Positions 1 to 64,000 of a DNA stretch of 64,000 nt are shown one piece after another. The translations under genes were made by a program, and so were the position numbers. The stretch spans positions 9,796,001 to 9,860,000 of the forward strand of contig NC_047066.1 in the NCBI RefSeq assembly GCF_902459465.1. The letters run 5' to 3'. The notes under the pieces were generated by a model. That model saw only the letters and a list, made by a program, of their open reading frames with translations, was not told where the DNA came from and did not search any database. Every line of letters starts with the position of its first letter. The stretch's first letter is position 1. This stretch comes from Asterias rubens. Its lineage: Eukaryota.

Positions 1-355
1 CATGGAACCTCCCAGACATTGCAGTTCAGGAAGTCTACAGGCTCAGTGCATCACCAGAACTTGAAAAAAACAAGTTTTATTTTGGTGACAGCATTACATC
101 TAAAAAGTGCAAAGGCTCCAGATGATTGAAAGAAAATTCATTCTGAAATCAGAGACAAATCTTGATAAATATAACAGGGACAGGACTGACCTACATCTAC
201 ACATGGTGTAGTATCTAAGTGAAATTGACTTTTTAGGTTATTAAATCACAATTTTTCAGATTTGTTCCCAAGGTTAAACAAAAATCTGAAAACAGACTAA
301 AGTAGGACAAATATCATGGCTGTAGAGAGACATAAAACAGCAGGAGTAAGCTCAC

Positions 356-3300
356 CTTAGGATTATCTTCCGAGACCTTCTTCAATTTGACGTTCATGAT
401 ATCGGATAATGTCACCATAGCTCGCTGATTAATCTTATTGCCTTCATCCAGAATCTGTACACAATCAAAATAGAGAGAGCGAAAACATTAGGGCTAGATG
501 GCAGATTGCCGGGTCGCAGGTTAAAATCCCGCTCTAATAAATTTTCCCTTCTTCAACCCTCAAATTTATTTAAATTTACCCTGTCAATAGGCCTATCCCC
601 TGTATTTCATTGCTTCTGACTGGCATTCCCGAACCAAGATTTTAACAAAATATCGAGACCGCCTACATATGGTTAGATTGGCATTAATCTGGAGGTCGCA
701 GGTTCAAATGCTGCTCTAATAAATTTTCCTTTCTTCTACCCGAAAATAATTTAAAATTTACCATGTCGGTTTCCCTTCTGTTATCCTCTAGTTGGTGGCA
801 CCCAAGTCAAATGCCATCACTGGGCTTGAAATATACACCGGCCCGAGTCTTTTTGCCTTGGGCCAGTAAACTTATGACCAGACAAGCCTGATGGCCTTTT
901 GATTTTAACGAATATCTACACTCCACTACATCTTTAACTTAATAACTATGTTCAAGTGTGGAACTTGAGTCCAATACAAATCTTTCGATTCTGTTGAGTG
1001 TAAAAGTATGACCCAAAAAGACATAGTAAAAAAGAGAGAGTGTAGAAAGTTTTGTTCTCATAATGTGATTCTGGTCTTCTAACAAATTGTATAAATGCCT
1101 TGCGGTCTTGTGATTTTTGTTAAAAAATTCAAGCCCTGACTTCCGACCACCAAAAGGCGAGCAGGGACTCAGCCACTTCAACGCGGATACCGTCAAGTGG
1201 CTTGACGCCACTAAACTACCCATTTTATTTTATTCAGTGTTCACCTTGGTCCATAGATCAAACGCAAGAAAAAGCCCTGCGTCATGTTGCTGAGTACTAT
1301 TTTACCTTGTCTGTTTTTTTCTTCTTGAATACAAGCTTCTTCTGTGGCTGCGATATGGGTGGCGGTGGTGGGGGTGGAGGGGGAGGCGGAGCTGGAGGGA
1401 GAGGAATAGGGGGTACAGCTGGTAGACAGTTACTAGTCGTCCTCGTCACTGCCTTCATATTGCTACTACTAGTCGACACTGGCGATGGGTTGGTGATGAG
1501 TCTTTCGGAATGCTGGATTGGGCGTGGTGTAGTGCTGGATGCTGGTAGTGGTAAGGATTGTTGGCAGTTACACTTCACGATCACATTCACAGTCGGATCA
1601 ACTTTCCTGGCCTGTGGAGTTTTAATTGTTAGAACTATAGCTGAATTAAAGGCACTGAACACTATTCGTAATGACTCAAGTAACGTTGTTTCTGACAAAG
1701 AGTTAATTTCTCACTCAAATATTTAAGTAACATTGCAGAACTGGTTTTTGCTATTAAAACAGTTACTGGCACTTTAATCCAACCTACCATATTCATAAAA
1801 CTTGACAAACGGTTGAAACCTGATAGAAGTTTAAGATCGATCGGCCATCTTGGTCACAAGAAATTATTTTATTATTTGCTGTACAACCAGATGTGGGGAG
1901 GCAGGTCTACGGACCACAGTAATTACTTTGCTTTTGTTTCTCCTAGCCCATCTGGAAGTATTTTTGTATTGTCTTGTGTCATTGAATTAACTAAAAAATT
2001 ATCAATAAATAATAATATAAAAAAACCTGCTTCACCAAGCTGTCTCATTTTTTTGGGGGGACAGAATCTCCAGGGGACAGATTTTCTGAGGACACCTGCC
2101 TCAGAATCGGGAAGTTCTTGAGGAAATGTTGTGGCCGAGCAGTTAAGAGCACCGAATTCAAACTCTGGTGTTTTTGATAAGCAGAGTGTGGGTTCGAATC
2201 CCCAGCCGTGACACTTGTGTCCTTAAGCAAGACACTTCACCATCTTTCAGATGAGACGTTAAGCCGTGGGTCCCATGTGTTATGTAATACATGTAAAAGA
2301 ACCCAGTGCACTTATCGAAAAGAGAAGGCATTCGCCCCGGTGTTCCTGGTCCAATCGGCAGCAAATTGCACCACAGCAGCTTGTAAAACATTACACGGTG
2401 CTATCAGAATTAGGTCTCATAATTCAAAACGTAGTCCCACATCTTGCAGGACATACTGTATGTTACAGCGCCAGGAGCGTCACTGAGTGACAGACATGAG
2501 CGCTATATAAAAAGCCACAATTATTATTATACCGTATACCATACCTTGGTTGTATGTGCTTTGAGTTGTTCTATCTGTCCCTGTAACAGCAGTAGTTGTT
2601 CTTTGGTCTCTTTAAGTTCTCTGTGATACACCCTGGATGGGAATATTGTATCCTTCATCCAGTCAAGACTCTGACAAAAAAAAAAGTTTAATAACAATAC
2701 CGTAATAATGATACTAAGTTCTTGTATAGTGCTTTATCCCACCCTTAAGGGCCGTATCAGAGCGCTCATTCAATTTTCCTGCAAAGGTATGTAAGAGTTA
2801 CGTTTCGAAGTATGAGAACTATTCCATTAAAGGCAGTGGACACTATTGGTAATTACTCAAAATAATTATCAGCATAAAACCTCAATGGTACCATTAAAAC
2901 ATTGTGAGAAACGGCTCCATCCAAAGTGACATATTTCGAGAAAGAAGTAATGATCCATGAATTTAATTTCGAAACCTCAAGTTTAGAATTTGAGGTCTCT
3001 AAATCAAGCATCTGAAAGCACACAACTTCGTGTGAGAAGGGTATTTTTTTCGTTCATAGTTATCTCGCAACTCCGATGACCAATCAAGCTCAAATTTTCA
3101 CAGGTTTGTTATGTTGAGATACACCAAGTGAGAAGAATGGTCTTTGACAATTACCAATAGTGTCAAGTGGATTAAAGCAACCATGAAATGGTTTACAAGG
3201 ATGCTGTGCTGTGGTGGAATATGCTGCCAATCAAACAAGGATCGCCTTCTTTTTTCCAAAGTGCACTGGGTACGTGTGATTACATAACACAAGGGACCAA

Positions 3301-4731
3301 AGATTTTTCTGTCCCATCCCAGCATCATGGTGATCAGAAACACCAAAGCTCGAGTCCGATGCTCTTAACAAATAGGCCACCCAGCACGCCAAGATTCAGT
3401 CAGTGTATGACTAAAGAGTGGCACACAACCTTGCATGTTTTCCGAGAATTAGAATCAGCCGTTGCAAAGAACCGATGTTATCATTAATGCAAGAAATAAT
3501 TAATGGCCTGATGTTTCGACACTAATACAGCTGTTAATGTGTGTTGTATTGTGATTTAGCCTTTTAAAAAGAAAGACTATGCTAGGGTTTACATAACAGG
3601 CCATTTTTTATTTGTTTACCGGGCTTAAGTCATTAGCTTAGCCAGTCAATGTTTGCAAGCCCAACCCTGTGTTGGTACACACTTACTTGGTTGACTCTGT
3701 CAGTGCACCATCTTAAAGGCCCAAGTAGTGAGACTTCCGGCAGAGGCAGCCATGTTGTAATGTCGATGCTTAGCAGAGGCAAAGGAGAAAGAGTCGTCCC
3801 ATCATCATGGTCAGATGTACAATCCATCATGCTGTCACTGTTGATCGTTGGTGAAGAAAGTGTGTCAAATTACTATTTTATCACTTGCGGATAAATATTA
3901 TTCCTTAGCAGCTATTCTGGCACCACTGTGGCTAGTCATGTCTAATGGATTTGGGCTTGTCAAAGACTCGTGTCCAGTCATGCCAGTTGGTGTTTTTGTG
4001 ACCTTGTACATATTTTGTCTTCTTCTATGGTCACCTTGCCAGTTAGTTTAGAATTTTAGCATAGATACTGTTAGAGGCGTTTGTCTCCTGAAAAGGTCAA
4101 AACATTACCGATGCCAGCAGAGATAGGCCTATGTAATAAGTAATTAATTAGTTCTCTGTTGGCGGGACAGACGTATCCCCATACTTTTGTTTGGGCACTG
4201 GCCTGGTGACCAGTCTTTTTTCTTTGTCTTTTTCTTCCACTCTGTGCTTTTTAGTAAGTGTTCTGCGCCTCTGATCATTTTGTATCTAAAGGGCGCATTA
4301 TAAGTTTTAAATATTATTATTATTATTATTTTCCCAAGAGGGATCTGGCCCCCATGCTAAAAATCACTTGCCCCGGGCCTGAGGTCCAGTGTTAACTTTG
4401 AGCCCTTCTCCACGCATTCAAATGTGAAGTGGCCCGCCTTGCCAACAATGACTACTGTACAAATGTACCTCACTAGTTTTCCCCAATACATGCATGATAT
4501 TTGGGCCTTGTAAAAAAACGGATTTTTTTTTATTAATTATAACGTTTTTGGGGACACCAGTGTTTGGAGAAAAAAACTGCCACTTGAACAAGATGGTGAA
4601 GGTGTTTATTACCTGGAAGAGTTTAGCTGTTGCTGTCCTTCGAGATTGCAGTTTCTTGGATGATATGGGTGATGCCGACGCCTTCGATGTTTCTTAAAAT
4701 AGAGACGGCGACGTCTCTGTGATCTAGCCAT
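356..4731 (-). CDS. PRR11: Proline-rich protein 11-like; 3' end not resolved (probably continues past the left edge). Exons: complement(4613..4731, 3687..3837, 2545..2670, 1306..1611, 356..454)
   Basis: Phase-consistent GT-AG exons translate MARSQRRRRLYFKKH..., WLPLPEVSLLGPLRWCTDRV, SLDWMKDTIFPSRVYHREL (cf. human SLEVLKDTIFPSRICHREL), a CNC + poly-Pro exon, and MVTLSDIMNVKLKKV (cf. human ITVKDLLTVKLKK). Family comparisons are from memory of the human protein. Confidence 0.85.
2128..2530 (+). mobile_element. Full-length tRNA-derived SINE (core-domain type) in a PRR11 intron
   Basis: A box TGGCCGAGCAGTTAAG, B box GGTTCGAATCC, core CCTTAAGCAAGACACTT, tail GCGCTATATAAAAG...(TTA)n. Related copies at ~14921-15308 (-) and ~3186-3320 (-). 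Confidence 0.8.
2831..3171. mobile_element. Kolobok-type MITE (AGGCAGTGGACAC family), degenerate right end
   Basis: TTAA followed by AGGCAGTGGACACTATTGG; body shared with copies at 30988, 35270 and elsewhere. Confidence 0.75.
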
Positions 4732-5148
4732 AGGAATCTTCCTTATTCAGATTGGTGGTTTTCAAAGAGTTTGTTGCCTGCAACTGCAAGAGATGAAATC
4801 TGAAGAAAAAAAATGTCAAACTGTGAAATAAAATCAAACTCAAGTTGTACTGTTACTTAAAATGGTCACTAACCACTAAAAAACAAATCACACTAGGGAC
4901 ACTATGAATATATGAACGGAATTTCAGCTTCTCAAAACAGGTAAAAAATAAAGAAAATCGTAGTCAAATTTGTGTTCGCATTGTAAAGAACCTTTATACT
5001 CAGGACGTCAGTGCAGTGGCACTGACTGACGTCCTACCACTCCAGGGCTAGCCATAGTGTTACTATCCACAGGTAACTAAAAAAGGAATTTAGTGCTAGT
5101 GTTACCACTACCACTCAGTGTTATAAATTAATTAATAATACTTTTAGT

Positions 5149-5622
5149 TGGGTCCTACTACTTGCCGTCAACTCGCCGTCAACTCACTAGCGCCGTCAAC
5201 TCGCCGTCAACTCCTCCAATATACATTTAAAATCCACAAAAGAAGCATAGAACTGTAAAGTATCAGCTCAAAGAGAATTTGCGTAATTTTTAGGTCATAT
5301 TTATGAACAAAAATTGAGGTTTTTTTCTCGTGAAAAAATTATATCGAGGCAGCAAAACCGTCGGCCGCCATCTTGCTTTTTCACATTGATTAGTCTTGGC
5401 CCAAGATGTCAATGATTGGTACTTTTTTTTTATCAACACAAAGTCGTTTTTGTGAATGAATTGTTACCGAAAACCATGAGAAATATGTAGTTTAGCCCAG
5501 ACTTAACACTTCCGTGCCCCTTTTATAGATTTTTCATGTAAATTTAATGAGTTGACGGCACGAAAATGAGTTGACGGCGAGTTGACGGCAAGTCGGCGAG
5601 TTGACGGCAAGTAGTAGGACCG
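5149..5622. mobile_element. MITE with TIR GGTCCTACTACTTGCCG and subterminal GCCGTCAACTC repeats
   Basis: Inverted termini 5151 GGTCCTACTACTTGCCG / CGGCAAGTAGTAGGACC 5621; flanking 8-bp direct repeat CTTTTAGT (5141-5148, 5623-5630). Confidence 0.8.
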
Positions 5623-6176
5623 CTTTTAGTGTGTTATTAATCATGTATTAGCCTACCTGTCACACTCACACTCACCACAGACCTTTTTCAGTCCCTTCGG
5701 CTTCACACTCAGTGTCAGTGACTCACTCACACACAGCACAGGGCAGGCTCTACTAGTACCGTGTAGGCAGATCACACTATTTTTCAAAGTTCTGCCAATG
5801 CCTTCAAAGTTTGTCTCATATGTTTTAGCTTGATAAAAGAAACAAAGAACTGAAAAGCAAATTGAAATCCGACATTCGATTCTCTTTTTATGCAAATTTT
5901 TGTTTATTGTTTAAAGCACCTGTTTTAACCATTTACGGGCAAAAAGTGGAAAATGCTTTCTTTTCAGTTTTTCCTTTAAGTTTTCATTGTTTTTTCTCAA
6001 TTTTAAACCCTGTTAGTGTTTCTTTTCTTATAGTACACAGGTCAAACCTACTTGCAAAAGAGAAATGGAGGTTCTATTACATTGAATTTTTTTTTTTACG
6101 GTCACCAAAAATGGCACATTATCCAAAATTCCATAACGGGAAACCCCAAAATGTTCCAAAAATGACTAAGTCCAGC

Positions 6177-6590
6177 TAATTAAATATGCGTGAGGCTCTC
6201 CTGGGGTAACTAAAGTAGTTACAGCTATGAAACTTGGCACAATTCTTGTTTGTGTATAGACATTTTTTTTAAAGTGTATATTTCAAAGTTTTACACGCCA
6301 TTATGCAAATTAGCCTAATTAATTATTCATTTTGTATGCAAAATTACCTAATTAAATATGCGTAAGGCTCTCCTGGGGTAACTAAAGTAGTTACAGCTAT
6401 GAAACTTGGCACAATTCTTGTTTGTGTATAGACATTTTTTTTAAAGTGTATATTTCAAAGTTTTACACGCCATTATGCAAATAAGCCTAATTAATTATTC
6501 ATTTTGTACGCAAAATTACCTTATTAAAAATGCGTGAGACTCTCCTGGGTTAACGCAAGCACCTACAACCATGAAACTTGGCACAATGAA
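6177..6590. repeat. 172-bp tandem repeat (two near-identical units plus a diverged partial third) carrying ATGAAACTTGGCACA
   Basis: Unit starts at 6177, 6349 and 6521. Confidence 0.9.
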
Positions 6591-7267
6591 AGTTTGTTAT
6601 TTTACAGTACATTGTAGTTATTTACATGGTTTCATACATCATTCTGAGAATTCCACACAACTGCAAACCAGACCATTATACTGGTGCATCTCATACAGAG
6701 AATGAGAAACGTCAACAATTTGCAAATAATTATGTCAATTAGCATCTTACATGGTTTTGCAGTAGCACCACGTGTTTATGTGTCTAATAATAAATTTTAT
6801 GAGATGTGATGGTTCTAAAATGAGAGGTTGGTGTTACAACTTGAGCTGATCGTCTTTCTCCTGAAGACAATCAGAGCATATTGATCAAAATGTTGAGTTG
6901 CAAACACCAAGGGTTCTTTTCAGATCCACCACAACTGCAAACCAGATAAACAAAAATATATCTTTCCTTTTCATGAGATTAGATTTATAGTGGGATCATA
7001 TTACCTAAAGTTCATGTACATTTTATACCATTATGTACAACCTCCATATCAAGAAAGTATGTAGATACATAATTTCTTTTCTGAGTGTAGATAATGTTCA
7101 CAACTGACTAATTATTGTGAAATTTTTAAAGAAGAAAAATAAATAAAAAATTGTAAACATGGAGTAAAGTGTACACTATGTTACTTTAAATGCATCATGA
7201 TCACCTTTTATACTGTTGTGTGTAAACTACATGTGCCTTACAGGGAGATGTTGTGTTATAAGATGAT

Positions 7268-10200
7268 TTACATTAAATCTAGTGTGCCCTCATCCCATTC
7301 CTTTTCCAGTGGATAACATAGCATTTCCTGATATGGAGGGTCGTACATAATGGTATAAAATGTGTGCACCCCAATGTATTTTCTATCACCCGGTTCGACC
7401 AATTCATCAATGTCTGCTTCTGTTGCTTTCCTTAGGACAATGGCCTTATACTCGACTAAATCTCCCCCTTTAGACTCTAGGAACATATGGCGTATTCTTT
7501 TTTGGATTATCCGATCCCCTGGAAATGGACCTTTACATCTCTTTTTGGTGGGAGACAACTTGGATAGAAGTTTCTTTTTCAGTTCACTTTTCTGCTGCTC
7601 TTTGTCTATGTGTTCATGTGATGAAGAACTCTGTGAGGTGCCTGCGTCTTCATCTGGGATATCTTGTGTTATTATCTGTTTAATAATATTTCTCAAGTTA
7701 CTTTCCAGCTGATCTACACTTAGTTTCTTTCCTTTGTTGGTGAGATAGAAGAGGTCTTTTTGAACTCCTCCTTTGCTGGCACTCTTCCAATGCTTTATTT
7801 GGGTTGTCAAGGCTTGTTCAAGATCCTTTCCCTTATGTTTGTCTTTCAAATGGTCTACATCTTTTGGGGAGTTGAACAGGATGCCGCAGACCTTCAAAGC
7901 ATTTCCAGTGTTTTCAACTGCTTGTTTCGTAAGGAAGCGCTGTCTGGCTTCCTTTTTTTCTTGATTCATTTTCAATTTATCAGCAACAGTTTTTTTTATT
8001 GCAGCACTCTTGCGCTGATATAATTTAAAAAATGAGCTTCGATGCTTGCGCGCATCACCTAGGAATTTATTTCTTGTGTCCTCATCCATATCATCTAGGT
8101 ATTCTCTCGTCTTATTCAAGCTCCAGAGGAGAATGCCTTCAAAGGCCACTGTATTGGCATTAGGCATCTTACGCCTAAGATAATCGCAAACATGCATCGA
8201 GACCTGCAAACATACGCTCAGGAGCAAGATTGTCCTTAGGGCAGGTAAATGTTTCTTCTCTGAGATCAGTAGCGTTGTAAAACCTTCCCCCTGGAAGATG
8301 ATCAGCGACCTGACGACTGATGCACACATGAAGATTGTGCATTATCACAGAGAGTGCTTGCTTGGTCAGGTTTTCAATGTTACCTGTTGTTCGTTCATAT
8401 AGGGACGTGTGGATTTCATTCTTTACTGGTGGGAATTCTGGAAACAGGATAGTACTGTCATTGACGAGTGGGGAGGGGTCTATCATCCACTCTTGGACTT
8501 TCTGGTGCAGCCTGGTATAGAATTTGTCTGTGTCGAGTACATGGAGATTACTTTGAACCATCTGCATTAGTGGAGTCGTTATATGCTGGGATATAATCCC
8601 CATTGCTCTCATCCCTGCCAGTATTATTTCATCCTGCAGGTCTAGTTTGAGACATTTAACAAACATGTTTTCCTCGCGCTTGGAGTCGAGAGATGAGCAC
8701 AGCGTGTTGAAATGTTCTCTATGGTGGAACACCGCAGCAGAATTCTGGAATGGGATGTTGAAACGATTCCCTCGGTATGATTGAAGATGTGATTTGCATT
8801 GATGATGTGTTTTCAATACAGATTTGAAATCTTCAACCATGCCGGATTGTTCATCACATTCTGGTCCTAATAAATTACAGAATGAACGGACAGTAAGTAT
8901 TGTTGCACTCTCCTTTCCCCTACTCCACAGCATTTTGTTTTCCCTCCCCAGTTTTCCATCATCTGCCTCGATACGTTCCCACTCGTACAGTGCAGAGGCA
9001 GCATACTCTTGAAGATTAAGAACTAAGTGCTTTCCGCAGAAAAGATCATTGATGGTGCTAAGTTGATGTTTGACATCATCATCAATCTCTTCCCAATTGT
9101 CAGTCACCTGTGGTAGTGCAGCAGCTCTCCATTTTTCTAGTGTTGTGATGTAAGCCTTATTTACGATGCATCGGTCAGTCATTGTGTTCTTTATTTTGGC
9201 TAAAAGTTTAAGGGTTTGCTTTGGGTCGTCCTTTATGTTCAGCATGATCAACTCGTCCAGTGTGTCCTTCGTCTCTTCAAGTAAGCTCTCTGCGCTTTCA
9301 GTGTGGATGTCATGAAGGCTCATGCCAACAGTCCCCGCATCTGTGGAAGCTAAAAAAGTTGTATATCCCTTCCTCTTCTTGGTTGGAACTCTGTAAGATG
9401 TTTCCAGAAAATTCTTAAGTGGGTCATGTCGTAGTTTCTGTCGCTTTAGAGCCAAGTTGTGCCAGTTAGTCTGGATAGTGCCAATTGGTGGAGGACTGAA
9501 ATCTGCTGAAAACAGATTTGGCCACCATGTGTCCCGAACAGTTTGCCAGGTTGTGTTTGAAGTCTCCCGGAACCAATTTAGTTCAATGATCATTGCATTG
9601 TTGAGGTTTTGTGCACTTAAGTCTGTTGAATGAAGTAGCGAGTCTGGTGTTAATCTGCTCTTTTCACAGTGTGGTCCAATGGTGTGCTTGTAGTGTTTTG
9701 CAAATTCAGGCACTTCTTGGAGGAGGTCTACTGTGGTGTGGGTTCGTTTTGATTTGGCTACATGTCGTTGTACTTTTTGGAGTAGTCCATTTAAGTTGGT
9801 ACTGGTAGGCAAGTTGAGGTTGAGGGCAGAAAATATTGGTGGGAAATCACGTTTGTAGCTTTTGGTGGTCGAGTGCTCAATACGATATCTGATTGTCTCC
9901 AACAACGCTGTGGTCAGAATTCCATTCCAATGATCTGGTGAAAAGAAAAAAAACATGAAAAAAAAAAAAATAAAAATAAATTACATTTTTTGTTTGGGGC
10001 ATATTTTCTCTTTCCGTGACAGTTAAAAATAGTGAATGAAAGAGGCACATTCAAAAGGGTTAAATTAATTTTGTTAGGAATATGTAGCCACTTTCCATCA
10101 CAGAGCTTTATCAATCCATAGAGCAATAAACTAGACTCCATGATCAATCTGAATCAAAACTTTGCAAAATGTAAACAAGCCGACAAACTATTCCCACGAC

Positions 10201-10780
10201 CATACGGAGTACCAGCAATAAATGGAACAGCCTTGATCAAGACAATAGCGACATCCGGTTGGTCAACCGCTTGATAAATGTGTCACGTGACTTTTTTTTT
10301 AGACGTTACGTTCACTGTACACCCGCCCTGAATTACTCATTTCTCTTAACTTTCCGAACTTTACTCTCTGATTTTACACAACAAATCTACACAGAGGGTA
10401 ATTTTATAACGATATTATTAAAATATATTATCTTGAAAATTGAGGAAAGTATTTATTTCTTACCTGGAACGCTGTATTCCGTAAGCAACAGGTCAATTTC
10501 GTCTGATGTCCAGCCAGAGATATGTTCAACTTCACACGCGAACGCTTGGTCATTGAACTCAACTGCTGCCGGAGGCTCTGAATTGACAAAACAAACATGT
10601 CCTATTTTAGAGCGCTATTACTGAGAGCAACGGATAACGAAATTCAACAATCTGCACATCATAACAAACTTTAGAATGTCTATTTTCATATTCTAATATA
10701 GAAGTATTCATATTTGAGATATATAGGGAAAAAACGGGTGGCTTACCTGCTCGCCGTTTCCCGCTTCTACTGGCCGCCAT
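7268..10780 (-). pseudogene. Intron-containing hAT-like (CxxH) DDE transposase with C-terminal Spin/Ssty Tudor-like domain; frameshifted. Exons: complement(10747..10780, 10464..10577, 7268..9934)
   Basis: aaaATGGCGG start and canonical splice sites. Motifs KNTMTDR (D, 9174-9176), FCGKHLVLNL (9027-9038) and DNLAPERMFAGLD (E, 8217-8219). Removing a 13-bp insertion (8183-8195) fuses the 593- and 353-aa ORFs into 2802 nt (933 aa + stop). No TIRs found. Confidence 0.75.
10117..10142. mobile_element. P-superfamily-like excision footprint (asymmetric) with 7-bp TSD ATCAATC
   Basis: ATCAATC-CATAGAGCAATAAACTAGACTCCATG-ATCAATC (TSD 10110-10116 and 10143-10149). Confidence 0.7.
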
Positions 10781-11554
10781 TTTGGAAATTTCGAGAACGT
10801 ACGCATATCTCTGGAGCAGAGTTTCCCCATCCTAAAAATAGCTTCACAGGGTCCCTACGTCACCGACTCACTCCAGAATCGTCCATTATAGAAGAGAATA
10901 GGGGGGATTAAGCTGCGAGGTGGTATTTTTTCCCCTCCCACGCGCCGTCGCTGCGCGCCGGACCGACAAACTAAGTAACCCAAAACTACTGTAAAATCTA
11001 TATTTCTTGACCAATTTGGATCAAATGAGCAGACAAACACAGGGGAAGTCTATATTTTTTAGTAATGTAATTGTTTTCTTTATTGAATTATCCAATTCTC
11101 CCTTAAACGACTTTGATCTGTACCAATCTTTTCACATTCGACCGTGCCGACCGTTGTACGTGTGAGAATATGCACGGTCGGCTGAAATGTTTACGTGCAG
11201 AGTACATGTACTAATACTCCTACTACGTACTCACTAGTTTTTTTAGTACTACTCTTTTTTTTTAAGTCAAACTCTAAGTCTAAACTAATCTAAAAAGATT
11301 CAAAATCCACTGCATGAGCCATTTATTGTTAGACCTAGTAAGGACTGTAAGACTAGAGCCTCTGTCTCAAAGTCAAACCGTTTGTATTTATTAAATTTTA
11401 ATAAGGCTGAGCACACCCATTGACACAGTGGTGACTGACTCAACTGCTGACTTCATTGATTAACAATACAACATTGAAATTTGTCAACTTCAAAAACGGC
11501 CCGTTTTTAAATTGCTTATTTTGACTATTATTCAGGGAGTGATATTAAACATAC

Positions 11555-11760
11555 CTGGGTCCCTGCACATAACGTTTAGCATCGGTGAAAAAAAGCTTGT
11601 AGTCAAAGCCAGACACAGTTCCTTTGCAGTGTTTAAAAACGCGTTTTTGTTGTGTTTTGTCGGACAAGAAAATACGACAAATCAAATTTCCCGCAGCAAA
11701 ATACACAACCGTTTCATAGTTTTGCTCCCTGACGTCTTAAGCGACATTCTGTCAAATTTT
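11555..11760 (-). other. PRR11: Putative non-coding first exon of PRR11 (upstream boundary approximate)
   Basis: Strong donor CCAG|GTATG at 11555/11554; divergent from the SPNS1 first exon; no better first-exon candidate seen nearer 4799. Confidence 0.4.
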
Positions 11761-12322
11761 GTAAATCACTAGGAGCCAGACTATAATAAAGCTTTAAAGC
11801 AATAAAACACTTGCAACGAATTAACCAGAATATAAATGACTTTGTTTTCAACCGGAGCATTAGAAACAATTATTTGTATTGTGTTTTATTAAATTAATAA
11901 GGAACTACGGTTTTGATTCAAAAAGTAATTATACAGTTTGTGTAAATTCGGATAAATTTTGTAAATAAGGACTTGTCCTTTAAAGCTCACAGATCGAACG
12001 GTAGTCTGTTTTATCGCCCTTGGTTGCCATACTTAAATTGTTTTGGGTACCAGACGTATGTATATGTCGCGTGCGTTGTAAAAAAAAAAATCCCTCACCC
12101 TATGTCGTCCTATGTCACGTGCATGGTCAGAAGGTTAGAAGGTTTATCATTAATGTTTTTATTTACAAACACCGCTCCGAAAAAAAGATTGATCAGTCGT
12201 CAGGTTGGAAGAAGTGAAGGCTTTACTTGCTTTTGCTGTCACTGTACATGTACATGTTGTGTAGCAGTGCACTTTGATTGTTGAGCTGTAGTGAATGAAG
12301 AACGAGGAGTGAAAATACTTCG
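11760..12322. promoter_or_regulatory. Putative bidirectional promoter PRR11/SPNS1 with CLEAR-like E-box, plus non-coding SPNS1 exon 1 ending at 12322
   Basis: GTCACGTGCA at 12114-12123; donor CG|GTAAGT at 12322/12323; acceptor GCAG| at 13618/13619 upstream of the ATG. Confidence 0.5.
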
Positions 12323-13677
12323 GTAAGTCGTAAGTCTACTCTAATTTTTATGGAAAGAATTGGCCCCACAAAAGTCGTCAGTGTGCTAATTTATTCCTCC
12401 ATGGTCTGACATTCGTCCATGGTCTGACAACATTGGGGACGCCCCATTGGTGGCGAGGTCGTAAAATTTTTCCAATAATATACTGCTGTTATTTGAGTGA
12501 TACTCCTACTAATAACTAAAGTTTTAGAAGTAGGATTTACCTTTTTTTGTTTTTCATTTTGTACAATTAAATTATTATAATATTATTATTTAAAAAAAAA
12601 TGGCTTAGCTATAATTTAACATGGGCCTATCTATGTATAAGCATGGAGGAATGTATAAGAATATATAAATAATACTTTTTAATAATAGTATTTTAGTAAA
12701 TGTTTTTAAATTAAATAATGTTCATTGTCAAAGGCAAAACAACAAAGGGTTACTCCTACTTTGTTGTATATTTTAATAAATATTGTTTCTATATTTTATA
12801 ATTGTTTTGTTAATAATAATATTTTTCCTATTTTATTTAGGAAAAATCGGCACATCCAACAACTTTATCAAAGTATTTCAATATATGTTTAGCTTTACTT
12901 ATAATTATATCGACAGCGCATAATACATCAGGCATACGTCACCTGGAAGTTAAGAGATAAATAGTTGTTTGATAAGATTGTAATAATAGTTTCTTGCCTC
13001 TACTAACTAACAACACTTGTCAGTGTCACTAGCTTTACAATGAAATGTAAGACAAACTGACGACAAGGAAGTGGTGCTTGGCAGATTTCAATGGAACAAC
13101 CACACTTGCCGAACAGAATAAATATTTAGACCAAACAAGGTGTTACACACACAGCACAGGGGAAAAGGAAATGAAAACACACGTTTTGAAAAAACCCATG
13201 GGAAATTCCAGTTTTAGGACAATTGTATTTGTATTGTAGACTTCATCTTTCTGTAGTGATTGCCATTTTGTACACACAGTTGTAGTACAACTGTATAACA
13301 CAATGGAATCAGAAGAGGCCCAACAATACAAATAGTTTAAATGATTTTCTTTTCCTTCATTAAATGCAAACATGCAGAGCTGGTCAATTGTCCCTTAAAG
13401 AATTGGGGTACTTTTTGTAAAACACAAAACACAATGTCCACATTTGCAAACTTACATGGTTTAAAGATAATGATGGTAGAAAGCTTCCCTAAAAATATTA
13501 CTGACTGAGGTGTACGTATTAGTGAGAACTGAGTAAAACAAGTCATTATTTTTTTAAGCATGTAAAACCTATTTCAAAACCCAGTTTTAATGTAACTCTT
13601 TATTTTACGTCACGGCAGGTTTTGATTTTGTGCCATAACTCCACCATCACGTGGCTGGTGGTGTGGTCTGAGTCAAC

Positions 13678-16600
13678 ATGCCCCTCAAGAAAGACGAAGA
13701 GACAGAGCCATTGTTGGAGCCTCTGTCTCAAACCTATGACCCCAACGTGGTGTCAGCTCGATCGGTAATCCCGCATGAGATAGCTACTTCCACACAGCCG
13801 GGTACCAGCGACCAGCAGCCAATAGAAGCACCCGGGGCAAGAGCGTACGCCGCTACCATTATCCTCTTCTTGGTCAACCTTCTCAATTATGTGGATCGAT
13901 TTACAATCGCTGGTTAGTCCTCAGAAAGTTTTTAACTTCCATTCTGCAGTTCACAAAATTAAATATCTTTGATATAAGGACTTCTGAACTGGTGGCTACA
14001 ACTACAGCTACGGCTGTTGCTAAGGGGGTTGCTTAGGGTTTGCCATACTTCATTAAAGGAACACGTTGCCTTGGATTGGTCGAGTTGGTCTGTAAAAAGC
14101 GTTTGTAACCGTTTGTTATAAAATGCATGGTTAGAAAGATGTTGTAAAAGTAGAATACAATGATTCACACAAACATGCCTCGAAATTGCATTATATAATA
14201 ACAATGCATTTACCACTTTTATGGTCCAGTAATCCATCCTTTCATACTGAACATCCTTTGTCCTCACCACTTTACTCTTATTGGTTCATACATGCATGAC
14301 ATGTAGCCACGAATTGTTTCTGAAATAGAAACTTTGATTGGCTGTAATTTTCCCGCTTCTTTCTGGATCCTTCTCTTAATCCCTTTCCCCTCTCTTTTTC
14401 TATAAATGGATGTATGTATTTGTTTGTACTTGTTTATGCCTTTGGAGAAAGTCCGGTTTGGATCGAAAGCTAAGGCCATCTACCCTACTCATTATTTTAC
14501 TCAATAGTATAAAGCCTATTTACAATAGTAAAGCCATTTTGTGTCGTCGTTAAGCTCTGAATAAGTTCAGGAGACCTCAGTTTCTAGACCCGTTTACATT
14601 GCTAGAGGCATCCTTGGTGTTTCATCTGTTCATTCAATCATAATATTTAACAAATAATAGTATAATATTCCCCATTGTTTCATCTGCAGCGAATCTCCAA
14701 GATATACAAAAGACCTACAACATAGCGGACAATAACAGTGCGGCTGGACTAGTACAGACGATTTTCATCGTTGGCTACATGGTGACATCACCAGTATTTG
14801 GTTACCTTGGCGACCGTTACCCCCGCAAAATCATCATGTCAGCGGGGATACTGTTTTGGGCGGCCATGACACTGAGTGGTTCGTTCATTCCAGCCGATGT
14901 GAGTTATCTGATATAGCTTACAATAATAATAGTAATAATAAAGTGGTTTCCTTCGTAGTGCACGTATCAGTCACTCAGTCATTCAGTATTTCCTGCCAGG
15001 TATTGTGAAGCTATGTTTTAGAAGTACAAGACCAATTCCTTCACATAGCACCTTGTAATGGTGCTGTGGTGCAATATACAGCCAATCGAACCAGGCACAC
15101 CGGGGCGAACCCCTATTCTAGGTTCTTTTACATGTATGTGCATAACACAACCTTGACAACACACAGGAGAAACAGTTTTACATTCCAACAGAAGGACGCA
15201 GCAATTATTGTTTAGGGACACAAGGTTCTCGACTGGGACTCGAACCCACACTCTGCTGAACAGAAACACCTGAGGTTGAGACCAGTGCTCTTATCCACTC
15301 GACCACGATCACGCCAGGTTGTAGTTCGTGTTCCATTCCTTTATTCAAAAATCCTTTATTCAAACGTGTGTCTTTGTTTTTATTCCCACAGCAATTTGGA
15401 TTTTTTGTAGCGATACGCGGCCTAGTAGGAGTAGGGGAGGCAAGTTACTCGACCATTGCCTGCACCCTCATCGGCGATCTGTTCATCGGTAACCGACGCA
15501 CTCAAATGTTGATGTTATTCTATTTTGCTATCCCTGTTGGAAGGTGAGTTTTCTTGTATTCATGAATTCAAGTTGCGCAGTATTCAGGTATTCATGTTGC
15601 GCAGTATTCATGAATTCATGTTGCCTAGTATTCAAGTATTCATGTTGCATTAAGTCATAGTTCTCATAGTTTTGTTTCGTATATTAGAAATGCTTGATTG
15701 ACTGTAATCGATGTTTCTTGGGGCAGCCATCTCATGCCTCACTATGCCACAACAGCGGGATTTTGAGGTGCACATCTCATGCCTCACTTTGCCTCATGCC
15801 TCAGTTGTTGCAAGGCATGAGGCAAAGGACTCATGCCTCATGCTCATGCCGTTCTCAGGCCTACCTATGCTAGCAATACTGAGCATGTGTGCGCACATGC
15901 CCAGAGCCCCATAAAAGGACCGTGATGTCTGCTGCCGCCAGCATTTCAAAAGTCTCCCATTCCTACAGTGGCAATATGTGGCACTGATTTATTACACATA
16001 CAGACGCAATGACAGCACAGTGTGGTGTGAGTTACTTCACCAATGTTTGTGTGCATAACATTTTACAGGATCTTTTGAGACATATAGGAGTATGCACCTA
16101 TTGACCCCTTGCACCAGAAACAAAGCTGTGCTTCAGCCAAACTTTGATTCATAGCATGGCAGGGCCTGTCGAGCTAAGTGTCTCTGCCGCACCAATTGAA
16201 CAAGAATTAAATTATTTGAATTTGAAAAGGGCCTGAGAGTCTTCATTATGTGTTTGTGTGATTTTGTTTTCAGTGGCCTTGGTTATATTGCTGGAAAAGG
16301 AGTAGCAGACGCATTTAATGATTGGAGATGGGCTCTTAGGGTGAGTATACATTAGTCAATAGACAAGTGGTATTTGACATGTTTGAAGCTTTGCATGTTG
16401 TGGAAAATAAAATAAGAGTTTACCATAAATAGTAAACTTGCGGATACAAACATGTGTCAATCTCATTTGGGATTTGTATTTGAAAAGTACCAGTGTGGTC
16501 TCATTGTTTTGAACAGTATAGGCCTACTATGGTCTTCATCAGTATGTTCAAAAGAAAATGAGCAGAGTACATGTGCATGTATACTGACCGAAACGTTAGA

Positions 16601-19600
16601 ACCACACCGGCTCTTTTCAGAGCCTACACTCCTCCCAAACAAGATTTTACACTTGTTGTTATAAGTTTGGTATTATACAAATATTGACTGCTTCGAGTGC
16701 TATGGTTAAAACTACCACTCCCGAGGTGATCCCCGGAGCGTTCTATTTTCCCGAGGCGCAAGCGCAGCACGAGTAACAGCAGTCAATATTTGTTTTATAA
16801 CACCCCAACAGACTATTTACCATCCTCAAACACGTAACGTTCGTACGCGCGTATCAGATACACAGATGCACAACTGATTGGGTTTGAGGTGGGTAAAAAG
16901 ATGTCTGGGTACTGCAAGTCGTGTGATAGTCGTCGGACTATCACACAACAAATGATGCACTATCACGCGGCCGCCATTTCTAGTAAAACTAAGACATATC
17001 ATGTGACCGCTCTAAACCAATGAAAAGGCAGAATGTTTGGAAGAGGTGTTATAACAATAGTTACTTCTTCCCTTAGTTGATAAAGACACTATGATGATTT
17101 TTGTTTCCTGTTTCTGTCTATGTTGAAGATCACACCAGGCCTTGGTGTTTTGAGTGTGATAGCAATTATGGTTATCATCAAGGAGCCCAGCAGAGGCCAA
17201 GCGGAGACTGGAAACCGTACCATATCAAGCCAGAGTTACCTTGAAGATCTCAAGGCTCTCCTTAAAAAGTAAGTGTGAAGTCAAAAAGGAGGGTTGACCA
17301 GGGCCCAGTTTCATGGCTCTGCGAAATTCTGCACTTGCCTTGAAAGCATAGAGTGCCAATTAACGTGGAGTGTGCACAAGCCAAAACCCCCCGCTATTCT
17401 GTGAAATAATTTATTTCTCAAACATGTGTCGACTGCATTATGAGATCTATATTGTGGTGAATAAAACATCTAAATACACAGTCAACCTTCCTACTGCTTG
17501 ACCATTCAAAATCATCCACTGTGGTTTTCAGTATGGGTATCAAAGTGCTTTGAAAAGGTTCTTACATTGGTGTAAACACGCTGAGGCCTGACTACTTGAT
17601 AATTTTATCTTTTCAATTATTTTTGTAGTAAAAAATATTGATAGTCTTTCTAATTGCTATTTTTTGTTGTGGTTATTCTTTGCAGCAAGACCTACATGTT
17701 TACAACCCTAGGTTTTACATCCATAGCATGGGTGGTGGGTGCACTAGCACTGTGGATGGTCAAACTCATGGAGCTTGTTTATAAAATCAACGACAAGTCT
17801 AGTGGGAAGTAAGTACACAAGTTAGCTCTATATTTTCCAAGGTTTGTAAAAGGTTTTATTTTTCCAACGAGGGTACTGTGCACAATTTCCACAAGGGAAT
17901 ATAGATGCCAAGCTGGCAACAGTCATTCTCTCTCGTAGAAACATCGGTCTTTGGGTAGGAATTACAAAAATCATTAAAGCAATACTAGATGATTCTAGTG
18001 ATTGAGAAGTCCTGCAGTCTTCTCTTTTGTAAAAGGCACCTCAGATTTCAAGGAGCTACTTGGCTCTGTTGCCTTTTGAAGTATCCAGCCTGTATTTCAC
18101 AACTAAATAACTTTAGGCTAGATTTTATTTATCCTACAACATTAGGATTCGAACTGCCTCTAGCTCCCGGGCAATCTCGGTGGTCTAGTTGGTAAGAAAC
18201 CTGCTCTAGAATGGCAAAGGTCATGGGGTCGACTCCCACTAGTCGAAACGTTGAGACCAATTCAAGAACTCACTCTGTGAGTAGTGCAACCTAAAGTAGT
18301 AGTCACAGCCAATTTTCTATACCTTCCGCCCTGGTAGTAGTTAAAAAGCGAACAGTTCTTTCCAGAACCAAGAAGTCTCCCGAACATTCGATAAATCTAC
18401 TCCGCGGTAGTAGAATAAAGAAAGACAGTTCTCTAAGAACAAACTCTACCTGGCAAGTAGATACAAACATGGTGTTACCGCAAACCAAATATATATTGAC
18501 ACCTCACTATGCAATGCCTCAAATCCTATATACATTGGTGTTGGGGTCAAACCAAAATAATAGTAGATTTTGTCTCTCTTTTTCATATTTTATCCGTGTT
18601 TTTCAGTGTAAGCTTCATCTTTGGTGCTCTGACATGTGCGGCTGGCGTCTGTGGTGTGTCATTAGGGACAATGGGAGCGCAGTTTCTCAGGCGTTATAAC
18701 TCGAAGGCGGACACCCTAGTATGTGCCTTGGGGAATCTACTATCTGCTCCGTTCCTCTACTTCGGTTTTATCTGTGCCCAAAATCATGTCACAGTTGCTT
18801 GGGTAAGCTGATTTAATTGATGGAAATCACAAATTTGTATTGAATTTTGAATCAAATTTTGTGCCATTTCGGATTTGAATTATGCCCTAGTATGTGCTTT
18901 TGGGAATCTACTATCTGCTCCATTCCTCTACTTCGGTTTTATCTTCGCCAAAAATCATGTCACAGTTGCTTGGGTAAGCTGATTTAATTGATGGAAATCA
19001 CAAATTTGTATTGAATTTTGAATCAAATTTTGTGCCATCTCGAACTTGAATGATGCACTTGACTTTGGTATTGGATTGAAAAGATTAAGTATTCACAGTT
19101 TCAAGCCTGGTTCATACTTCCTGCTAATGTGAATGTTTTGGTCACAGCTCTGTTTTCGCTGTGATTTAATTATTTCAGAAGAGTTGAGGACTGTGGAGAA
19201 GAGAAATGTAGAGAAATGTCGTACTGGGTTTAATCTTCCAATTATTATTAATGTTTTATTGTCACATGTAAAATATAACTGTACAGTGAGATGCGTTTTG
19301 GTTTTGCGTGTCTAAAAATATGTTATATAAAAATACACACACAAAATTTACTGGGCAACATTCTGAATTATTCGTTGTGAATTTGTGATGTTAAAGTTTG
19401 CATCGTATTAGATTTGCAGGAAGTATGAACCGTGCTTTATTACATGTATAATAACATAAATCTTGTATTTTTCTCCCCAATTTATCAACAGGTCTGTGTC
19501 TTCTTTGGTGAGATGTGCTTGTTCCTCAACTGGGCACTTGTACCAGACATTTTAATGGTAAATAATATGATACAAATTATTCTTCTCTTGCGCTTTTTTT

Positions 19601-21829
19601 CTGACTGCCTCTCTCTTTTTCACTTCTTTCTACTTTACTACTTCAAGGGAGGGCACCATTTGTAATTTCTCCTAAAATTAACTACCATTAAAATTTACTT
19701 GGTTAAGACCACTGGTGAGCTGTTGATACTATAAAACATCAATAGAAACGACACTTACAAAAAATTGTAATTTTGGAGAAGCCGATAATTTTTCACCCAA
19801 ACATTTGAAACTGAGAGAGGTTTTAGGCATGAAGTCTTCTTCAGTAATCTCAAAGCAAAGCACACCTCTTTGCAACAAGAGTGTTTCTTCTTTCATTATT
19901 CTCTCGTAAATTTGATAACCAATTGAGCACCAGAACTACGCTTGACATAAACACCGAGTTCACTGCTCCCGTAAGCGGTTGGGCCCAGGTCTTTGACAAC
20001 TACCAAAAGTATACCCTGCCTTTAAAGGCACTGGACACTAATGATAATTGCTCCCCAAAAAAATCAGCATAAAAACTTACTTGGTATAACAAGCAACGGA
20101 GAACTGTTGGTAGTATAAAACATTGTGAGAAATGGCTCCCTCTAAAGTAACGTAGTTTTCGAGAAAGAAATAATTTTCTACAAAATTATTGGATTTGATT
20201 TTGAGACCTCCGAATTAGATTTTGAGGTCTCGAAATCAAGCATCTGAAAGCACACAACTTCGTGTGACAAGAATGTTTTTTCTTCTATTAGATAATATTA
20301 TCTCGCAACGTAGAGGACCAATTGAGTTCCAATTTGTACAGGTTTGTTATTTTGTGCATAAGTTGAGATACACCGAGTGAGAAGAAGACTGGTCTTTCAC
20401 AATTACCAAAGGTGTCCAGTGTCCTTTAGGACTCAAGACAGGGTATAATGCCATGTATATGATTGATTGCAGTATGTATTGATACCAGTGCGTCGGTCAA
20501 CTGGTAATGGGATGCAGATGCTGTCTAGTCATCTACTGGGAGATGCACTGAGCCCACTCATCATAGGAGCTGTGAGTATTTAAAACTTAATTTACAGAAG
20601 GAGTCATTCAGAATAGTCGACATTTAAAATAAAAAAAAATTCCCTCAGAAATACACCAAGACATGTGGCAACAGAGATCATGGTAATTTCAGACCTGCCA
20701 TGTTAATGTTGTGTTGCCATTGTTGGACATTTATTTCAATCAACAATCAGGTGTAGACCGATGTCATATCAGTAGGTTGCCCTCACCTGAGGTTAAAAAG
20801 CAGCCGTTCATTGGCCAAACCTGTGCGCCGCGCATACAAATGTGTGCGTTTTGATTGTTTTGTCATCGTTTTACCTCTAAGACGGCGGTTGGATGACTTC
20901 AATGCATAAAGTCTATTGATTGAAATTAATTTGTTTGTGTTACTGACAGACTTTTGTTTACACATACTGTTATGTTTTATTTGTTTGCCAAAAGGTCTCG
21001 GATAAGATCAGGGGTGGTATGGCGAATCCTGACACCGACATGTCTCATTTTACGAGTCTTTCTTATTCCGTCTTGATCACTACTTTCATCTCAGTCATCG
21101 GTGGTGGATTCTTCCTGGCATCGAGTCTTTTTGTCGAAGAAGACAAACAGAAGATGCAGGATACACTGAAATGTAAGCGTCAAGGATTTACTCGTGGGAT
21201 TGCTTCGTTGAAATAGATTCATTTAGAGGCTGCCCCACCTCCAGTCCATTTAAAAAAAAACTCATTTGTATGAAGAATATGTAGTATAATTTACTTGTAG
21301 AAGTTTCAGCTTCATTTGTCGTCAAGTTTTTTAGAGACAAAAATATAAAATCATCAAGCAATGTTTTCATCAGGAGAGGATCGCGTAAATCCATTGTACA
21401 GGCCAAAAAAGTTGTTGTCTCTCTGAGAGGAAAATTATTTTTGTAAAATTGTTTTACTCATTTCTCAAAAACTACAGCACCTCAGCAAGTAATATTTCAA
21501 GGGCAACTTTCTACCATTATTATCTTTGAGTTTAAATCTGTGGCTGTTTTATATTTGGCATCGTACAGTCGAACAAAAAGTACCCCAAAAGTATGCAAGG
21601 CTTGTGGATGTGACCAAAACTACACCCCCCCCCCCCCAACCCTACTGAAAAATGATAGGCAAAGCCGCTGCACGTTGATTAGATCCATGAACCATGGTCA
21701 GGTAACCATTATTTTCTGTTCACTTGTTTTATTTCTGCAGTTTACCAAGAAGTTGAAGAGAATCCTGACGTCGTCGAAGTCCGCCAACCCATCGGTCAAC
21801 GACACCACAATCCAGACGTGATTATATGA
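13678..21829 (+). CDS. SPNS1: Spinster-family MFS lysolipid transporter. Exons: 13678..13912, 14690..14898, 15392..15543, 16274..16340, 17129..17268, 17686..17808, 18607..18802, 19492..19557, 20473..20571, 20995..21172, 21741..21829
   Basis: [73 protein letters not shown]; all 11 exons are phase-consistent. Confidence 0.92.
14057..14250. mobile_element. Truncated TTAA-type MITE (AGGAACACGTTGCCTTGG family); second copy ~62780-63060
   Basis: TTAA + AGGAACACGTTGCCTTGGATTGGTCGAG, matching 62780 onward. Confidence 0.65.
14921..15308 (-). mobile_element. tRNA-derived SINE, same family as 2128..2530
   Basis: Reverse-complement head (GGACTCGAACCCACACTCTGC...CTCGACCAC), body and (AAT)n tail. Confidence 0.7.
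18714..19055 (+). repeat. 171-bp tandem duplication of the 3' half of SPNS1 coding exon 7 and its donor
   Basis: CCCTAGTATGTGC at 18714 and 18885; TGG|GTAAGC donors at 18803 and 18974. Confidence 0.92.
19646..20021. mobile_element. Kolobok-type MITE (AGGCAGGGTATAC subfamily)
   Basis: Right end GTATACCCTGCCT|TTAA; body homologous to the other TTAA MITEs. Confidence 0.6.
20026..20425. mobile_element. Kolobok-type MITE (AGGCACTGGACAC)
   Basis: TTAA|AGGCACTGGACAC ... GTGTCCAGTGTCCT. Confidence 0.75.
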
Positions 21830-21833
21830 TAGA

Positions 21834-22405
21834 TTCTTCCAAAAACTTGCTCAAAACAAAGAACCAAAGTTGGGAAACACACGGACAACATTGATTATTA
21901 CAAAAAAGGACCTGTGAAAGTCAGGTTCTTCCAAAAATCTCACTCAAAACAAAGAACCAAAGTTGAGAATTTGTCTAAAGACCAGTATCTGCACTCTGTG
22001 AAAATCTAGTTAAAAAGAAAGAACCAAAGATGGGATTGCCCAGGGACAACATTGATAATTGTCTAAAGACCAGTATCTGCACTCTGTGTGACCCCAAAAT
22101 ATACATACATGAAATAAAAGATGTGATTATATTACGGGTTCTTCCAAAAATCTTGCTCAAAACAAAGAACCAAAGTTGGGAAACACACAGACAACATTGA
22201 TAATTGTCGAAGACAAATATCTGCACTCTGTGTGACCCAAAATATACATGAAATAAAAAACGTGATTATATGACGGGTTCTTCCAAAAATTTTGCTCAAA
22301 ACAAAGAACCAGAGTTGGGAAACACACAAAGATTGATTATTGTCTAAAGACCAGTATCTACACTCTGTATGACCCAAAACATGAAATAACAAATCTGTGA
22401 AAGTC
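21834..22405 (+). repeat. Degenerate ~90-140-bp tandem array at the start of the SPNS1 3' UTR, derived from a MITE end
   Basis: TTCTTCCAAAAA..CTCAAAACAAAGAACCAAAG recurs at ~21834, 21926, 22139 and 22277, plus an internal partial unit. Confidence 0.85.
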
Positions 22406-23140
22406 TGGGCCCGCGGCCTGACGTTTCGATCCTAGCAGAGTCTTTCTCCAAAGCCATTGATAAACATCAGGCTGTTAAACTACTCTTTTGCATTAATACC
22501 AATTGTTCCTTTTGGTAAAAATTTGTTTTTACTGGTTTCTTAAAAAAAATAGCATTTCAGGGGAAAACAATTTTTCAATGAAAGTTTTCCACCTTGGCAA
22601 TTTTTAATATGGAAACATAATTTTCAGGATTGTATCAAAGTTTTGTATGCTTAAAATTAAATATTTTGTTATAAATAGCTTTGTCATAAAAACGATTTGA
22701 AATGCATATATTTTGTTTAAGAATACACTGCGTTTATAAATGGCACTACACAAATTCTTATTCAACTGTTAGCTTTTCAAGACGCATGTAAAATTTACTT
22801 CATCACGAAGCTTGTGATGTCAAATCTTGCCTAGCAAAATTGGTTCATCAGTCACACAAGACAACATGTAATGTGAGCTTATCACGACTGGTTCCACTGT
22901 AAATTAATACATTATAGCAGTTAAATTTGTTAAGCGAATTATTCAAGTTATTAGAAACTAATGAAACTGTACCTACTTTTATGTTGACTTGCCTAAGGGT
23001 TCTTATGTGAGTGCAGCTGGCTTTATCAAACTCACCAGGCACCAGCTACATGTATGCATGAACTCCATAAAAAGTACAATGGGGGCCGATGCAGTTTTGC
23101 AACCCCATACAACGAATTCCGTGTGTGCACGTGCACAAGA

Positions 23141-23238
23141 TGGCAGCAGACTTACTAGGTGAATTTCCATTGTTTACGTAGTACTGAGCACGCGCACATT
23201 ACCAAGAACAATGGATTTACCTGGTAAGTCTGCTGCCA
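23141..23238. mobile_element. Small hairpin MITE
   Basis: TGGCAGCAGACTTAC.AGGT..AT.TCCATTG ... CAATGGATTTACCTGGTAAGTCTGCTGCCA inverted arms. Confidence 0.6.
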
Positions 23239-23664
23239 CCAATTGAAGTGTCCCGAAAGGTCCCCTATTACAGTACTGTCACAGAGCACATTGGGACTGG
23301 CAGGGATCCTGGGCCGAGCATGGCTCTGCTTCTCAGTTGCTCACTGTGAAACCTTTTGCAGAAAAATTGCGCTATCGTTTTTGGACAAGGCTAACTTTCA
23401 TGGTTACTATGGTGCTGGCCCTAGCATTTTGCCTTTAATAATCATCCCTATTTATGCAGTGCTGTCATCCGCCAATGATCGGTATCTGGTCACTGGGTCG
23501 ATTATTTCATTCTTTTTAAACCATCTCAGCTCCTTCTGGACTCAACAGCATGTGCTTTCAAGTGTGTAGAGCACCAAGCTTAATCAATCACAAGAACCAT
23601 CTCTTTATGCCCTCACATGGATTTACAGTTGTGCTCTATAAAATTGTACTTGGCTTCCAAGCTG

Positions 23665-23905
23665 GGCCCAATTTCATGGCTCTGCTTACCGCCGAATTCT
23701 GCGCTTACGATCACGATTCCCCGCTTACCTGCAAGCGCCGAATTTCTGTGCTAGCCTTGTAAGCGTAGAATGCCTAGTAGCGTAGAGTGCGTAGAAGCCA
23801 CAATTTGCCGCTTACCCGTGAAATACGCCTGCCGTAAGCACAGAATTCCCTGCTTCTGTAAGTGCCGATTCTGTGCCTACGGTAAGCAGAGCCATGAAAT
23901 GGGCA
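23665..23905. mobile_element. Harbinger-like MITE
   Basis: TIR GGCCCAATTTCATGGCTCTGCTTACCG / CGGTAAGCAGAGCCATGAAAT-GGGC; CTG on both flanks. Relatives near 17300, 26735 and 48575. Confidence 0.7.
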
Positions 23906-25907
23906 CTGATCTTTTGGGCTAAACATACAGGTTTCTCTGGTTATGGATTAATCCACCTAATTGGGCTGCTTAAGAAAAGATACATGTTTACATAAACAAA
24001 GATAAGTTGTAAATAAAATTCTCACACCATTTTTGTACATTTAAATATATTAGTATGAAATGATGGACTATTAAAATTGTGTCATAGACATCAAAATGCA
24101 CTATGCAGTGAAAATCGTGTAATTTTCTCTTCAATATTGATTTCACTATTTGCTTTAAAATTTAGTATTCAAGTATTATGGAAAATGCTCCGGTTGTGTT
24201 ATGAAAAATACTTTGGCTGGTTTTACGAGAAAATGCACTGTTGGTTTTTAACAAAAACAAGACTGCCAAATTTGTCCAGTTGTGAATTTACTGACCAGAA
24301 GTTAAAATTACTGGCCTCCAACCTGTGGTCCAGTGTATATTTCAAAATCTACATATCAATGACGAAGTTAATACCAACTGTTTGTTTATCTTGCTCTATG
24401 GTTTATTAAAGTAACCAATAGTACAATTTACATATTTACAATAACTTAAAGCAGTATAAACAGTACAATTTCAATTTTAGATTTGCATTTGGAATATGTT
24501 CAAAGGACGGATAGTTCATGATTGTTTAAAATCAGTTGCACATAATATACAGAAAAATAACAATTGAACCTGTGAGAAGGACACCTACATACATTGATAC
24601 GCTTGATACAAAAACAACTTTATTAAATAACTTATTTGAGAAACCAAGATTCTGCAAAGAGAAATTGACATTCTGCAAAGAGAAATTGACATTTATAACG
24701 ATTACAATTATTACAGGTATGAAAATAATGATAATGGTTTTCAGACGAACGATGTGAAGATTTGGGATTAGGTTTGCGAATGTTTTCTTTTTTTCTTGTT
24801 TTGCAGCTCTCAGTATTTCTCTCAAATTTGTGAATACTTGTGCTACAGTTGTGCAAAATTAGGATCTGGGTCTGAAGGTGTCTCGCTAAAAAATGGCGGC
24901 CGTTGAGAAAGCTTTTCATCATGAAACCAGCATTTGGTTCAGACCCAAGTAAACATGCTAATTGAGCAGGGGTCGATTTCACAAAGAGTAGGAGATACTA
25001 AAAAACGTATCATCCTAACTCGAGATAAGACTAGTCTTAATTCTTTGTGAAATCCACCCCTGGTTATTTATGTCTGACCAAGGCAAGCCACAATAATGAC
25101 GTAAAATCTACTCAAACACACTGGGCTTTAGACCAGGGGCCGATTTCACAAACCAACACAATTCATCCCAAGACAAATTGTCAGTCTTACCATAGTGATT
25201 TGTATTGTGACATCACACTTTACTTAAGCAACTACGATTGATTTGCAGTTAGCTCTTTGTGAAATCGACCTCCCCTGGGTCGACCCAGGGATCAAGCTAT
25301 GTACATGTAAGAATGCAACCAATAGTGTACCTTCCCTTTTTACCAATGCATTGAGGCTTTGCATAAATTTAAAAAAAAGGCATAAATATTCATAAATCCC
25401 TTCATATAACAGTTTAAGGCATTATAGAGGATTGGTGAAGCTGAAAAATAGTCACAGACAGTTTTTATGTTTTGTGTGATCAAATACATCCTAAAACCAA
25501 GTCAAATTTTCAGCATACAAACACACTCCCTAATTTCGGTTGTTTTAGGTTTTCAGATACAGTTTCCTTGAATAGGACTTTATTTCAAAGGGCATTTTTT
25601 CACAGAAAATAAAAAGTTCTACTACAACTGATCGAGGAAGCTTTCAGACTCAAATTCATCAAAAAAATTGAGTCTCAGAATCCATCACTGCAATAACCTA
25701 TCTTTCTGAAAGTTTGTATATACTCAGCGCCTTGAGTACCTTGTTTGGTAGATACGTGTGCTATATAAGATTTTAATATTATTAAATTATTATTATTATT
25801 ACTATTATTATTATTATTATTATTAAACAATGATGAGTATTTATCCTCACGAATCATGTACAATACATTTAACTTTATAACAAAATACATGTAGGTGAGG
25901 AAGTGGA

Positions 25908-28832
25908 TCATTCTTGATCTTGAAGAAACATATTCTCAGCATCTTGAAGAACTCCAGATGAATCATGTAACGTCAACTACAGAGGAAGAGACAACAAAAG
26001 ATTGCATGTAACTGGTTTATCCAGAGAGCTATTATTCAGTCAGGTATTCAGCCTCGAACAAAAAATTCAATATAATCATATTATATAGGCCACTCATAGG
26101 TAGATGTGATGCGATCAAGCTAAATGAGTCGTTTGTCAAACAAATTATTATGGAGAACTGAGCCAAAACAGGCCAGGGGAAAAAATTTAAAATAATTTTT
26201 TTTTTTTTTTAAATTTCAATTTAAATGCTAAAAATACATATTTTCATAGTTTGGCAAATTCTTTCCTGTGAATAACATCAAAATGGAGCTAATATAATAT
26301 TGACATTGACTGAAAATGTGCCGATGTATGTTCAATAACCAACACAATTTGAAAACCCTTTTCTCTCAGGTTAAATCTCTCTCAGGCATGAAGGAGCAGG
26401 AGATGTGAATCAAATGCAAAACAATACACTCACTCCTGTCCCCTCTGGCCCACCTAGTGACCTAGCTCATAAAAATATAACGGTCTTACCTCAGGTATGG
26501 GGTATGTTGTTGGGTCTGGCGCCCCGTCTCTTCCAAAGTCCACTACAGTTCCACATTTGGGTATATCGTCCACCCACACCCCTTCATATACCTGTCCTTT
26601 ATCCAGGTAGAAGAATTTTCCAGGTCCATTCTTCTTGTCCACTTTCCACGAACCCTCGTACCTGTTCTCATCGGCTGCAAAATGAAACAACGAGAATAAT
26701 GTTTGTAGTAACCATAAATGGGCTAGATCTTGCCAGGGCCCAATTTTAAAAACTGTTAAGCAGAGAATACTGCTTAGCAAAGTTCTTACCAGCTGCAAAT
26801 ATGTAAACTTTTCATATGGCATTTTGGCTGGTAATCAGTTTCTGTTTTATAGAAAGCTTTTTGCTGTTCTTAGCATTTTGTTAAAGCTGCAAATTTGAAA
26901 ATAGAATTAGCTGTTGCAAACTCCTTACACTTTATGAAAGGCCTTGGGGTTGAACAAAGACAAATTTACTAGAGTGGGAATTGAACCAACAACCTCCAGA
27001 TTAGTGTGCCCGCGCAATACCAACTGATGAGCTATCTAGCACTATGTTGGCGGTCTCCCTACATTATACCTTGAGCATGTGTTGAGATATCAAATAAGAA
27101 ACAGTAGGACTTTCTCTCTGCTCTTCATCATTATGGTTATTTGACACCTCATGAGTAGGCTTTGGGTCATGATCACGGGCATGGCCTTGGGGAAGTGGGT
27201 TTCAGGGTGAATGTTTTTGTTACAACTACTGTGCTATTAACTGCTAAGATAAAAATCACAGCAGTAGAACTGTTGAGTAGAAATCAGACATTTTGGCTAA
27301 TGGGAACCTAATGGGGCAAACTTGCAAAAAAAACTTCTTTTTTTTAAATGGAAACTTAAACTGATTCTCTGAGCTTAACACCTCTTGAAATTAACATACC
27401 CAATCGAAGCATCCCTTGTCCGCTACGCTGGTCATTGTACCATTCCCCTTCATAGATGCTACCATCTCCATAGTACATACGACCCCATCCACTCCGCTTA
27501 TCAGCATACCATTCACCCTCATAGTATTCATCTGCTGAAAAGAAGTTTGTTCCGTAACCCTGAGAAAAAAAAAAAAAAAAAAATTGTGAGTTTTTTGTTT
27601 TCAGTATTTCATTAGACCAATACTCAGAGACACAAATTTCATTGAAGGTGATTTTTTCAGCAGGACAGTCCATCTTGTTAATTTTTATCGGGGGGGGTTT
27701 CTTGAAGACTGTTTGAGGCGACTGTTGCAGCCTCGAAATAACCCACGACACCCTCATTAAATGCTGTGGTGCCCTATGCTTTTGCTGAGGTTCCCTTTGC
27801 AAAATTACAATACAAATTAAAATTTTCCTCCTAGCTAGAAGTGCCCCTTACCAGAGGAAAATTGCTGTGCCCCTTCTCTGTTTAGGGTATAAAAAGTGCT
27901 TTATTTGTCCATTACCGAAGTACTTCATTAAAAAGTTTCTCAAAATATTGCATCACTTTCCAAAGTAATTTTGTATTGCCGATAATTTTCAGAATCAATA
28001 TTAAGTGTGTACAGACCCTTTAAAAAGGCAACATGCGGAAAGACAATACTATTTTTTATCCTCACATGTTTCTTGTCGTTCTTCCAGCCTCCAGAGTAAA
28101 CCCTCTTAAAGCCACCCTCACTGGAGGGATAACTAAGGGTACCAAAGCCATTTCTCTTTCCACACTTCCAATCACCATCATAGATAGCTCCCGTCTTCTT
28201 CCACTTTTGTGTTCCTTTCCCTGTAAAAGAAAATCAACAAGAAAAATAAGTTTTAAGAACATTTTTTTTTTTTCCAAGAATTTCAGAAAACTCCCACAAG
28301 AGAAGCTCCTGTTTTCTTCCACTTTTGTGTTCATTTCCCTGTCAAAGAAAATCAACAAAAAAATAAGTTTTAAGAACATTTTTTTTTTTTTCCCAAGAAT
28401 TTCAGAAAACTCCCAAAAGGGGATATAAACACCAAGCTGGCAACAGCTAATCTCTCTCACACAAACATTGATTTAACGTCTATGACGAAGAATTGCACAA
28501 ATCAAGAAGTTGTGATTCAAAAATTAGACGAGAAAACTCAATTCTAGTCATTGTGTTAAATCAGCAGTTATCTTGGTAGGACTCAAACCCACAACCTTGT
28601 GAATGCAAGTCCTGCAGCCTTACCACTGGACCACGGTGACCACTGTTGTAAGAAAGAAAGATACCGGTACTAATTTAAGAGACTCACCATGCTTTTTGTT
28701 ATCCAGCCATTCTCCTGTGAACTCATCACCATTGACTGAATAAACAGTGTTTCTTGTGCCTTTCTTCTGAGCTTTGTAATCCCAATCTTTCCATAATGGC
28801 TGCTTCTGTCGAGGGACCTTTTTGTACGGCAT
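25908..28832 (-). CDS. MORN3: MORN repeat-containing protein 3. Exons: complement(28688..28832, 28066..28220, 27400..27559, 26490..26674, 25908..25976)
   Basis: PLWKDWDYKAQKKG N-terminus; MORN repeats (YDGDWKCGKRNGFG, YEGEWYADKRSGWG, YEGSWKVDKKNGPG); DIPKCG; phase-consistent exons. Confidence 0.93.
28186..28421 (-). repeat. 118-bp tandem duplication spanning the MORN3 coding exon 2 acceptor
   Basis: Acceptors at 28220/28221 and 28338/28339; identical flanking intronic text repeated. Confidence 0.9.
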
Positions 28833-28983
28833 TTTATATTACACTTACAGGTCTGCTGATAAAAACAAATGAAAAGATTAAGATGCATGTGTTTTTCATT
28901 AACTTAAGTTAAATGTAGGCCTGTTGTCAATACCAATTTGTTTTTTATTTAGGGGGTAGAGTAAGTGGCCTATACAAATAAAA

Positions 28984-29140
28984 CAGGGGTGGATTTCACA
29001 AAGAGTTAGGACTAGTCTTATCTCAAGTTAGGACCAGTTACTCGTCCTAACTTAGGACTATCCATGCAATTTTTATATCTCCTAGGACTAGTCCTAAGTA
29101 AGTTAGGACTAGTCCTAACTCTTTGTGAAATCGACCCCTG
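28984..29140. mobile_element. Foldback MITE family GGGTCGATTTCACAAAGAGTTAGGACTAG with internal AGGACTAGTCCT palindromes; other copies 24967..25062, 34739..34878, 46236..46334, 58692..58836
   Basis: Long inverted arms visible in each copy. Confidence 0.8.
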
Positions 29141-29713
29141 GTCTGCTAAGTAAGGAGTCGGACAAGGTTTAACATGTTTAACATTAAAAATGAACAAGTA
29201 TTCACAACCCAATTATTACCGTTGTCACCATTTCAACCTTTATATATTAACATAGTTGCGATAACGTAACCCTCCTCCCGACGGCCGGCAGCTAACTAAC
29301 ATGATTTATTAAATATAGTTAAAACAGATAATTATTAATTATTGACTAGCAGGCAAAGAAACTATAACTAGGACTAGGCCTATTTAGATAGTTAGTATAA
29401 ATATAAGAATTTATTTAAAATTATAAAATTACTGTAAAAATCGTCTTTCAATTCAAAAGATATTCATTTGAAAAGTTGTTTTTTGATTATATAGCCTAAA
29501 CATAATGATTTGGTTTACTCATGGTTTAGGCCTACTACTAAAAAAAGTAAAACAATAAAAATGTTGACAATCGTGCAAAACAAAATCAATCAAGGCCAAG
29601 GGAAGTTTTGTCTTCTGTTTTTAGTCCGAAAACAATAAATTAATCTGCCTTAAAGGAAAGTAAACAAGCTATATAACTAAAAAATGTTTTAATTAATATA
29701 CATTATTCCTTAC

Positions 29714-29988
29714 TTTGTTTTGTTCTTTATGCACCTTCCTTCCTTTCTTGCTTTCCCCGTCATTCGTCAACATCCAAAAAAAGCGAGTCCAGTCAGAAAT
29801 TGATTTCGTATACAATGACCATGGTAACTATTACAGTCTTCTGCTAGACGTCGATGTAACAGTGTAAGACCATCACAAAATTCTCAAAGAGCCAGACTAT
29901 TTTATACAATTTTGATAGCGCCCTCTATTGGTCCAATTTAGTTCTGTCTATAAAATCATTCAAGGGTCGTTGTCGGCGCAGATTGTGG
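29714..29988. promoter_or_regulatory. Compact bidirectional promoter MORN3/MUL1 with an RFX X-box-like and a CTCF-like motif
   Basis: Minus-strand donor (CTTAC 29709-29713) and plus-strand donor TGTG|GTGAGT at 29988; ATGACCATGGTAAC 29815-29828; AGCGCCCTCTATTGG 29917-29931. Confidence 0.55.
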
Positions 29989-30987
29989 TGAGTAAAACAT
30001 CAAAAACTGTCGTGGAATACGTTCATAAAAATGTCAATGTTATGTTACTGTTCCAATTAGTGTAATATGTATAACATTCAGAGATTACTACTTCTTCAAG
30101 CGAAGTTAAGTAATTGTCATTTTCTGGGGACTGGGGCAGGCTAAACTGCTATTAAAATTATAAATAAAAATAAAATTACATTAAAACACATTGCCTTCTG
30201 AACTGCTGAATCTGTGAATTATGAATTATTATGCAACAGCAAATCGACAGCAGAGGAGCGCACTATGGTCCAATCGAATGTCAGACAACTTTCACATTCA
30301 GACGAGTGAATTTTATATCATAAGACAACTCAACAGAAATGATAGATGGCCTGGTGGTGTTTCCTCTTGACTGCCTAGCCTCTGAACTGACGACTGACCT
30401 TGCAACAGAATCGCAAGACACCACCACTCACCAGCATGACCAGCAAGCGTGCATGCAGCTGATTGCAGACGGGGCCTCGGCACAGGGGCCAACTGTGGAC
30501 CATCGTACAGCACTGTACTGGCACGGTCGGGCATCTGCTGGGGTGCGGGGTAGGGATGAGTCCGAGTGACAAGGGTGCTTGAATATCTGTGCAACCCTGC
30601 CATCTTTGCGTGAGAGGCGATTCACACAATCTCCGGGGGACAGATTCCCGTCTGCCAGCAATTTGGCTTAGTCTTACTAGCTAGAGGCATTTGACTCAGT
30701 CAAATAATATGCACAAGTATCTTGAAAAAAAGGTCACACTTTCTCTACAATTAATATGCAGGCATGCAGCTACCCTCAAACCAGTTGCCTCCGACCAAAA
30801 TGGGTGCACCCACAGATTGCTCATCATTAATCACATCAACAATCTGGATAACGGTCTGAAGTCAACTCAGTCTGAGTCAAACTCATTGACTTCAGACCTA
30901 GGTGACCATGAACCGGCAACCTTATACACTTAATAATAATGGCTTGTCATAGTACTGTACAGGCCGTGCTCTTTTGCTTTTTGTTAA

Positions 30988-31365
30988 AGGCAGTGGACAC
31001 TATTGGTAATTGTCAAAGACTAGCCTTCACAGTTGGTGTATCTCAACATATGCAGAAAATAACAAACCTGTGAAAGTTTGAGCTCATTTGGTCATCGAAC
31101 TTGCAAGATAATAATGAAAGAAAAAACACCCCTGTCACACGAAGTTGTGTGCATTTAGATGGTTGATTTCGAGAGGTCAAGTTCTAAATCTGAGGTCTCG
31201 AAATCAAATTTGTGGAAAACTACTTCTTTCTCGAAAACTATGGCACTTCAGAGGGAGCCGTTTCTCACAATGTTTTATACCATCAACCTCTCCCCATTAC
31301 TCGTTACTAAGTAAGGTTTTATGCTAATAACTATTTTGAGTAATTACCAATAGTGTCCACTGCCT
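30988..31365. mobile_element. Complete Kolobok-type MITE
   Basis: TTAA|AGGCAGTGGACACTATTGG ... CCAATAGTGTCCACTGCCT|TTAA. Confidence 0.88.
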
Positions 31366-31613
31366 TTAAGTGGCCAACAGGGCTTATAAACTCTGGGTTT
31401 AACTTGCCCCATAACAAGTTGCATAGTTGCCCAGTTTTAAGTAGCTCACAGGGTAAGTTGAGAAGTGATGTTTACTAGCCCGTAGCAGTTTTGACTAGAA
31501 AATGTACGACGGGCTAGTGTTAAGGGCGAGCACTACTACTGTTGTACCAAACAACTCTCTGATTAAAAATTGATTGATTTTCTTTTTTAGCTAGACTTGC
31601 TAGGAGACTCAAG

Positions 31614-33518
31614 ATGGAGAATCTAGAAGTAGTAGTACTTGCAGGCAGCTCAGCCATTACTGGGATTATTGGCTACTACTTATGGAAGGAAGCAAAGTAT
31701 CTCGGCCATGTCAAGGTATTAAAGATAAGGGCAGGAATCATCTAGTCACAAATGTTGAGCGCTTAGTGGAAACACTTGCAAGTTTTGAAACAAGCAACTG
31801 CGACAGAAAAACTTGGCGGAATTTTATTTCTGAACATGGTGAAAGGGCAACTGGCCATTTTTATTTTGCAAAGGACACTTCCATTGGAAAATCTTAAAGT
31901 TAGTGAGAAACTTTTGAAGGGCATCGAGGCCAAGACCAGGGCAACAGGGGGCGAGCCCATGGCATCCGTGGCCAGTGTGTTATTCCAGATATAAGCAAAT
32001 TAAGAGGTTCTTTTTTTCTCTTTTTTTTCTCAAAAAATAATGTAAATACTTGCATATTATTTTAGTGAATTTTTTTTTTAAAGAGAACAACTTGATGGTT
32101 TTTTTTTTTTTTTTTTTTTTTCAGGATGCACCTCGTCTTACCATAGATCGTAACTTCAAAGCCATCGTTGATGAAGCCCCAAAGCACACAATACCGTACG
32201 CAGTCGTTGAGGGCAGTGTTGCCGCACTAGGTACACCACTCAAGAGTGAAAACGCATCAGGTCTTCTTGGGGTGATTCAGACATTAATCTGTAGAGAACA
32301 TAAAACTTACTGGAGTGGTAGCACTCGGTTGTGGTGAGTATTCATTATGATGATGCCAAATTTGCAAAAAATAGTCAATGGCCTGACATTTGACCCTAGC
32401 AGTGTCTAGTCTTTCTTGAAGGCTAAATGACAACACAGCACATACAAAAATGTTTGGCCATTACCTATTTTTGCGCTTAATACCATACCTTTTGGTTGGT
32501 AACCAGTTTGCAACACCAATTCTACTTTCTTGTTCATGCCAAATTTGCGTAAATTGTATTCATTTGATAATTTATTTAAATTGTTCTTTGACAGTAAGCA
32601 AAAGGCAATTTGTGCAATTTCTTCAAGACTAATTATTTCTTTGAACATTTCATTGAACCCAAGCAAACAATCTGGATGTTTTATCCATGAGAAGAAGATC
32701 AAATTTATTGTTTGAATCGATGGGTTGAAGTTGCAAATGCACAGGGTACTTAAATCAACTTCTAAAATTGTTTTTCCGCCATAATTATCTCTTACAGGCA
32801 TGACACCACACGGCTGATCAGAAACATATCCCACACGGTGCCATTTGAACTACGGGGCAACAAGGCAAGTGTAAAGGTCGATGACCCCCTCTCAGCCGTC
32901 GGACTTGAAATTCCCATCGTCCACGACTCCTTTGAGCCCTCCTCTACATCTCTGGGTGAACACATTGTCAGCTGGGCCAGCGGGGAAAAAACAAAAGGCT
33001 TCCAAACAATGGAGAGAATGCTCTCGGAGGGGACGGTTCTTACGGGTGTCGGAATGATCTCAACATCAACTGGTACCTTGATGCTTGGTCCCCCTGCTAC
33101 CTCGGATAGACTCTACATCCTAGGAAGGACTGGCTTTAGCGGTGTTGTAAGAGACTTACAGTCCAAGTTGAACCAGCTCAGGTTTATGCTGTATGTTAGC
33201 GGGTCTATCACGGCGTTGCTGTCTGCCTTGTGGGCGTACAGGTGGTACAAGCAGTACTGCGAGAAGGTTGCTCACGAAATGCAAGTGGAGAGAGTGCTTC
33301 AGAACCGGGCCCAGGACGATAACGAAGGGACCAATATCGATCAAGAGATCAATGAAGACAACACGTGCACGATTTGTCTAACCAATCGGAGGGATGTGGT
33401 GCTGCTGGAATGCGGGCACATCTGCACGTGTGCGCGGTGTGCGAGATTACTACAACCTCCACAGTGCCCAATATGTAGGCAACGTGTCAAACGTGTTGTA
33501 CCACTTTTTAATGCGTAG
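31614..33518 (+). CDS. MUL1: Mitochondrial E3 ubiquitin ligase MUL1/MAPL. Exons: 31614..31715, 32125..32333, 32798..33518
   Basis: N-terminal TM segment, GIDE-type region (PYAVVEGSV, FQTMERMLSEGTVLTGVG), second TM segment, C-terminal C3HC4 RING (CTIC...CGHICTCARC...CPICRQ). Confidence 0.93.
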
Positions 33519-33838
33519 CATTCTTAGAAACAATTGTGTGAACAAAAATCAGTTTTAAAAATCGATTTGGTTGTAATTAGACGATAGGAAAAAGTTGTGG
33601 GTGTAAAAGACATCATTGGATACCGGTATACCATTTTATCATGTCTGTTATAAAGGCAAAGTATATTGGTTTTTTGAACCGCGTTGGATTGTTTTAATCA
33701 AATGTATAAAATCAAACTAACATGTGCAAATTTCATTTCAAAAGGTGGACACGCTTTTGAAATATTGCTGAAATTCAGAAATTCAGAAATTCAGTCCATG
33801 CAGGAAGGTTAATCCGTAAACGGAATACACTATCTGAG

Positions 33839-33870
33839 CATGGAGCAATAAACTAGTTTATTGCTCCATG
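33839..33870. mobile_element. Perfect 32-bp palindrome with 7-bp TSD: P-superfamily-like excision footprint
   Basis: ATCTGAG-CATGGAGCAATAAACTAGTTTATTGCTCCATG-ATCTGAG (TSD 33832-33838 and 33871-33877). Confidence 0.8.
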
Positions 33871-34380
33871 ATCTGAGTAACTTTACTCCCAGTACGCTTC
33901 TAAGATTCAAACTTTTTGGGCATAAAAACGGATATCTTTTTACATAACCGCATAACTTTGAAGTGAATGTTTTCTCAAAATGCTTTAAACCACCGTAAGC
34001 TGCAGTAGGCTTCTAACCCCAAAATTGTAATGCCATTTATTAAGAGTGATTACCAAATGTATACCTTCACTTAACAATGTTTTTAAAGCAAAAAATTGTG
34101 AATTTGCAGCAACACCAAAACAATAAGAATTTTTACTGTAGGATGTAATGGTTTTGATTAATATACATGCTTTAACCATGTTATATGAAACATTATCATG
34201 TTAACAAAATAGCGACCGAGCCTGGACTTAATGAAGTCATGATTTGTACACGGCCCAGTGGAAGAAAACCATAATAAATCTTGTATTTTATAGAGATTGC
34301 ACCGTCTGGTATTTAGCAACTTTTGGTTGAAGAAAGGGTGCACAATCTCAAAATTTCTTCTTTTTCTATTTAATTATTAA

Positions 34381-34665
34381 AGGCAGTGGACACTATTGGT
34401 AATTACTCAAAATAATGATTAGCATAAAACCTTTCTTGGTGACGAGTAATGGGGAGAGGTTGATGGTATAAAACATTGTGAGAAATGGCTCCCTCTGAAG
34501 TGCCATAGTTTTCGAGAAAGAAGTGATTTTCCGCGAATTTGATTTCAAGACCTCAGATTTAGAACTTGAGGTCTCGAAATCAACCATCTATAAAACACAC
34601 GCAACTTCGTGTAATAAGGGTGTTTTGTTCTTTCATTATTATCTCGCAAGTTCGATGACCGATTG
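34381..34665. mobile_element. Kolobok-type MITE truncated by the GATTTCACAAAG family
   Basis: TTAA|AGGCAGTGGACAC start; homology ends near 34660. Confidence 0.7.
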
Positions 34666-35269
34666 ATTTCACAAAGAGTTACGACAAGTCCTAGGAGATA
34701 TGAAAATATCCAGGCTTAGTTCTTTGTGAAATCCACTCCTGGGGTCGATTTCACAAAGAGTTAGGACTAGTCCTAGGAGATATTAAAAACGTATTGCTAG
34801 TCCTCAGTAAGTTAGGACGAGTAACTAGTTCTAAGTTAAAATAAGACTAGTCTTAATTCTTTGTGAAATCCACCCCAGGATCTGTAAGTTTTAAAAGTTG
34901 ATTGTTGTGCTTGGGATGACTATTGGAGAACACTAAGTTAGAATTATATCTATGCATGGTTTACTTTATACTGGATTTTCCCCGATTAGAATAGCATGAC
35001 AAAAAAAGTTCCCACCCTGTTCTTTGAGACATTTTTGATTGTGTTGCACTATTGTGCGTTCTGCTGGGATGTGTTCACCATTGAAATGTGTTCAGCATTG
35101 CAATGGTGAACACATCTCAGCAATATAGTAGTGTCGTATTTTTTATGTCATTATGAATTCAAAACCACAGTTGGATGATATTAAATGATCAGCATTCTCT
35201 GATATAAAATCACTGATTCAACATGGAAATACCTTGCTACTTTTCAGTGTTTTTTGTATTTCTGTTTAA

Positions 35270-35648
35270 AGGCAGTGGACACTATTGGTAATTACTGAAA
35301 ATAATTATTAGCACGAAACCTTACTTGGTAACAAGTAATGGGGAGAGGTTGGTAGTATAAAACATTGTGAGAAACGGCTCCCTCTGAAGTGGAGTAGTTT
35401 TCGAGAAAGAAGTAATTTTCCACGAATTTGATATGAGACCTCAAGTTTAGAACTTGAGGTCTCGAAATCAACCATCTAAAACGCACACAACTTCATGGTG
35501 ACAAAGGTGTTTTTTCTTTCAATTTTATCTCGCAACTTCGACGACCAATTGAGCTCAAATTTTCACAGGTTTGTTATTTCATGCACATGTTGAGATACAC
35601 CAAGTGAAAAGACTGGTCTTTGACAATAACCAATAGTGTCCACTGCCT
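35270..35648. mobile_element. Complete Kolobok-type MITE
   Basis: TTAA|AGGCAGTGGACACTATTGG ... CCAATAGTGTCCACTGCCT|TTAA. Confidence 0.88.
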
Positions 35649-38284
35649 TTAAATCTGAAATGAATGAATAAAATAGAGGCTCATAAAAAAGAACAAAAGT
35701 TACATCAATGGGGGTGTGGCAGGAGAGTGTATTAAGAGAATTGCTAGACTAAAATGCACATTGGGTTGGCTGCAATAGCTGAAAATGGCTTCAAATGCTT
35801 CACGAAATTGAGCTCTTACACAGGAGAAAGGGGGGTTGGTTCTTAACTATGTAATTTAACAACACCTTTTGATTTAATTTTTTAAGCTCATAGTAGTACA
35901 TGTACTACCATGAAGAAATAGTGTTCACTAGTTACCAGGATAATCAGAGTCAGACCTTTAATGATGCAAAATAAAAAGTATCTTTAAAAATTACTGACCG
36001 GTGTTTTATTGTTTTAAAATCACTCATTAAGAAAATTTATCAAACATAAAGATTTAAATTGAAAGATGCTCTCTGTGCCTGCTTTCCCTAGATATTTTTG
36101 TGACTGGAATTATTTCCTCTGACTTAACCAACTAGTTAAGATATAGGATTAAAACTGCCCCTAGCTTCTCGGGCAATCACGGTGGTCTTGATGACACTGC
36201 TCTAGAATTGCAAGGGTCTTTAGGTTTGAATCGCATCCATGTATGTATTAACGTATGAAGGATTTTTTGTCCACAAAACTCAGGAAAGCACTTGGTAAAC
36301 AGTGCTTATGCACATAGGTAAACCAAATTTAACAAAATTGTGAGGTTGCATACTTATTGCAAACACCTCTTAATTGGGTAATTTGTCAGTTTTTTTTTAT
36401 ATGCACCTTTTTAGTGTGGGTCAAAGGTAATAATTTAGGGAAAGCAAGACAAAAGAACATCTGAGCCCAATTTCATAGAACTTACACTACAAAAAGTTAT
36501 GTTTAGTTATCAGAGAAAGAATACCAGCCGAAATACCATGTCATATGTAGCCGGTTTCCTGCTTATTTTTGCTTGGCAGTTATCTGTAAAGTTGTATAGC
36601 AGTGATGACAGCAGTTGCAAGGATCTAATCAGTGCACCAACTGGTTGAGGACATTAAAAAAAAAAACTAAAAATAGTAATATCAATAATTCCAAAAATTA
36701 GTTGGATTTTTTTTAATTTCATGCATGAGATGTAGGGATGATAGTTCAAGACAACAAAGGCGAAATTTACAATTTCCTTGTGTGCCCTTTACCAAGTAGA
36801 AAATGCCTTGTTGTCCTTGCCCTTTTAAAAACGAAGCATACAGATTGTGTATTTCAATTTTGGATTTAAATTCTTCATGCATGGACATACCCTCCACCTT
36901 TTGAACTAAAACTACAGAGAGGTGGTATTTTGTATTTATATCTAAATATAAAACAATGGAACATTTTGGAAAACCAAAAGATAGCCTACTTTGCCTTTAA
37001 ACTGTACACATTGTGCAAACATGTAAAAACAAAACAAAAAATGAATTATAACACACCTCTTGCTTGTTCTGTATTCTGGTTGGCTGAAACACGGTCACGT
37101 GGGGTGAATTTATAAATGTCTTGCGGGAATAGCGCCTCTTTTGACGTGAACAGCAACTACGGGTCCCTCTGGGGAATAGACATACACTAGTTACCTCATT
37201 GCCAGTCAATATATGTATACTAATGTAAGACATTCTTAACTTGGACAAAGTATTAAAGGAATAGGTTTGGATGAAACATCTATGCATTTCACTCTACTTA
37301 ACACATCACATAATTTCGTTTAAAATTCTTAAATACAAAAATATATCCAAGTTTCCAAATAATCTACATTTAAATGTACATTGCAAGCTTGTTAGTAAAC
37401 TGCACTCAATTTTAAATTATTTCAATTATTCATACACCTGTAGGTTTATAGAATATTATTGTCACTCAAATAAAAAACTGTCAATAAATCTTGACACTAC
37501 GTTACTTTTATCCACTCAATGCTACCATTGCATCCACTACTGACGAAATACAATGAAAGCACCAGTGTTTTTTAACATGCATAGAATTTGTTGTAGTATG
37601 AAACAGTGGATGTTGTAATAAACCATAGGGATCTCCCCAGGTTTATTTTGTAAAATGGGTTGCATTCTAAACCCACATTTTTGAAGTTTTGGCCGAAGCA
37701 AGCTTATTTGAAACGAAGTATTTTACAAACAAATTGTATTTTACAGAAGGGCTTTTAAAACCAAGATAAACAGACACTTAAGTGGAAAACATTCCAAAAA
37801 CATTATTTTTGTTTTCTCTTGATGTTTTTGGTATTGGCACGTATAGGCATATTGGCCTGATACCCTAGTTTGTGCATGGGTAGAACCCTGTTTTGTTTTG
37901 TGTTTTGGCAAACTTGCCGTACGTACATGTCTGACCAACTATTTATCTGACCAATATTTGTACATGTACCTCGTTCGTTAGAAATGTCAATAATTAAATG
38001 TGCATTAGAAATTTAAATCCAACATGAATCTCATCTGGAATACATTCAATACAAAACAATGTTTATGCTGTGATTGACCAAAGCTGCTACTACCAAGCAG
38101 GTCTCCTTGCCCTCAGTCTGCTGCAAAGCTGGAACACCGTAACCTTAAATATTTGGCCAATGTTGCAAGATTTGATTTCCAAAAATCCTGCATTTGAGGT
38201 AAAGCCATGGTTCTTTTTTCTTTCATCCTATTATAATCAAGCTGCCACTTCATTTTGCTGATGAGACTTCTTTTCAATGTCCTT

Positions 38285-38944
38285 TTATAGTGATGTCCCA
38301 CTTCCAGTTGGTGGTATTTTCTCCAAGGGTGTATCTAAGACCGGTCGCTCCAGCTCGTCCAGGTTGATTCCTTTGTCCTTTATGGCATTCTGTTGACAAA
38401 TTCAGATTTACAATTTTAAAAATACGAGCACTTTTTATTGCAAGAACTGTAAGTTTTCATATGAGCAAAAAGAGGTTCTGCACCTCTCCACCAATTTATC
38501 CACCCTAAACTAGCTCCGATTCCACTTATCAAGAAAAAAACATCCAGAAATTGGTGGCGAGGTCGTAAACATTTTCCTAGAATAGAAGGCAAGTTTGCAG
38601 TTTAAACTACAAAATGGATTATGAGAATTAACAATTTGACACTTTTTGGGCAAATATAATGAACCAAATATACCTGGACTGAGTGAGGAGGAACAAGATT
38701 TAAAAACGAAATTTAGGGTTTTAGTTTACCGGAGAGAAATGCTCCCTCTTTTTTTTAAGTTTTAAAAACTATAATTTTGGAGTAAAAAGAAAATACTCAC
38801 TTTCACACATGCTTGGTACCTTTTGAAGATGTCTGCACATGCATCATTGTAGTTGCCCTTCAAGAACTTATCACTAAACCACGTATTGAAGCAAGCATCA
38901 TATTCGTTCTTCAGGTTTTGGCAGTCTTTCCCAATGCTTTCCAT
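38285..38944 (-). CDS. TRIAP1: TP53-regulated inhibitor of apoptosis 1 (Mdm35 homolog). Exons: complement(38801..38944, 38285..38389)
   Basis: MESIGKDCQNLKNEYDACFNTWFSDKFLKG...CADIFKRYQACVK|NAIKDKGI; twin CX9C motif. Confidence 0.95.
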
Positions 38945-39589
38945 TGTCACTGATTCTAAATCACTTCTCTACTCTGGAATCTGCTAAACTCTCGCTTGAT
39001 CTCCACTCACTCCTGCTGACTTTGTTTTGAAGTGGCAAAGAAGTAAGATCGAGCAGTCAAAAGTTGATTTGCAGAAGTTGACAAACACCAGACTTGAGCC
39101 AGTAATATCCTTAAGTTATGTAAACGGTAATAATCACCTGATATTTTGTGGTTAACTATAGGACGATTTGACAAAAAGTTTGCCTTTAGCCTCCACTGAC
39201 AAAATTGTGTCGTCTGCTATTTACACCGGAAACAGACAACATTCACTATTTTATAGACATCCGCCTTTCAACATAGTACCACATAATGTTCGTTATTTAG
39301 CAAATTAAAACTTAATTTTAAAAAGGCAGCATTGGTAAAAGTATCCTTTCATGAATAACACGATCTGAACAAAAATAAGGAACTAATACTGGCCATGATG
39401 TTCGTTGTACCAAAAAGGATGGCCAAAAAGGTCAGTGGCGGATTGATTTTTTCTAACATGTAAAAAAGCTCAAAACAAAATGGCAGCGCCCATGGAGTGC
39501 CCGTGACTCTGTGCGATTCACGGACGGTTAACATTATTGAACAATTTGTGCTTTTTAAAAGAGCTAAAAGCTCCATAAAGTAAGCCAGG
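38945..39589. promoter_or_regulatory. Bidirectional promoter region TRIAP1/GATC
   Basis: Divergent ATGs 645 bp apart; CCGGAA ETS-like and AAAATGGCAGC YY1-like motifs. Confidence 0.6.
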
Positions 39590-42500
39590 ATGTTGCGGAA
39601 GATACTGCGATTGCGGTCTGCAATGTGCAATGTAGAGATTCGCAGGCTTTGTTCTTCTAATAACCGTCTAAATTCCAAGGTATAGGTTTCGTAAATATTC
39701 AACACTGAGGGCGCCCTATACAATGTTTGTTCTCATGACATTTTTGCAGAGCTGAATTGAAAATGTAAATGTCGTTTTCTACCTCCATGCTAGAAGAAGT
39801 AGAACTTACAAGAAGAACTCGTTACATTATAAATGCTTACCTAGTGCCTAATAAACTCCAATTACGACAGCCCTTTTTCCTTCCTCCAATTCCAAAGCTA
39901 CATATTCAATTCATCCTTTTTTTAATGAATTTTATTGCAAGTATCTGGCTGGTCAATATTATTAAATGTCTGACCTTTTATTTACAGATCAGATGAGAAA
40001 GGTTGACATATTTAACCTAGCTAGAGAAACACGCACATATTTTGAACCTACCTCCATCATGTCCACAACAATACGGTGTCAAATTCATGGAAATAAGACA
40101 TTTCTGGGTCTATGGTGCATTGACAATGCAACACAATGCAAAACAACATTTCATTGGTGCTCAAGGGAGTTCCGGTTCAATATACTGATAATGAGACTTA
40201 ACTTAAAAGGACATTTTATTGTTTTTTAAGGTCAATACCTATTACAAGCATTTTTATATTACTACCTACCACATCTTCATGGGAAATAAATTCCAACAAT
40301 CATTTAACAAGTTAATATAAAAATGCCTTTTTTTATAGAAAGTGGCAATGAGTTATGTAAATTTTGAATGTTGGCAACTTGGCATACATACAGTATTTAA
40401 TTTTTACCACATTGTTTATCATTCAATTTGTTTTTATTGATTGATTACATCTGTCATCTGAACTCTACAACACTATTCTAATAAAAAATTGTTTAATTTT
40501 GCACTTTTACTGTTCGAATTTTAATTAACAATAAAGACATTATATTCAATAGTTGTTGTTCTAAAGCTGTTCCATGACATAATCATCAGCAATGTGTCAT
40601 TGTGTTTTTATCTGACATTTAAAAAGTTGTCATTGTTAATAAATCTTTCGTGTAAAATTCAGATGTTTTCTTTATTTCGTCATCAGATACCTCCAAAGCC
40701 ACTGCCGACAAGAATCGACCCGAGTGATTTGCCAGAGGTACGTGTATGTACTACACATACAACAGTGGCTAACTTAACCGTCTAGAGCAAGGCTAGAATG
40801 TAACACTTGACTACCGGTCCCAGTCTACCAAATTTGTTTAAAACAGTTTACATTTTACACTCTGTAGAAAGTTCTGTCTCATTGAGATTCACACTTGTAA
40901 AAATAAATGTTGCGGTCCGATCAAATTATTGGGGTACAAGCCCTGCAGTTTTGTAGACCAGTGAATTGGTTTTCATACCCTGTTCGAACATGCACACAAA
41001 TCCTATACATAACATTTTTTTCACTGAACTTGACGATTGGTTATACATGTATGCTCTAGACTATGGCTATATCTTGAAAAATGAAGAAAATTATCATACT
41101 TTCCCGAAAACCAACAAGTACTTTTTTGTTTCTAAAGGAGACAATTGTCGATGAGAAGACAATACAACAACTAGAGAGACTTGCCCTGGTGAATTTCAAC
41201 AATACAGCAGGAATACAACAATTATCAGAGGCCATCAGATTAGCGGATCAAATCCGTACAGTCGACACAACTGGGGTTGAACCCATGGACTCCGTGCTGG
41301 AAGACAGGTAGTTGCCGCTGTGGCTTTTAAAAATTGTTTCTAAATTTGGAGACTTATATAGGCCATTAAGTACATATAAAATGTTTTCCCAATGTAATAA
41401 TACGACCGATCATATTATTTAGATAGAGGCGTGTTAAAAAAAAACATGGACTGGCATAATTCCATCACCAGTGCACACTCCAACCCCTCAGGCCAATGAG
41501 TGACCAGAAGAACATATTTTGGTCACTCACAATCCCAAAGAGGGAATAGACATGCTCAAGTGACCTCACCCCCAAACCATATGTGTATTATATTAGGGTT
41601 GTTTGTTTATTGCCTACCAAGATTTCCTGCTGGAGGTACTGGATTTGGCATTGAAAACCTCTTTAAAGAGAACACATCAAATAATCGTACACGTAGCATG
41701 TACATGCACATCAAGAAAAAAGCCAACAATACTTTTCATGTTTCCTGCAGTCAATATTTATTCAATTCACAAATACATGAGCATGTTATTAATCGAGACT
41801 TGTAATAGATCTGAGAACTCTTCAAATATTGCAGATTTGCACCTTTTAGTATGGACAAAGAACTAATTAAACACTTTCAGTCTACTGCTTTCTCTTCCTT
41901 ATAAGAATGCTGTATTTAAGAGACGATGACGTCACAGAGGGAAACTGTGCAGAGGAAGTTCTGAGAAATGCCGCCAAGACTTGCGAGGAATCCTTTGTGG
42001 CACCGCCCGGTAGGTGTACTTTTCTTTTCCAAAGTTAATCATTCTGGCCAGAAATTAAGCCATGACCTCTCTATAGCCTTCGTCTTGAACCCCTCAAAAC
42101 ATTCCCAATGACTTGTACAGGGATGAGAGCCATTGCCCGACAAGGAATATTCAGAAACCAGGATCACAATTAGGGAAGGTATATTGAAATTATGGCTTCC
42201 CCACCTTATAGTAAGCCCTGTGGCTAAACCGTTTAGATTTTACAGATATTTTTATGAACCGTGTCCTCGGCTCTGAAAGTACATGTACATGTAGATCAAA
42301 GACTAGAGCAGGATTTGTTTTATGTGGACAAAATAAAGGTTCATTTTCGTCACCGGGCTAACAATCCGGATTCAGATAAAAGTCTAAAATTTCTCATCCC
42401 TGCTTTGAAGACTTTCCAATGGCGTTGCCTTCAAGAAGATGAAATTCCAAGCCCAACAGTGGTTTGTTTTATCCAAGTTATGTTGTCCTTAGTTAGTTAA

Positions 42501-42597
42501 GGTCTTAACATTATTGAAACTTAATTAATTGCATTCTGCTTTTATTTCAGGGAATATCCCATTACCTTCAAAATCTGTGGCAAGCTTTGGTGACTAA
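39590..42597 (+). CDS. GATC: Glutamyl-tRNA(Gln) amidotransferase subunit C, mitochondrial. Exons: 39590..39679, 40687..40737, 41138..41307, 41906..42009, 42551..42597
   Basis: Arg-rich presequence-like exon 1; LERLALVNF...[25 protein letters not shown]|[20 protein letters not shown]...EESFVAPPG|NIPL. Confidence 0.92.
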
Positions 42598-42676
42598 CTC
42601 CTTGAGGCTGATCAGGAAGGATCATGACATTCGATTCAGAAAAATGAAAACTCCTTTTAAAATGCTAACTGCTTAA

Positions 42677-43036
42677 AGACACTAGACACCTTTGGCAATT
42701 GTCAATGACCAGTTATTGTCACTTGGTGTACTTCAACATATGCATAAAATAATACAGATAATAGAAAATACACCCTTGTCACACTAAGTTGTGTGCTTTC
42801 AGAGGCTTGACTTCGGGACTTCTAACATGTCAAAATCGAATTCTGAGGTCTCAAAATCAAACTCAAATATTTTAGTGGAAAGGTACTTCTTCCTCAAAAA
42901 CTACGTTACTTCAGAGGAAGCCGTTTCTCACAATGTTTTGTACTATTAACAGCTCTCATTGCTTTTCACCAAGTAAGTTTTTATGCTAGCAAAAATAGCA
43001 ATTATTTTTGGTATTTACCAATAGTGCCCAGTGTCT
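42677..43036. mobile_element. Kolobok-type MITE
   Basis: TTAA|AGACACTAGACAC ... GTGCCCAGTGTCT|TTAA. Confidence 0.8.
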
Positions 43037-43785
43037 TTAAACTCAGAAGCAGATTTCCCTACCTGTTTGCGGTTGAAATTTCAGGAATCACACACTTTGA
43101 TGGATTACTGCAAAACAAGCTTTCCTTCAATAGTAATAAATACCGAACTTGTTTCAACAAGTTCAGATACATGTATGCAGCTGAACTTTTTATGAGACAA
43201 GTACAGTATTTGTTACTCCTGTCAGAGACAAAGGGGAACCATACATACACTTTGTACATTTGTTGATATTATATTAAAATAAATGAAAAGTGATAATATC
43301 AAAACTTTTAAAAAGTGCAGTTTGTGCCGTTAGTATTTTCCTTTTCGAGTCCCCCCCCCCCTTACGCCTACTAAGAACCCTCTCCTTCAAATGAGATTGA
43401 AAAAGTGCACAAGTGAAAGATTTTATACATCAATAGCCCTCCAAACTATGTGTTTGCCCCACTTGACCCCCCCCCCCTCCGAAATAAAAATGTCAAGTTA
43501 CCCCACTGCTGCTTTAAAACCCCTTTCATTTCCAAATGTACTCTTCTGAATATTTCAAAATCTTAAATCCAAAGAAACAGCCACAAGTTCAAAAATGATT
43601 ATCTTGATCCTGATCGACATTCCTAGAGAAGCTCCCCAGAGAATACGAACTTCCCGAAATGATTTAAGTATCTCCAACAAGTGAAGCGTCAGCTTTTTGT
43701 CTCCAGGGGAGAGGCTGCAAGTTGGACTTCAGCTTCTATTCACCAGGGAAGAGTGCCGTGGAATGGTTAAGACTAGTGTTGTTGT

Positions 43786-43913
43786 CAAGTTCTTGGGGTC
43801 CAAGTCCTTGGGGGTCCAAGTCCTTGGGGTCCAAGTCCTTGGGGTCCAAGTCCTTGGGGTCCAAGTTCTTGGGGTCCAAGTCCTTGGGGTCCAAGTCCTT
43901 GGGGTCAAAGTCC
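43786..43913. repeat. 15-bp minisatellite (CAAGTCCTTGGGGTC) x8 plus a partial unit, probably inside a small hAT-like MITE (~43774-43963)
   Basis: Direct reading of the units; TAGTGTTGT...ACAACACC ends; flanks GTTAAGAC/GATAAGAC. Confidence 0.9.
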
Positions 43914-44488
43914 CGAGTCCTTGAAAAAAACACTCCGATCCGAGTCCTACATGTACAACACCGATAAGACATGACATCATGACTTATATTAAGCCCCGCC
44001 TCTCAGGAACTCTCAAAGGCCTTGAGGCGTGAAAGGATCCAAAATTTAGCCATCTTCAGATCAGCGAAAGGTAAAAATAAAAAATATATCCCAAAACTTC
44101 TAAATTACATTTATCCATGGTGGGCAGGACTCCTCCTTTAAATTTGTTTTCCCAATGGAGATCTGATCCAGAGTTCAGTAAAATCCAGTGATTCCAAAAT
44201 AAAGATTGTGTCCTTTTCCCTCCAATTGATTGAAACTGGCTCTCGGTTAAACCTTGAAAGAGAAGTTGGGAAAGTTGGGTTAATTCACTTGGCTACCTAC
44301 AAATGTACATGTACGCCTACAAGCTGCATGGGGAAGAGGCAAACCCACATATGGGTATCAGGAGTTAACAGAATGGACAGTCTTGGTGCAAGACCTTGTT
44401 TTGATTTGTCACATCTTCCCCCATGTGAGGGCGCCATCATCAACAATCCATTCTTACAACAAAAACCTGGTCATACATATTGTGGTTC

Positions 44489-44618
44489 TAGCCCACCTTG
44501 TTGAGCTATTAATGGCTCCGCTTTTAACATCGGTCTCATCACTGTCGCCATTGTAATGGCGACAGTGATGAGACCGATGTTAAAAGCGGAGCCATTAACA
44601 GCTCAACAAGGTGGGCTA
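44489..44618. mobile_element. 130-bp foldback element (64-bp arms, 1 mismatch) with 10-bp TSD; Mutator-like
   Basis: Arms 44489-44552 and 44555-44618; ATTGTGGTTC at 44479-44488 and 44619-44628. Confidence 0.88.
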
Positions 44619-45619
44619 ATTGTGGTTCGTGTTGTAAGAAAAGTTGGTGGAAAATGATAGCGCCCGCTTATGGGAAAATTGTGACAAATCAAAACGAGAT
44701 ATTGCACCAAAACTAAGTGGAGGCATCCAAGAACCTCTGGACCAAAGGTTGGAAACCAAGTCGGTTATGTAGCTTATTTAAGAAATTTAGTAAGGAAAAT
44801 CTATCAATTTCCTTCGCATCTCTGGTAACTGCCTTGATTGCCCCTTGATTCTTCCCCGTAAAAATGTAGATTTCCCTCATAATAGTACTACATTGCACTT
44901 ATAAAAGTTGGAAGGGCCTTTTAGCAATGAGATACAAGAACGTACAAGCCCGTACAAGAACCAAGTATTGGACCCAACTATCTCTCAATAATGGGATAGC
45001 ATCAATCGTTCAATATATTTTCGGATAAGTCACTTTAAAAAGAAAAAACAAAAAAGCAGTGAGACTTGAATTAAAGAACAAGAGTACATGTTATTAACAA
45101 TAAAAATTACCGCATTGAACTAAAAACAATATTGGAATTAAAGTAAATTGTCAGTTACACCATGAAGTTGAAAAATCACAAGACATACATCACCAAACAG
45201 AAAGAGACATGCTAGTCAATGCATTATACACGTACCCCACTGCAATCTAAAAATTGTAATAAAGTAGGTCTAAGAGAACATATCCCACATACATGTACAC
45301 CAAAATCTTGTGTGCACTTTTGAATAATAGAAAAGATTTTCTGGTGATATTTATTTACTTTTTTAGATACAGCGTCTCCTAAATAGATGGATAAAATACA
45401 AACACAGTTCTTTAAACAAAACAAAACGGAAGTTTTTTCTCACAGCCCCAAATATTCAAATTAGTCCCATTTAAGAAAAAGTGTACAAGTAGCCCATTAA
45501 GAAATGAATTTCAAGCACCCACCCCCACCCCCCACCCCCAAAAAAGAGAACACATTTTTAAATAGTGATATAATAATAAAAATAATGGTAACAAATAAAA
45601 AATAATTCAAACATAATTC

Positions 45620-45968
45620 AAACAATGCACAACAAACATTTATTTCAATCATACCATCAAATCCATCCACGATTCGTCCAAAACGCTTTTTGATCCTAAT
45701 CCATTGATCCAAATCCTTTGATCCAAATCCGGAATCCTGTGTTCCTGATCCAAATCCTGATCCAAATCCATGATCCTTTCATCCTGATCCGAAAATCCCT
45801 CCGTAGGATCCCTCATCCTAAATTTGGGTGCTCCATTTTTTTTTCTGAGCCATCTTTTCCTGATCCCGTCATGACAACAAAAATCCTTAAGAATCCGTTT
45901 CGTGGACTCCTTGAATTCCAACGATAATCCTAAGAAATCCCAATTTGTGAATGTCCATCCTTACGACA
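45620..45968 (-). other. SRSF1: Putative non-coding terminal exon of SRSF1/9 carrying a GGAU array (3' boundary approximate)
   Basis: Polypyrimidine acceptor TTTTTTTCAATATTCTCAG| at 45969/45968; 25 GGAT in 45661-45960; AATAAA at 45644-45639. Confidence 0.65.
45639..45644 (-). terminator. Polyadenylation signal AATAAA for SRSF1/9
   Basis: AATAAA on the minus strand followed by GT-rich sequence. Confidence 0.55.
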
Positions 45969-47624
45969 CTGAGAATATTGAAAAAAATACAAGATGTTAG
46001 ATACACTAAATATCTTAACTGGAGATCAATTGTTTGTCAGAATATTTACAATAAAAACACACCATATCTAAAAGTGCATGCAGCTTATGATGATTATTAC
46101 CAAATCCTCATAGCAGATTTTTGACATTTTCTCATGGACATATCATCATAATCAGAGTCGAACACTTTGAGTGAGTTCCCATATGGAGTTTTGTTTTTGT
46201 TTACAGCGAGAAATGACCCCCTTGGTAAACAACCCTTGGGGTCGATTTCACAGTGAGTTAGGCCTGACTTGGGACTAGTCCTAGGAGATATTAAAAACTT
46301 AAGGCTAGTTTTAACTCTTTGTGAAATCCCCCAAAGCTGGTTAAGGCACTGTTTATGCAATCAACGTGTGGTCATTAGATACATGTGCAGATATTTACTA
46401 AACAAAATCAATGGGATTTGCTGATTTTCCTGCCCAATACGGTTAAGAGATTCTTCAGGTGGTTAATGCAAAACATAATTGAAATGGAATTGTTTAATAT
46501 TTCTTGTTTCAATACTCGTGCACATAAGAAAGTCCTTTACCTGCAGTTTTATTATTGTGTTCCTAAATTACCACTCTAAACCACTTCATCAAAAGCAGCC
46601 CATGCATTTTTACAGCTGTTATTAAAATTATCAGATTATCAACATTTTTACTAAACACACAGGGAAGTTATCAATTCTGTATTCTTTTTGACAATTTCCA
46701 ACACCAACCAATAAAAAAACAAAAATCAACTCAAGCTTACAAAATATTATGGTAAAATATCAGCTAGAAAATATGCCAAAAACCACACATGTTTAAAACG
46801 CAATGTAAACCAGTTTTCTCAAGTTTACAACCCAACCTGGAACCAGGAGCAGTGAATCTTTTTAAGCCAAACCAATTTGAGATAAATGACTGGTCCCTCT
46901 TTGACATGATGAGAATAACTATTCATAAACTAAAAATGTCTACAAGATACTTCTCAAAACAGATGGTGCGTGATTATTGTCTAGTGAGTTAGCTTCTACA
47001 TGTTGGCACATTTAACAAACCATTTTTATAAGAATATTGAAGGAATATTTTAAAAACGTTTTCAGCAACCATATTAATTTATTCTTACTTATGCATTGTA
47101 CAAAAAACTTTGTGAAAAAAAACAATAAGTGATGACCATGGGGTGTAACAAATCAAAGAAATATCAAATAAAATGAAAAAAGGCATATCTTGAAAAGTCA
47201 AGTCAAACACTACAGCATAATAAAATGGCAACTACTTGAGGGGCAACTGTAAGTCTTTTATGGAAAGTTTGCGCAAATGTTTACGTACACAGTTCTGCTG
47301 ATTTCTTCAACAACGTAATATATTTTCTAAGTAAGAGAAAATTGTGCACAATAGCCAGGGTACAGCAGACAATTGGATGCCTTGTATTTTTCAGACTTCA
47401 TCTATAAGCATTATTGTAAGCACTCATACTCTAAACTTCTAGGTTAATGTTCTACATGTGGTAAAGTTCTTGGTTTTCTTCAAAAAACTTATTTTGTCAA
47501 ACCAACCTTGGTTTCCCAGTTGTTTCGCAAATTGCGAAGGAAAGAGTGAAGATAAGTCTTCCACTCCATTATAAGCTAAATCTATGCTCAGCCTGACATT
47601 CCCGGCCCACAGTCGTCCCTCACT

Positions 47625-50600
47625 TTAGCGAGAGTGTGAGCGACTGTGGGAGTGCCCTTTGGAGCGACTGGGACTGCGAGATCGGGACCTAGAGTATGAA
47701 CGCTTGTAGTGACGCTTTGGACTGTGGGAGCGTCGAGGACTTCGCTTCGGGCTGTAGTGTCGCTTGCTGATGGGAGAGCGACTTCGGGAACGACTGGAGC
47801 GGCTGTAGTCGGCCTTAACACGGATGTACGATTGATCACCCTGGAGTAAAAACAACACATTCGACAATCAGTGTTGGAGCCACGGTGGGCGGTGCTGGGC
47901 GGGCCTGCCCAGGACTCACAATTTTTGCCCAGCACTCTGAGAAAAATACATTATGCTGCCCAGCACAGATTTCAAATATTGTCAATTTTGCATTGATCTG
48001 AGACAGAGCTAATGATGAGGAGTGAGAAAGAACACAATCCAAAGGCCATTCAACTTATTGCATGGCCCCATATCACAAACAGTTTGGGAACCTGGCCCCA
48101 CTTCAGCAATAATGGCTCCATAATTTTTTTTATTCTTACATGTAATTATTAATTACATGTAAGAATACTTTTTTTGATCCCCTTGCCCTTCTAACAAATC
48201 TTGATTTATTGCCAACCACTAAAATTGGTCTAGCTACAACCCTGTCGACAATAGTTATAGAAAAGTCTTTTCAGACTACTAATTTACTATTAAAATCTAC
48301 CTACATGTACATGATGTTGATAAGGACTGCACTGGGATCAGTGTCAGGCATACCATAGATCATTATCAGAATCCAACAGTTTGGTTGCTGAAGAACCAGT
48401 AAACCACCAAGGGAGGTAGGACTTTTTGTACTCGGTTGAGTACCAGTAAAAAAAAATTTAGATGACTTTCCCAACAACAGAAACTCAGCAAAATTGTGGG
48501 CTGACATTTAGTCAAACAACCCACTTGATGCCATGAAGTTGATTTGAATATGCACTGCCGCTACTACTAGTAAATGGCCCAATTTCAAAGAGCTGTTTAA
48601 GCAGATTACAAATATAGCTAATAAATATAGCTAATTATCAAAAACGAGCAGGATACCACACACAGATGTGACATGGTGTTTTTACTGGTAAGGATACAAT
48701 CTTTTAAGCAAAATCACGCTATTCTTAGCTACTTTTTGAGCTGAAGCAGCTCTTTGAAACTGCGCCCAAACTGCGTGGAATCTAGGGCCGAGTGTTACAA
48801 TATTGGCCTTGATGACCTCCGTCCAAACAAAAAGTGGCTGAAATATATTACCTCATGAGAGCGAAACTTTGAATCATCTAAGGTCTTGACGGCATAGCGC
48901 ATGTCTTCCTCACTCACGTACTCTACTACACCGGTGCAATCTCGATGAACGTCGGCGTAGCAAACATCACCAGCTTCACGCATGTGGTCTTTCAGGTCCT
49001 GCCAGCTACCGGTGGAGGGGAGTCCTGGGCGAGGCAAATTTTTATCATGCAATCATTGAAGACATTTATGTATGTTATATGGAAAGGTTTGTGGTAACAC
49101 CATGTATTGACTATCTCTAAATGAATTGGGGTGGTTCTGAAAAGAACTGTCGGTTTCAACTCAACGTTTCGATCCGTATGCTCTAATTGCTCTAGTTTCA
49201 AATCCTACATTTATGTTAGTTTGATTTTGAAACTTTGAGGGTGAGAAAAACAATGTTGTATAAGGATGTTGAATGGCAGCATATACAGTGCTCCCCAATG
49301 GGTTGAAAATCCACAAGACCACAGAGCATATACATCAGATTTTTTGCTGGACCTGTAAATGATGTAGAATGGCAGCATACAGCGCTCGAATTTGGATTGA
49401 AAATCCATGAGACCACACGGAACTTGCAGCTCAGAATTTTTACTAGACCAGAATTTTGTCCTGGTCTTTAAAGTCATTTGTACATTGTATTGTGAAGCTG
49501 AAAGAATCATAACAAAAGTCTAGGATTCAAATTTCCAAGCATATTCAAACAGAAATCGAGCGTTGAAACGTATGAACTGCAAACGTGTGTCATCATAAGT
49601 GTTATCCAGAGTGAGAGGGGTGTCTGAGTGTTTTTTGGACACCCTGTTTTTAATCAGTGTAACAGACATTTTTAAATTGAATGCAAATTTTGACACCCTT
49701 CTACCAAATCCTGGCTAAAACCTCAGTCATCACAATGTATTTCAACAATTCAAGATTCTTGGCTGTGCTGAAAAAAGAAAAAAAAAAGGAATGACAAAAC
49801 ATCACTATTAGGAAAGTAATGATTGAACAGCTTTCCTTATACCTTACCTGACACGACACACCTGAAATGGGACCTCCTAGGTGGAGGACCGCCTCTCCTT
49901 CCACCTCCGCCTCCACCCCCACCTCCTCCTCCACCACCACCGCCCCCACTGTACCCGCCGCCGCCGCCCCTGGAGCCAGTATTACGAGGGCACTCGACAC
50001 GGAGTTGATAACCATCATAATCATAACCATTTCTGTAGTAAATAGCATCTTCTGCATCCCTGTTGAAAAATATATGTTTTTGTTATAAAGAAAAGACTCT
50101 ATAGAGAAAGACTCAGCTAGGGTCGAAACGTCAGGCCATTAACTATTTTTTGCAAAGAAAAGAGGGCTTAGACTAAATTAACGATAAGTTACAGAGCTGC
50201 GGCGATAACCATTAGCACACCTTGATTGATGAGCTGTAAATGGCTCTCTTTACAGCTCAACAAGGTGGGATACGATAACCGTATGCATATATAGCCAGTA
50301 GCCCTCGATCATTTCCCGCGCTGCGATGCTGATGGGCCAAATTTGGCTTATGTTGGTGTACATCAGATATTCTACATAAATTTTAAATAAAGCACTGTTC
50401 ATCATCATTACTTCTAGATTACTAGAAACTATGAGCCTTGGTACATCATCATTCATCGTACTGTGTAAAAATAACCACTGAATCAAAGGTAACGTCATCT
50501 GCATGAACCATCATAGAATGTAGTAACACTAGTCTGAAATGTTATTTGTTAGGTAACTATACTTTTTAATATAGGCCTACTTCACATTCACAATATTATT

Positions 50601-51065
50601 GAGTCGTTAAGTAAGCTTACCGTTGAAAATACAAAATTCACAGCATACAAAACAAACAAAAATCACAGCCAGAGAGGCAGTGTATTTGCCAATTTACTTT
50701 TCCATGATTTTACTTCTTCTTCTTTTTTATTATTAAGTAAGGAGTAAAAATAATGGTAAAAAAATGAATGGTTCAAAATAATAAAACTAAAGGCCAACCG
50801 ACCGAGTTTTAAAATAATAAAATACATAAAATGTATACCTTTTATCCTCGAACTCCACAAAGGCGAAAGGTGGTCCAACAGACTTGTTTTTCAAGTCAAT
50901 TTTGTTGATTCTACCATACTTGAAGAAGATGTCTTCGATGTCTTTGTCACGGATATCAGGAGGTAGATTACCGACGTAGATTCGGCCGTCTGTGGGACAA
51001 CCACTGTCACGGCCGCGCGATGAGCCTCCGCCACCACCACCACCACCTCGGCCGTAGTACGCCAT
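47625..51065 (-). CDS. SRSF1: SR splicing factor SF2/ASF, single co-ortholog of SRSF1/SRSF9. Exons: complement(50839..51065, 49848..50059, 48852..49024, 47625..47840)
   Basis: RRM1 ([17 protein letters not shown]), Gly linker, pseudo-RRM [27 protein letters not shown]|[10 protein letters not shown] domain. Confidence 0.95.
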
Positions 51066-52226
51066 CGTTTTTACAACAAAAACAGAGCCTCGGAAAAGTG
51101 ATCTGAACTCAAATGTTTCCCTTTAACCGGTCACGAAACGAGTTGGTTCAAGTTCAGGGAAAGGAAAAGGGGGAAAACGGGAGATATTCACTGTTAAAAA
51201 TAGCAATGTTTTGTCAAAAATGAATTCACACACGAGGTTCGCAAGTAAGGAAATTGTTGTGCTCTATGATGCGATGCTTGAGTTCTCTGTGCACATGCGC
51301 AATTCACGGTACGGGACGGGCATGCGCACACATCGCGTCCCCCTAAACAAAATAATGGAGCACAAAACAGGCACAATCAATCGGTCATCCGATGCTTGAA
51401 AGCGTCACAAATCTATCCGTAGCGCGCACGTTAATGAGGTTAAAGATCAAATCCTGAATTTTCTCTGCAAAGCATTCATCGGTATTCCTGCGTGACCTCG
51501 GTATGAATGTTTAATTAGTCAAAAGAAATTAGTCAACAGAAATTTATGTAAAAGTACAAACTGCTTAGAGTTTTTGCTCGGTGTTGTGACGCATATGGGA
51601 AACTTAATATTATTTTCCTCTCATATAAATGCCCTCAATTACCCAACTTTTCAAGGTTACAATGCTTTATTTATTCGTTTGTATGAAGCATACAATCATG
51701 GGAAGTAATTTAATTGAAAGTTTGCAGAACATATTAAAATTCTGTACGTGTTGCGGCTTGTTTTTTCGTGTACCTATAGTGTGCACTACCTTGGGGGGGG
51801 GGGGGCTATTGCACTCGGTATGTTGGATACGTCACGAGCTTTAACAACACCACGCATGTCATGTGGCGTTTGTTACGAGCTGCTGTAGCACATCCTCTTT
51901 AGAGCGAATAGGAACAGAACGTTTTGATATATCTACCAATCACCGTCCAGCATACCTGCATAATTTGTTACAAGCTACCGAGAGCAAGCTACCGAAATGA
52001 CCAATCAGAAATGTAGAAACAGGTTACCGCGGAGCCTGTTATCAAACAAGTGGATAAAGAAGGGGGGGTCAAGGGAGGGGCGCCCGGCAGAGCATATCCC
52101 ATGCAGGTAGTGTAAAAACACAATCAATTGAGAGATTTCACCATAAGAACAAATTCCAGAGACGAGAGAGAGACCAAGAGCTACTCCCAAAAAATCCGGA
52201 AAATTCACAAATTTCAGGATAACTTG
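51066..52226. promoter_or_regulatory. SRSF/DYNLL divergent promoter region with two candidate non-coding DYNLL first exons (donors 51244/51245 and 52226/52227)
   Basis: GCAA|GTAAGG and CTTG|GTAAGT donors; CCAAT boxes near 51935 and 52000; acceptor CTGCAG| at 53078. Confidence 0.5.
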
Positions 52227-53097
52227 GTAAGTATTTGATTGAATATTTTAGTAAATAAATTTTTCAAAATTATCGATGATGATACTATAAAATTAAGAAT
52301 TTTGAATTGGAAATTGTGTGTGTCATGTATGTGACCATCATCAGTACTTTGGCGAAAATTAATAACCGAGTGACTTCCACCGCTGGTGGACGTGATGTAT
52401 GCATGCCCATGTAGGACCTGTTGGTCTACTTCTACCTCCATGGTTTTTGGACCATGATTGGACCAGACCCTTCCGTTCAATTTCAACGCAACGGAGTCGA
52501 GGGAAACTTGTCTCTCTTGAACCTTTTGGGCCTCTCTATCGCATACGTTTTCAAGCATCAAGCGTCATTAACCCGCAATAACCGGTTCCCTGTTTACTAG
52601 ACGCAAGTGAAACGATTCACAGTACACGGAACATATTTACGATTCATGTGAGGCCTTTTTGCTGAGTTAATTCACTAAAATCTTCACAATACTGAAATTT
52701 TCTACCCAAATTTACGGTTGTTTTGATGTATAAAGCTCACTCCGAGGTTCATTCTAGCTCATTGTGGAGGTATGGATCAACCATTCTGTGATAAGGGGTG
52801 TTCGCGCAAATCGCCCCGTCTTTAGCGCGCTATGCTTGAACAGCACCCATTTCCACTGCATTATCGCGTTATAAATCTTTTTACAGCAAAGCATATCGTG
52901 ATACTCTGAAAATGTCTTCGAGTGATATATTCACCACAATAAAAAAATTGCGCCTAATGATATTATAAAATAATGTCTAAAACTAAAAGCCTTCAAATAT
53001 TCTGCAAGAAAAATGGCAGCGTAAAAAATATTCTGCATTTTTTTTTTACAACTTTTGTTTCCTCTTTCGTTCCTGCAGAAATACAACAATCATCACT

Positions 53098-53367
53098 ATG
53101 TCTGAACGCAAAGCAGTAGTCAAGAATGCCGACATGGCCGAAGATATCCAGCAAGACGCCATTGAGTGCGCAACCCAAGCCATGGAGAAGTTCAACGTGG
53201 AAAAGGACATTGCCGCCTACATCAAGAAGGAGTTTGACCGGAAGTACAACCCCACCTGGCATTGCATCGTGGGTAGAAACTTTGGCAGCTACGTCACTCA
53301 CGAAACCAAGCACTTCATCTACTTTTACCTTGGCCAGGTTGCCGTGTTGTTGTTCAAGTCTGGATAG
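53098..53367 (+). CDS. DYNLL2: Dynein light chain LC8 (co-ortholog of DYNLL1/DYNLL2), uninterrupted CDS
   Basis: 89 aa, [46 protein letters not shown]. Confidence 0.97.
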
Positions 53368-54580
53368 ATGCAGCTCTACAAAAACCATGCTAATCTTGTG
53401 ACAATGTAAATAGCTTAAAACTGGAAAGTCCTGACTTCTCAGCATCGATGATGGCGCACTTCCGAACCCGATGTCTATCACCACGCATGAGCCAGCACCC
53501 ATTGGCATCTGCCCCAGACTATCGTACATGCAGACACATAGCGCTATATGCAGTTGTTTGTACAAAAGCTATATGAACCCAAACAATACTAAATAACTTG
53601 AAGTACTATTACGCCTAGACATGTTTCCCTTTGTAATTATTGGTCGATGCCTTTAGCTAAGTTCTTTACAAAAAGAAACGTAAGCAAATATTGTTCCCTT
53701 TGTGCTGCTGAGTAATGTACTAGACCATTTCGAAAATTCATTAACCATGAAAAATAATCACATGGTTATCTGATTACCAGCAAAACTTTTGCCGAGTTCA
53801 CATTTATCTTCTAAGTATCATTGCTTAAATATAAAGCTCTCCGAGAACACACAAAATAAAATGTCATCCAGAACAACTGGCTAACAAAGTGATATTATTT
53901 TTTAGAGCGAAAAGGAAGGTAGATATTAAAAAAAGGATAAGTTTTTTAACATAAAGTATAACAATGATTTTGCGTGTAATACTTGGTCTGATTTACTGAC
54001 GGATTAGGCTAGTAAAAAAAATCACAAAGATGTGAAAAGCGCGATCCACGCATGCCACAACAGCCGCCTCAAAATAATTATAAAAAAGCAAGACGGTTAA
54101 AGATGAGCTGTTTTGTCATAAAACGGAACGAAAGTCTATAAGATCATTATTTCCTGTCTCGACCTCTTTAATATTATACCAGGAATGATCTTATAATCAA
54201 ACGTGTTCGAGTTGAGCTGTATTGAAGGGCCGCGCATCAGCGTCTCTGGCTATTTCTGTTGGCTGCATTAGCGACTTGTAAGAAAGATTTCAGTGATCCT
54301 GCCATTGGCAGATTGTAAAAGCCATCTTTAAAAACGACCTCGTATGATGTATAGACAATTACTTAGACTATACAAAACATGTTCTGACAAACAAAAGTTC
54401 AAGCAAATTTTCAAATTCGTCAAATCTTGTCCATTCAGTATAGTGGGCCAGTTTAGTGCGAAGTGGACACACTGGATAGAGGCGTTGTAAAGTTGCCACT
54501 GGTGCCTCGAAACAAGAGCTTTTGAGTCGGCCCGTATCCGAAATGGCGGCTATGGCTATACGGCTGGTGCTAAGTATAAA

Positions 54581-54611
54581 CATGGAGCAATAAACTAGAA
54601 TGGAGCAATAG
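54581..54611. mobile_element. P-superfamily-like excision footprint with templated filler; 7-bp TSD GTATAAA
   Basis: GTATAAA-CATGGAGCAATAAACTAGAATGGAGCAATAG-GTATAAA (54574-54580 and 54612-54618). Confidence 0.65.
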
Positions 54612-54670
54612 GTATAAACCATACTTCAACGGTGAAATATAGCCGTAGCTGTAGCCGTCAATTCTGACAC

Positions 54671-54827
54671 GGCCCCAAGTCAGTCACAGAGGCCACAAAA
54701 ACGATAACGATAAAAATGCACGCCTTCGATTGGTTGAAATGCTCCACGCAGAATACGCCCATATACGCTCATTCAACCAATCGAGGGCGTGCATTTATAT
54801 CGTTATCGGGGCCTGTGTGACTTGGCC
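54671..54827. mobile_element. Hairpin MITE (Harbinger-like)
   Basis: Nested inverted arms CCAAGTCA..ACAG.GGCC / GGCCTGTGTGACTTGG and ATGCACGCC.TCGATTGGTTGAA / TTCAACCAATCGAGGGCGTGCAT. Confidence 0.6.
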
Positions 54828-56462
54828 TTTATAAACCCTCACCCTGGCTGTCCTCCGTGTGCATCATCACCACGCAGCACATACCCGACGATTATTAGAA
54901 GAACAACGTGACACCCGACGAAGTTACTGAGGAAAAGAAAAAAAACAAAGAAGAGTATTGCCAAGCAACAACTGCAACACATTAAATTTGTAAATTTAGT
55001 TCAGTTTACTTATAACATTAAAATGTAGAGACACAGGAAGGAGGCCGGTTCTCTATTTAAAAACGACGAGCATTCACATAATGCCAAAACCCATGTGATG
55101 ACGCCCACAATATAAAGTGCAAAAATATAGTTAATGGCTTGACTGACGTTAAAATTCGGCCCTATCAGACTCTTGCTCGAAGTCTACAATGACAGCACAA
55201 CAAACATAACCATGCTTGGTGTAACCATGTGTAACCAAGGAGGTAGGATTAGAAAATTAGCTGCTAAGTGGAAATAGGCGACATGACATGAGAGCCAGAA
55301 AGAGAAAACACAGGGGGAAAAGCAAGCCGTGTAAACACGGGGTGGTGTAAGGGACTGGTTTGACACAAAATAAAGTATACAAAAATTATAACACATTGCA
55401 AAGTAATCTCAATGGAAGTAGGGTTATACACGTTCACTACGATTATGTTGTATTTTGATGGGGTTAAGGGGGGGGGGGGCTAAACAAAATATACATGTAT
55501 TGGGTTGGTCACGGAGCCAGTGTCCCACAAGGAAATCCTGGCCATTATGTGAAATGAGTAAGGTGAAATTAACATGGAGGCGAAGGATGATGATTCAAAA
55601 GAGCTAGGGCACTATCGGAAGAAATGGTGACATAAGCTCTTGCCATAAGCTTAGGGCGTTTTGAAGGGATAAAGTCAATCACCCATATGCCTCCAAAACA
55701 GAGAATTTATACACACTTTTTATTGAAAGGGAAAACACAAACACAGCCTTTATTCTGTCCCGATGGGAAGTTAACATGGGCTGGATGGGGAGAATTCAAA
55801 AGAGGGCGCTATCAGAAGTACTATTTAGTACATAGTTCGCCGTGGGGTGGGGGTAGGGGCGGGGACGTGGGACGGAATCTCCTGCCACACTGGCCCTACG
55901 TACCGCGTTGATGGGGGTTACACCAGACACTTTTTTAAAACTTGCTAAACAAGTCATCCAACTATAGTTAATACAAAATAAAGTTTAGTTGGCACCAGTG
56001 CTTTATAAAACGTTTTGAGATGTTTTCCCCGAGCATTACAACGATTTTATGTCTGTGACTGCTGTCTATCCACTGTCAAGCTCAATTGTGTTTCTTTTCG
56101 GAACAGAAAACAATAATTTCTGCACCGGGTGTTTACACTCGTTTTATTGTCCCAAGACACTTCTTGTTATCAAAACACCTGAATCAATTCGGTTTTTTTT
56201 TATTCCCTTTCACTCAGATGCACAACCATCGAGTTTTATATTGACGTTTTTGTTTTACAATTATTTAATATAAACTGATCAATGATGTTCCAATGACCAG
56301 GCTTGATACCAGCTGATCCGGTTAAGCGAAGTGGAAACTTGGGGTGCGTTCGTTTAGCTTCCCTGGGTCGACCCCGGTGTGTGGCGGGGTTTTTTTCCAG
56401 GACGAACGTGTGCAGATAATTACCCACGTTTTTGGGGTTTTTTTTGCTACTTTTGTACTTAA

Positions 56463-56835
56463 AGCACTGGGCAGTATTGGTGATAACTAAGACAAATTGC
56501 TCTCAAACATGAAAACTTCGAAACATGCAATTAATGGAGAGCTAGCTGTTGGTAGTATAAAACGATTTGAGAAACGACTTCGTCGGGTAGTTTTTGAGAA
56601 AATGAATATTTTTCACTCAAGTATTAAAAGACTTCATGCCGTAAGCCTTTTGTACGGCATCTGAAAGCATACAAATGATTTGCAACAAGGGTATAATTAT
56701 TTTTTTCTTTCATTATTCTCTTTCAACTTCGGTGACCAATAATTTTGAGTCCAAATTTTCACAGGTTTATTACTTTATGCACTATGATGGGATCCAAGTG
56801 AGAATACTGGTCTTTGGCAAATACCAAAGATGTCC
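56463..56835. mobile_element. Diverged Kolobok-type MITE
   Basis: TTAA|AGCACTGGGCAG start; body homologous to 35270..35648. Confidence 0.65.
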
Positions 56836-57147
56836 CGTGCCTTTTATAAGCAGCTATATGAAATTGGGCACCGTACACAAATTAGTATATTATGCGGCTT
56901 CGGTCTGAGGTTTCTCCGAAGCTGATTATTGCCAACCTACCAACATTTTCACAAGTCAAGCTTGCTCTGCCGTCTTGATATTAAAGGGAAGGTATACATG
57001 CCTATGTTTGGTAATCCCTCTTCAATTCCCTTCTTCAATGGGGAAAAACAATAGTTAGAACCAGCAGCTTTCGATATAGTATAAAGCATTTTGACAATTT
57101 TATTATTTCACTTCAAAGTAGTGTGGTTATGTAAAAAATAACGTTAA

Positions 57148-57968
57148 ATTCACCTGGAAATAGATTTTATTTTTTCTTCAAACATTAGAGTATAATGTTT
57201 CTGAACAATAAACTAATTTTTTTAGTAATTGTTTTTAACGATTTAAATGTTTAAAACAATAAATAAAGTTGTGTGGGGAGTGACTCCGCCTACCCCTATT
57301 GTGACGTCAATCGAGGCAGACTTTGCCTCGATCGAATATCGAACACACGTACGTGCAAGTACATTCAAGTCCTAGTCGTGAGTTTGTACGTTTCGAAAAA
57401 GTTTTTCTTCTTGCATTTTTACGGCAATGTCGACCAGGTGTATTGCTGCTGGATGCACCAAAACAACTAAAGATGGGGTCAGTTTGCAAAGTGGTCCGGT
57501 CCGACGTCTTTTGCGCTGTGCAGCAAACACTTCGAGCCGTCATGCTTCGAGAATCCGGAATACACTACACATTTTGACATGAAGGGAAAAGTTCTTTTCT
57601 AAAACATGACGCCATCCCAACAATTTTTCCAGCTAGTGGGGAAGTCCAAGAAGGTACCTGAAAGACGAAACGAACCTAAAGGAGCATTTGCCTAACGTGA
57701 AAAAAATCAGGTATTGTTTCAACTTTGAGGCCATGTTTTTAGCTTGTGCCAAGCGTCACTATCTTGTTTTGGCACTGCATGAGATTCATCGCGCCTCGAT
57801 TGACGTCATGAACAGCGCCCCTCGGGTCGGGCTTTTTTTCAAATTTGTAAATAACATGGAAACTATTTTTTTAAACCTTAGTTAATTGTTTATTCATATT
57901 CCACTCATCAAAACACATATTTCAGTGACAAAAGCTTTATTTTGACAAAATACCACTTCCAGGTGACT
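57148..57968 (+). mobile_element. Non-autonomous Kolobok element retaining a decayed THAP-domain exon (57427..57710)
   Basis: TTAA|ATTCACCTGGAA ... TTCCAGGTGACT|TTAA; internal 16-bp IR TGACGTCAATCGAGGC (57302) / GCCTCGATTGACGTCA (57793); frameshifted MSTRCIAAGC...W...LCSKHF...LKHDAIPTIFP. Confidence 0.8.
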
Positions 57969-58185
57969 TTAAAACTGAAAGAATTGACGAAACAAAATCT
58001 CGCCCACCGAAACTCTATAAATGCTTAGGACAACATTGAGCCTGGAAGTTCGATGACACAATGTAATTCTCATGGTCAAAAACTAATAACGTTAAAACTG
58101 AAAGAATTGAACAAAAAAAAACTCGCCCACTTGAAACTCCATAAATGGTTAGGACAACATTGAGCCTGGAAGTTCGAATACACAA
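57969..58185. repeat. 123-bp tandem duplication starting at the Kolobok right-hand TTAA
   Basis: TTAAAACTGAAAGAATTGA at 57969 and 58092. Confidence 0.8.
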
Positions 58186-59617
58186 AAAACGTTGACAATT
58201 GCGTCTAACTTTCCACTCGACTCAAGACCGCCGGCTGTCTGCTCCTTCCTTAAAAAATTAAAACCAACAACCTGTGATTTTTTGTTTCCTGTTTAATTAT
58301 TGCTTTTAATTAAACTGAAACAGTTTCCGTAGTATTATATTGCTTAGCCACGCACGTTAAACTCATATTGCATCATCTTTGCTTTTAAAGAAAACATCAC
58401 CATTTGGAGCTCAAACTGAGCTTGTTTGTTGAAAAAAAAACTTTAATTAAAAGGTTTCACGCCGTTTTGGAATTTATTGGGTAAATGTTATTTTGTTTTA
58501 GAGCCACAACGACATCGGGTGTTTGTATTTGTGAAGACTGCAATGAGTGACAGCTAAGGGCAGCTGTTGACGGAACCTCAGAAGGTAATATAAACGGCTT
58601 GAAATGGAGACCAAACAACAGTGGATCAGGAGACACCGGCGGGTTTATCACAAGCACTGAGGTAGGTACACTAATATTGGTCCAAAGGGCACTGGGGTCG
58701 ATTTCACAAAGAGTTAGGACTAGTCCTAACTTAGGACTAGTCCTAGGAGATACACAAATTGCATGGATAGTCCTAAGTTAGGACGGGTAACTGGTCCTAT
58801 CTCGAGATAGGACTAGCCCTAACTCTTTGTGAAATCTGGCACTGGACACCTTCGGTATATTTCAAAGACAAGTATTCTCATTCGGTGTATCCCAACATGC
58901 ATAAAATAACAAATCTGTGAAACTTTGGAATCGGTTGGTCATCGAAGTTGCAAGAGAATAATGAAAGAAAAACACTCTCAGATGCCTGAAAAGGGCTTTA
59001 TAGGCTTGAAGCCGTTTAATTATTTGAGTGAGAAATTACCTCTTTCTCAAAAACTATACGTTACTTCAAAGGGAGCCATTCTCACAATGTTCTGTATCAC
59101 AAACCGCTCTCCATGCGGCTCGTTACAAAGTTTTTGTAACAATGTTTTTGAGTTACCACTATAGTGTACAGTCAGTACCTTTAATTAAACAGAAACTTGA
59201 GCGTAGAAAAATTAACGGGGATGCCATTTAAACTTGTTTTTAATGTGTTTGTTTTTCATTTAAATGTTACTTTGATGTTCATACACTTCTGAGTTTTCGT
59301 GTGTCTTATAAGCAATATAGGCCGAATCAGCAATCTCTTAATATAAAAGAGTGAACATTTCACTCTGTCCGAGTGGTGTCAGCTCTTTTGAGAGTGAGAG
59401 TCAATCGGTGTCACTCTTTTTGAGGGAAATTGGAACGAACTTCACTCTAAATCGAGTTGAAAGTACATGCCTTTCACTTCAAACAAGAGTTGTCCGTCAT
59501 ATTATGGCTCTTTGCAAGTACGAGAGTTCTGCCGTTGACGGCGTGCGTCAAGATGACAGTACGTCATTAGATGTTGCTTCTTTGTACTTCCATGTTGCAA
59601 CAAATAGGTTATAATCA

Positions 59618-59726
59618 GGCCCTTTTCTAAACCACGACTTCGGCTTTGGATTCAGCTCAGGGCTTCAGACCAGAGAATGGAGACTGAAGCCGAATCCAAA
59701 GCCGAAGCCGTGGTTTCGAAGGGGCC
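59618..59726. mobile_element. ~110-bp hairpin MITE (Harbinger-like)
   Basis: GGCCCTTTTCTAAACCACG.CTTCGGCTTTGGATTC / GAATCCAAAGCCGAAGCCGTGGTTTCGAAGGGGCC. Confidence 0.65.
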
Positions 59727-61363
59727 TTAGATTGGTACTATTATTATACTATCCATTTGAGATAACTTGCACTTGCAAGTGGTGTACACTGCGCTGCCGT
59801 TGCTCACACCTTGGCAGCGCAAGGTTTGAACACTTTGACGTAGACAAACCGTGGTCTTTTAACGCAAGATTGTGTAAAACAAAAATTCGATAATGAGGTT
59901 GTCGATGTCTTTGTGTACGAAACCTAATACCCTGCCAGCATCGCAGCAATGCTCCGCCCACCGCGCACGTGAGCAAGACACGTGTACGAGCACTCCCAAT
60001 GACATTCTGCACGATTCTGCCGCGCGTGCCAAATAATATACGCGCACGCATGACCGAGTTTGTCCGACCACAATCATTGCTGTGATTGGTCAAATGGGTG
60101 AACGCGCACAGTTTGATTGACAGGCCGGATCGGTCCATTAAGTGCGCGGCATGCGGTACTTGCGCGCTTCAACATGTCAGTTGCGATGCCGTTGCTTTTT
60201 GACAGGGGGGGGGGGGGCGGAAGGGGTCGCGCCACGAACCCGCCACCTACGTTGAAAATAATCTCATTCTTCTCTCGCGACGAGCGCCGGTCGAAGCTCT
60301 CCTTACAAACCTACGCAAACGGCGCGCTCTGTAGTGCACGTATACATTCCCTGTATAAAATTTAAAGATTTCGAATACGTTCTCCCCTTTGAACGCAGGC
60401 GCGGCCGTTGAGACTGCCTGGATGGGTCCATTTAATCAAAGGGTGCGTTTGTCTCTAAATAATGTTAGTTCACCCAATGTCTACACTAGAAAACCTCGTA
60501 AATGATTTTTTGTTGCATTGCCAACTGCTTTAGTAATTTAATAATTTAATAAGCAACATAAATTTAGCGTAAACGACATGTCTTACATATTATGTTTAAG
60601 ATGTGCGCTTGCCTCAGTAAGATCTATCCCTCATCACAACATTTAGTAAAAAAAATCAGAGGATGAACGATAATTTTGTTCACATTATGTCGATGTTTAT
60701 AGCCATTTTAGGGGTGACGTTTTGTAACAAAACTCCCGCCTGGACCCATTCATACACGTTGGCCGCTGCAATAAGCCAACGGAAAATTTCGGTAAAATGT
60801 TTAAGCTTTTTATGTAAAACTAACCAGTTTAACAATTGAAAATGCTCTTACAATAAGTACTGTTATGTTTTCAGTGCTGTTAAAGAGAGAATTTCAGCGG
60901 TATTCATGTTATCTTTTCTTGTTTAATATTGTCATCACCTATTTTTAAAATGGGTGTACCCAAAACGCGCTAGCAAATGATTGCGCAATACCCCTTCCGC
61001 CCCCCCCTGCTTTTTGACTAATGAAAATCATGCTAGAGCCACTCTTTTGCGGTCAAACATTTTCCTCTGAAATGAATTCATTTTCCAAAACTGTCAGGGC
61101 CTACCCGAAACCTACAAAAAACGCAATCAGCTACCTGATTCTGGTTGTTATAACCAATCTAAGGACATTTTTCGTACACTCTGCTGAATACATATTTTCT
61201 CTCGACTCAAAAGATTTGCTATTTATTGTATATAGTTGATTAAATAAAACTTGTGTGGCTATTCTGTCAGTCCTACAAATACTGTATGTAACACTCTTAT
61301 CCACTTATTTCGAAGGAGCGTAATCAATTCAAGGAGTTTACCGTTGGAAGGACTGGTACAAAG

Positions 61364-63364
61364 ATGGCGAAGTCTACTCTGCTACTATTGGTGGTGCTGG
61401 CTGCAATAATACGTGGAACGGTGCAGACGTTCGTGATTGAAGGTAATAAGCTTTCGGCGAATAAAAATAAAACCGTGCCGCTAGAAACAATGCTCATCTC
61501 AAAATATTAAAGTCATGTCATCATCAACATCATCATTTAGGCTATGTTTATCCAGTGTATGATCTAGCCCTCCTAGGGTCGACGCCGTTTGTTTCTATTT
61601 CTTGCGGTTCTTGTCCATGTTGCTCCTATACATAAACCCTGCTGACATCTCTCCATCTTCTTCTCTGTCACCTCTTTTTCTTTTACCTGTCCTTGGTTGC
61701 CATTCCATTATTCTTGTTGTCCATCAATTGTCATTTCTTCGGGCAGTGTGTCAAGCCCATCTCCATTTAGCCTTGATTTATTGCTTGGCATTTAAAGGCT
61801 CTGGACACTGTTGGTAATTGTCAAAGACCAGTCTTCTCACTTGGTGTATCTCAACAATTATGCATAAAATAACAAACCTGTGAATATTTGAGCTTAATTG
61901 GTCGTCGAAGCTGCGAGATAATAATGAAAGAAATCACATTAAGTTGTGTGCTTTTAGATGCTTGATTTCGAGACCTCAAATTCTAAACTTGAGGTCTCGA
62001 AATCAAATTCGTGGAAAATTACTTCTTTCTCGAAAACTACGTCACTTCAGAGGGAGCTGTTTCTCACAATGTTGTATACTATCAACCTCTCCAAACTACT
62101 TGTTACCAAGTAAGGTTTTATGTAGATAATTATTTTGAGCAATTAGTGTCCATTACCTTTAATCCTGTCTTTAATTAGTCATCAAAATTGTAGGAAGAAA
62201 ACTCTAGCAATTCCCACAGTCTTCCAGATTCACCATTCAAGGGGCGGAGCGATTAATATTTCCACAGGTGGATCGAAGTACATCAAACTATCAATGTTGT
62301 ACTATTATGTAGATCAGCAGTAAAAGTTATTCCTTGTACAAACTTGACCCTCCTTAAACATTTCCTTTGGGTCCAGACCGAAAGTAGAAATAAATATGTT
62401 TCATTTGAGATCTACAGACATGTTGGAGGTGGTTTGTTTGGAATAATCAGCGTTCAGATAAAAACCAAAAACATCGGCAAGTAGTGCACCTCGAGTCCTC
62501 TAGATTTTACAATCACAAAATTAAATTTAATAACACTGACGAAGAAGATGGCAAATATAGTATGTAGAATGTGAATTCTACATTCTTGTAGAATGTGAAT
62601 TCCTTCGTGACGTCATCTTATTTTAGAGCGCCCCTTGTAGTAGATGTAAAATTGGTTCGCTATCAATACCAAGTTTATCTCATTTTGCAATTATTTCACG
62701 TCATGCTGATATCTAACTTTATCAACATACCAAGTTTCGATACGTCATGTCATCAAGGATCAAATTAGTTGAGTTTTAAAGGGACACGTTGCCTTGGATC
62801 GGTCGAGTTGGTCCATGAAAAGCGTTTGAAACCGTTTGTTATAAAATGCATATGGTTAGAAAGATGTTTTAAAAGTAGAATATATTGATCCACACAAACA
62901 TGCCTCGAAATTGCGTGGTTCCCTTTGCGAACTAACACGGTCGACAATATAAGTCAAAAACTTGATTCCACAACATGGCCGACCGTGTTAGTTCACTGAA
63001 TACTCAGTACTTTCCCGAATTCTGTGGGTAGAAAAATCACGGGCATATTACCGGGTTGGGATCTAAGATGTTGAGGTTTACGTCTATTTTTGTGTTTATT
63101 TTCGATATTATTCTGTAGCTTTTTTAATCATTACTTTTGCCTTTTTTTCCCACCGAAACGCCTTTTAACGAAAAAAAAAAAAAAAAAGTAACCAGATTTA
63201 TTTGTTTATTTCTTCAGGAGATGGCCAAACAGATAATAAAGTGGAATTCACTTGTGAACCTGGACAATTCCGATGCGAGGATCGTACTAAGTGTATCGCG
63301 GAAGAATGGCACTGTGATGGAACCACGCAATGTACCGATAACACTGACGAGGAAAACTGCGAAG
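61364..63364 (+). CDS. Signal-peptide + LDL-receptor class A domain protein, 5' part only. Exons: 61364..61442, 63218..63364
   Basis: [22 protein letters not shown] signal peptide; phase-1 exon encoding [36 protein letters not shown]. The family (LRP, LGR/RXFP-type, protease etc.) cannot be assigned from the window. Confidence 0.8.
61575..61790 (-). mobile_element. Decayed RTE-clade LINE 3' fragment
   Basis: Minus strand reads [33 protein letters not shown], the RTE post-RT C-terminal signature. Confidence 0.7.
61796..62158. mobile_element. Kolobok-type MITE
   Basis: TTAA|AGGCTCTGGACAC ... GTGTCCATTACCT|TTAA. Confidence 0.75.
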
Positions 63365-63796
63365 GTTTGTGATAAAAATAGAAGAAGAAGATTTGTACAA
63401 TACAATTTGGTTTCACTCTTAGGGCCTTTTGTCACACGGCAACTTTTACAGGCAAGTTGGAGGCCTTCCTGCAGTGCATGCAGTGTATGCTATAGGACCA
63501 CTTTCGTAGCACATGAGTCATTTTCCAAACAATACCAATTACAATCCGCAAGAATAATAATGTGAAAATTGAAATGTGAGTGCATTTTTTTCTTAAAGAT
63601 TGTATGATGGAACTGGTTGCCTGTAACTTGACCCGTTTGACATGGCCCTTACACCGATGTGTATTGACCACATGTGTACTCTCCCGAGTTAAAGGGTCTC
63701 TGTACTTTTTGAAGGACAAACAAACAAAATGTCTATGCTACACTAAACTTGTTTTAAGATAATGATAGTAGAAAGCTTCCCTGGAAATAGGTGCTG

Positions 63797-63834
<38 letters not shown>

Positions 63835-64000
63835 ATGAGTAAAAAACTTCGTCTCTGTGATCATGAGATGAAAATTATTATTTTAGCATGAAAAACGTTC
63901 TTTCTGTTTTACTCATTTCTCAAAAACTACAGCACCACAGCCACTATTATTTTAAGGTACGCTTTCTACTATCATAATCTTTAAACGGTATAAGTTTGAT

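Follow-up and report, generated by a model that had tools for sequence, protein, structure and literature searches.

The window, a stretch of 64,000 nucleotides from Asterias rubens (contig NC_047066.1, positions 9,796,001 to 9,860,000), contains at positions 5764-11203 on the minus strand a sequence that, taken as a whole, is best explained as a cut-and-paste DNA transposon copy that has become defective and whose protein ends in a Spindlin-type domain (we put the probability of this reading at roughly 0.7). The full-length protein of the family is about 1200 aa long, as in P0016 of the brittle star Amphiura, and runs from an N-terminal region through a coiled coil and an HTH-like segment to a predicted RNase-H-type core, with a Spindlin-type barrel at the C-terminus.

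The minus strand of 7268-7510 translates to IIQKRIRHMF...EKEWDEGTLDLM followed by a stop, identical to the peptide that the sequence-only reading had flagged as the end of a transposase with a Spin/Ssty Tudor-like domain, and the plus strand of this interval has stops throughout. The peptide is the C-terminal part of a 353-codon ORF (7268-8329, minus strand), and the predicted domain, a single Spin/Ssty-type Tudor-like unit, is 88 aa long (7271-7534, minus strand). We modelled it with AF2 (pLDDT 93.5, pTM 0.83) and obtained five strands, the second and third of which are separated by an insertion of two helices (residues 39-53); the insertion, about 20 aa, is acidic, specific to the family and adjoins the barrel in the model. 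In the model four core strands and a fifth, additional one form a barrel that can be superposed on a spindlin repeat. When it was searched with Foldseek, spindlins took ranks 1-44 in the PDB and ranks 1-16 in Swiss-Prot, and the top match outside the spindlins was a Tudor domain that reads H3K4me1. A profile built from 23 homologous domains (A3) and compared with PDB sequences gave Spindlin-1 to -4 as its best 17 matches (E 1e-5 to 2.4e-3), the first unrelated match following at E 0.12, and its alignment to the spindlins spans both halves of the repeat.

Profile comparison and predicted fold thus agree in showing the putative C-terminal domain to be a Spin/Ssty-type Tudor-like barrel, homologous and closest to SPIN1 repeat 2, and by both measures its likeness to that repeat exceeds chance. 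The Pfam Spin-Ssty model (PF02513, gathering score 25 bits), which had been proposed as a check, gave a different result: it did not match the window domain and no family member reached 25 bits, the best score in the wider family being 18.5 bits (P0050, E 0.0018), and 3 of the 23 close domains matched it weakly (best E 0.057). Used as single sequences, the domain and both ORFs likewise had no match in Pfam or, with phmmer, in the PDB. It could be argued that the spindlin likeness is generic similarity among SH3-like/Tudor barrels, or convergence, with no Spin/Ssty homology behind it. That no member reaches the Pfam threshold, that family domains also match Agenet, PTM_DIR17_Tudor, Tudor_5 and Tudor_KDM3B weakly, and that the Foldseek E-values are modest (6e-4 and weaker) would all fit; we regard this explanation as very improbable. 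Two further candidate relatives of the domain, P0043 and P0044, were rejected as spurious, as they match the acidic helical insertion and are a repeat protein and an NLR. The 250 residues upstream of the C-terminal domain, which are helical or of low complexity, contain no second Spin-like repeat.

The domain is encoded in the ORF of the transposase-like C-terminus here, and it lies in one ORF with the transposase-like protein in the intact relatives P0016, P0003 and P0006; the claimed fusion is confirmed. A word-indexed search with the P0003 domain added P0016 only. The fusion is old, being conserved across echinoderm classes and in relatives of about 30% identity: that branch (P0048, P0050, P0051, P0053 and P0054) has a Spin-like C-terminus of canonical length, and the relatives at this distance include a protein of the mollusc Mytilus. 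Between the window and Amphiura copies the domain has pN 0.107 against pS 0.83, indicating purifying selection on it. The 81% protein identity had also pointed to a recent horizontal transfer between the starfish and the brittle star; saturation at synonymous sites (pS 0.83) led us to reject it.

We compared the aromatic cage of the barrel with that of SPIN1, using residue numbers checked against PMC3967050. HMMER alignments place F at the equivalent of F141, Y at W151, Y at Y170 and L at Y177 in the window copy, in agreement with the sequence-only reading, which by eye had found three aromatic positions (F, Y, Y) and L at the fourth. In SPIN1, alanine mutants of single cage residues lose affinity 80- to more than 800-fold, Y177A by 80-fold or more, and E142 and D189 hold the H3 N-terminus (PMC3967050); the window copy has L at E142 and T at D189. 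Because the cage is F/Y/Y/L and the contacts to the H3 N-terminus are only partly kept in the subfamily, H3K4me3 binding in the manner of SPIN1 is not to be assumed.

The barrel may instead have a real Spin-like fold and yet not be a histone methyl-lysine reader, the target sites then not being set by it. Roles proposed on this account are oligomerisation of the transposase, docking of a host factor, or binding of a methylated non-histone protein or of nucleic acid, and SPIN1 itself docks SPINDOC. The cage is indeed variable, with two to four of the four positions aromatic per family member: at position 18, 9 of 23 members have Cys; at position 72, 9 of 22 lack an aromatic residue; and in some members, the intact P0016 among them, only two positions are aromatic. 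The equivalents of E142 and D189 are mostly non-acidic in the branch of the window copy, the family-specific acidic insertion lies beside the barrel, and there is one repeat only, while spindlin pockets are built partly between repeats (PMC3967050). Against this, most members have an aromatic residue at three cage positions (position 29 in 19/23, position 64 in 22/23), and P0003, P0024, P0025, P0026 and P0039 have one at all four; 21 of 22 carry an acidic residue at the D184 equivalent; and the best structural match outside the spindlins is a reader, of H3K4me1. Single Tudor and chromo barrels with two or three aromatic residues are also known as readers. We consider a non-reading barrel, these other roles included, unlikely, though it deserves serious weight.

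The remainder of the protein is, we infer from its motifs and from an indirect Atlas neighbour, an RNase-H-type transposase with a D, D, C-x2-H, E signature. Across an alignment of 20 sequences of 24-60% identity, D495, D567, C613 and H616 are invariant and E887 is near-invariant (at least 90%). The assignment as a hAT-like DDE transposase made in the sequence-only reading stands in part. In its favour are the D...D...C-x2-H...(E) pattern, invariant in relatives, the 12-bp TIRs of sister copies, and the motifs CGKHLVLNL and ERMF, which by eye we take to resemble the C-x-x-H-x-L-N-L and S-E-R-x-F-S blocks of hAT; a DDE triad with C/D-x2-H after the second D is not exclusive to hAT. On the other side, neither the window ORFs nor 20 full-length relatives matched a Pfam model of hAT, even at E up to 1, no Pfam model of any transposase reached its threshold, matches to Hermes were at noise level, and the sole clean target site duplication (TSD) is 7 bp and not 8. 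The core profile compared with PDB sequences returned noise only (APC2) and no Hermes. The core model made with AF2 from 10 sequences is poor (pLDDT 59.7); it places a long insertion, helical throughout, ahead of the E. Searches with this shape in Foldseek, VIA and Atlas gave no decisive match, and those to Hermes lay within the noise. The Atlas look-up of the 353-aa ORF gave clusters without names only. The structural neighbours of the nearest Atlas cluster are hAT families. Language-model features were slightly closer to P-element/THAP9 than to hAT, with similarities of 0.71-0.75 that are a lead and not evidence. A 7-bp TSD would fit the P-element/THAP9 superfamily, of which the TNP-like RNase H, the GTP-binding insertion and the N-terminal THAP finger had no Pfam match in the window ORFs and the 20 relatives. 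The match of P0087 to the Mutator model PF20700 was discarded as a superfamily clue, since that ORF is chimeric: residues 2-116 are Mutator and residues 117-192 belong to the family, without overlap.

The element is bounded by TIRs and present in multiple copies. The retained body in the window (5764-11203, minus strand, 5.44 kb) is 98% identical over exactly that span to L001, a second A. rubens locus on scaffold CABPRM030000001.1, which shows no homology to the window beyond it. The last 12 bp of the element (5764-5775) form the 3' TIR, TAGGCAGATCAC on the plus strand, its sole match in the window; L001 has this 12-mer at both of its ends, in inverted orientation, and contigs of other copies diverge into different flanks at 5764. 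Towards the 5' end, other copies share the sequence up to and including 11194-11203 (minus strand), as seen in L001 and in the loose ends of contigs at 11203. Past this point the other copies read GATCTGCCTA and then three different flanks, the window reads unrelated sequence, and with no second TIR match in the window the 5' TIR is absent from this copy. In L001 and the run contigs the 12-bp TIRs are perfect and lie exactly at the limits of homology between copies. One pair of contig flanks has an exact 7-bp duplication, TTATAAA, and the L001 flanks match as a TSD at 6 of 7 positions with a 2-bp offset, few copies having been seen. A palindrome with a 7-bp duplication at 33832-33877 was rejected as a lead: its termini differ and it is part of another element. 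Around the Amphiura copy, a search for TIRs turned up no convincing ends. Word depths from the run contigs were not used as copy number.

Alignment to P0016 and contigs from four runs define the gene within this copy. Coding exon 1 (10747-10780, minus strand) has its start codon at 10780, begins MAASRSGKRRA... and matches the P0016 N-terminus. It is joined directly to 10577 in RNA-type contigs, skipping intron 1 (10578-10746, 169 nt, GT..AG on the minus strand; recorded in X1 and X3 as 'skips 169, CT..AC'). Coding exon 2 (10464-10577, minus strand) was placed by tblastn with P0016 residues 9-48, by the X4 contig in record 30, which covers 10464-10579, and by reading its donor and acceptor. Intron 2 (9935-10463, minus strand, 529 nt) has GT and AG at its ends; in X1 the depth is 0 over 10031-10424 with both exons covered, and contig 8 of X1 stops at 9934. 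The element is transcribed and spliced, as the GT-AG joints and the intron-free depth in X1 show, X1 and X4 being runs whose type is a guess ('RNA?').

Exon 3 is read in two frames. The first, found as an ORF and by BLASTP to P0016 (8175-9934, minus strand), covers the N-terminal region and a truncated core and ends at a premature stop (8175-8177); it is 44% identical to P0016 over residues 45-233 and 81% over 498-898, and keeps the second D (9174-9176), C-x2-H (9027-9038) and the E (8217-8219). Between these two parts lies the junction (9381-9383, minus strand) of an in-frame internal deletion of 807 bp, at which the run contigs break exactly (9381/9383). L001 and a further locus, L002, carry 807/810 extra bp there that translate in frame to P0016 residues ~234-497, so that the deletion takes out the first catalytic D (in a ...VDGTT... 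motif) together with the coiled coil and the HTH-like region. A private 13-bp insertion, whose exact place within 8183-8199 (minus strand) is ambiguous, is left out in contigs of all four runs ('left out 13'), and neither L001 nor L002 has it. With this insertion the reading frame changes between ...PERMFAGLD and DYLRRK..., leaving two ORFs that overlap in different frames. The second frame (7268-8186, minus strand; 70% identity to P0016 894-1197) encodes the C-terminal third with the Spin-like domain and ends at the stop at 7268-7270. Because of the frameshift, translation of the upstream ORF does not extend into the domain in this copy. With the first D lost to the deletion, the frame broken by the insertion and the 5' TIR gone, the window copy is dead, a point missed in the sequence-only reading.

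We considered whether a host might have domesticated a transposase as a chromatin protein, the locus then being a decaying paralogue of that gene and no mobile element. The conserved 5' intron/exon layout with splicing, and the strong purifying selection between starfish and brittle star at saturated synonymous sites, speak for such a gene, and two sea-urchin genes (XP_001200676 and XP_041470538) have the N-terminal region and C-terminal domain of the family with no core. However, the perfect 12-bp TIRs sit at the exact limits of inter-copy homology, at least four flanking contexts are found among the copies, one of them with the 7-bp duplication, and internal deletions have arisen independently (807 bp in the window copy and a 2977-bp joint in three runs). 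Clusters in other taxa reach 111 members. The 98%-identical copies, moreover, differ by frame-breaking indels and by 12 nonsynonymous changes against 1 synonymous, a pattern consistent with relaxed or neutral decay, with counts too small for a test. A domesticated gene is accordingly improbable, and we retain the reading of a transposon copy.

The sequence-only reading had placed the locus within about 1 kb of a putative PRR11/SPNS1 bidirectional promoter. This roughly holds for the 3' end of the element, which is 88 nt from a spliced 5' exon of the neighbouring minus-strand gene. For the Spin-like domain itself the distance to that exon is 1.6 kb, and to the putative start codon of SPNS1 6.2 kb. 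Pfam searches of the putative SPNS1 first exon and N-terminal regions gave nothing informative. Three insertion contexts were seen (the window, L001 and the Amphiura copy) and only the window copy adjoins the 5' exon of a neighbour; at one in three, a preference for promoters is unsupported. In active copies the barrel would hold the transposase, or the transpososome, on a methylated histone tail or some other methylated protein of chromatin, and this tethering would bias the element's integration sites as chromodomains do for chromoviral integrases. Tethering of this kind is possible but somewhat doubtful. A broader proposal is more speculative, and we think it rather unlikely: that the copies belong to an old cut-and-paste lineage, invisible to Pfam and present in echinoderms, with ~30%-identical relatives that include the Mytilus protein, in which a single Spindlin-type tether chooses the sites, which forms a deep hAT/P branch or its own superfamily, and whose N-terminal and Spin-like modules have been swapped with host genes, the two sea-urchin genes having both ends in common with it and not the core. 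Were that so, the history of the Spin/Ssty repeat would be tied to mobile DNA.

Recombinases of mobile elements that carry reader domains are the clearest natural cases of chromatin-guided integration, and those known so far are essentially chromodomains on integrases of LTR retrotransposons and a few Chromo/PHD fusions. Our literature search turned up no DNA transposase described with a Spindlin or Tudor domain. A Spindlin-type Tudor on such an enzyme would extend this set by one class of reader and one class of transposon, and a natural module of ~65-90 aa would let one ask whether histone marks can steer a cut-and-paste enzyme. Since Pfam recognises neither the core nor the Tudor half, domain-based surveys miss such fusions. 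The window locus itself is of small practical value, a dead copy that serves mainly as a pointer to the family.

Among known systems, hAT (Hermes, Ac) and P-element/THAP9 transposases resemble the core in how D, D, C-x2-H and E are ordered and spaced, in the long helical insertion that precedes the E (in the poor core model), and in short TIRs. SPIN1 repeat 2, which forms the H3K4me3 pocket, is one of three integrated repeats in a protein that stands alone, whereas the window protein has one repeat, at its extreme C-terminus and attached to a transposase. The window domain also differs in its ~20-aa two-helix insertion between strands 2 and 3, in having L, T and L for Y177, D189 and E142, and in falling below the Pfam Spin-Ssty threshold. 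Fusions of transposable elements with readers include hAT with Chromo (CBX/CDY) in the sponge Ephydatia and PHD in cnidarians (PMC12477816; bioRxiv 10.1101/2021.11.30.470311), and Gypsy-10_Ec32 of Ectocarpus, with a C-terminal Tudor that to its authors' knowledge made it the first transposable element reported with a Tudor (PMC12477816). These likewise join a mobile element to a chromatin reader, but in none does a DNA transposase carry a Spindlin-type domain. The proposed mechanism is modelled on the integrase of Ty3/gypsy chromoviruses such as MAGGY, whose chromodomain tethers integration to H3K9me chromatin (bioRxiv 10.1101/2021.11.30.470311). Both pair a mobile-element recombinase with a C-terminal methyl-lysine-reader fold of the Royal family; in the chromoviruses an LTR retrotransposon integrase carries a chromodomain and targeting is experimentally shown, whereas here a DNA transposase carries a predicted Spindlin-type Tudor.

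The minus-strand translation of 7268-7510 is identical to the C-terminal peptide quoted in the sequence-only reading, giving its 80 residues followed by a stop codon, and the plus strand over this interval has many stops. These codons end a 353-codon open reading frame (7268-8329, minus strand), which overlaps, in a different frame, a 593-codon ORF on the same strand (8175-9956). The closest database protein is A. rubens LOC117305613, at 98% identity, which marks the window as DNA of this starfish.

The peptide had been read as a Spin/Ssty Tudor-like domain. At the level of the single sequence Pfam was negative, with no match to any model for the 353-codon ORF, the 593-codon ORF or the last 80 aa, and phmmer of the single sequence against PDB sequences likewise gave no match. 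We gathered homologous domains by exhaustive profile search, which returned 30 proteins at E <=1e-3, and aligned 23 sequences drawn from these (alignment A3). Scanned singly with Pfam, three of the 23 gave weak Spin-Ssty matches (best E 0.057) and two gave weak Agenet matches, none of the 23 reaching the Pfam cut-off. Used as a profile against PDB sequences, the alignment had spindlins alone as its best matches (17 distinct Spindlin-1/2/3/4 sequences, E 1e-5 to 2.4e-3), the first match after them lying at E 0.12. The alignment to spindlins covers both repeat halves, which flank an insertion specific to the transposon family. An AF2 model of the window's own 88 residues, built with A3, was confident (pLDDT 93.5, pTM 0.83) and shows five strands, with two helices inserted at residues 39-53 and a further, short one preceding the last strand. 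Foldseek of this model against PDB gave the first 44 places to spindlins (probability 1.0, 24-27% identity, TM by query 0.57-0.65). Among Swiss-Prot models ranks 1-16 were Spindlin-1 to -4, Spindlin-W/Z and mouse Ssty1, the match again falling at the second repeat. With profile and Foldseek both ranking spindlins first, the earlier assignment stands, and the C-terminus is a Spindlin-type Tudor-like barrel closest to repeat 2.

The H3K4me3 cage of SPIN1 consists of F141, W151, Y170 and Y177; single changes of F141, Y170 or Y177 to alanine reduce affinity 80- to >800-fold, E142 and D189 hold the H3 A1 amine, and D184 holds H3 R2 (Su et al. 2014, PMC3967050). HMMER alignments place F18, Y29, Y64 and L72 of the window domain at the cage positions, in agreement with the three aromatic residues and one leucine counted by eye, and L19, T84 and E79 at the equivalents of E142, D189 and D184. 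Across the 23 domains, position 18 has an aromatic residue in 14 and Cys in the other 9. Aromatic residues occupy position 29 in 19 domains, position 64 in 22 and position 72 in 13/22, and the D184 equivalent is acidic in 21/22. Individual members have two to four aromatic cage positions (four in the environmental protein P0003, two in the intact Amphiura protein). The barrel fold is conserved across the subfamily, in which a pocket is plausible; SPIN1-style H3K4me3 recognition is not to be assumed for the subfamily.

Full-length relatives come from a brittle star (Amphiura filiformis P0016, 1197 aa), a sea urchin (Lytechinus variegatus P0002) and environmental assemblies (P0003, 1037 aa; P0006, 934 aa). 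They have an N-terminal region, a coiled coil and an HTH-like segment, then a core that opens with ...DGT(T/S)KK... and continues, in order, with NTMTDR, CGKH-x-LNL, YRGNRFN, DHLPGG and ERMFAGLD, after which come a helical linker and, last, the barrel. A 20-sequence alignment (24-60% identity) shows no variation at D495, D567, C613 or H616 (numbered as in P0016) and at least 90% conservation at E887. The order D, D, C-x2-H, E is the one expected of hAT/P-type RNase-H transposases. The label "hAT-like" given by the sequence-only reading is supported by this motif order but not by Pfam, which recognised no transposase domain in any family member and gave Tudor-type models as the only recurrent weak matches; it is a fair description of the motifs rather than a statement of membership. 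The AF2 model of the core is poor (pLDDT 59.7). By language-model features the core is nearest to unnamed clusters in which Basidiomycota and Mollusca are the taxa most often recorded, followed by P-element/THAP9 clusters (0.75) and then DUF659 and FAM200/ZBED5 hAT-type clusters (0.71-0.72); the best such cluster has hAT families as its neighbours by structure (TM 0.44-0.69).

A more distant branch, with approximately 30% core identity, comprises P0048, P0050, P0051, P0053, P0054 and one Mytilus edulis protein. The C-termini of P0048-P0054 form a canonical-length barrel without the helical insertion, P0050 matching Pfam Spin-Ssty at E 0.0018; the Mytilus protein (P0066) has weak Tudor-type matches only (Tudor_KDM3B, Tudor_5). 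The fusion of transposase and barrel is therefore ancient and has been kept. In a comparison of the window copy with the Amphiura copy the domain has pN 0.107 and pS 0.83 (saturated), which means that the barrel has been under long purifying selection. The saturated pS counts against recent horizontal transfer as the source of the 81% protein identity between the window copy and P0016. Two sea-urchin genes of 1161-1255 aa, P0046 (S. purpuratus XP_001200676) and P0042 (L. variegatus XP_041470538), share with the transposon protein the N-terminal region (E 2e-6) and the C-terminal Spin-like domain (E 3e-6), with a long acidic/basic low-complexity stretch where the transposase core would be; they may derive from the transposon by domestication, or may have supplied its modules.

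L001, a second A. rubens locus on an unplaced scaffold, matches window 11203..5763 at 98% identity and is unrelated outside those limits. Its termini, exactly at the homology limits, are perfect 12-bp inverted repeats (TAGGCAGATCAC...GTGATCTGCCTA), of which the window copy keeps the 3' repeat (5764-5775) and lacks the 5' repeat. In public-run contigs three different flanks lie beyond the 5' terminus, and one flank pair has an exact 7-bp duplication, TTATAAA, a length that would suit a P-like element better than hAT. In three runs, with a second organism code represented among them, contigs carry a 6718-9696 joint that omits 2977 bp, the Spin-like domain and most of the ORF included; this form is a non-autonomous derivative of the element, produced by internal deletion. 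A further copy (98%) is found in an environmental contig, L002, and clusters in other taxa reach 111 members. Together, the terminal repeats, differing flanks, duplication, deletion form, further copies and clusters identify a mobile cut-and-paste element. Its 3' non-coding part has three subterminal repeats of about 68 bp (6176-6243, 6348-6415 and 6520-6587; two direct, one inverted), which may be transposase-binding sites.

Scored against L001, L002 and P0016, the window copy has an 807-bp deletion at 9381-9383 (minus strand), the missing part encoding, in frame in L001, the first catalytic D together with the coiled coil and HTH-like region. Within 8183-8199 (minus strand) this copy also has a private insertion of 13 bp, which shifts the frame directly after ...PERMFAGLD; the first ORF consequently terminates at 8175, leaving the barrel stranded in the other frame. 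Judged from its sequence, this copy is dead. The NCBI gene model LOC117305613 treats the 807-bp coding stretch as an intron, so that the protein of 446 aa in the annotation is an artefact arising from a broken copy. L001 (at 12124) and L002 (at 2466) have in common a frame-breaking 17-bp deletion ahead of ...PERMF (window equivalent 8260-8276), 60 bp upstream of the window copy's 13-bp insertion site. Contigs of all four runs keep the 17 bp and lack the 13 bp, which indicates a third copy type, in frame at both sites. In the C-terminal third, close copies differ by 12 nonsynonymous changes versus 1 synonymous, counts too few for a test and consistent with relaxed or neutral decay.

Two minus-strand 5' introns with GT-AG ends lie at 10578-10746 and 9935-10463. 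In run X1, whose type is a guess (RNA) but which has the pattern that RNA would give, splicing has removed the first intron, exon sequence has coverage, and word depth drops to zero both within the second intron and upstream of approximately 10819. About 40 nt of the 3' UTR (7018-7056) are the reverse complement of a stretch of the Spin-like domain coding sequence (7324-7363), a predicted long-range mRNA stem of about 45 bp (MFE -98.4 kcal/mol, z -4.9) that is also kept in L001 and L002 and could be a regulatory hairpin or small-RNA trigger.

One X1 contig starts inside the element, crosses its 3' end (5764), extends 88 nt into the flank (5676-5763) and from there is spliced, 5676 to 4799, with GT-AG ends on the minus strand; it is a read-through or chimeric transposon-host transcript. 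The target exon (4609-4799, minus strand) is the neighbouring gene's first coding exon, with its ATG at 4731 (MARSQRRRRLYFKK...), and this splice places the element in the 5' region of that gene. The claim that the copy lies within about 1 kb of a promoter therefore holds roughly, for this end of the element; a divergent plus-strand gene has its putative first coding exon at 13678, 2.5 kb from the opposite end. Near L001 no genes are called within about 8-10 kb, and the Amphiura copy is inside an intron of an opposite-strand gene; these three contexts are too few for any statement on targeting. Just outside the transposon's 3' end is a MITE-like palindromic element (5131-5641) with arms of up to 69 nt, tandem GCCGTCAACTC motifs and very high word depth in run X11. 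A 32-bp palindrome (CATGGAGCAATAAAC...) between duplicated ATCTGAG at 33832-33877 was rejected as part of this transposon, its termini being unrelated to TAGGCAGATCAC; it belongs to another element family, as a footprint or miniature.

The sequence-only interpretation is supported in part: the spindlin-type fold and its fusion to a transposase stand, hAT membership and steering to promoters stay hypotheses, and the copy in which they were noticed is dead. The interest lies at the level of the family rather than at the window locus. In full-text literature searches we did not find a Spindlin or Tudor domain reported on a DNA transposase. Known fusions of transposable elements to reader domains include chromodomain integrases, sponge hAT elements with Chromo and cnidarian PHD fusions (bioRxiv 10.1101/2021.11.30.470311), and a Gypsy element carrying a Tudor domain was published in 2025, its authors knowing of no earlier transposable element reported with one (PMC12477816). 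The feature that these systems share with the A. rubens element is a reader domain carried on a mobile-element recombinase.

What the first reader, a model, noticed from the sequence alone, without database searches (positions are those of the whole stretch)
45661..45960. SRSF1/9 terminal non-coding exon is a dense array of its own binding motif (25 GGAU in 300 nt)
Seen (manual count): 25 GGAT and 33 GGA on the transcribed strand versus 3 GGA on the other strand. Spacers vary (GGATTT, GGATCA, GGATTC), so this is not a simple tandem repeat. It lies between a strong acceptor and AATAAA. Known: the SWQDLKD helix of the SRSF1/9 pseudo-RRM, encoded in this gene, recognises 5'-GGA-3', and SR genes autoregulate through unproductive splicing. 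Inference: a multivalent self-sensing platform, an independently built counterpart of the vertebrate SRSF1 3'-UTR control element.
Basis: partly seen in the sequence, partly recalled or inferred. Interest (0 to 1): 0.8.

Follow-up and report, generated by a model that had tools for sequence, protein, structure and literature searches.

The report
GGAU-packed 3'UTR exon of starfish SRSF1/9
A 314-nt non-coding exon-like segment 1.7 kb downstream of a starfish splicing-factor gene (SRSF1/9 type) is crammed with GGAU, the motif this protein family binds; similar arrays lie downstream of the same gene in molluscs, a tick, an acorn worm and a shark, so it looks like an ancient self-regulation device, not a starfish invention.

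Summary
The minus strand of 45661-45960 holds 25 GGAT and 33 GGA, against a window mean of 0.9 GGAT per 300 nt. Dinucleotide shuffles of the segment itself give 6.4 +/- 2 GGAT.

The segment lies on the strand of an SRSF1/9-type gene whose stop codon is at 47625-47627. It is bounded by a branch point, a pyrimidine tract and an AG (exon start 45968), and by a donor-like GATG|GTATGA (exon end 45655). Both boundaries, and a weak donor 118 nt after the stop, are conserved in five starfish gene copies. These include both Patiria paralogs, which have different neighbours, so the exon belongs to the SRSF gene. It is non-coding, unstructured and single-copy in the window.

The densest GGAU window of the whole locus falls within 3 kb after the stop, on the gene strand, in 11 of 14 SRSF1/9-type loci from six phyla. 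Oyster and tick RNA-seq contigs carry the array in the mRNA 3'UTR.

Best reading: an enhancer/sensor cluster for the known SRSF1-type 3'UTR-intron switch that leads to NMD. "Terminal exon" and "independently built" are not supported. No Asterias transcript could be found, and binding and NMD are inferred.

The parts
47625..47840 (-). Last coding exon (RS domain) of the SRSF1/9-type gene, with stop codon TAA at 47625-47627.
   Evidence: Six-frame motif search and open frames. The exon joins give 275 aa, the length of the gene called in the public record.
47618..47624 (-). Proximal donor candidate A|GTGAGG, 1 nt after the stop. A junction here would be too close to the stop to trigger NMD.
   Evidence: Read from sequence. 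It is absent at this position in Patiria. Oyster and shark splice 14 nt and 5 nt after their stop codons.
47499..47516 (-). Distal 3'UTR donor GGAAACCAAG|GTTGGTTT. The exon would end at 47507, 118 nt after the stop, a distance compatible with NMD.
   Evidence: Read from sequence. The same motif lies about 80-120 nt after the stop in Patiria L008, Patiria L011, Acanthaster L009 and Asterias L001.
45969..46200 (-). Intron end: branch point CTAAC (45996-46000), pyrimidine tract, AG (45969-45970), and a conserved upstream flank.
   Evidence: 46002-45898 aligns to Patiria L008 17065-17177. The acceptor is invariant in five starfish copies.
45655..45968 (-). GGA/GGAU-dense non-coding exon of 314 nt, with 33 GGA and 25 GGAT (about one GGA per 9.5 nt).
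45690..45790 (-). Degenerate tandem core with unit GGATTTGGATCA; this is the lineage-specific expansion of the array.
   Evidence: TRF. A 12-nt copy-number difference from the second Asterias genome. The core is absent from Patiria and Acanthaster.
45649..45654 (-). 5' splice-site-like GTATGA directly after the exon (GATG|GTATGA).
   Evidence: TGGTATG is invariant in five starfish copies. Ptychodera and the tick have CAGG|GTA at the end of their GGA-rich segments.
45639..45644 (-). AATAAA hexamer, a possible poly(A) signal.
   Evidence: It is present in both Asterias genomes. Acanthaster has ATTAAA at the same place and neither Patiria copy has a canonical hexamer.
45609..45638 (-). Conserved G/U-rich block downstream (TGTTTGA core; GCATGTTTGA in Patiria and Acanthaster). 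It could be an intronic enhancer or a downstream element of a poly(A) site.
   Evidence: 45684-45609 aligns to Patiria L008 17351-17430 and is in alignment A5.

Best explanation
The segment is a non-coding exon in the 3' untranslated part of the starfish SRSF1/9 gene. It forms the downstream side of a 3'UTR intron.

Proposed mechanism:
1. The exon is packed with UGGAUY sites for the tandem RRMs of the gene's own product. The pseudo-RRM helix SWQDLKD reads GGA and RRM1 reads a nearby C.
2. When the protein is abundant it coats this exon.
3. Like any SR protein bound to an exonic enhancer, it then promotes use of the upstream 3' splice site at 45969, paired with the weak conserved donor 118 nt after the stop.
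4. Removing the 1538-nt intron leaves an exon junction more than 55 nt downstream of the stop, so the mRNA is degraded by NMD.
5. When the protein is scarce the intron stays in, or the transcript ends earlier, and the mRNA is productive. The result is negative feedback.

This is the same circuit as the published vertebrate SRSF1 3'UTR-intron switch, and probably its ortholog.

Shown here: motif density; conserved splice-site-like boundaries; linkage of the exon to the gene through a duplication; conservation of the array's position and strand across phyla; presence of the array in mature 3'UTRs of oyster and tick.

Inferred: use of the exon in Asterias, binding by the protein, activation of splicing, and NMD.
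For: - Motif excess beyond composition.
- The gene encodes RRM1, an SWQDLKD pseudo-RRM and an RS domain.
- Apart from the coding exons and one block near the promoter, the two exon boundaries are the only blocks that align between Asterias and Patiria in the 18 kb compared.
- The acceptor CAATrTyCTCAG|TGyCGTAAGGA and the 3' end TGGTATG are invariant in five starfish copies.
- The distal donor is conserved.
- Both Patiria paralogs keep the exon although their neighbours differ.
- Between the two Asterias genomes the substitution rate in the exon plus flanks is 1.7%, against 3.9% in neighbouring non-coding DNA (Fisher p = 0.007), which is the level of the coding exons.
- The locus-wide GGAT maximum on either strand lies within 3 kb after the stop in 11 of 14 SRSF1/9-type loci.
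- The hexamers TGGATT, TTGGAT and GGATCA are shared by 7-9 of the 9 arrays analysed.
- The oyster RNA-seq contig L018 has a spliced 3'UTR that contains the array. Tick RNA-seq contigs contain their array too.
- The shark gene model splices from 5 nt after the stop into a GGA-rich exon that ends AATG|GTATGA.
- Literature: the vertebrate SRSF1 3'UTR intron is retained in the productive mRNA; SRSF1 promotes its removal, which leads to NMD; conserved elements overlap both junctions (PMC2953442, PMC9262138). GGA and CN recognition was tested with UCAUUGGAU and UGGAUUUUUCAU (PMC7813835). SRSF9 binds CUGGAUU (PMC6101530, citing Simard and Chabot 2002).
- The RNA shows no excess structure (z = -0.55), which suits a single-stranded binding platform.
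Against: - No Asterias transcript covering the exon or its junctions was found. Two exact-pattern scans of the metagenome collection returned nothing, and no RNA-seq contig of this species was reachable.
- In oyster and tick the array sits in what appear to be ordinary, abundant mRNAs. It may therefore be a constitutive 3'UTR element rather than one seen only in a decaying isoform.
- The distal donor GTTGGT is weak.
- AATAAA in Asterias allows a terminal exon, so the role of the conserved GTATG is unclear.
- The C in UGGAUCA is at +2 from GGA, not at the SELEX optimum of -4 or +6 (PMC7813835).
- SRSF9 bound to CUGGAUU is published as a repressor of a 3' splice site, so the sign of the effect could differ.
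- Zebrafish SRSF9 and two amphioxus genes have no array.
Confidence: 0.55

Rival explanations
1. The array is a constitutive 3'UTR element of the mature mRNA. It would act after splicing, on export, translation or stability, through binding of the shuttling SRSF1/9 protein or another factor, rather than as a splicing enhancer.
For: Oyster and tick RNA-seq contigs carry the array within long, apparently normal 3'UTRs. AATAAA with a G/U-rich block follows the Asterias exon. Translational and other post-splicing layers of SRSF1 autoregulation are reported (Sun et al. 2010, as summarised in PMC4529898).
Against: This does not explain the invariant acceptor with its branch point, or the invariant donor-like GTATG at the two ends of the array in starfish. 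It also does not explain the acceptor-like and donor-like sites around the arrays in Ptychodera, tick and shark, or the conserved NMD-competent donor.
Confidence: 0.2
2. The array is a landing pad for other GGA-reading or UGGAU-reading proteins, for example the pseudo-RRM SR proteins of the SRSF4/5/6 type. It would then mediate cross-regulation rather than self-regulation.
For: The SWQDLKD pseudo-RRM mode of GGA recognition is described as conserved (PMC7813835). The search returned many other RRM proteins, so specificity cannot be read from the sequence.
Against: The array tracks SRSF1/9-type genes across phyla and through a gene duplication. The flanking preference UGGAUU/C matches the sites published for SRSF1 and SRSF9.
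Confidence: 0.12
3. The array is a neutral, degenerate mini- or microsatellite that happens to lie in the gap between two convergent genes.
For: The core 45690-45790 is tandemly duplicated and differs in copy number between Asterias genomes. Another minisatellite lies 1.8 kb further on.
Against: Two thirds of the segment is unique sequence that aligns between starfish orders. It evolves more slowly than its flanks. A strand-specific array recurs at the same place in 11 of 14 loci from six phyla.
Confidence: 0.04
4. The segment is a protein-coding exon, based on the 102-103-codon open frame in A. rubens.
For: One frame is open across the whole segment in the window.
Against: The same frame has 3 stops in the second Asterias genome, because of an A9/A10 length difference. 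No frame is open in Patiria or Acanthaster, and exon lengths differ by non-multiples of 3. A TAA at exon positions 6-8 is invariant. There is no Pfam match.
Confidence: 0.01

Closest known systems
Vertebrate SRSF1 (SF2/ASF) 3'UTR-intron AS-NMD autoregulation (Lareau 2007; Sun 2010; Valacca 2010, PMC2953442; Ding 2022, PMC9262138)
   Same: The gene family is the same. There is an intron downstream of the stop codon, conserved sequence at both junctions, and a candidate donor far enough from the stop for NMD. A shark SRSF1B locus examined here shows the same layout, with GGA/GGAU-rich exons after the 3'UTR intron.
   Different: Nothing has been demonstrated in Asterias. The starfish gene sits in SRSF9-type synteny (DYNLL1 / GATC / TRIAP1). 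The array is far denser (25 GGAU in 300 nt) because of a local tandem expansion. The papers read here do not describe a GGAU array as the sensing element.
Tra2a / Tra2b poison exons (PMC3240583)
   Same: Each is a non-coding exon of about 300 nt, in the gene of a splicing activator, that holds many copies of that activator's own binding motif. Inclusion is activated by the protein, and the sites are conserved while the exon remains non-coding.
   Different: Those exons lie between coding exons and bring in a premature stop. Here the exon lies after the normal stop, so NMD would depend on the position of the junction. The motif there is GAA, not GGAU.
SRSF9/SRp30c CE9 element of hnRNP A1 pre-mRNA (Simard and Chabot 2002, cited in PMC6101530)
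   Same: The protein subfamily is the same, and the core motif CUGGAUU resembles the UGGAUU/UGGAUC units that dominate the array.
   Different: CE9 is intronic, has few copies, and represses the downstream 3' splice site. Here the motifs are exonic and number 25-33.

Membership tests
SRSF1-type 3'UTR-intron AS-NMD autoregulatory module | The host gene encodes an SRSF1/9-type protein (RRM1, SWQDLKD pseudo-RRM, RS domain). | tested here: met
   The product is 275 aa and its N-terminal ~100 residues (the only stretch aligned, where an exon join was 1 nt off) are 73% identical to the Patiria SRSF1-like protein.
SRSF1-type 3'UTR-intron AS-NMD autoregulatory module | An intron lies wholly downstream of the stop codon, with its 5' junction more than 50-55 nt after the stop. 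| tested here: inconclusive
   The sequence offers a conserved donor at +118 nt and a conserved acceptor 1538 nt further on. No Asterias transcript was available to show that they are used.
SRSF1-type 3'UTR-intron AS-NMD autoregulatory module | Conserved non-coding sequence overlaps both junctions. | tested here: met
   Within starfish. Between the two Asterias genomes.
SRSF1-type 3'UTR-intron AS-NMD autoregulatory module | The spliced isoform is degraded by NMD, and the gene's own protein shifts splicing towards it. | not testable with these tools
   This needs RNA-seq with NMD inhibition and dosage experiments.
Exonic splicing-enhancer cluster for the host protein | The protein's published binding motif is enriched, on one strand only, inside an exon next to a regulated splice site. 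| tested here: met
   Motif definitions come from PMC7813835 and PMC6101530.
Poison cassette exon (carrying a premature stop) | The exon is inserted between coding exons and introduces an in-frame stop. | tested here: not met
   The exon lies 1.66 kb downstream of the normal stop codon.
Mini- or microsatellite | Head-to-tail copies of one unit run across the whole feature. | tested here: not met
   Only 45690-45790 is tandem. The remainder is unique sequence and is orthologous across starfish.
Dispersed repeat / transposable element | Further copies exist elsewhere. | tested here: inconclusive
   There is no second copy in the 64-kb window, and the segment is found at the orthologous place in other species. 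The rest of the genome could not be searched.

The most novel reading that the evidence does not exclude
A strand-specific GGAU/GGA array in an exon after the stop codon is an ancestral bilaterian feature of SRSF1/9 genes. It would be the cis-element through which the protein measures its own concentration. On this reading it has been kept for over half a billion years by turnover of individual sites rather than by sequence conservation, retained in vertebrate SRSF1, lost from SRSF9 (only zebrafish was checked), and expanded by tandem duplication in Asterias.
Probability: 0.45. Interest if true: 0.7.

Novelty: new member of a known kind. Interest (0 to 1): 0.55.

Why it matters
SRSF1 is an essential splicing factor and a proto-oncogene. 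Its level is held constant by splicing within its own 3'UTR, but the papers read here do not name the sequence through which the protein senses itself. A motif array that recurs at the same place from oysters and ticks to starfish and sharks is a concrete candidate for that sensor. It also pushes the origin of the SRSF1-type circuit back to early bilaterians. Comparative work so far had covered the SRSF4/5/6 group (PMC4379411). The Asterias version, with about one site per 9.5 nt, is an unusually clean natural substrate for binding and minigene tests.

Tried and rejected
- Coding exon: rejected. The frame is broken in the sister genome and in the other starfish, and there is no Pfam hit.
- Structured RNA or a known RNA family: rejected. 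The folding z-score is -0.55, and there is no Rfam match in 45600-46000.
- Dispersed repeat: no other copy in the window.
- Part of the convergent GATC gene: rejected. The splice signals are on the SRSF strand, and the exon follows the SRSF paralog in a Patiria locus that has no GatC nearby.
- Asterias transcript evidence: not obtained. The exact DYNLL1 protein lookup returned a spliced A. rubens DYNLL1 mRNA from a JGI metatranscriptome (L007). Two exact-pattern scans for the SRSF 3'UTR and the exon start found nothing. The 275-aa Asterias protein never appeared among the search hits, so it could not be looked up by identity.
- The fish-scaffold profile served only to reach the Patiria ortholog.
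- The promoter/terminator scan is of bacterial type and irrelevant here.
- Sequence-level homology of the array between phyla could not be shown beyond short shared units such as TTGGATCAGGA. The claim rests on position, strand and motif content.

Full report
**1. Observation.** The minus strand of 45661-45960 carries 25 GGAT and 33 GGA. The plus strand carries 1 and 3. A 300-nt frame in this window holds on average 0.88 GGAT (sd 1.65), and no other frame on either strand exceeds 6. Dinucleotide-preserving shuffles of the segment itself give 6.4 +/- 2.0 GGAT, with a maximum of 13 in 2000 shuffles. The excess therefore belongs to the motif and not to base composition. TRF reports a degenerate tandem core at 45690-45790. 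The remainder is unique sequence.

**2. Gene context.** Six-frame searches place four genes in the region:
- TRIAP1 on the minus strand, near 38.8 kb.
- GATC on the plus strand, 41.1-42.0 kb.
- An SRSF1/9-type gene on the minus strand, with exons at 51065-50839, 50059-49848, 49024-48852 and 47840-47625. It has an SWQDLKD pseudo-RRM, and its stop is TAA at 47625-47627.
- DYNLL1 on the plus strand, 53098-53364.

The GGAU segment is on the SRSF strand, 1.66 kb after that stop. An exact-protein lookup with DYNLL1 shows that the window is identical to GCA_902459465.3 (L002). A second genome, GCA_032118995.1 (L001), is about 95% identical. From memory, and not from a tool, these are Asterias rubens and a congener.

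**3. Anatomy.**
- Upstream of the segment lie a consensus branch site CTAAC (45996-46000), a pyrimidine tract, and AG (45969-45970). The exon would start at 45968.
- At the other end is GATG|GTATGA, so the exon would end at 45655.
- This is followed at once by AATAAA (45639-45644) and a G/U-rich stretch.
- Between the stop and the segment there are two donor candidates. A|GTGAGG lies 1 nt after the stop. CCAAG|GTTGGT gives a junction 118 nt after the stop.

**4. What it is not.**
- It does not code for protein. The 102-103-codon open frame in the window is broken in L001 by an A9/A10 length difference. No frame is open in other starfish, exon lengths differ by non-multiples of three, a TAA near the exon start is invariant, and Pfam finds nothing.
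- It is not a structured RNA. Folding is no better than shuffles (z = -0.55), and no Rfam family matches.
- It is single-copy in the window.

**5. Conservation in starfish.** I reached the Patiria miniata ortholog P0236 through a representative search and a profile search and fetched its locus (L008).

Apart from the coding exons and one block near the promoter, only two blocks align between Asterias and Patiria over the 18 kb compared. These are the acceptor side (46002-45898) and the donor side (45684-45609) of the segment.

An alignment of five starfish copies (two Asterias, two Patiria paralogs, Acanthaster) shows the following:
- an invariant acceptor CAATrTyCTCAG|TGyCGTAAGGA;
- an alignable 5' half of the exon;
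- an invariant TGGTATG at the 3' end;
- a conserved TGTTTGA block about 35 nt further on.

The distal donor GGAAACyAAG|GTTGGTTT lies about 80-120 nt after the stop in all of them.

The two Patiria paralogs have different neighbours. One lies beside DYNLL1. The other lies between a GIDE-domain gene and GatC. Both keep the exon, so the exon belongs to the SRSF gene.

Between the two Asterias genomes the exon plus flanks differ at 1.7% of sites. Neighbouring non-coding DNA differs at 3.9% (p = 0.007), and coding exons differ at 0.5-2.4%. The tandem core exists only in Asterias and differs by one 12-nt unit between the two genomes.

AATAAA is not conserved. Acanthaster has ATTAAA at that place, and neither Patiria copy has a canonical hexamer. 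The conserved 3' feature is therefore the donor-like site, which argues against a simple terminal exon.

**6. Conservation of the array beyond starfish.** For each SRSF1/9-type locus that I could fetch, I asked where the densest 300-nt GGAT or GGA frame lies. It falls within 3 kb after the stop, on the gene strand, and exceeds every other frame on both strands in 11 of 14 loci:
- both Asterias genomes;
- both Patiria paralogs;
- Acanthaster;
- the crinoid Anneissia;
- the hemichordate Ptychodera;
- the shark Stegostoma, gene SRSF1B (by GGAT);
- the oyster Crassostrea;
- the abalone Haliotis;
- the tick Haemaphysalis.

The z-scores range from 5 to 26. It does not do so in zebrafish SRSF9 or in two amphioxus genes.

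The nine arrays analysed share these features:
- the hexamers TGGATT (9 of 9), TTGGAT (8 of 9) and GGATCA (7 of 9);
- a U/A before GGA and a U after it;
- a 4- to 12-fold excess of GGA over its complement;
- units such as TTGGATCAGGA, which recur in starfish, crinoid and acorn worm.

In Ptychodera, the tick, the abalone and the shark, the array begins at an acceptor-like site. In Ptychodera and the tick it ends at CAGG|GTA.

**7. Transcript evidence, outside Asterias.**
- The oyster Logan contig L018 is a spliced mRNA. Its CDS runs 40-738, a 102-nt intron is removed 14 nt after the stop, and the array (15 GGAT) lies in the following 3'UTR exon.
- The tick RNA-seq contigs L020-L022 carry their GGA-dense segment in an unspliced 3'UTR.
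- The shark gene model P0239 joins a donor 5 nt after the true stop to a GGA-rich 154-nt exon that ends AATG|GTATGA. A second acceptor is followed by a GGAU cluster.
- For Asterias itself nothing was found.

**8. What is known.** In mammals the SRSF1 3'UTR contains an intron that is retained in the productive mRNA. Its removal makes the normal stop premature and triggers NMD. Ultraconserved elements overlap both junctions (PMC2953442). SRSF1 protein drives that removal, and the 3'UTR alone responds to SRSF1 dose (PMC9262138). The pseudo-RRM reads GGA through SWQDLKD, RRM1 reads CN, and the binding RNAs tested were UCAUUGGAU and UGGAUUUUUCAU (PMC7813835). SRSF9 binds CUGGAUU (PMC6101530). Tra2 poison exons are about 300-nt non-coding exons packed with Tra2 sites (PMC3240583). 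The comparative study of SR-gene unproductive splicing covered SRSF4/5/6, not SRSF1/9 (PMC4379411). A search for work on echinoderms returned nothing.

**9. Reading.** The best-supported explanation is that this is the starfish version, probably the ortholog, of the SRSF1 3'UTR switch. The GGAU-packed exon would be an enhancer/sensor that recruits the gene's own product and so promotes removal of the 3'UTR intron and NMD. I put this at 0.55.

- The main rival is a post-splicing role of the same array in a constitutive 3'UTR (0.2). The oyster and tick mRNAs make this plausible.
- Cross-regulation by other GGA readers is at 0.12, and a neutral satellite at 0.04.
"Terminal" and "independently built" do not.

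**10. Limits.**
- There is no Asterias RNA evidence, and no binding or functional data.
- Between phyla, homology is inferred from position, strand and motif content, not from alignment.
- Only one vertebrate SRSF9 and one vertebrate SRSF1 were examined.
- Species names for two accessions are from memory.

Noticed in passing
window 43786-43913: A 15-nt minisatellite of 8.5 copies at 94% matches. On the SRSF strand it reads CCCAAGGACTTGGAC, so it is a second GGA-rich array (GGAC type) about 3.7 kb after the SRSF stop. This region aligns poorly with the second Asterias genome (60-76% identity). Patiria paralog L011 has a comparable GGATTCC tandem array at 14557-14900, and Acanthaster and the crinoid also have a second GGA-rich cluster.
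   Followed up: partly
window 44489-44618: A near-perfect 64-nt + 64-nt inverted repeat (98% complementary, 2-nt loop), nested in two weaker inverted repeats. It gives sub-threshold miRNA-like Rfam hits on both strands. The region does not align with the second Asterias genome, which suggests a MITE-like insertion polymorphism.
   Followed up: partly
L008 and L011 (Patiria miniata), L009 (Acanthaster): The SRSF1/9 gene is duplicated in Patiria. One copy keeps DYNLL1 as neighbour. The other lies between a GIDE/RING gene and GatC. The one Acanthaster copy that was fetched has the GIDE/GatC arrangement. Asterias, the crinoid, the acorn worm and the abalone keep the undivided order DYNLL1 - SRSF - GatC.
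   Followed up: partly
window 51957-52010 and 52110-52226: A 54-nt non-coding block between the divergent SRSF and DYNLL1 genes is 83% identical to Patiria, which may mark a shared promoter region. 52110-52226 is the DYNLL1 5'UTR exon, as shown by a spliced JGI metatranscriptome contig (L007) that is 100% identical to the window.
   Followed up: partly
window 47800-48300 and 50100-50800: Two stretches inside SRSF introns 3 and 1 have no counterpart in the second Asterias genome (0-30% identity in the pairwise alignment). They are probably lineage-specific insertions.
   Followed up: no
L003, L005, L006 (ENA metagenome assemblies): Marine metagenome contigs are 99.8-99.9% identical to this window around DYNLL1. 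This is starfish genomic DNA present in environmental assemblies.
   Followed up: no
window 45518-45540: A C-rich run (G-rich on the SRSF strand, GGGGGTGGGGGGTGGGGGTGGG) lies about 100 nt beyond the AATAAA. Its length differs between the two Asterias genomes.
   Followed up: no

Follow-up and report, generated by a model that had tools for sequence, protein, structure and literature searches.

A retained 3'UTR intron with conserved ends in the sea-star SRSF1/9 gene and its possible part in autoregulation

The SRSF1/9 gene and its 3' region

The gene analyzed here lies on the minus strand of the Asterias rubens contig NC_047066.1, within a window of 64,000 nucleotides (the whole stretch from 9,796,001 to 9,860,000) to which all positions below refer. 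Joining its coding exons (Table 1) yields an 831-nt open reading frame for a protein of 276 amino acids. The translation contains an RRM, a pseudo-RRM with the SWQDLKDH motif and an RS tail and is thus that of an SR protein of the SRSF1/9 type; the best matches in protein searches carry the names SRSF1, 1A, 1B or 1/9. The N-terminus encoded by exon 1 agrees with that of the Patiria protein P0308, and intron 3 (47841-48851) is spliced out in RNA contigs of four runs (X2 rec12, X3 rec16, X1 rec6 and X5 rec24). With DYNLL and GatC as neighbors, the position of the starfish gene resembles that of SRSF9 rather than that of SRSF1. Searches of the Asterias genome by DNA and by the exon 3 protein detected no second SRSF1/9 copy. 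Two proteins that are 90% identical to exon 3 (P0006 and P0007) come only from Tara metagenome contigs, which are 0.5-0.7 kb long and lack the 3' flank.

Table 1. Features of the Asterias SRSF1/9 locus (window positions)
Feature	Positions	Strand	Basis
Coding exon 1 (ATG at 51065; first part of RRM1)	50839..51065	-	boundary inferred from reading frame and homology, no RNA
Coding exon 2 (end of RRM1, Gly-rich linker)	49848..50059	-	reading frame and homology
Coding exon 3 (pseudo-RRM, SWQDLKDH)	48852..49027	-	translation; RNA contigs of 4 runs join 48852 to 47840
Coding exon 4 (RS domain), stop TAA 47627-47625	47625..47840	-	sequence, RNA contigs
Candidate donor A, AAA/GTGAGG, intron G at 47623, probably unused	47618..47626	-	sequence; 7.7 bits
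3'UTR segment from stop to donor B, 118 nt, 5 GGA	47507..47624	-	sequence
Conserved donor B block GGAAACCAAG/GTTGGTTT, junction 47507/47506	47499..47516	-	cross-species alignment
Optional 3'UTR intron, 1538 nt, kept in the main mRNA	45969..47506	-	RNA contig coverage
High-copy repeat within the optional intron; assemblies break there	46189..46442	.	word depth
Branch point CTAAC (46000-45996), pyrimidine tract, acceptor AG (45970-45969)	45969..46000	-	sequence and alignment
GGAU-rich non-coding exon, 25 GGAT, 33 GGA, AATAAA 45644-45639	45620..45968	-	motif counts; 3' end uncertain

The non-coding exon at the far end of this region is dominated by an array of GGAU motifs, the 349 nt of the exon containing 25 GGAT while the window averages 1.0 per 350 nt. 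The array begins 8 nt past the acceptor and stops 20 nt short of AATAAA; because RNA contigs also cover 45300-45530, the true 3' end of the exon is uncertain. GGAU arrays downstream of the gene are present as well in two acorn worms, a crinoid, three sea stars and a shark. In human SRSF1, the SWQDLKDH helix of the pseudo-RRM binds GGA (PMC7813835) and, by analogy with the human protein, starfish SRSF1/9 is assumed to bind GGAU.

Splice signals in the 3'UTR and their conservation

The sequence-only reading of this locus had placed two donors and one acceptor in the 3'UTR, and all three motifs are indeed present on the minus strand. The base directly after the stop TAA is an A (47624), and the intron that would start at donor A begins with the next base. 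Donor B (CAAG/GTTGGT) has its intron G at 47506, 118 nt past the stop (47624-47507), and the acceptor (ctaacatcttgtatttttttcaatattctcAG/TGTCG, AG at 45970-45969) opens an exon at 45968. Among the 116 AG sites of the 3' region, this acceptor alone combines a pyrimidine tract, a YAG, an AG-free zone and a branch point consensus CTAAC at -27. The donors are less distinctive. When the 104 GT sites from the stop to the acceptor were scored with a rough textbook matrix of 5' splice sites, donor A ranked second (7.7 bits) and donor B fifth (5.7 bits). The donor of exon 2 (CAG/GTAAGG) reaches 12.2 bits but the real donors of introns 1 and 3 only 4.3 and 6.1 bits, so that sequence alone singles out neither A nor B.

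Comparison of five loci from three sea stars (Asterias, both copies in Patiria and both in Acanthaster) sets the two donors apart. The core AAG/GTTGGT of donor B is invariant in all five, including Acanthaster copy 1, and identity across the surrounding block amounts to 18/18 in Patiria copy 1, 20/22 in Patiria copy 2 and 19/20 in Acanthaster copy 2. The branch point, the pyrimidine tract, the CTCAG/TG acceptor and the GGAU exon are likewise conserved, with a CTAAC-type branch point 27-30 nt ahead of the pyrimidine tract and the invariant CTCAG; Patiria copy 1 has exactly the same acceptor end, TTTCAATATTCTCAG/TGTCG, and the GGAU exon is 74.6-79% identical to its counterparts in the four other loci over 105-150 nt. 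In four loci for which GGA motifs were counted, the segment from the stop to donor B contains four or five of them.

When the 3' non-coding DNA of Asterias was compared with that of Patiria copy 1, the significant matches were the donor block and several blocks inside the region formed by acceptor and exon (E = 4e-15 and 3e-10, plus shorter blocks), and the same pattern recurred for Patiria copy 2 and for Acanthaster copies 2 and 1. The exact words shared, 18 and 20 nt long, were longer than the longest word in each of 300 dinucleotide shuffles, which never exceeded 17 nt (mode 11). A single run of G bases was also matched between Asterias and Patiria copy 1. The length of the intron varies among the loci from 1041 to about 2380 nt, and its interior cannot be aligned between Asterias and either Patiria or Acanthaster. 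Conserved ends around an unalignable interior of variable length are the pattern expected of intron ends and, judging from this alignment, donor B is very probably a real splice site. No other non-coding DNA of the locus is conserved as well as these two ends, whose similarity spans two sea-star orders and a gene duplication.

The distance from the stop to the donor B junction is 118, 107, 96, 90 and 79 nt in the five loci, that is, above 55 nt in every one. At the sequence level, the splice sites in each of them define a 3'UTR intron whose 5' junction would lie more than 50-55 nt past the stop, which bears out the earlier proposal that a stop-distant donor pairs with the acceptor in front of the GGAU exon.

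Outside sea stars, a search near the stop in amphioxus and shark did not find the donor B block, and BLAST detected no homology in the crinoid; acorn worms have a doubtful GCCAA(G/C)..GTTG about 20 nt after the stop. A hairpin that would hide donor B (AAACCA-AGGU-UGGUUU) was considered and rejected, being the minimum-energy fold in only two of four loci, with z-scores from -2.3 to 0.

Intron retention in RNA and the status of donor A

The RNA contigs that contain the junction of exons 3 and 4, from four runs, continue unbroken past the stop, donor A and donor B, and other contigs span the acceptor unspliced. The unbroken spans are 46288-47839 (X3 rec16), 46237-47839 (X5 rec24), 46674-47839 (X2 rec12) and 45799-46807 (X1 rec3). 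Because these contigs run through both donors and the acceptor, the main mRNA retains the whole 3'UTR of about 2 kb. The word shares of X2 and X3 likewise indicate RNA with the 3'UTR intron kept, being low in the coding region (0.20, exons only) and high over 45400-48000 (0.72 and 0.61). The retained form predominates in poly(A) RNA from adults, from relative species and from plankton. Thus, the optional intron is retained by default, and the mRNA with the long 3'UTR is the main form. The sequence-only reading had counted this form as stable, and its predominance fits the logic of human SRSF1 (PMC9262138).

Neither of the two candidate junctions, 47507>45968 and 47624>45968, is among the joints listed for the contigs of the four RNA runs; the list comprises the strongest joints, with six weaker ones outside it, and contigs drop rare forms. 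As the contigs do not branch at 47506 or at 45968, these samples can contain the spliced form as a minor species at most. The junction pattern GGARACYAAGTGYCGTAAGGA gave 0 matches in JGI metagenome contigs, and a control pattern for the exon start was matched only twice, both times by chance in bacterial sequence; as no sea-star copy is present in the collection, the absence of junction matches from it is uninformative. A twofold higher contig depth over 45567-46286 in X2 and X3 was discarded as a sign of splicing, given the lack of a branch at 45968 and a depth that cannot be ranked. Inside the intron, the word depth of the high-copy repeat is 868-21089 in X2, X3 and X5 (lowest, 868.2, in the bin 46316-46442 of X2) compared to about 30-535 alongside, and many loose contig ends fall at 46263-46333, within the repeat.

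That the unspliced form alone is seen in the contigs would also be expected if the region were never spliced. The conserved blocks and the GGAU array would then be binding sites in the 3'UTR, and feedback would operate without removal of an intron: SRSF1/9 bound far past the stop might recruit UPF1 directly or control translation, export or the choice of poly(A) site. Human SRSF1 is reported to regulate itself at several layers beyond splicing (PMC7764535), and the same review also cites a paper on the stimulation of NMD by SRSF1 (Aznarez 2018). Nevertheless, the conserved pieces are built like the ends of an intron (the invariant GT in AAG/GTTGGT, the branch point, the tract and the CTCAG), and a plain binding site would have no need for all the parts of a splice unit, in order, around unconserved DNA of variable length. 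We consider it unlikely that the region is never spliced and acts through such binding.

Donor A presents a different picture. Under the sequence-only reading, splicing at A would give an NMD-immune mRNA and splicing at B an NMD-sensitive one, with rising SRSF1/9 shifting the choice to B, the donor nearer the acceptor. There is something to commend this scheme: donor A fits the consensus well and outscores two real donors of the gene, it lies upstream of B, the only good acceptor is common to both, and SF2/ASF classically prefers the proximal donor. Against it, donor A falls in Asterias-only sequence for which the other loci offer no aligned counterpart, and the best donor within 50 nt past the stop in those four reaches at most 3.8 bits. 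Four RNA contig sets read through A, and its junction is missing from the listed joints, although an NMD-immune product should accumulate and assemble. The premise that A confers immunity is itself weakened, because some stop-proximal 3'UTR introns of vertebrates, a class enriched in genes for RNA-binding proteins, still lead to NMD (10.1101/677666). Donor A would make an intron of this kind, 1 nt past the stop in the gene of an RNA-binding protein; but the vertebrate introns are annotated, used and conserved, whereas donor A lacks conservation and no splicing from it is seen.

We therefore regard competition between A and B, decided by the proximal preference of SRSF, as very unlikely; most likely, donor A is a cryptic site that is due to chance or specific to its lineage. 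Equally improbable, in our view, is a variant in which Asterias added a strong donor A to an ancestral weak B and thereby acquired three states (a stable mRNA with the long UTR, another stable one with a short UTR if A is used, and an unstable one if B is used) among which the level of SRSF1/9 would pick. From the alignments, the conserved design appears to be a two-way choice, with the intron either kept or spliced at B. The sequence-only reading is thus supported in part, and its on/off switch between two donors, tempting as a refinement, is unsupported.

A possible feedback loop and its relation to known SR genes

SR factors limit their own level by unproductive splicing and, for SRSF1, a case that operates through a 3'UTR intron has been shown in mammalian cells. 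Against this background, we lean, with somewhat more confidence than doubt, towards a model in which the sea-star intron is kept by default and an excess of SRSF1/9 leads to its removal, to NMD and so to negative feedback. Under this model, the optional intron would lie wholly in the 3'UTR, extending from the weak but conserved donor B (AAG/GUUGGU, 47506) to the acceptor at 45969, and as long as it stays in place the mRNA with a 3'UTR of about 2 kb would be the main protein-producing form. Abundant SRSF1/9 would load onto the GGA motifs just before donor B and onto the GGA(U) array that follows the acceptor, and would help U2AF and U1 to recognize two otherwise poor sites, whereupon the intron would be taken out. 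The spliced junction, 118 nt past the stop in Asterias and 79-118 nt across the five loci, would then mark the mRNA for NMD and close a negative feedback loop as in human SRSF1. We infer splicing at donor B, the role of SRSF1/9 as its driver and the status of the product as an NMD target. Points against the model include the absence of the B junction from the listed joints, contigs without a branch at either end of the intron, and a donor block that was not found near the stop in amphioxus or in shark and is doubtful in acorn worms.

Splicing at B might also have an outcome other than decay. The same conservation evidence applies, and removal of the intron would shorten the 3'UTR from 2 kb to about 0.45 kb and discard the high-copy repeat together with three extra poly(A) signals (47083, 46553 and 46498), which may stabilize the mRNA or aid its translation or export, for example in certain tissues or stages; or else NMD may sense the length of the 3'UTR. 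Neither EJC-dependent NMD nor the 50-55 nt rule is known from echinoderms, a further point against the decay model, and junctions have little influence on NMD in flies, worms and yeast. However, given its predominance in poly(A) RNA, the retained form is not obviously unstable, and a distance of more than 55 nt between stop and donor, seen in five of five loci, is not required under this alternative. Furthermore, stabilization driven by SRSF would amount to positive feedback, unlike every SR gene studied (PMC7764535). On balance, we deem an outcome of this kind unlikely, and the model of decay and negative feedback remains the one that we prefer.

If confirmed, this model would imply that feedback of the SRSF1 type is old in deuterostomes. 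It would also become testable in Patiria, a laboratory embryo model, on a simple cis-layout that consists of a weak donor, an exon with a GGA array and a fixed distance from the stop.

Among the known systems, SRSF2 (SC35) offers a partial parallel in that splicing in its 3'UTR destabilizes its own mRNA (Sureau et al. 2001, as cited in PMC9262138 and PMC7764535). For the starfish, too, we propose an SR protein whose promotion of splicing in its own 3'UTR would lower the stability of its mRNA; unlike the starfish gene, SRSF2 belongs to a different SR subfamily, with a single RRM, and also uses a poison cassette exon. A comparative paper (PMC4379411) treats SRSF4, SRSF5 and SRSF6, mentions SRSF1 once as background and does not include SRSF9.

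The closest counterpart is human SRSF1 (SF2/ASF), whose self-regulation through a 3'UTR intron was reported by Sun et al. 2010, according to PMC9262138 and PMC7764535. Its productive isoform retains the intron, and excess SRSF1 drives removal, giving rise to unproductive forms (PMC9262138; PMC7764535, table 1). The two systems differ in several respects: splicing, NMD sensitivity and dependence on the SRSF level are shown in human cells and inferred in the starfish; the exon that follows the starfish intron consists of a dense GGAU array, not of an ultraconserved element; and the starfish gene has SRSF9-like neighbors (DYNLL, GatC). A search of the shark found no vertebrate homology of the starfish intron ends. 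The likeness lies in the layout. The starfish protein, a member of the same gene family, has the RRM, the pseudo-RRM with SWQDLKD and the RS domain; among the non-coding parts of the locus, the alternative region is conserved best; the intron lies wholly in the 3'UTR and its removal would set a junction well over 55 nt past the stop; and, as in human SRSF1, the main, productive mRNA of the sea-star gene keeps that intron.

The SRSF1/9 gene and its candidate 3'UTR splice sites

The four coding exons (Table) join in frame to encode a 276-amino-acid SR protein in which an RRM is followed by a Gly-rich linker, a pseudo-RRM bearing SWQDLKDH and finally an RS tail. Protein searches returned top matches named SRSF1, 1A, 1B or 1/9, and the nearest full-length protein found, P0308 of the sea star Patiria miniata, has the same N-terminus as the Asterias product. 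The Asterias genome search yielded a single SRSF1/9 copy, which sits between DYNLL and GatC (window 31600-53364), and the order DYNLL-SRSF-GatC recurs in one crinoid and two acorn worms. Valvatid sea stars carry two copies (Patiria L005, L008; Acanthaster L007, L014), both of which retain the donor B block and the GGAU exon described below; on one Acanthaster scaffold the copies face each other across GatC (MUL1 > copy 2 > < GatC < copy 1, DYNLL). A search between MUL1 and GatC in Asterias found no remnant of a second copy. In several fish gene models (P0165, P0171, P0194, P0200, P0074) SRSF1 is fused to a dynein light chain domain (PF01221), apparently through annotation read-through echoing the old SRSF-DYNLL neighbourhood seen in the window.

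Table. Features of the SRSF1/9 locus and RNA contigs placed on it (window positions; a slash marks the splice boundary)
Feature	Position	Strand	Remark
Coding exon 1	51065-50839	minus	
Coding exon 2	50059-49848	minus	
Coding exon 3	49027-48852	minus	
Coding exon 4	47840-47625	minus	
Stop TAA	47627-47625	minus	
Donor A, AAA/GTGAGG	intron start 47623	minus	
Donor B, CAAG/GTTGGT	intron start 47506	minus	118 nt past stop
Acceptor AG	45970-45969	minus	exon from 45968
DYNLL	53098-53364		upstream of SRSF1/9
GatC	~39590-42590		downstream of SRSF1/9
MUL1	31600-33518		downstream of SRSF1/9
Read-through contig X3 rec16	reaches 46288		
Read-through contig X5 rec24	reaches 46237		
Read-through contig X2 rec12	reaches 46674		
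Read-through contig X1 rec6	reaches 47460		
Unbroken contig over acceptor, X3 rec15	45567-46286		
Unbroken contig over acceptor, X2 rec9	45591-46296		
Unbroken contig over acceptor, X5 rec23	45653-46261		
Unbroken contig over acceptor, X1 rec3	45799-46807		

On the minus strand of the window, the stop, both donors and the acceptor lie exactly where the sequence-only reading had placed them. Scored with a rough consensus matrix, donor A (7.7 bits) and donor B (5.7 bits) rank second and fifth among the 104 GT sites in the region, and their use is therefore unprovable from sequence alone. The acceptor is the sole AG in the 3' region that combines a pyrimidine tract, YAG, an AG-free zone and a CTAAC branch point at -27. 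Behind it lies the non-coding GGAU exon, whose 349 nt hold 25 GGAT and 33 GGA, where the window averages 1.0 GGAT per 350 nt; the array starts 8 nt past the acceptor and ends 20 nt ahead of AATAAA at 45644-45639, and just two GGAT occur within the 1.5 kb preceding it.

Conservation of the probable intron ends

Protein searches provided orthologous loci from sea stars (Patiria miniata copy 1, L005, and copy 2, L008; Acanthaster planci copy 2, L007, and copy 1, L014), the crinoid Anneissia (L006), the acorn worms Glandiceps (L004) and Ptychodera (L013), amphioxus (L015) and shark (L016). When the 3' non-coding sequence of Asterias is compared with that of Patiria copy 1, significant matches are confined to two islands, besides one matching G run. 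The first, GGAAACCAAG/GTTGGTTT, spans donor B and is identical at 18 of 18 positions (Asterias 47516-47499); the second consists of several blocks that extend from the branch point through TTTCAATATTCTCAG/TGTCG to the 3' end of the GGAU exon, the two largest with E = 4e-15 and 3e-10. Both islands were found again in Patiria copy 2 and Acanthaster copy 2 (alignments A5, A6), and Acanthaster copy 1 has them too, with GACAAAG/GTTGGTCT as its donor. Exact words of 18 and 20 nt are shared, longer than in any of 300 dinucleotide shuffles (maximum 17, mode 11). Nothing aligns between the islands, and the length there ranges from 1041 to ~2380 nt.

As read from these alignments, a weak donor whose GT never varies, a branch point and pyrimidine tract followed by an invariant CAG, and a free interior are the footprint of a real intron, and donor B and the acceptor are very probably genuine splice sites. 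That the islands are instead 3'UTR binding sites conserved with no splicing at all, a reading that the unspliced contigs described below would suit and the intron-like footprint would not, is improbable. Because donor B is conserved yet weak, its splicing may well be regulated. The sequence similarity of donor B is established within sea stars; a BLAST search of the crinoid locus and the stretch near the stop in amphioxus and shark gave no counterpart, and any resemblance in acorn worms is doubtful.

The donor B block (47499-47516 and its equivalents in L005, L007 and L008) is a near-palindrome, AAACCA AGGU UGGUUU, and a small hairpin formed by it could mask the 5' splice site; the two substitutions observed (A>G, C>U) would preserve pairing via G-U. 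This hairpin is the minimum-energy structure in just two of the four loci and does not reach significance when compared with shuffled sequence.

GGAU arrays 3' of the SRSF gene are also present in sea stars, crinoid, acorn worms and shark. The sea-star (window 45743-45767), crinoid (L006 15033-15047) and acorn-worm (L004 14180-14193) arrays share an identical unit of 13-15 nt, (A)UUGGAUCAGGAUU, and are otherwise unalignable. The two acorn worms have a consensus donor, GTGAG/GTAAGC, in a stretch with 33 of 34 positions identical (L013 14554-14587; L004 13629-13662), ~200 nt upstream of the GGAU exon, and a second conserved exon-like block farther upstream (L013 13577-13736; L004 13167-13328); their GGAU exon has its 3' end at CAGG/GTAAAT. 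Given this donor, block and exon end, the acorn-worm 3'UTR seems to hold cassette-type non-coding exons and not just a plain terminal exon.

Retention of the 3'UTR in RNA contigs

Four RNA contig sets were placed on 45300-49100: X2 and X3 come from the same organism as the window, X1 is a poly(A) plankton metatranscriptome and X5 a related species. X2 and X3 contain 0.20 of sampled coding-region words, the share of exons, and 0.72 and 0.61, respectively, of the words in 45400-48000; the sets are therefore RNA, with the proposed 3'UTR intron included. Intron 3 (47841-48851) is spliced out in all four runs, and contigs from which it is removed continue unbroken out of exon 4 past the stop and both donors, again in all four. 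The joints listed for the four runs, all but six weaker ones, include neither 47624>45968 nor 47507>45968; the contigs are assemblies, in which rare variants are dropped and from which strand and abundance are unreadable. The main processed mRNA keeps the entire 3'UTR, and a spliced form, if any, is minor in X1, X2, X3 and X5.

The sole assembly break is a high-copy repeat at ~46260-46330. RNA contig word depth reaches 868-21089 at 46189-46442 within the 3'UTR intron, and 59-1079 at 47840-48100 and 220-2059 at 48729-48855, all with many loose ends; these stretches, in that intron and in intron 3, are expressed high-copy repeats. The repeat at 46189-46442 interrupts every assembly of the SRSF1/9 mRNA save X1 rec3, which crosses it whole. 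All four runs also cover 45300-45530, downstream of AATAAA 45644-45639 and past a G-rich tract (45518-45540), reflecting either a longer SRSF1/9 3'UTR (next AATAAA 45355) or a convergent GatC transcript reaching in. The Acanthaster copy 1 protein P0357 is one sequence under two NCBI accessions (XP_022089579.1, XP_022089580.1), hence two annotated transcripts that share their coding sequence, a pattern consistent with alternative splicing in the UTR.

Donor choice and a possible feedback loop

The sequence-only reading had proposed that the SRSF level chooses between donors A and B as an NMD on/off switch. Of its two donors, B is conserved more than 55 nt past the stop in five sea-star loci (118, 107, 96, 90 and 79 nt), whereas A is confined to Asterias: no usable donor lies within 50 nt of the stop in the four other loci (best 0.5 to 3.8 bits vs 7.7), and in alignment A5 donor A falls inside ~45 nt that match nothing, a weakly aligned stretch. 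By the usual rule, a junction 1 nt past the stop escapes NMD, so that the donor-A product should accumulate; despite this expectation, it is absent among the listed joints in all four runs. In vertebrates, the NMD immunity of stop-proximal 3'UTR introns is unreliable (10.1101/677666). On these grounds we consider the two-donor switch very unlikely.

In human SRSF1, a 3'UTR intron is kept in the productive isoform, and surplus SRSF1 forces its removal, giving unproductive forms (PMC9262138; PMC7764535); GGA is bound by the pseudo-RRM SWQDLKD helix (PMC7813835). The starfish layout fits this loop. Retention of the intron is the default state, and the GGA motifs, which lie directly ahead of the weak donor and crowd the exon after the acceptor, would be the SRSF1/9 contact sites; removal would then place a junction, held more than 55 nt past the stop, where it could trigger NMD, as in human SRSF1. 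We infer splicing, SRSF dependence and NMD at the starfish gene. Alternatively, the intron might be spliced out and the 3'UTR shortened with no decay, an outcome we regard as unlikely, if slightly less so than the absence of splicing, given a junction so held; to our knowledge, junction-dependent NMD is untested in echinoderms.

A comparative study (PMC4379411) concerns SRSF4, SRSF5 and SRSF6 and names SRSF1 once, as background only. The starfish 3'UTR intron, a device of like working, probably belongs to SRSF1-type unproductive splicing, with a putative spliced RNA, putative NMD sensitivity and putative self-regulation.
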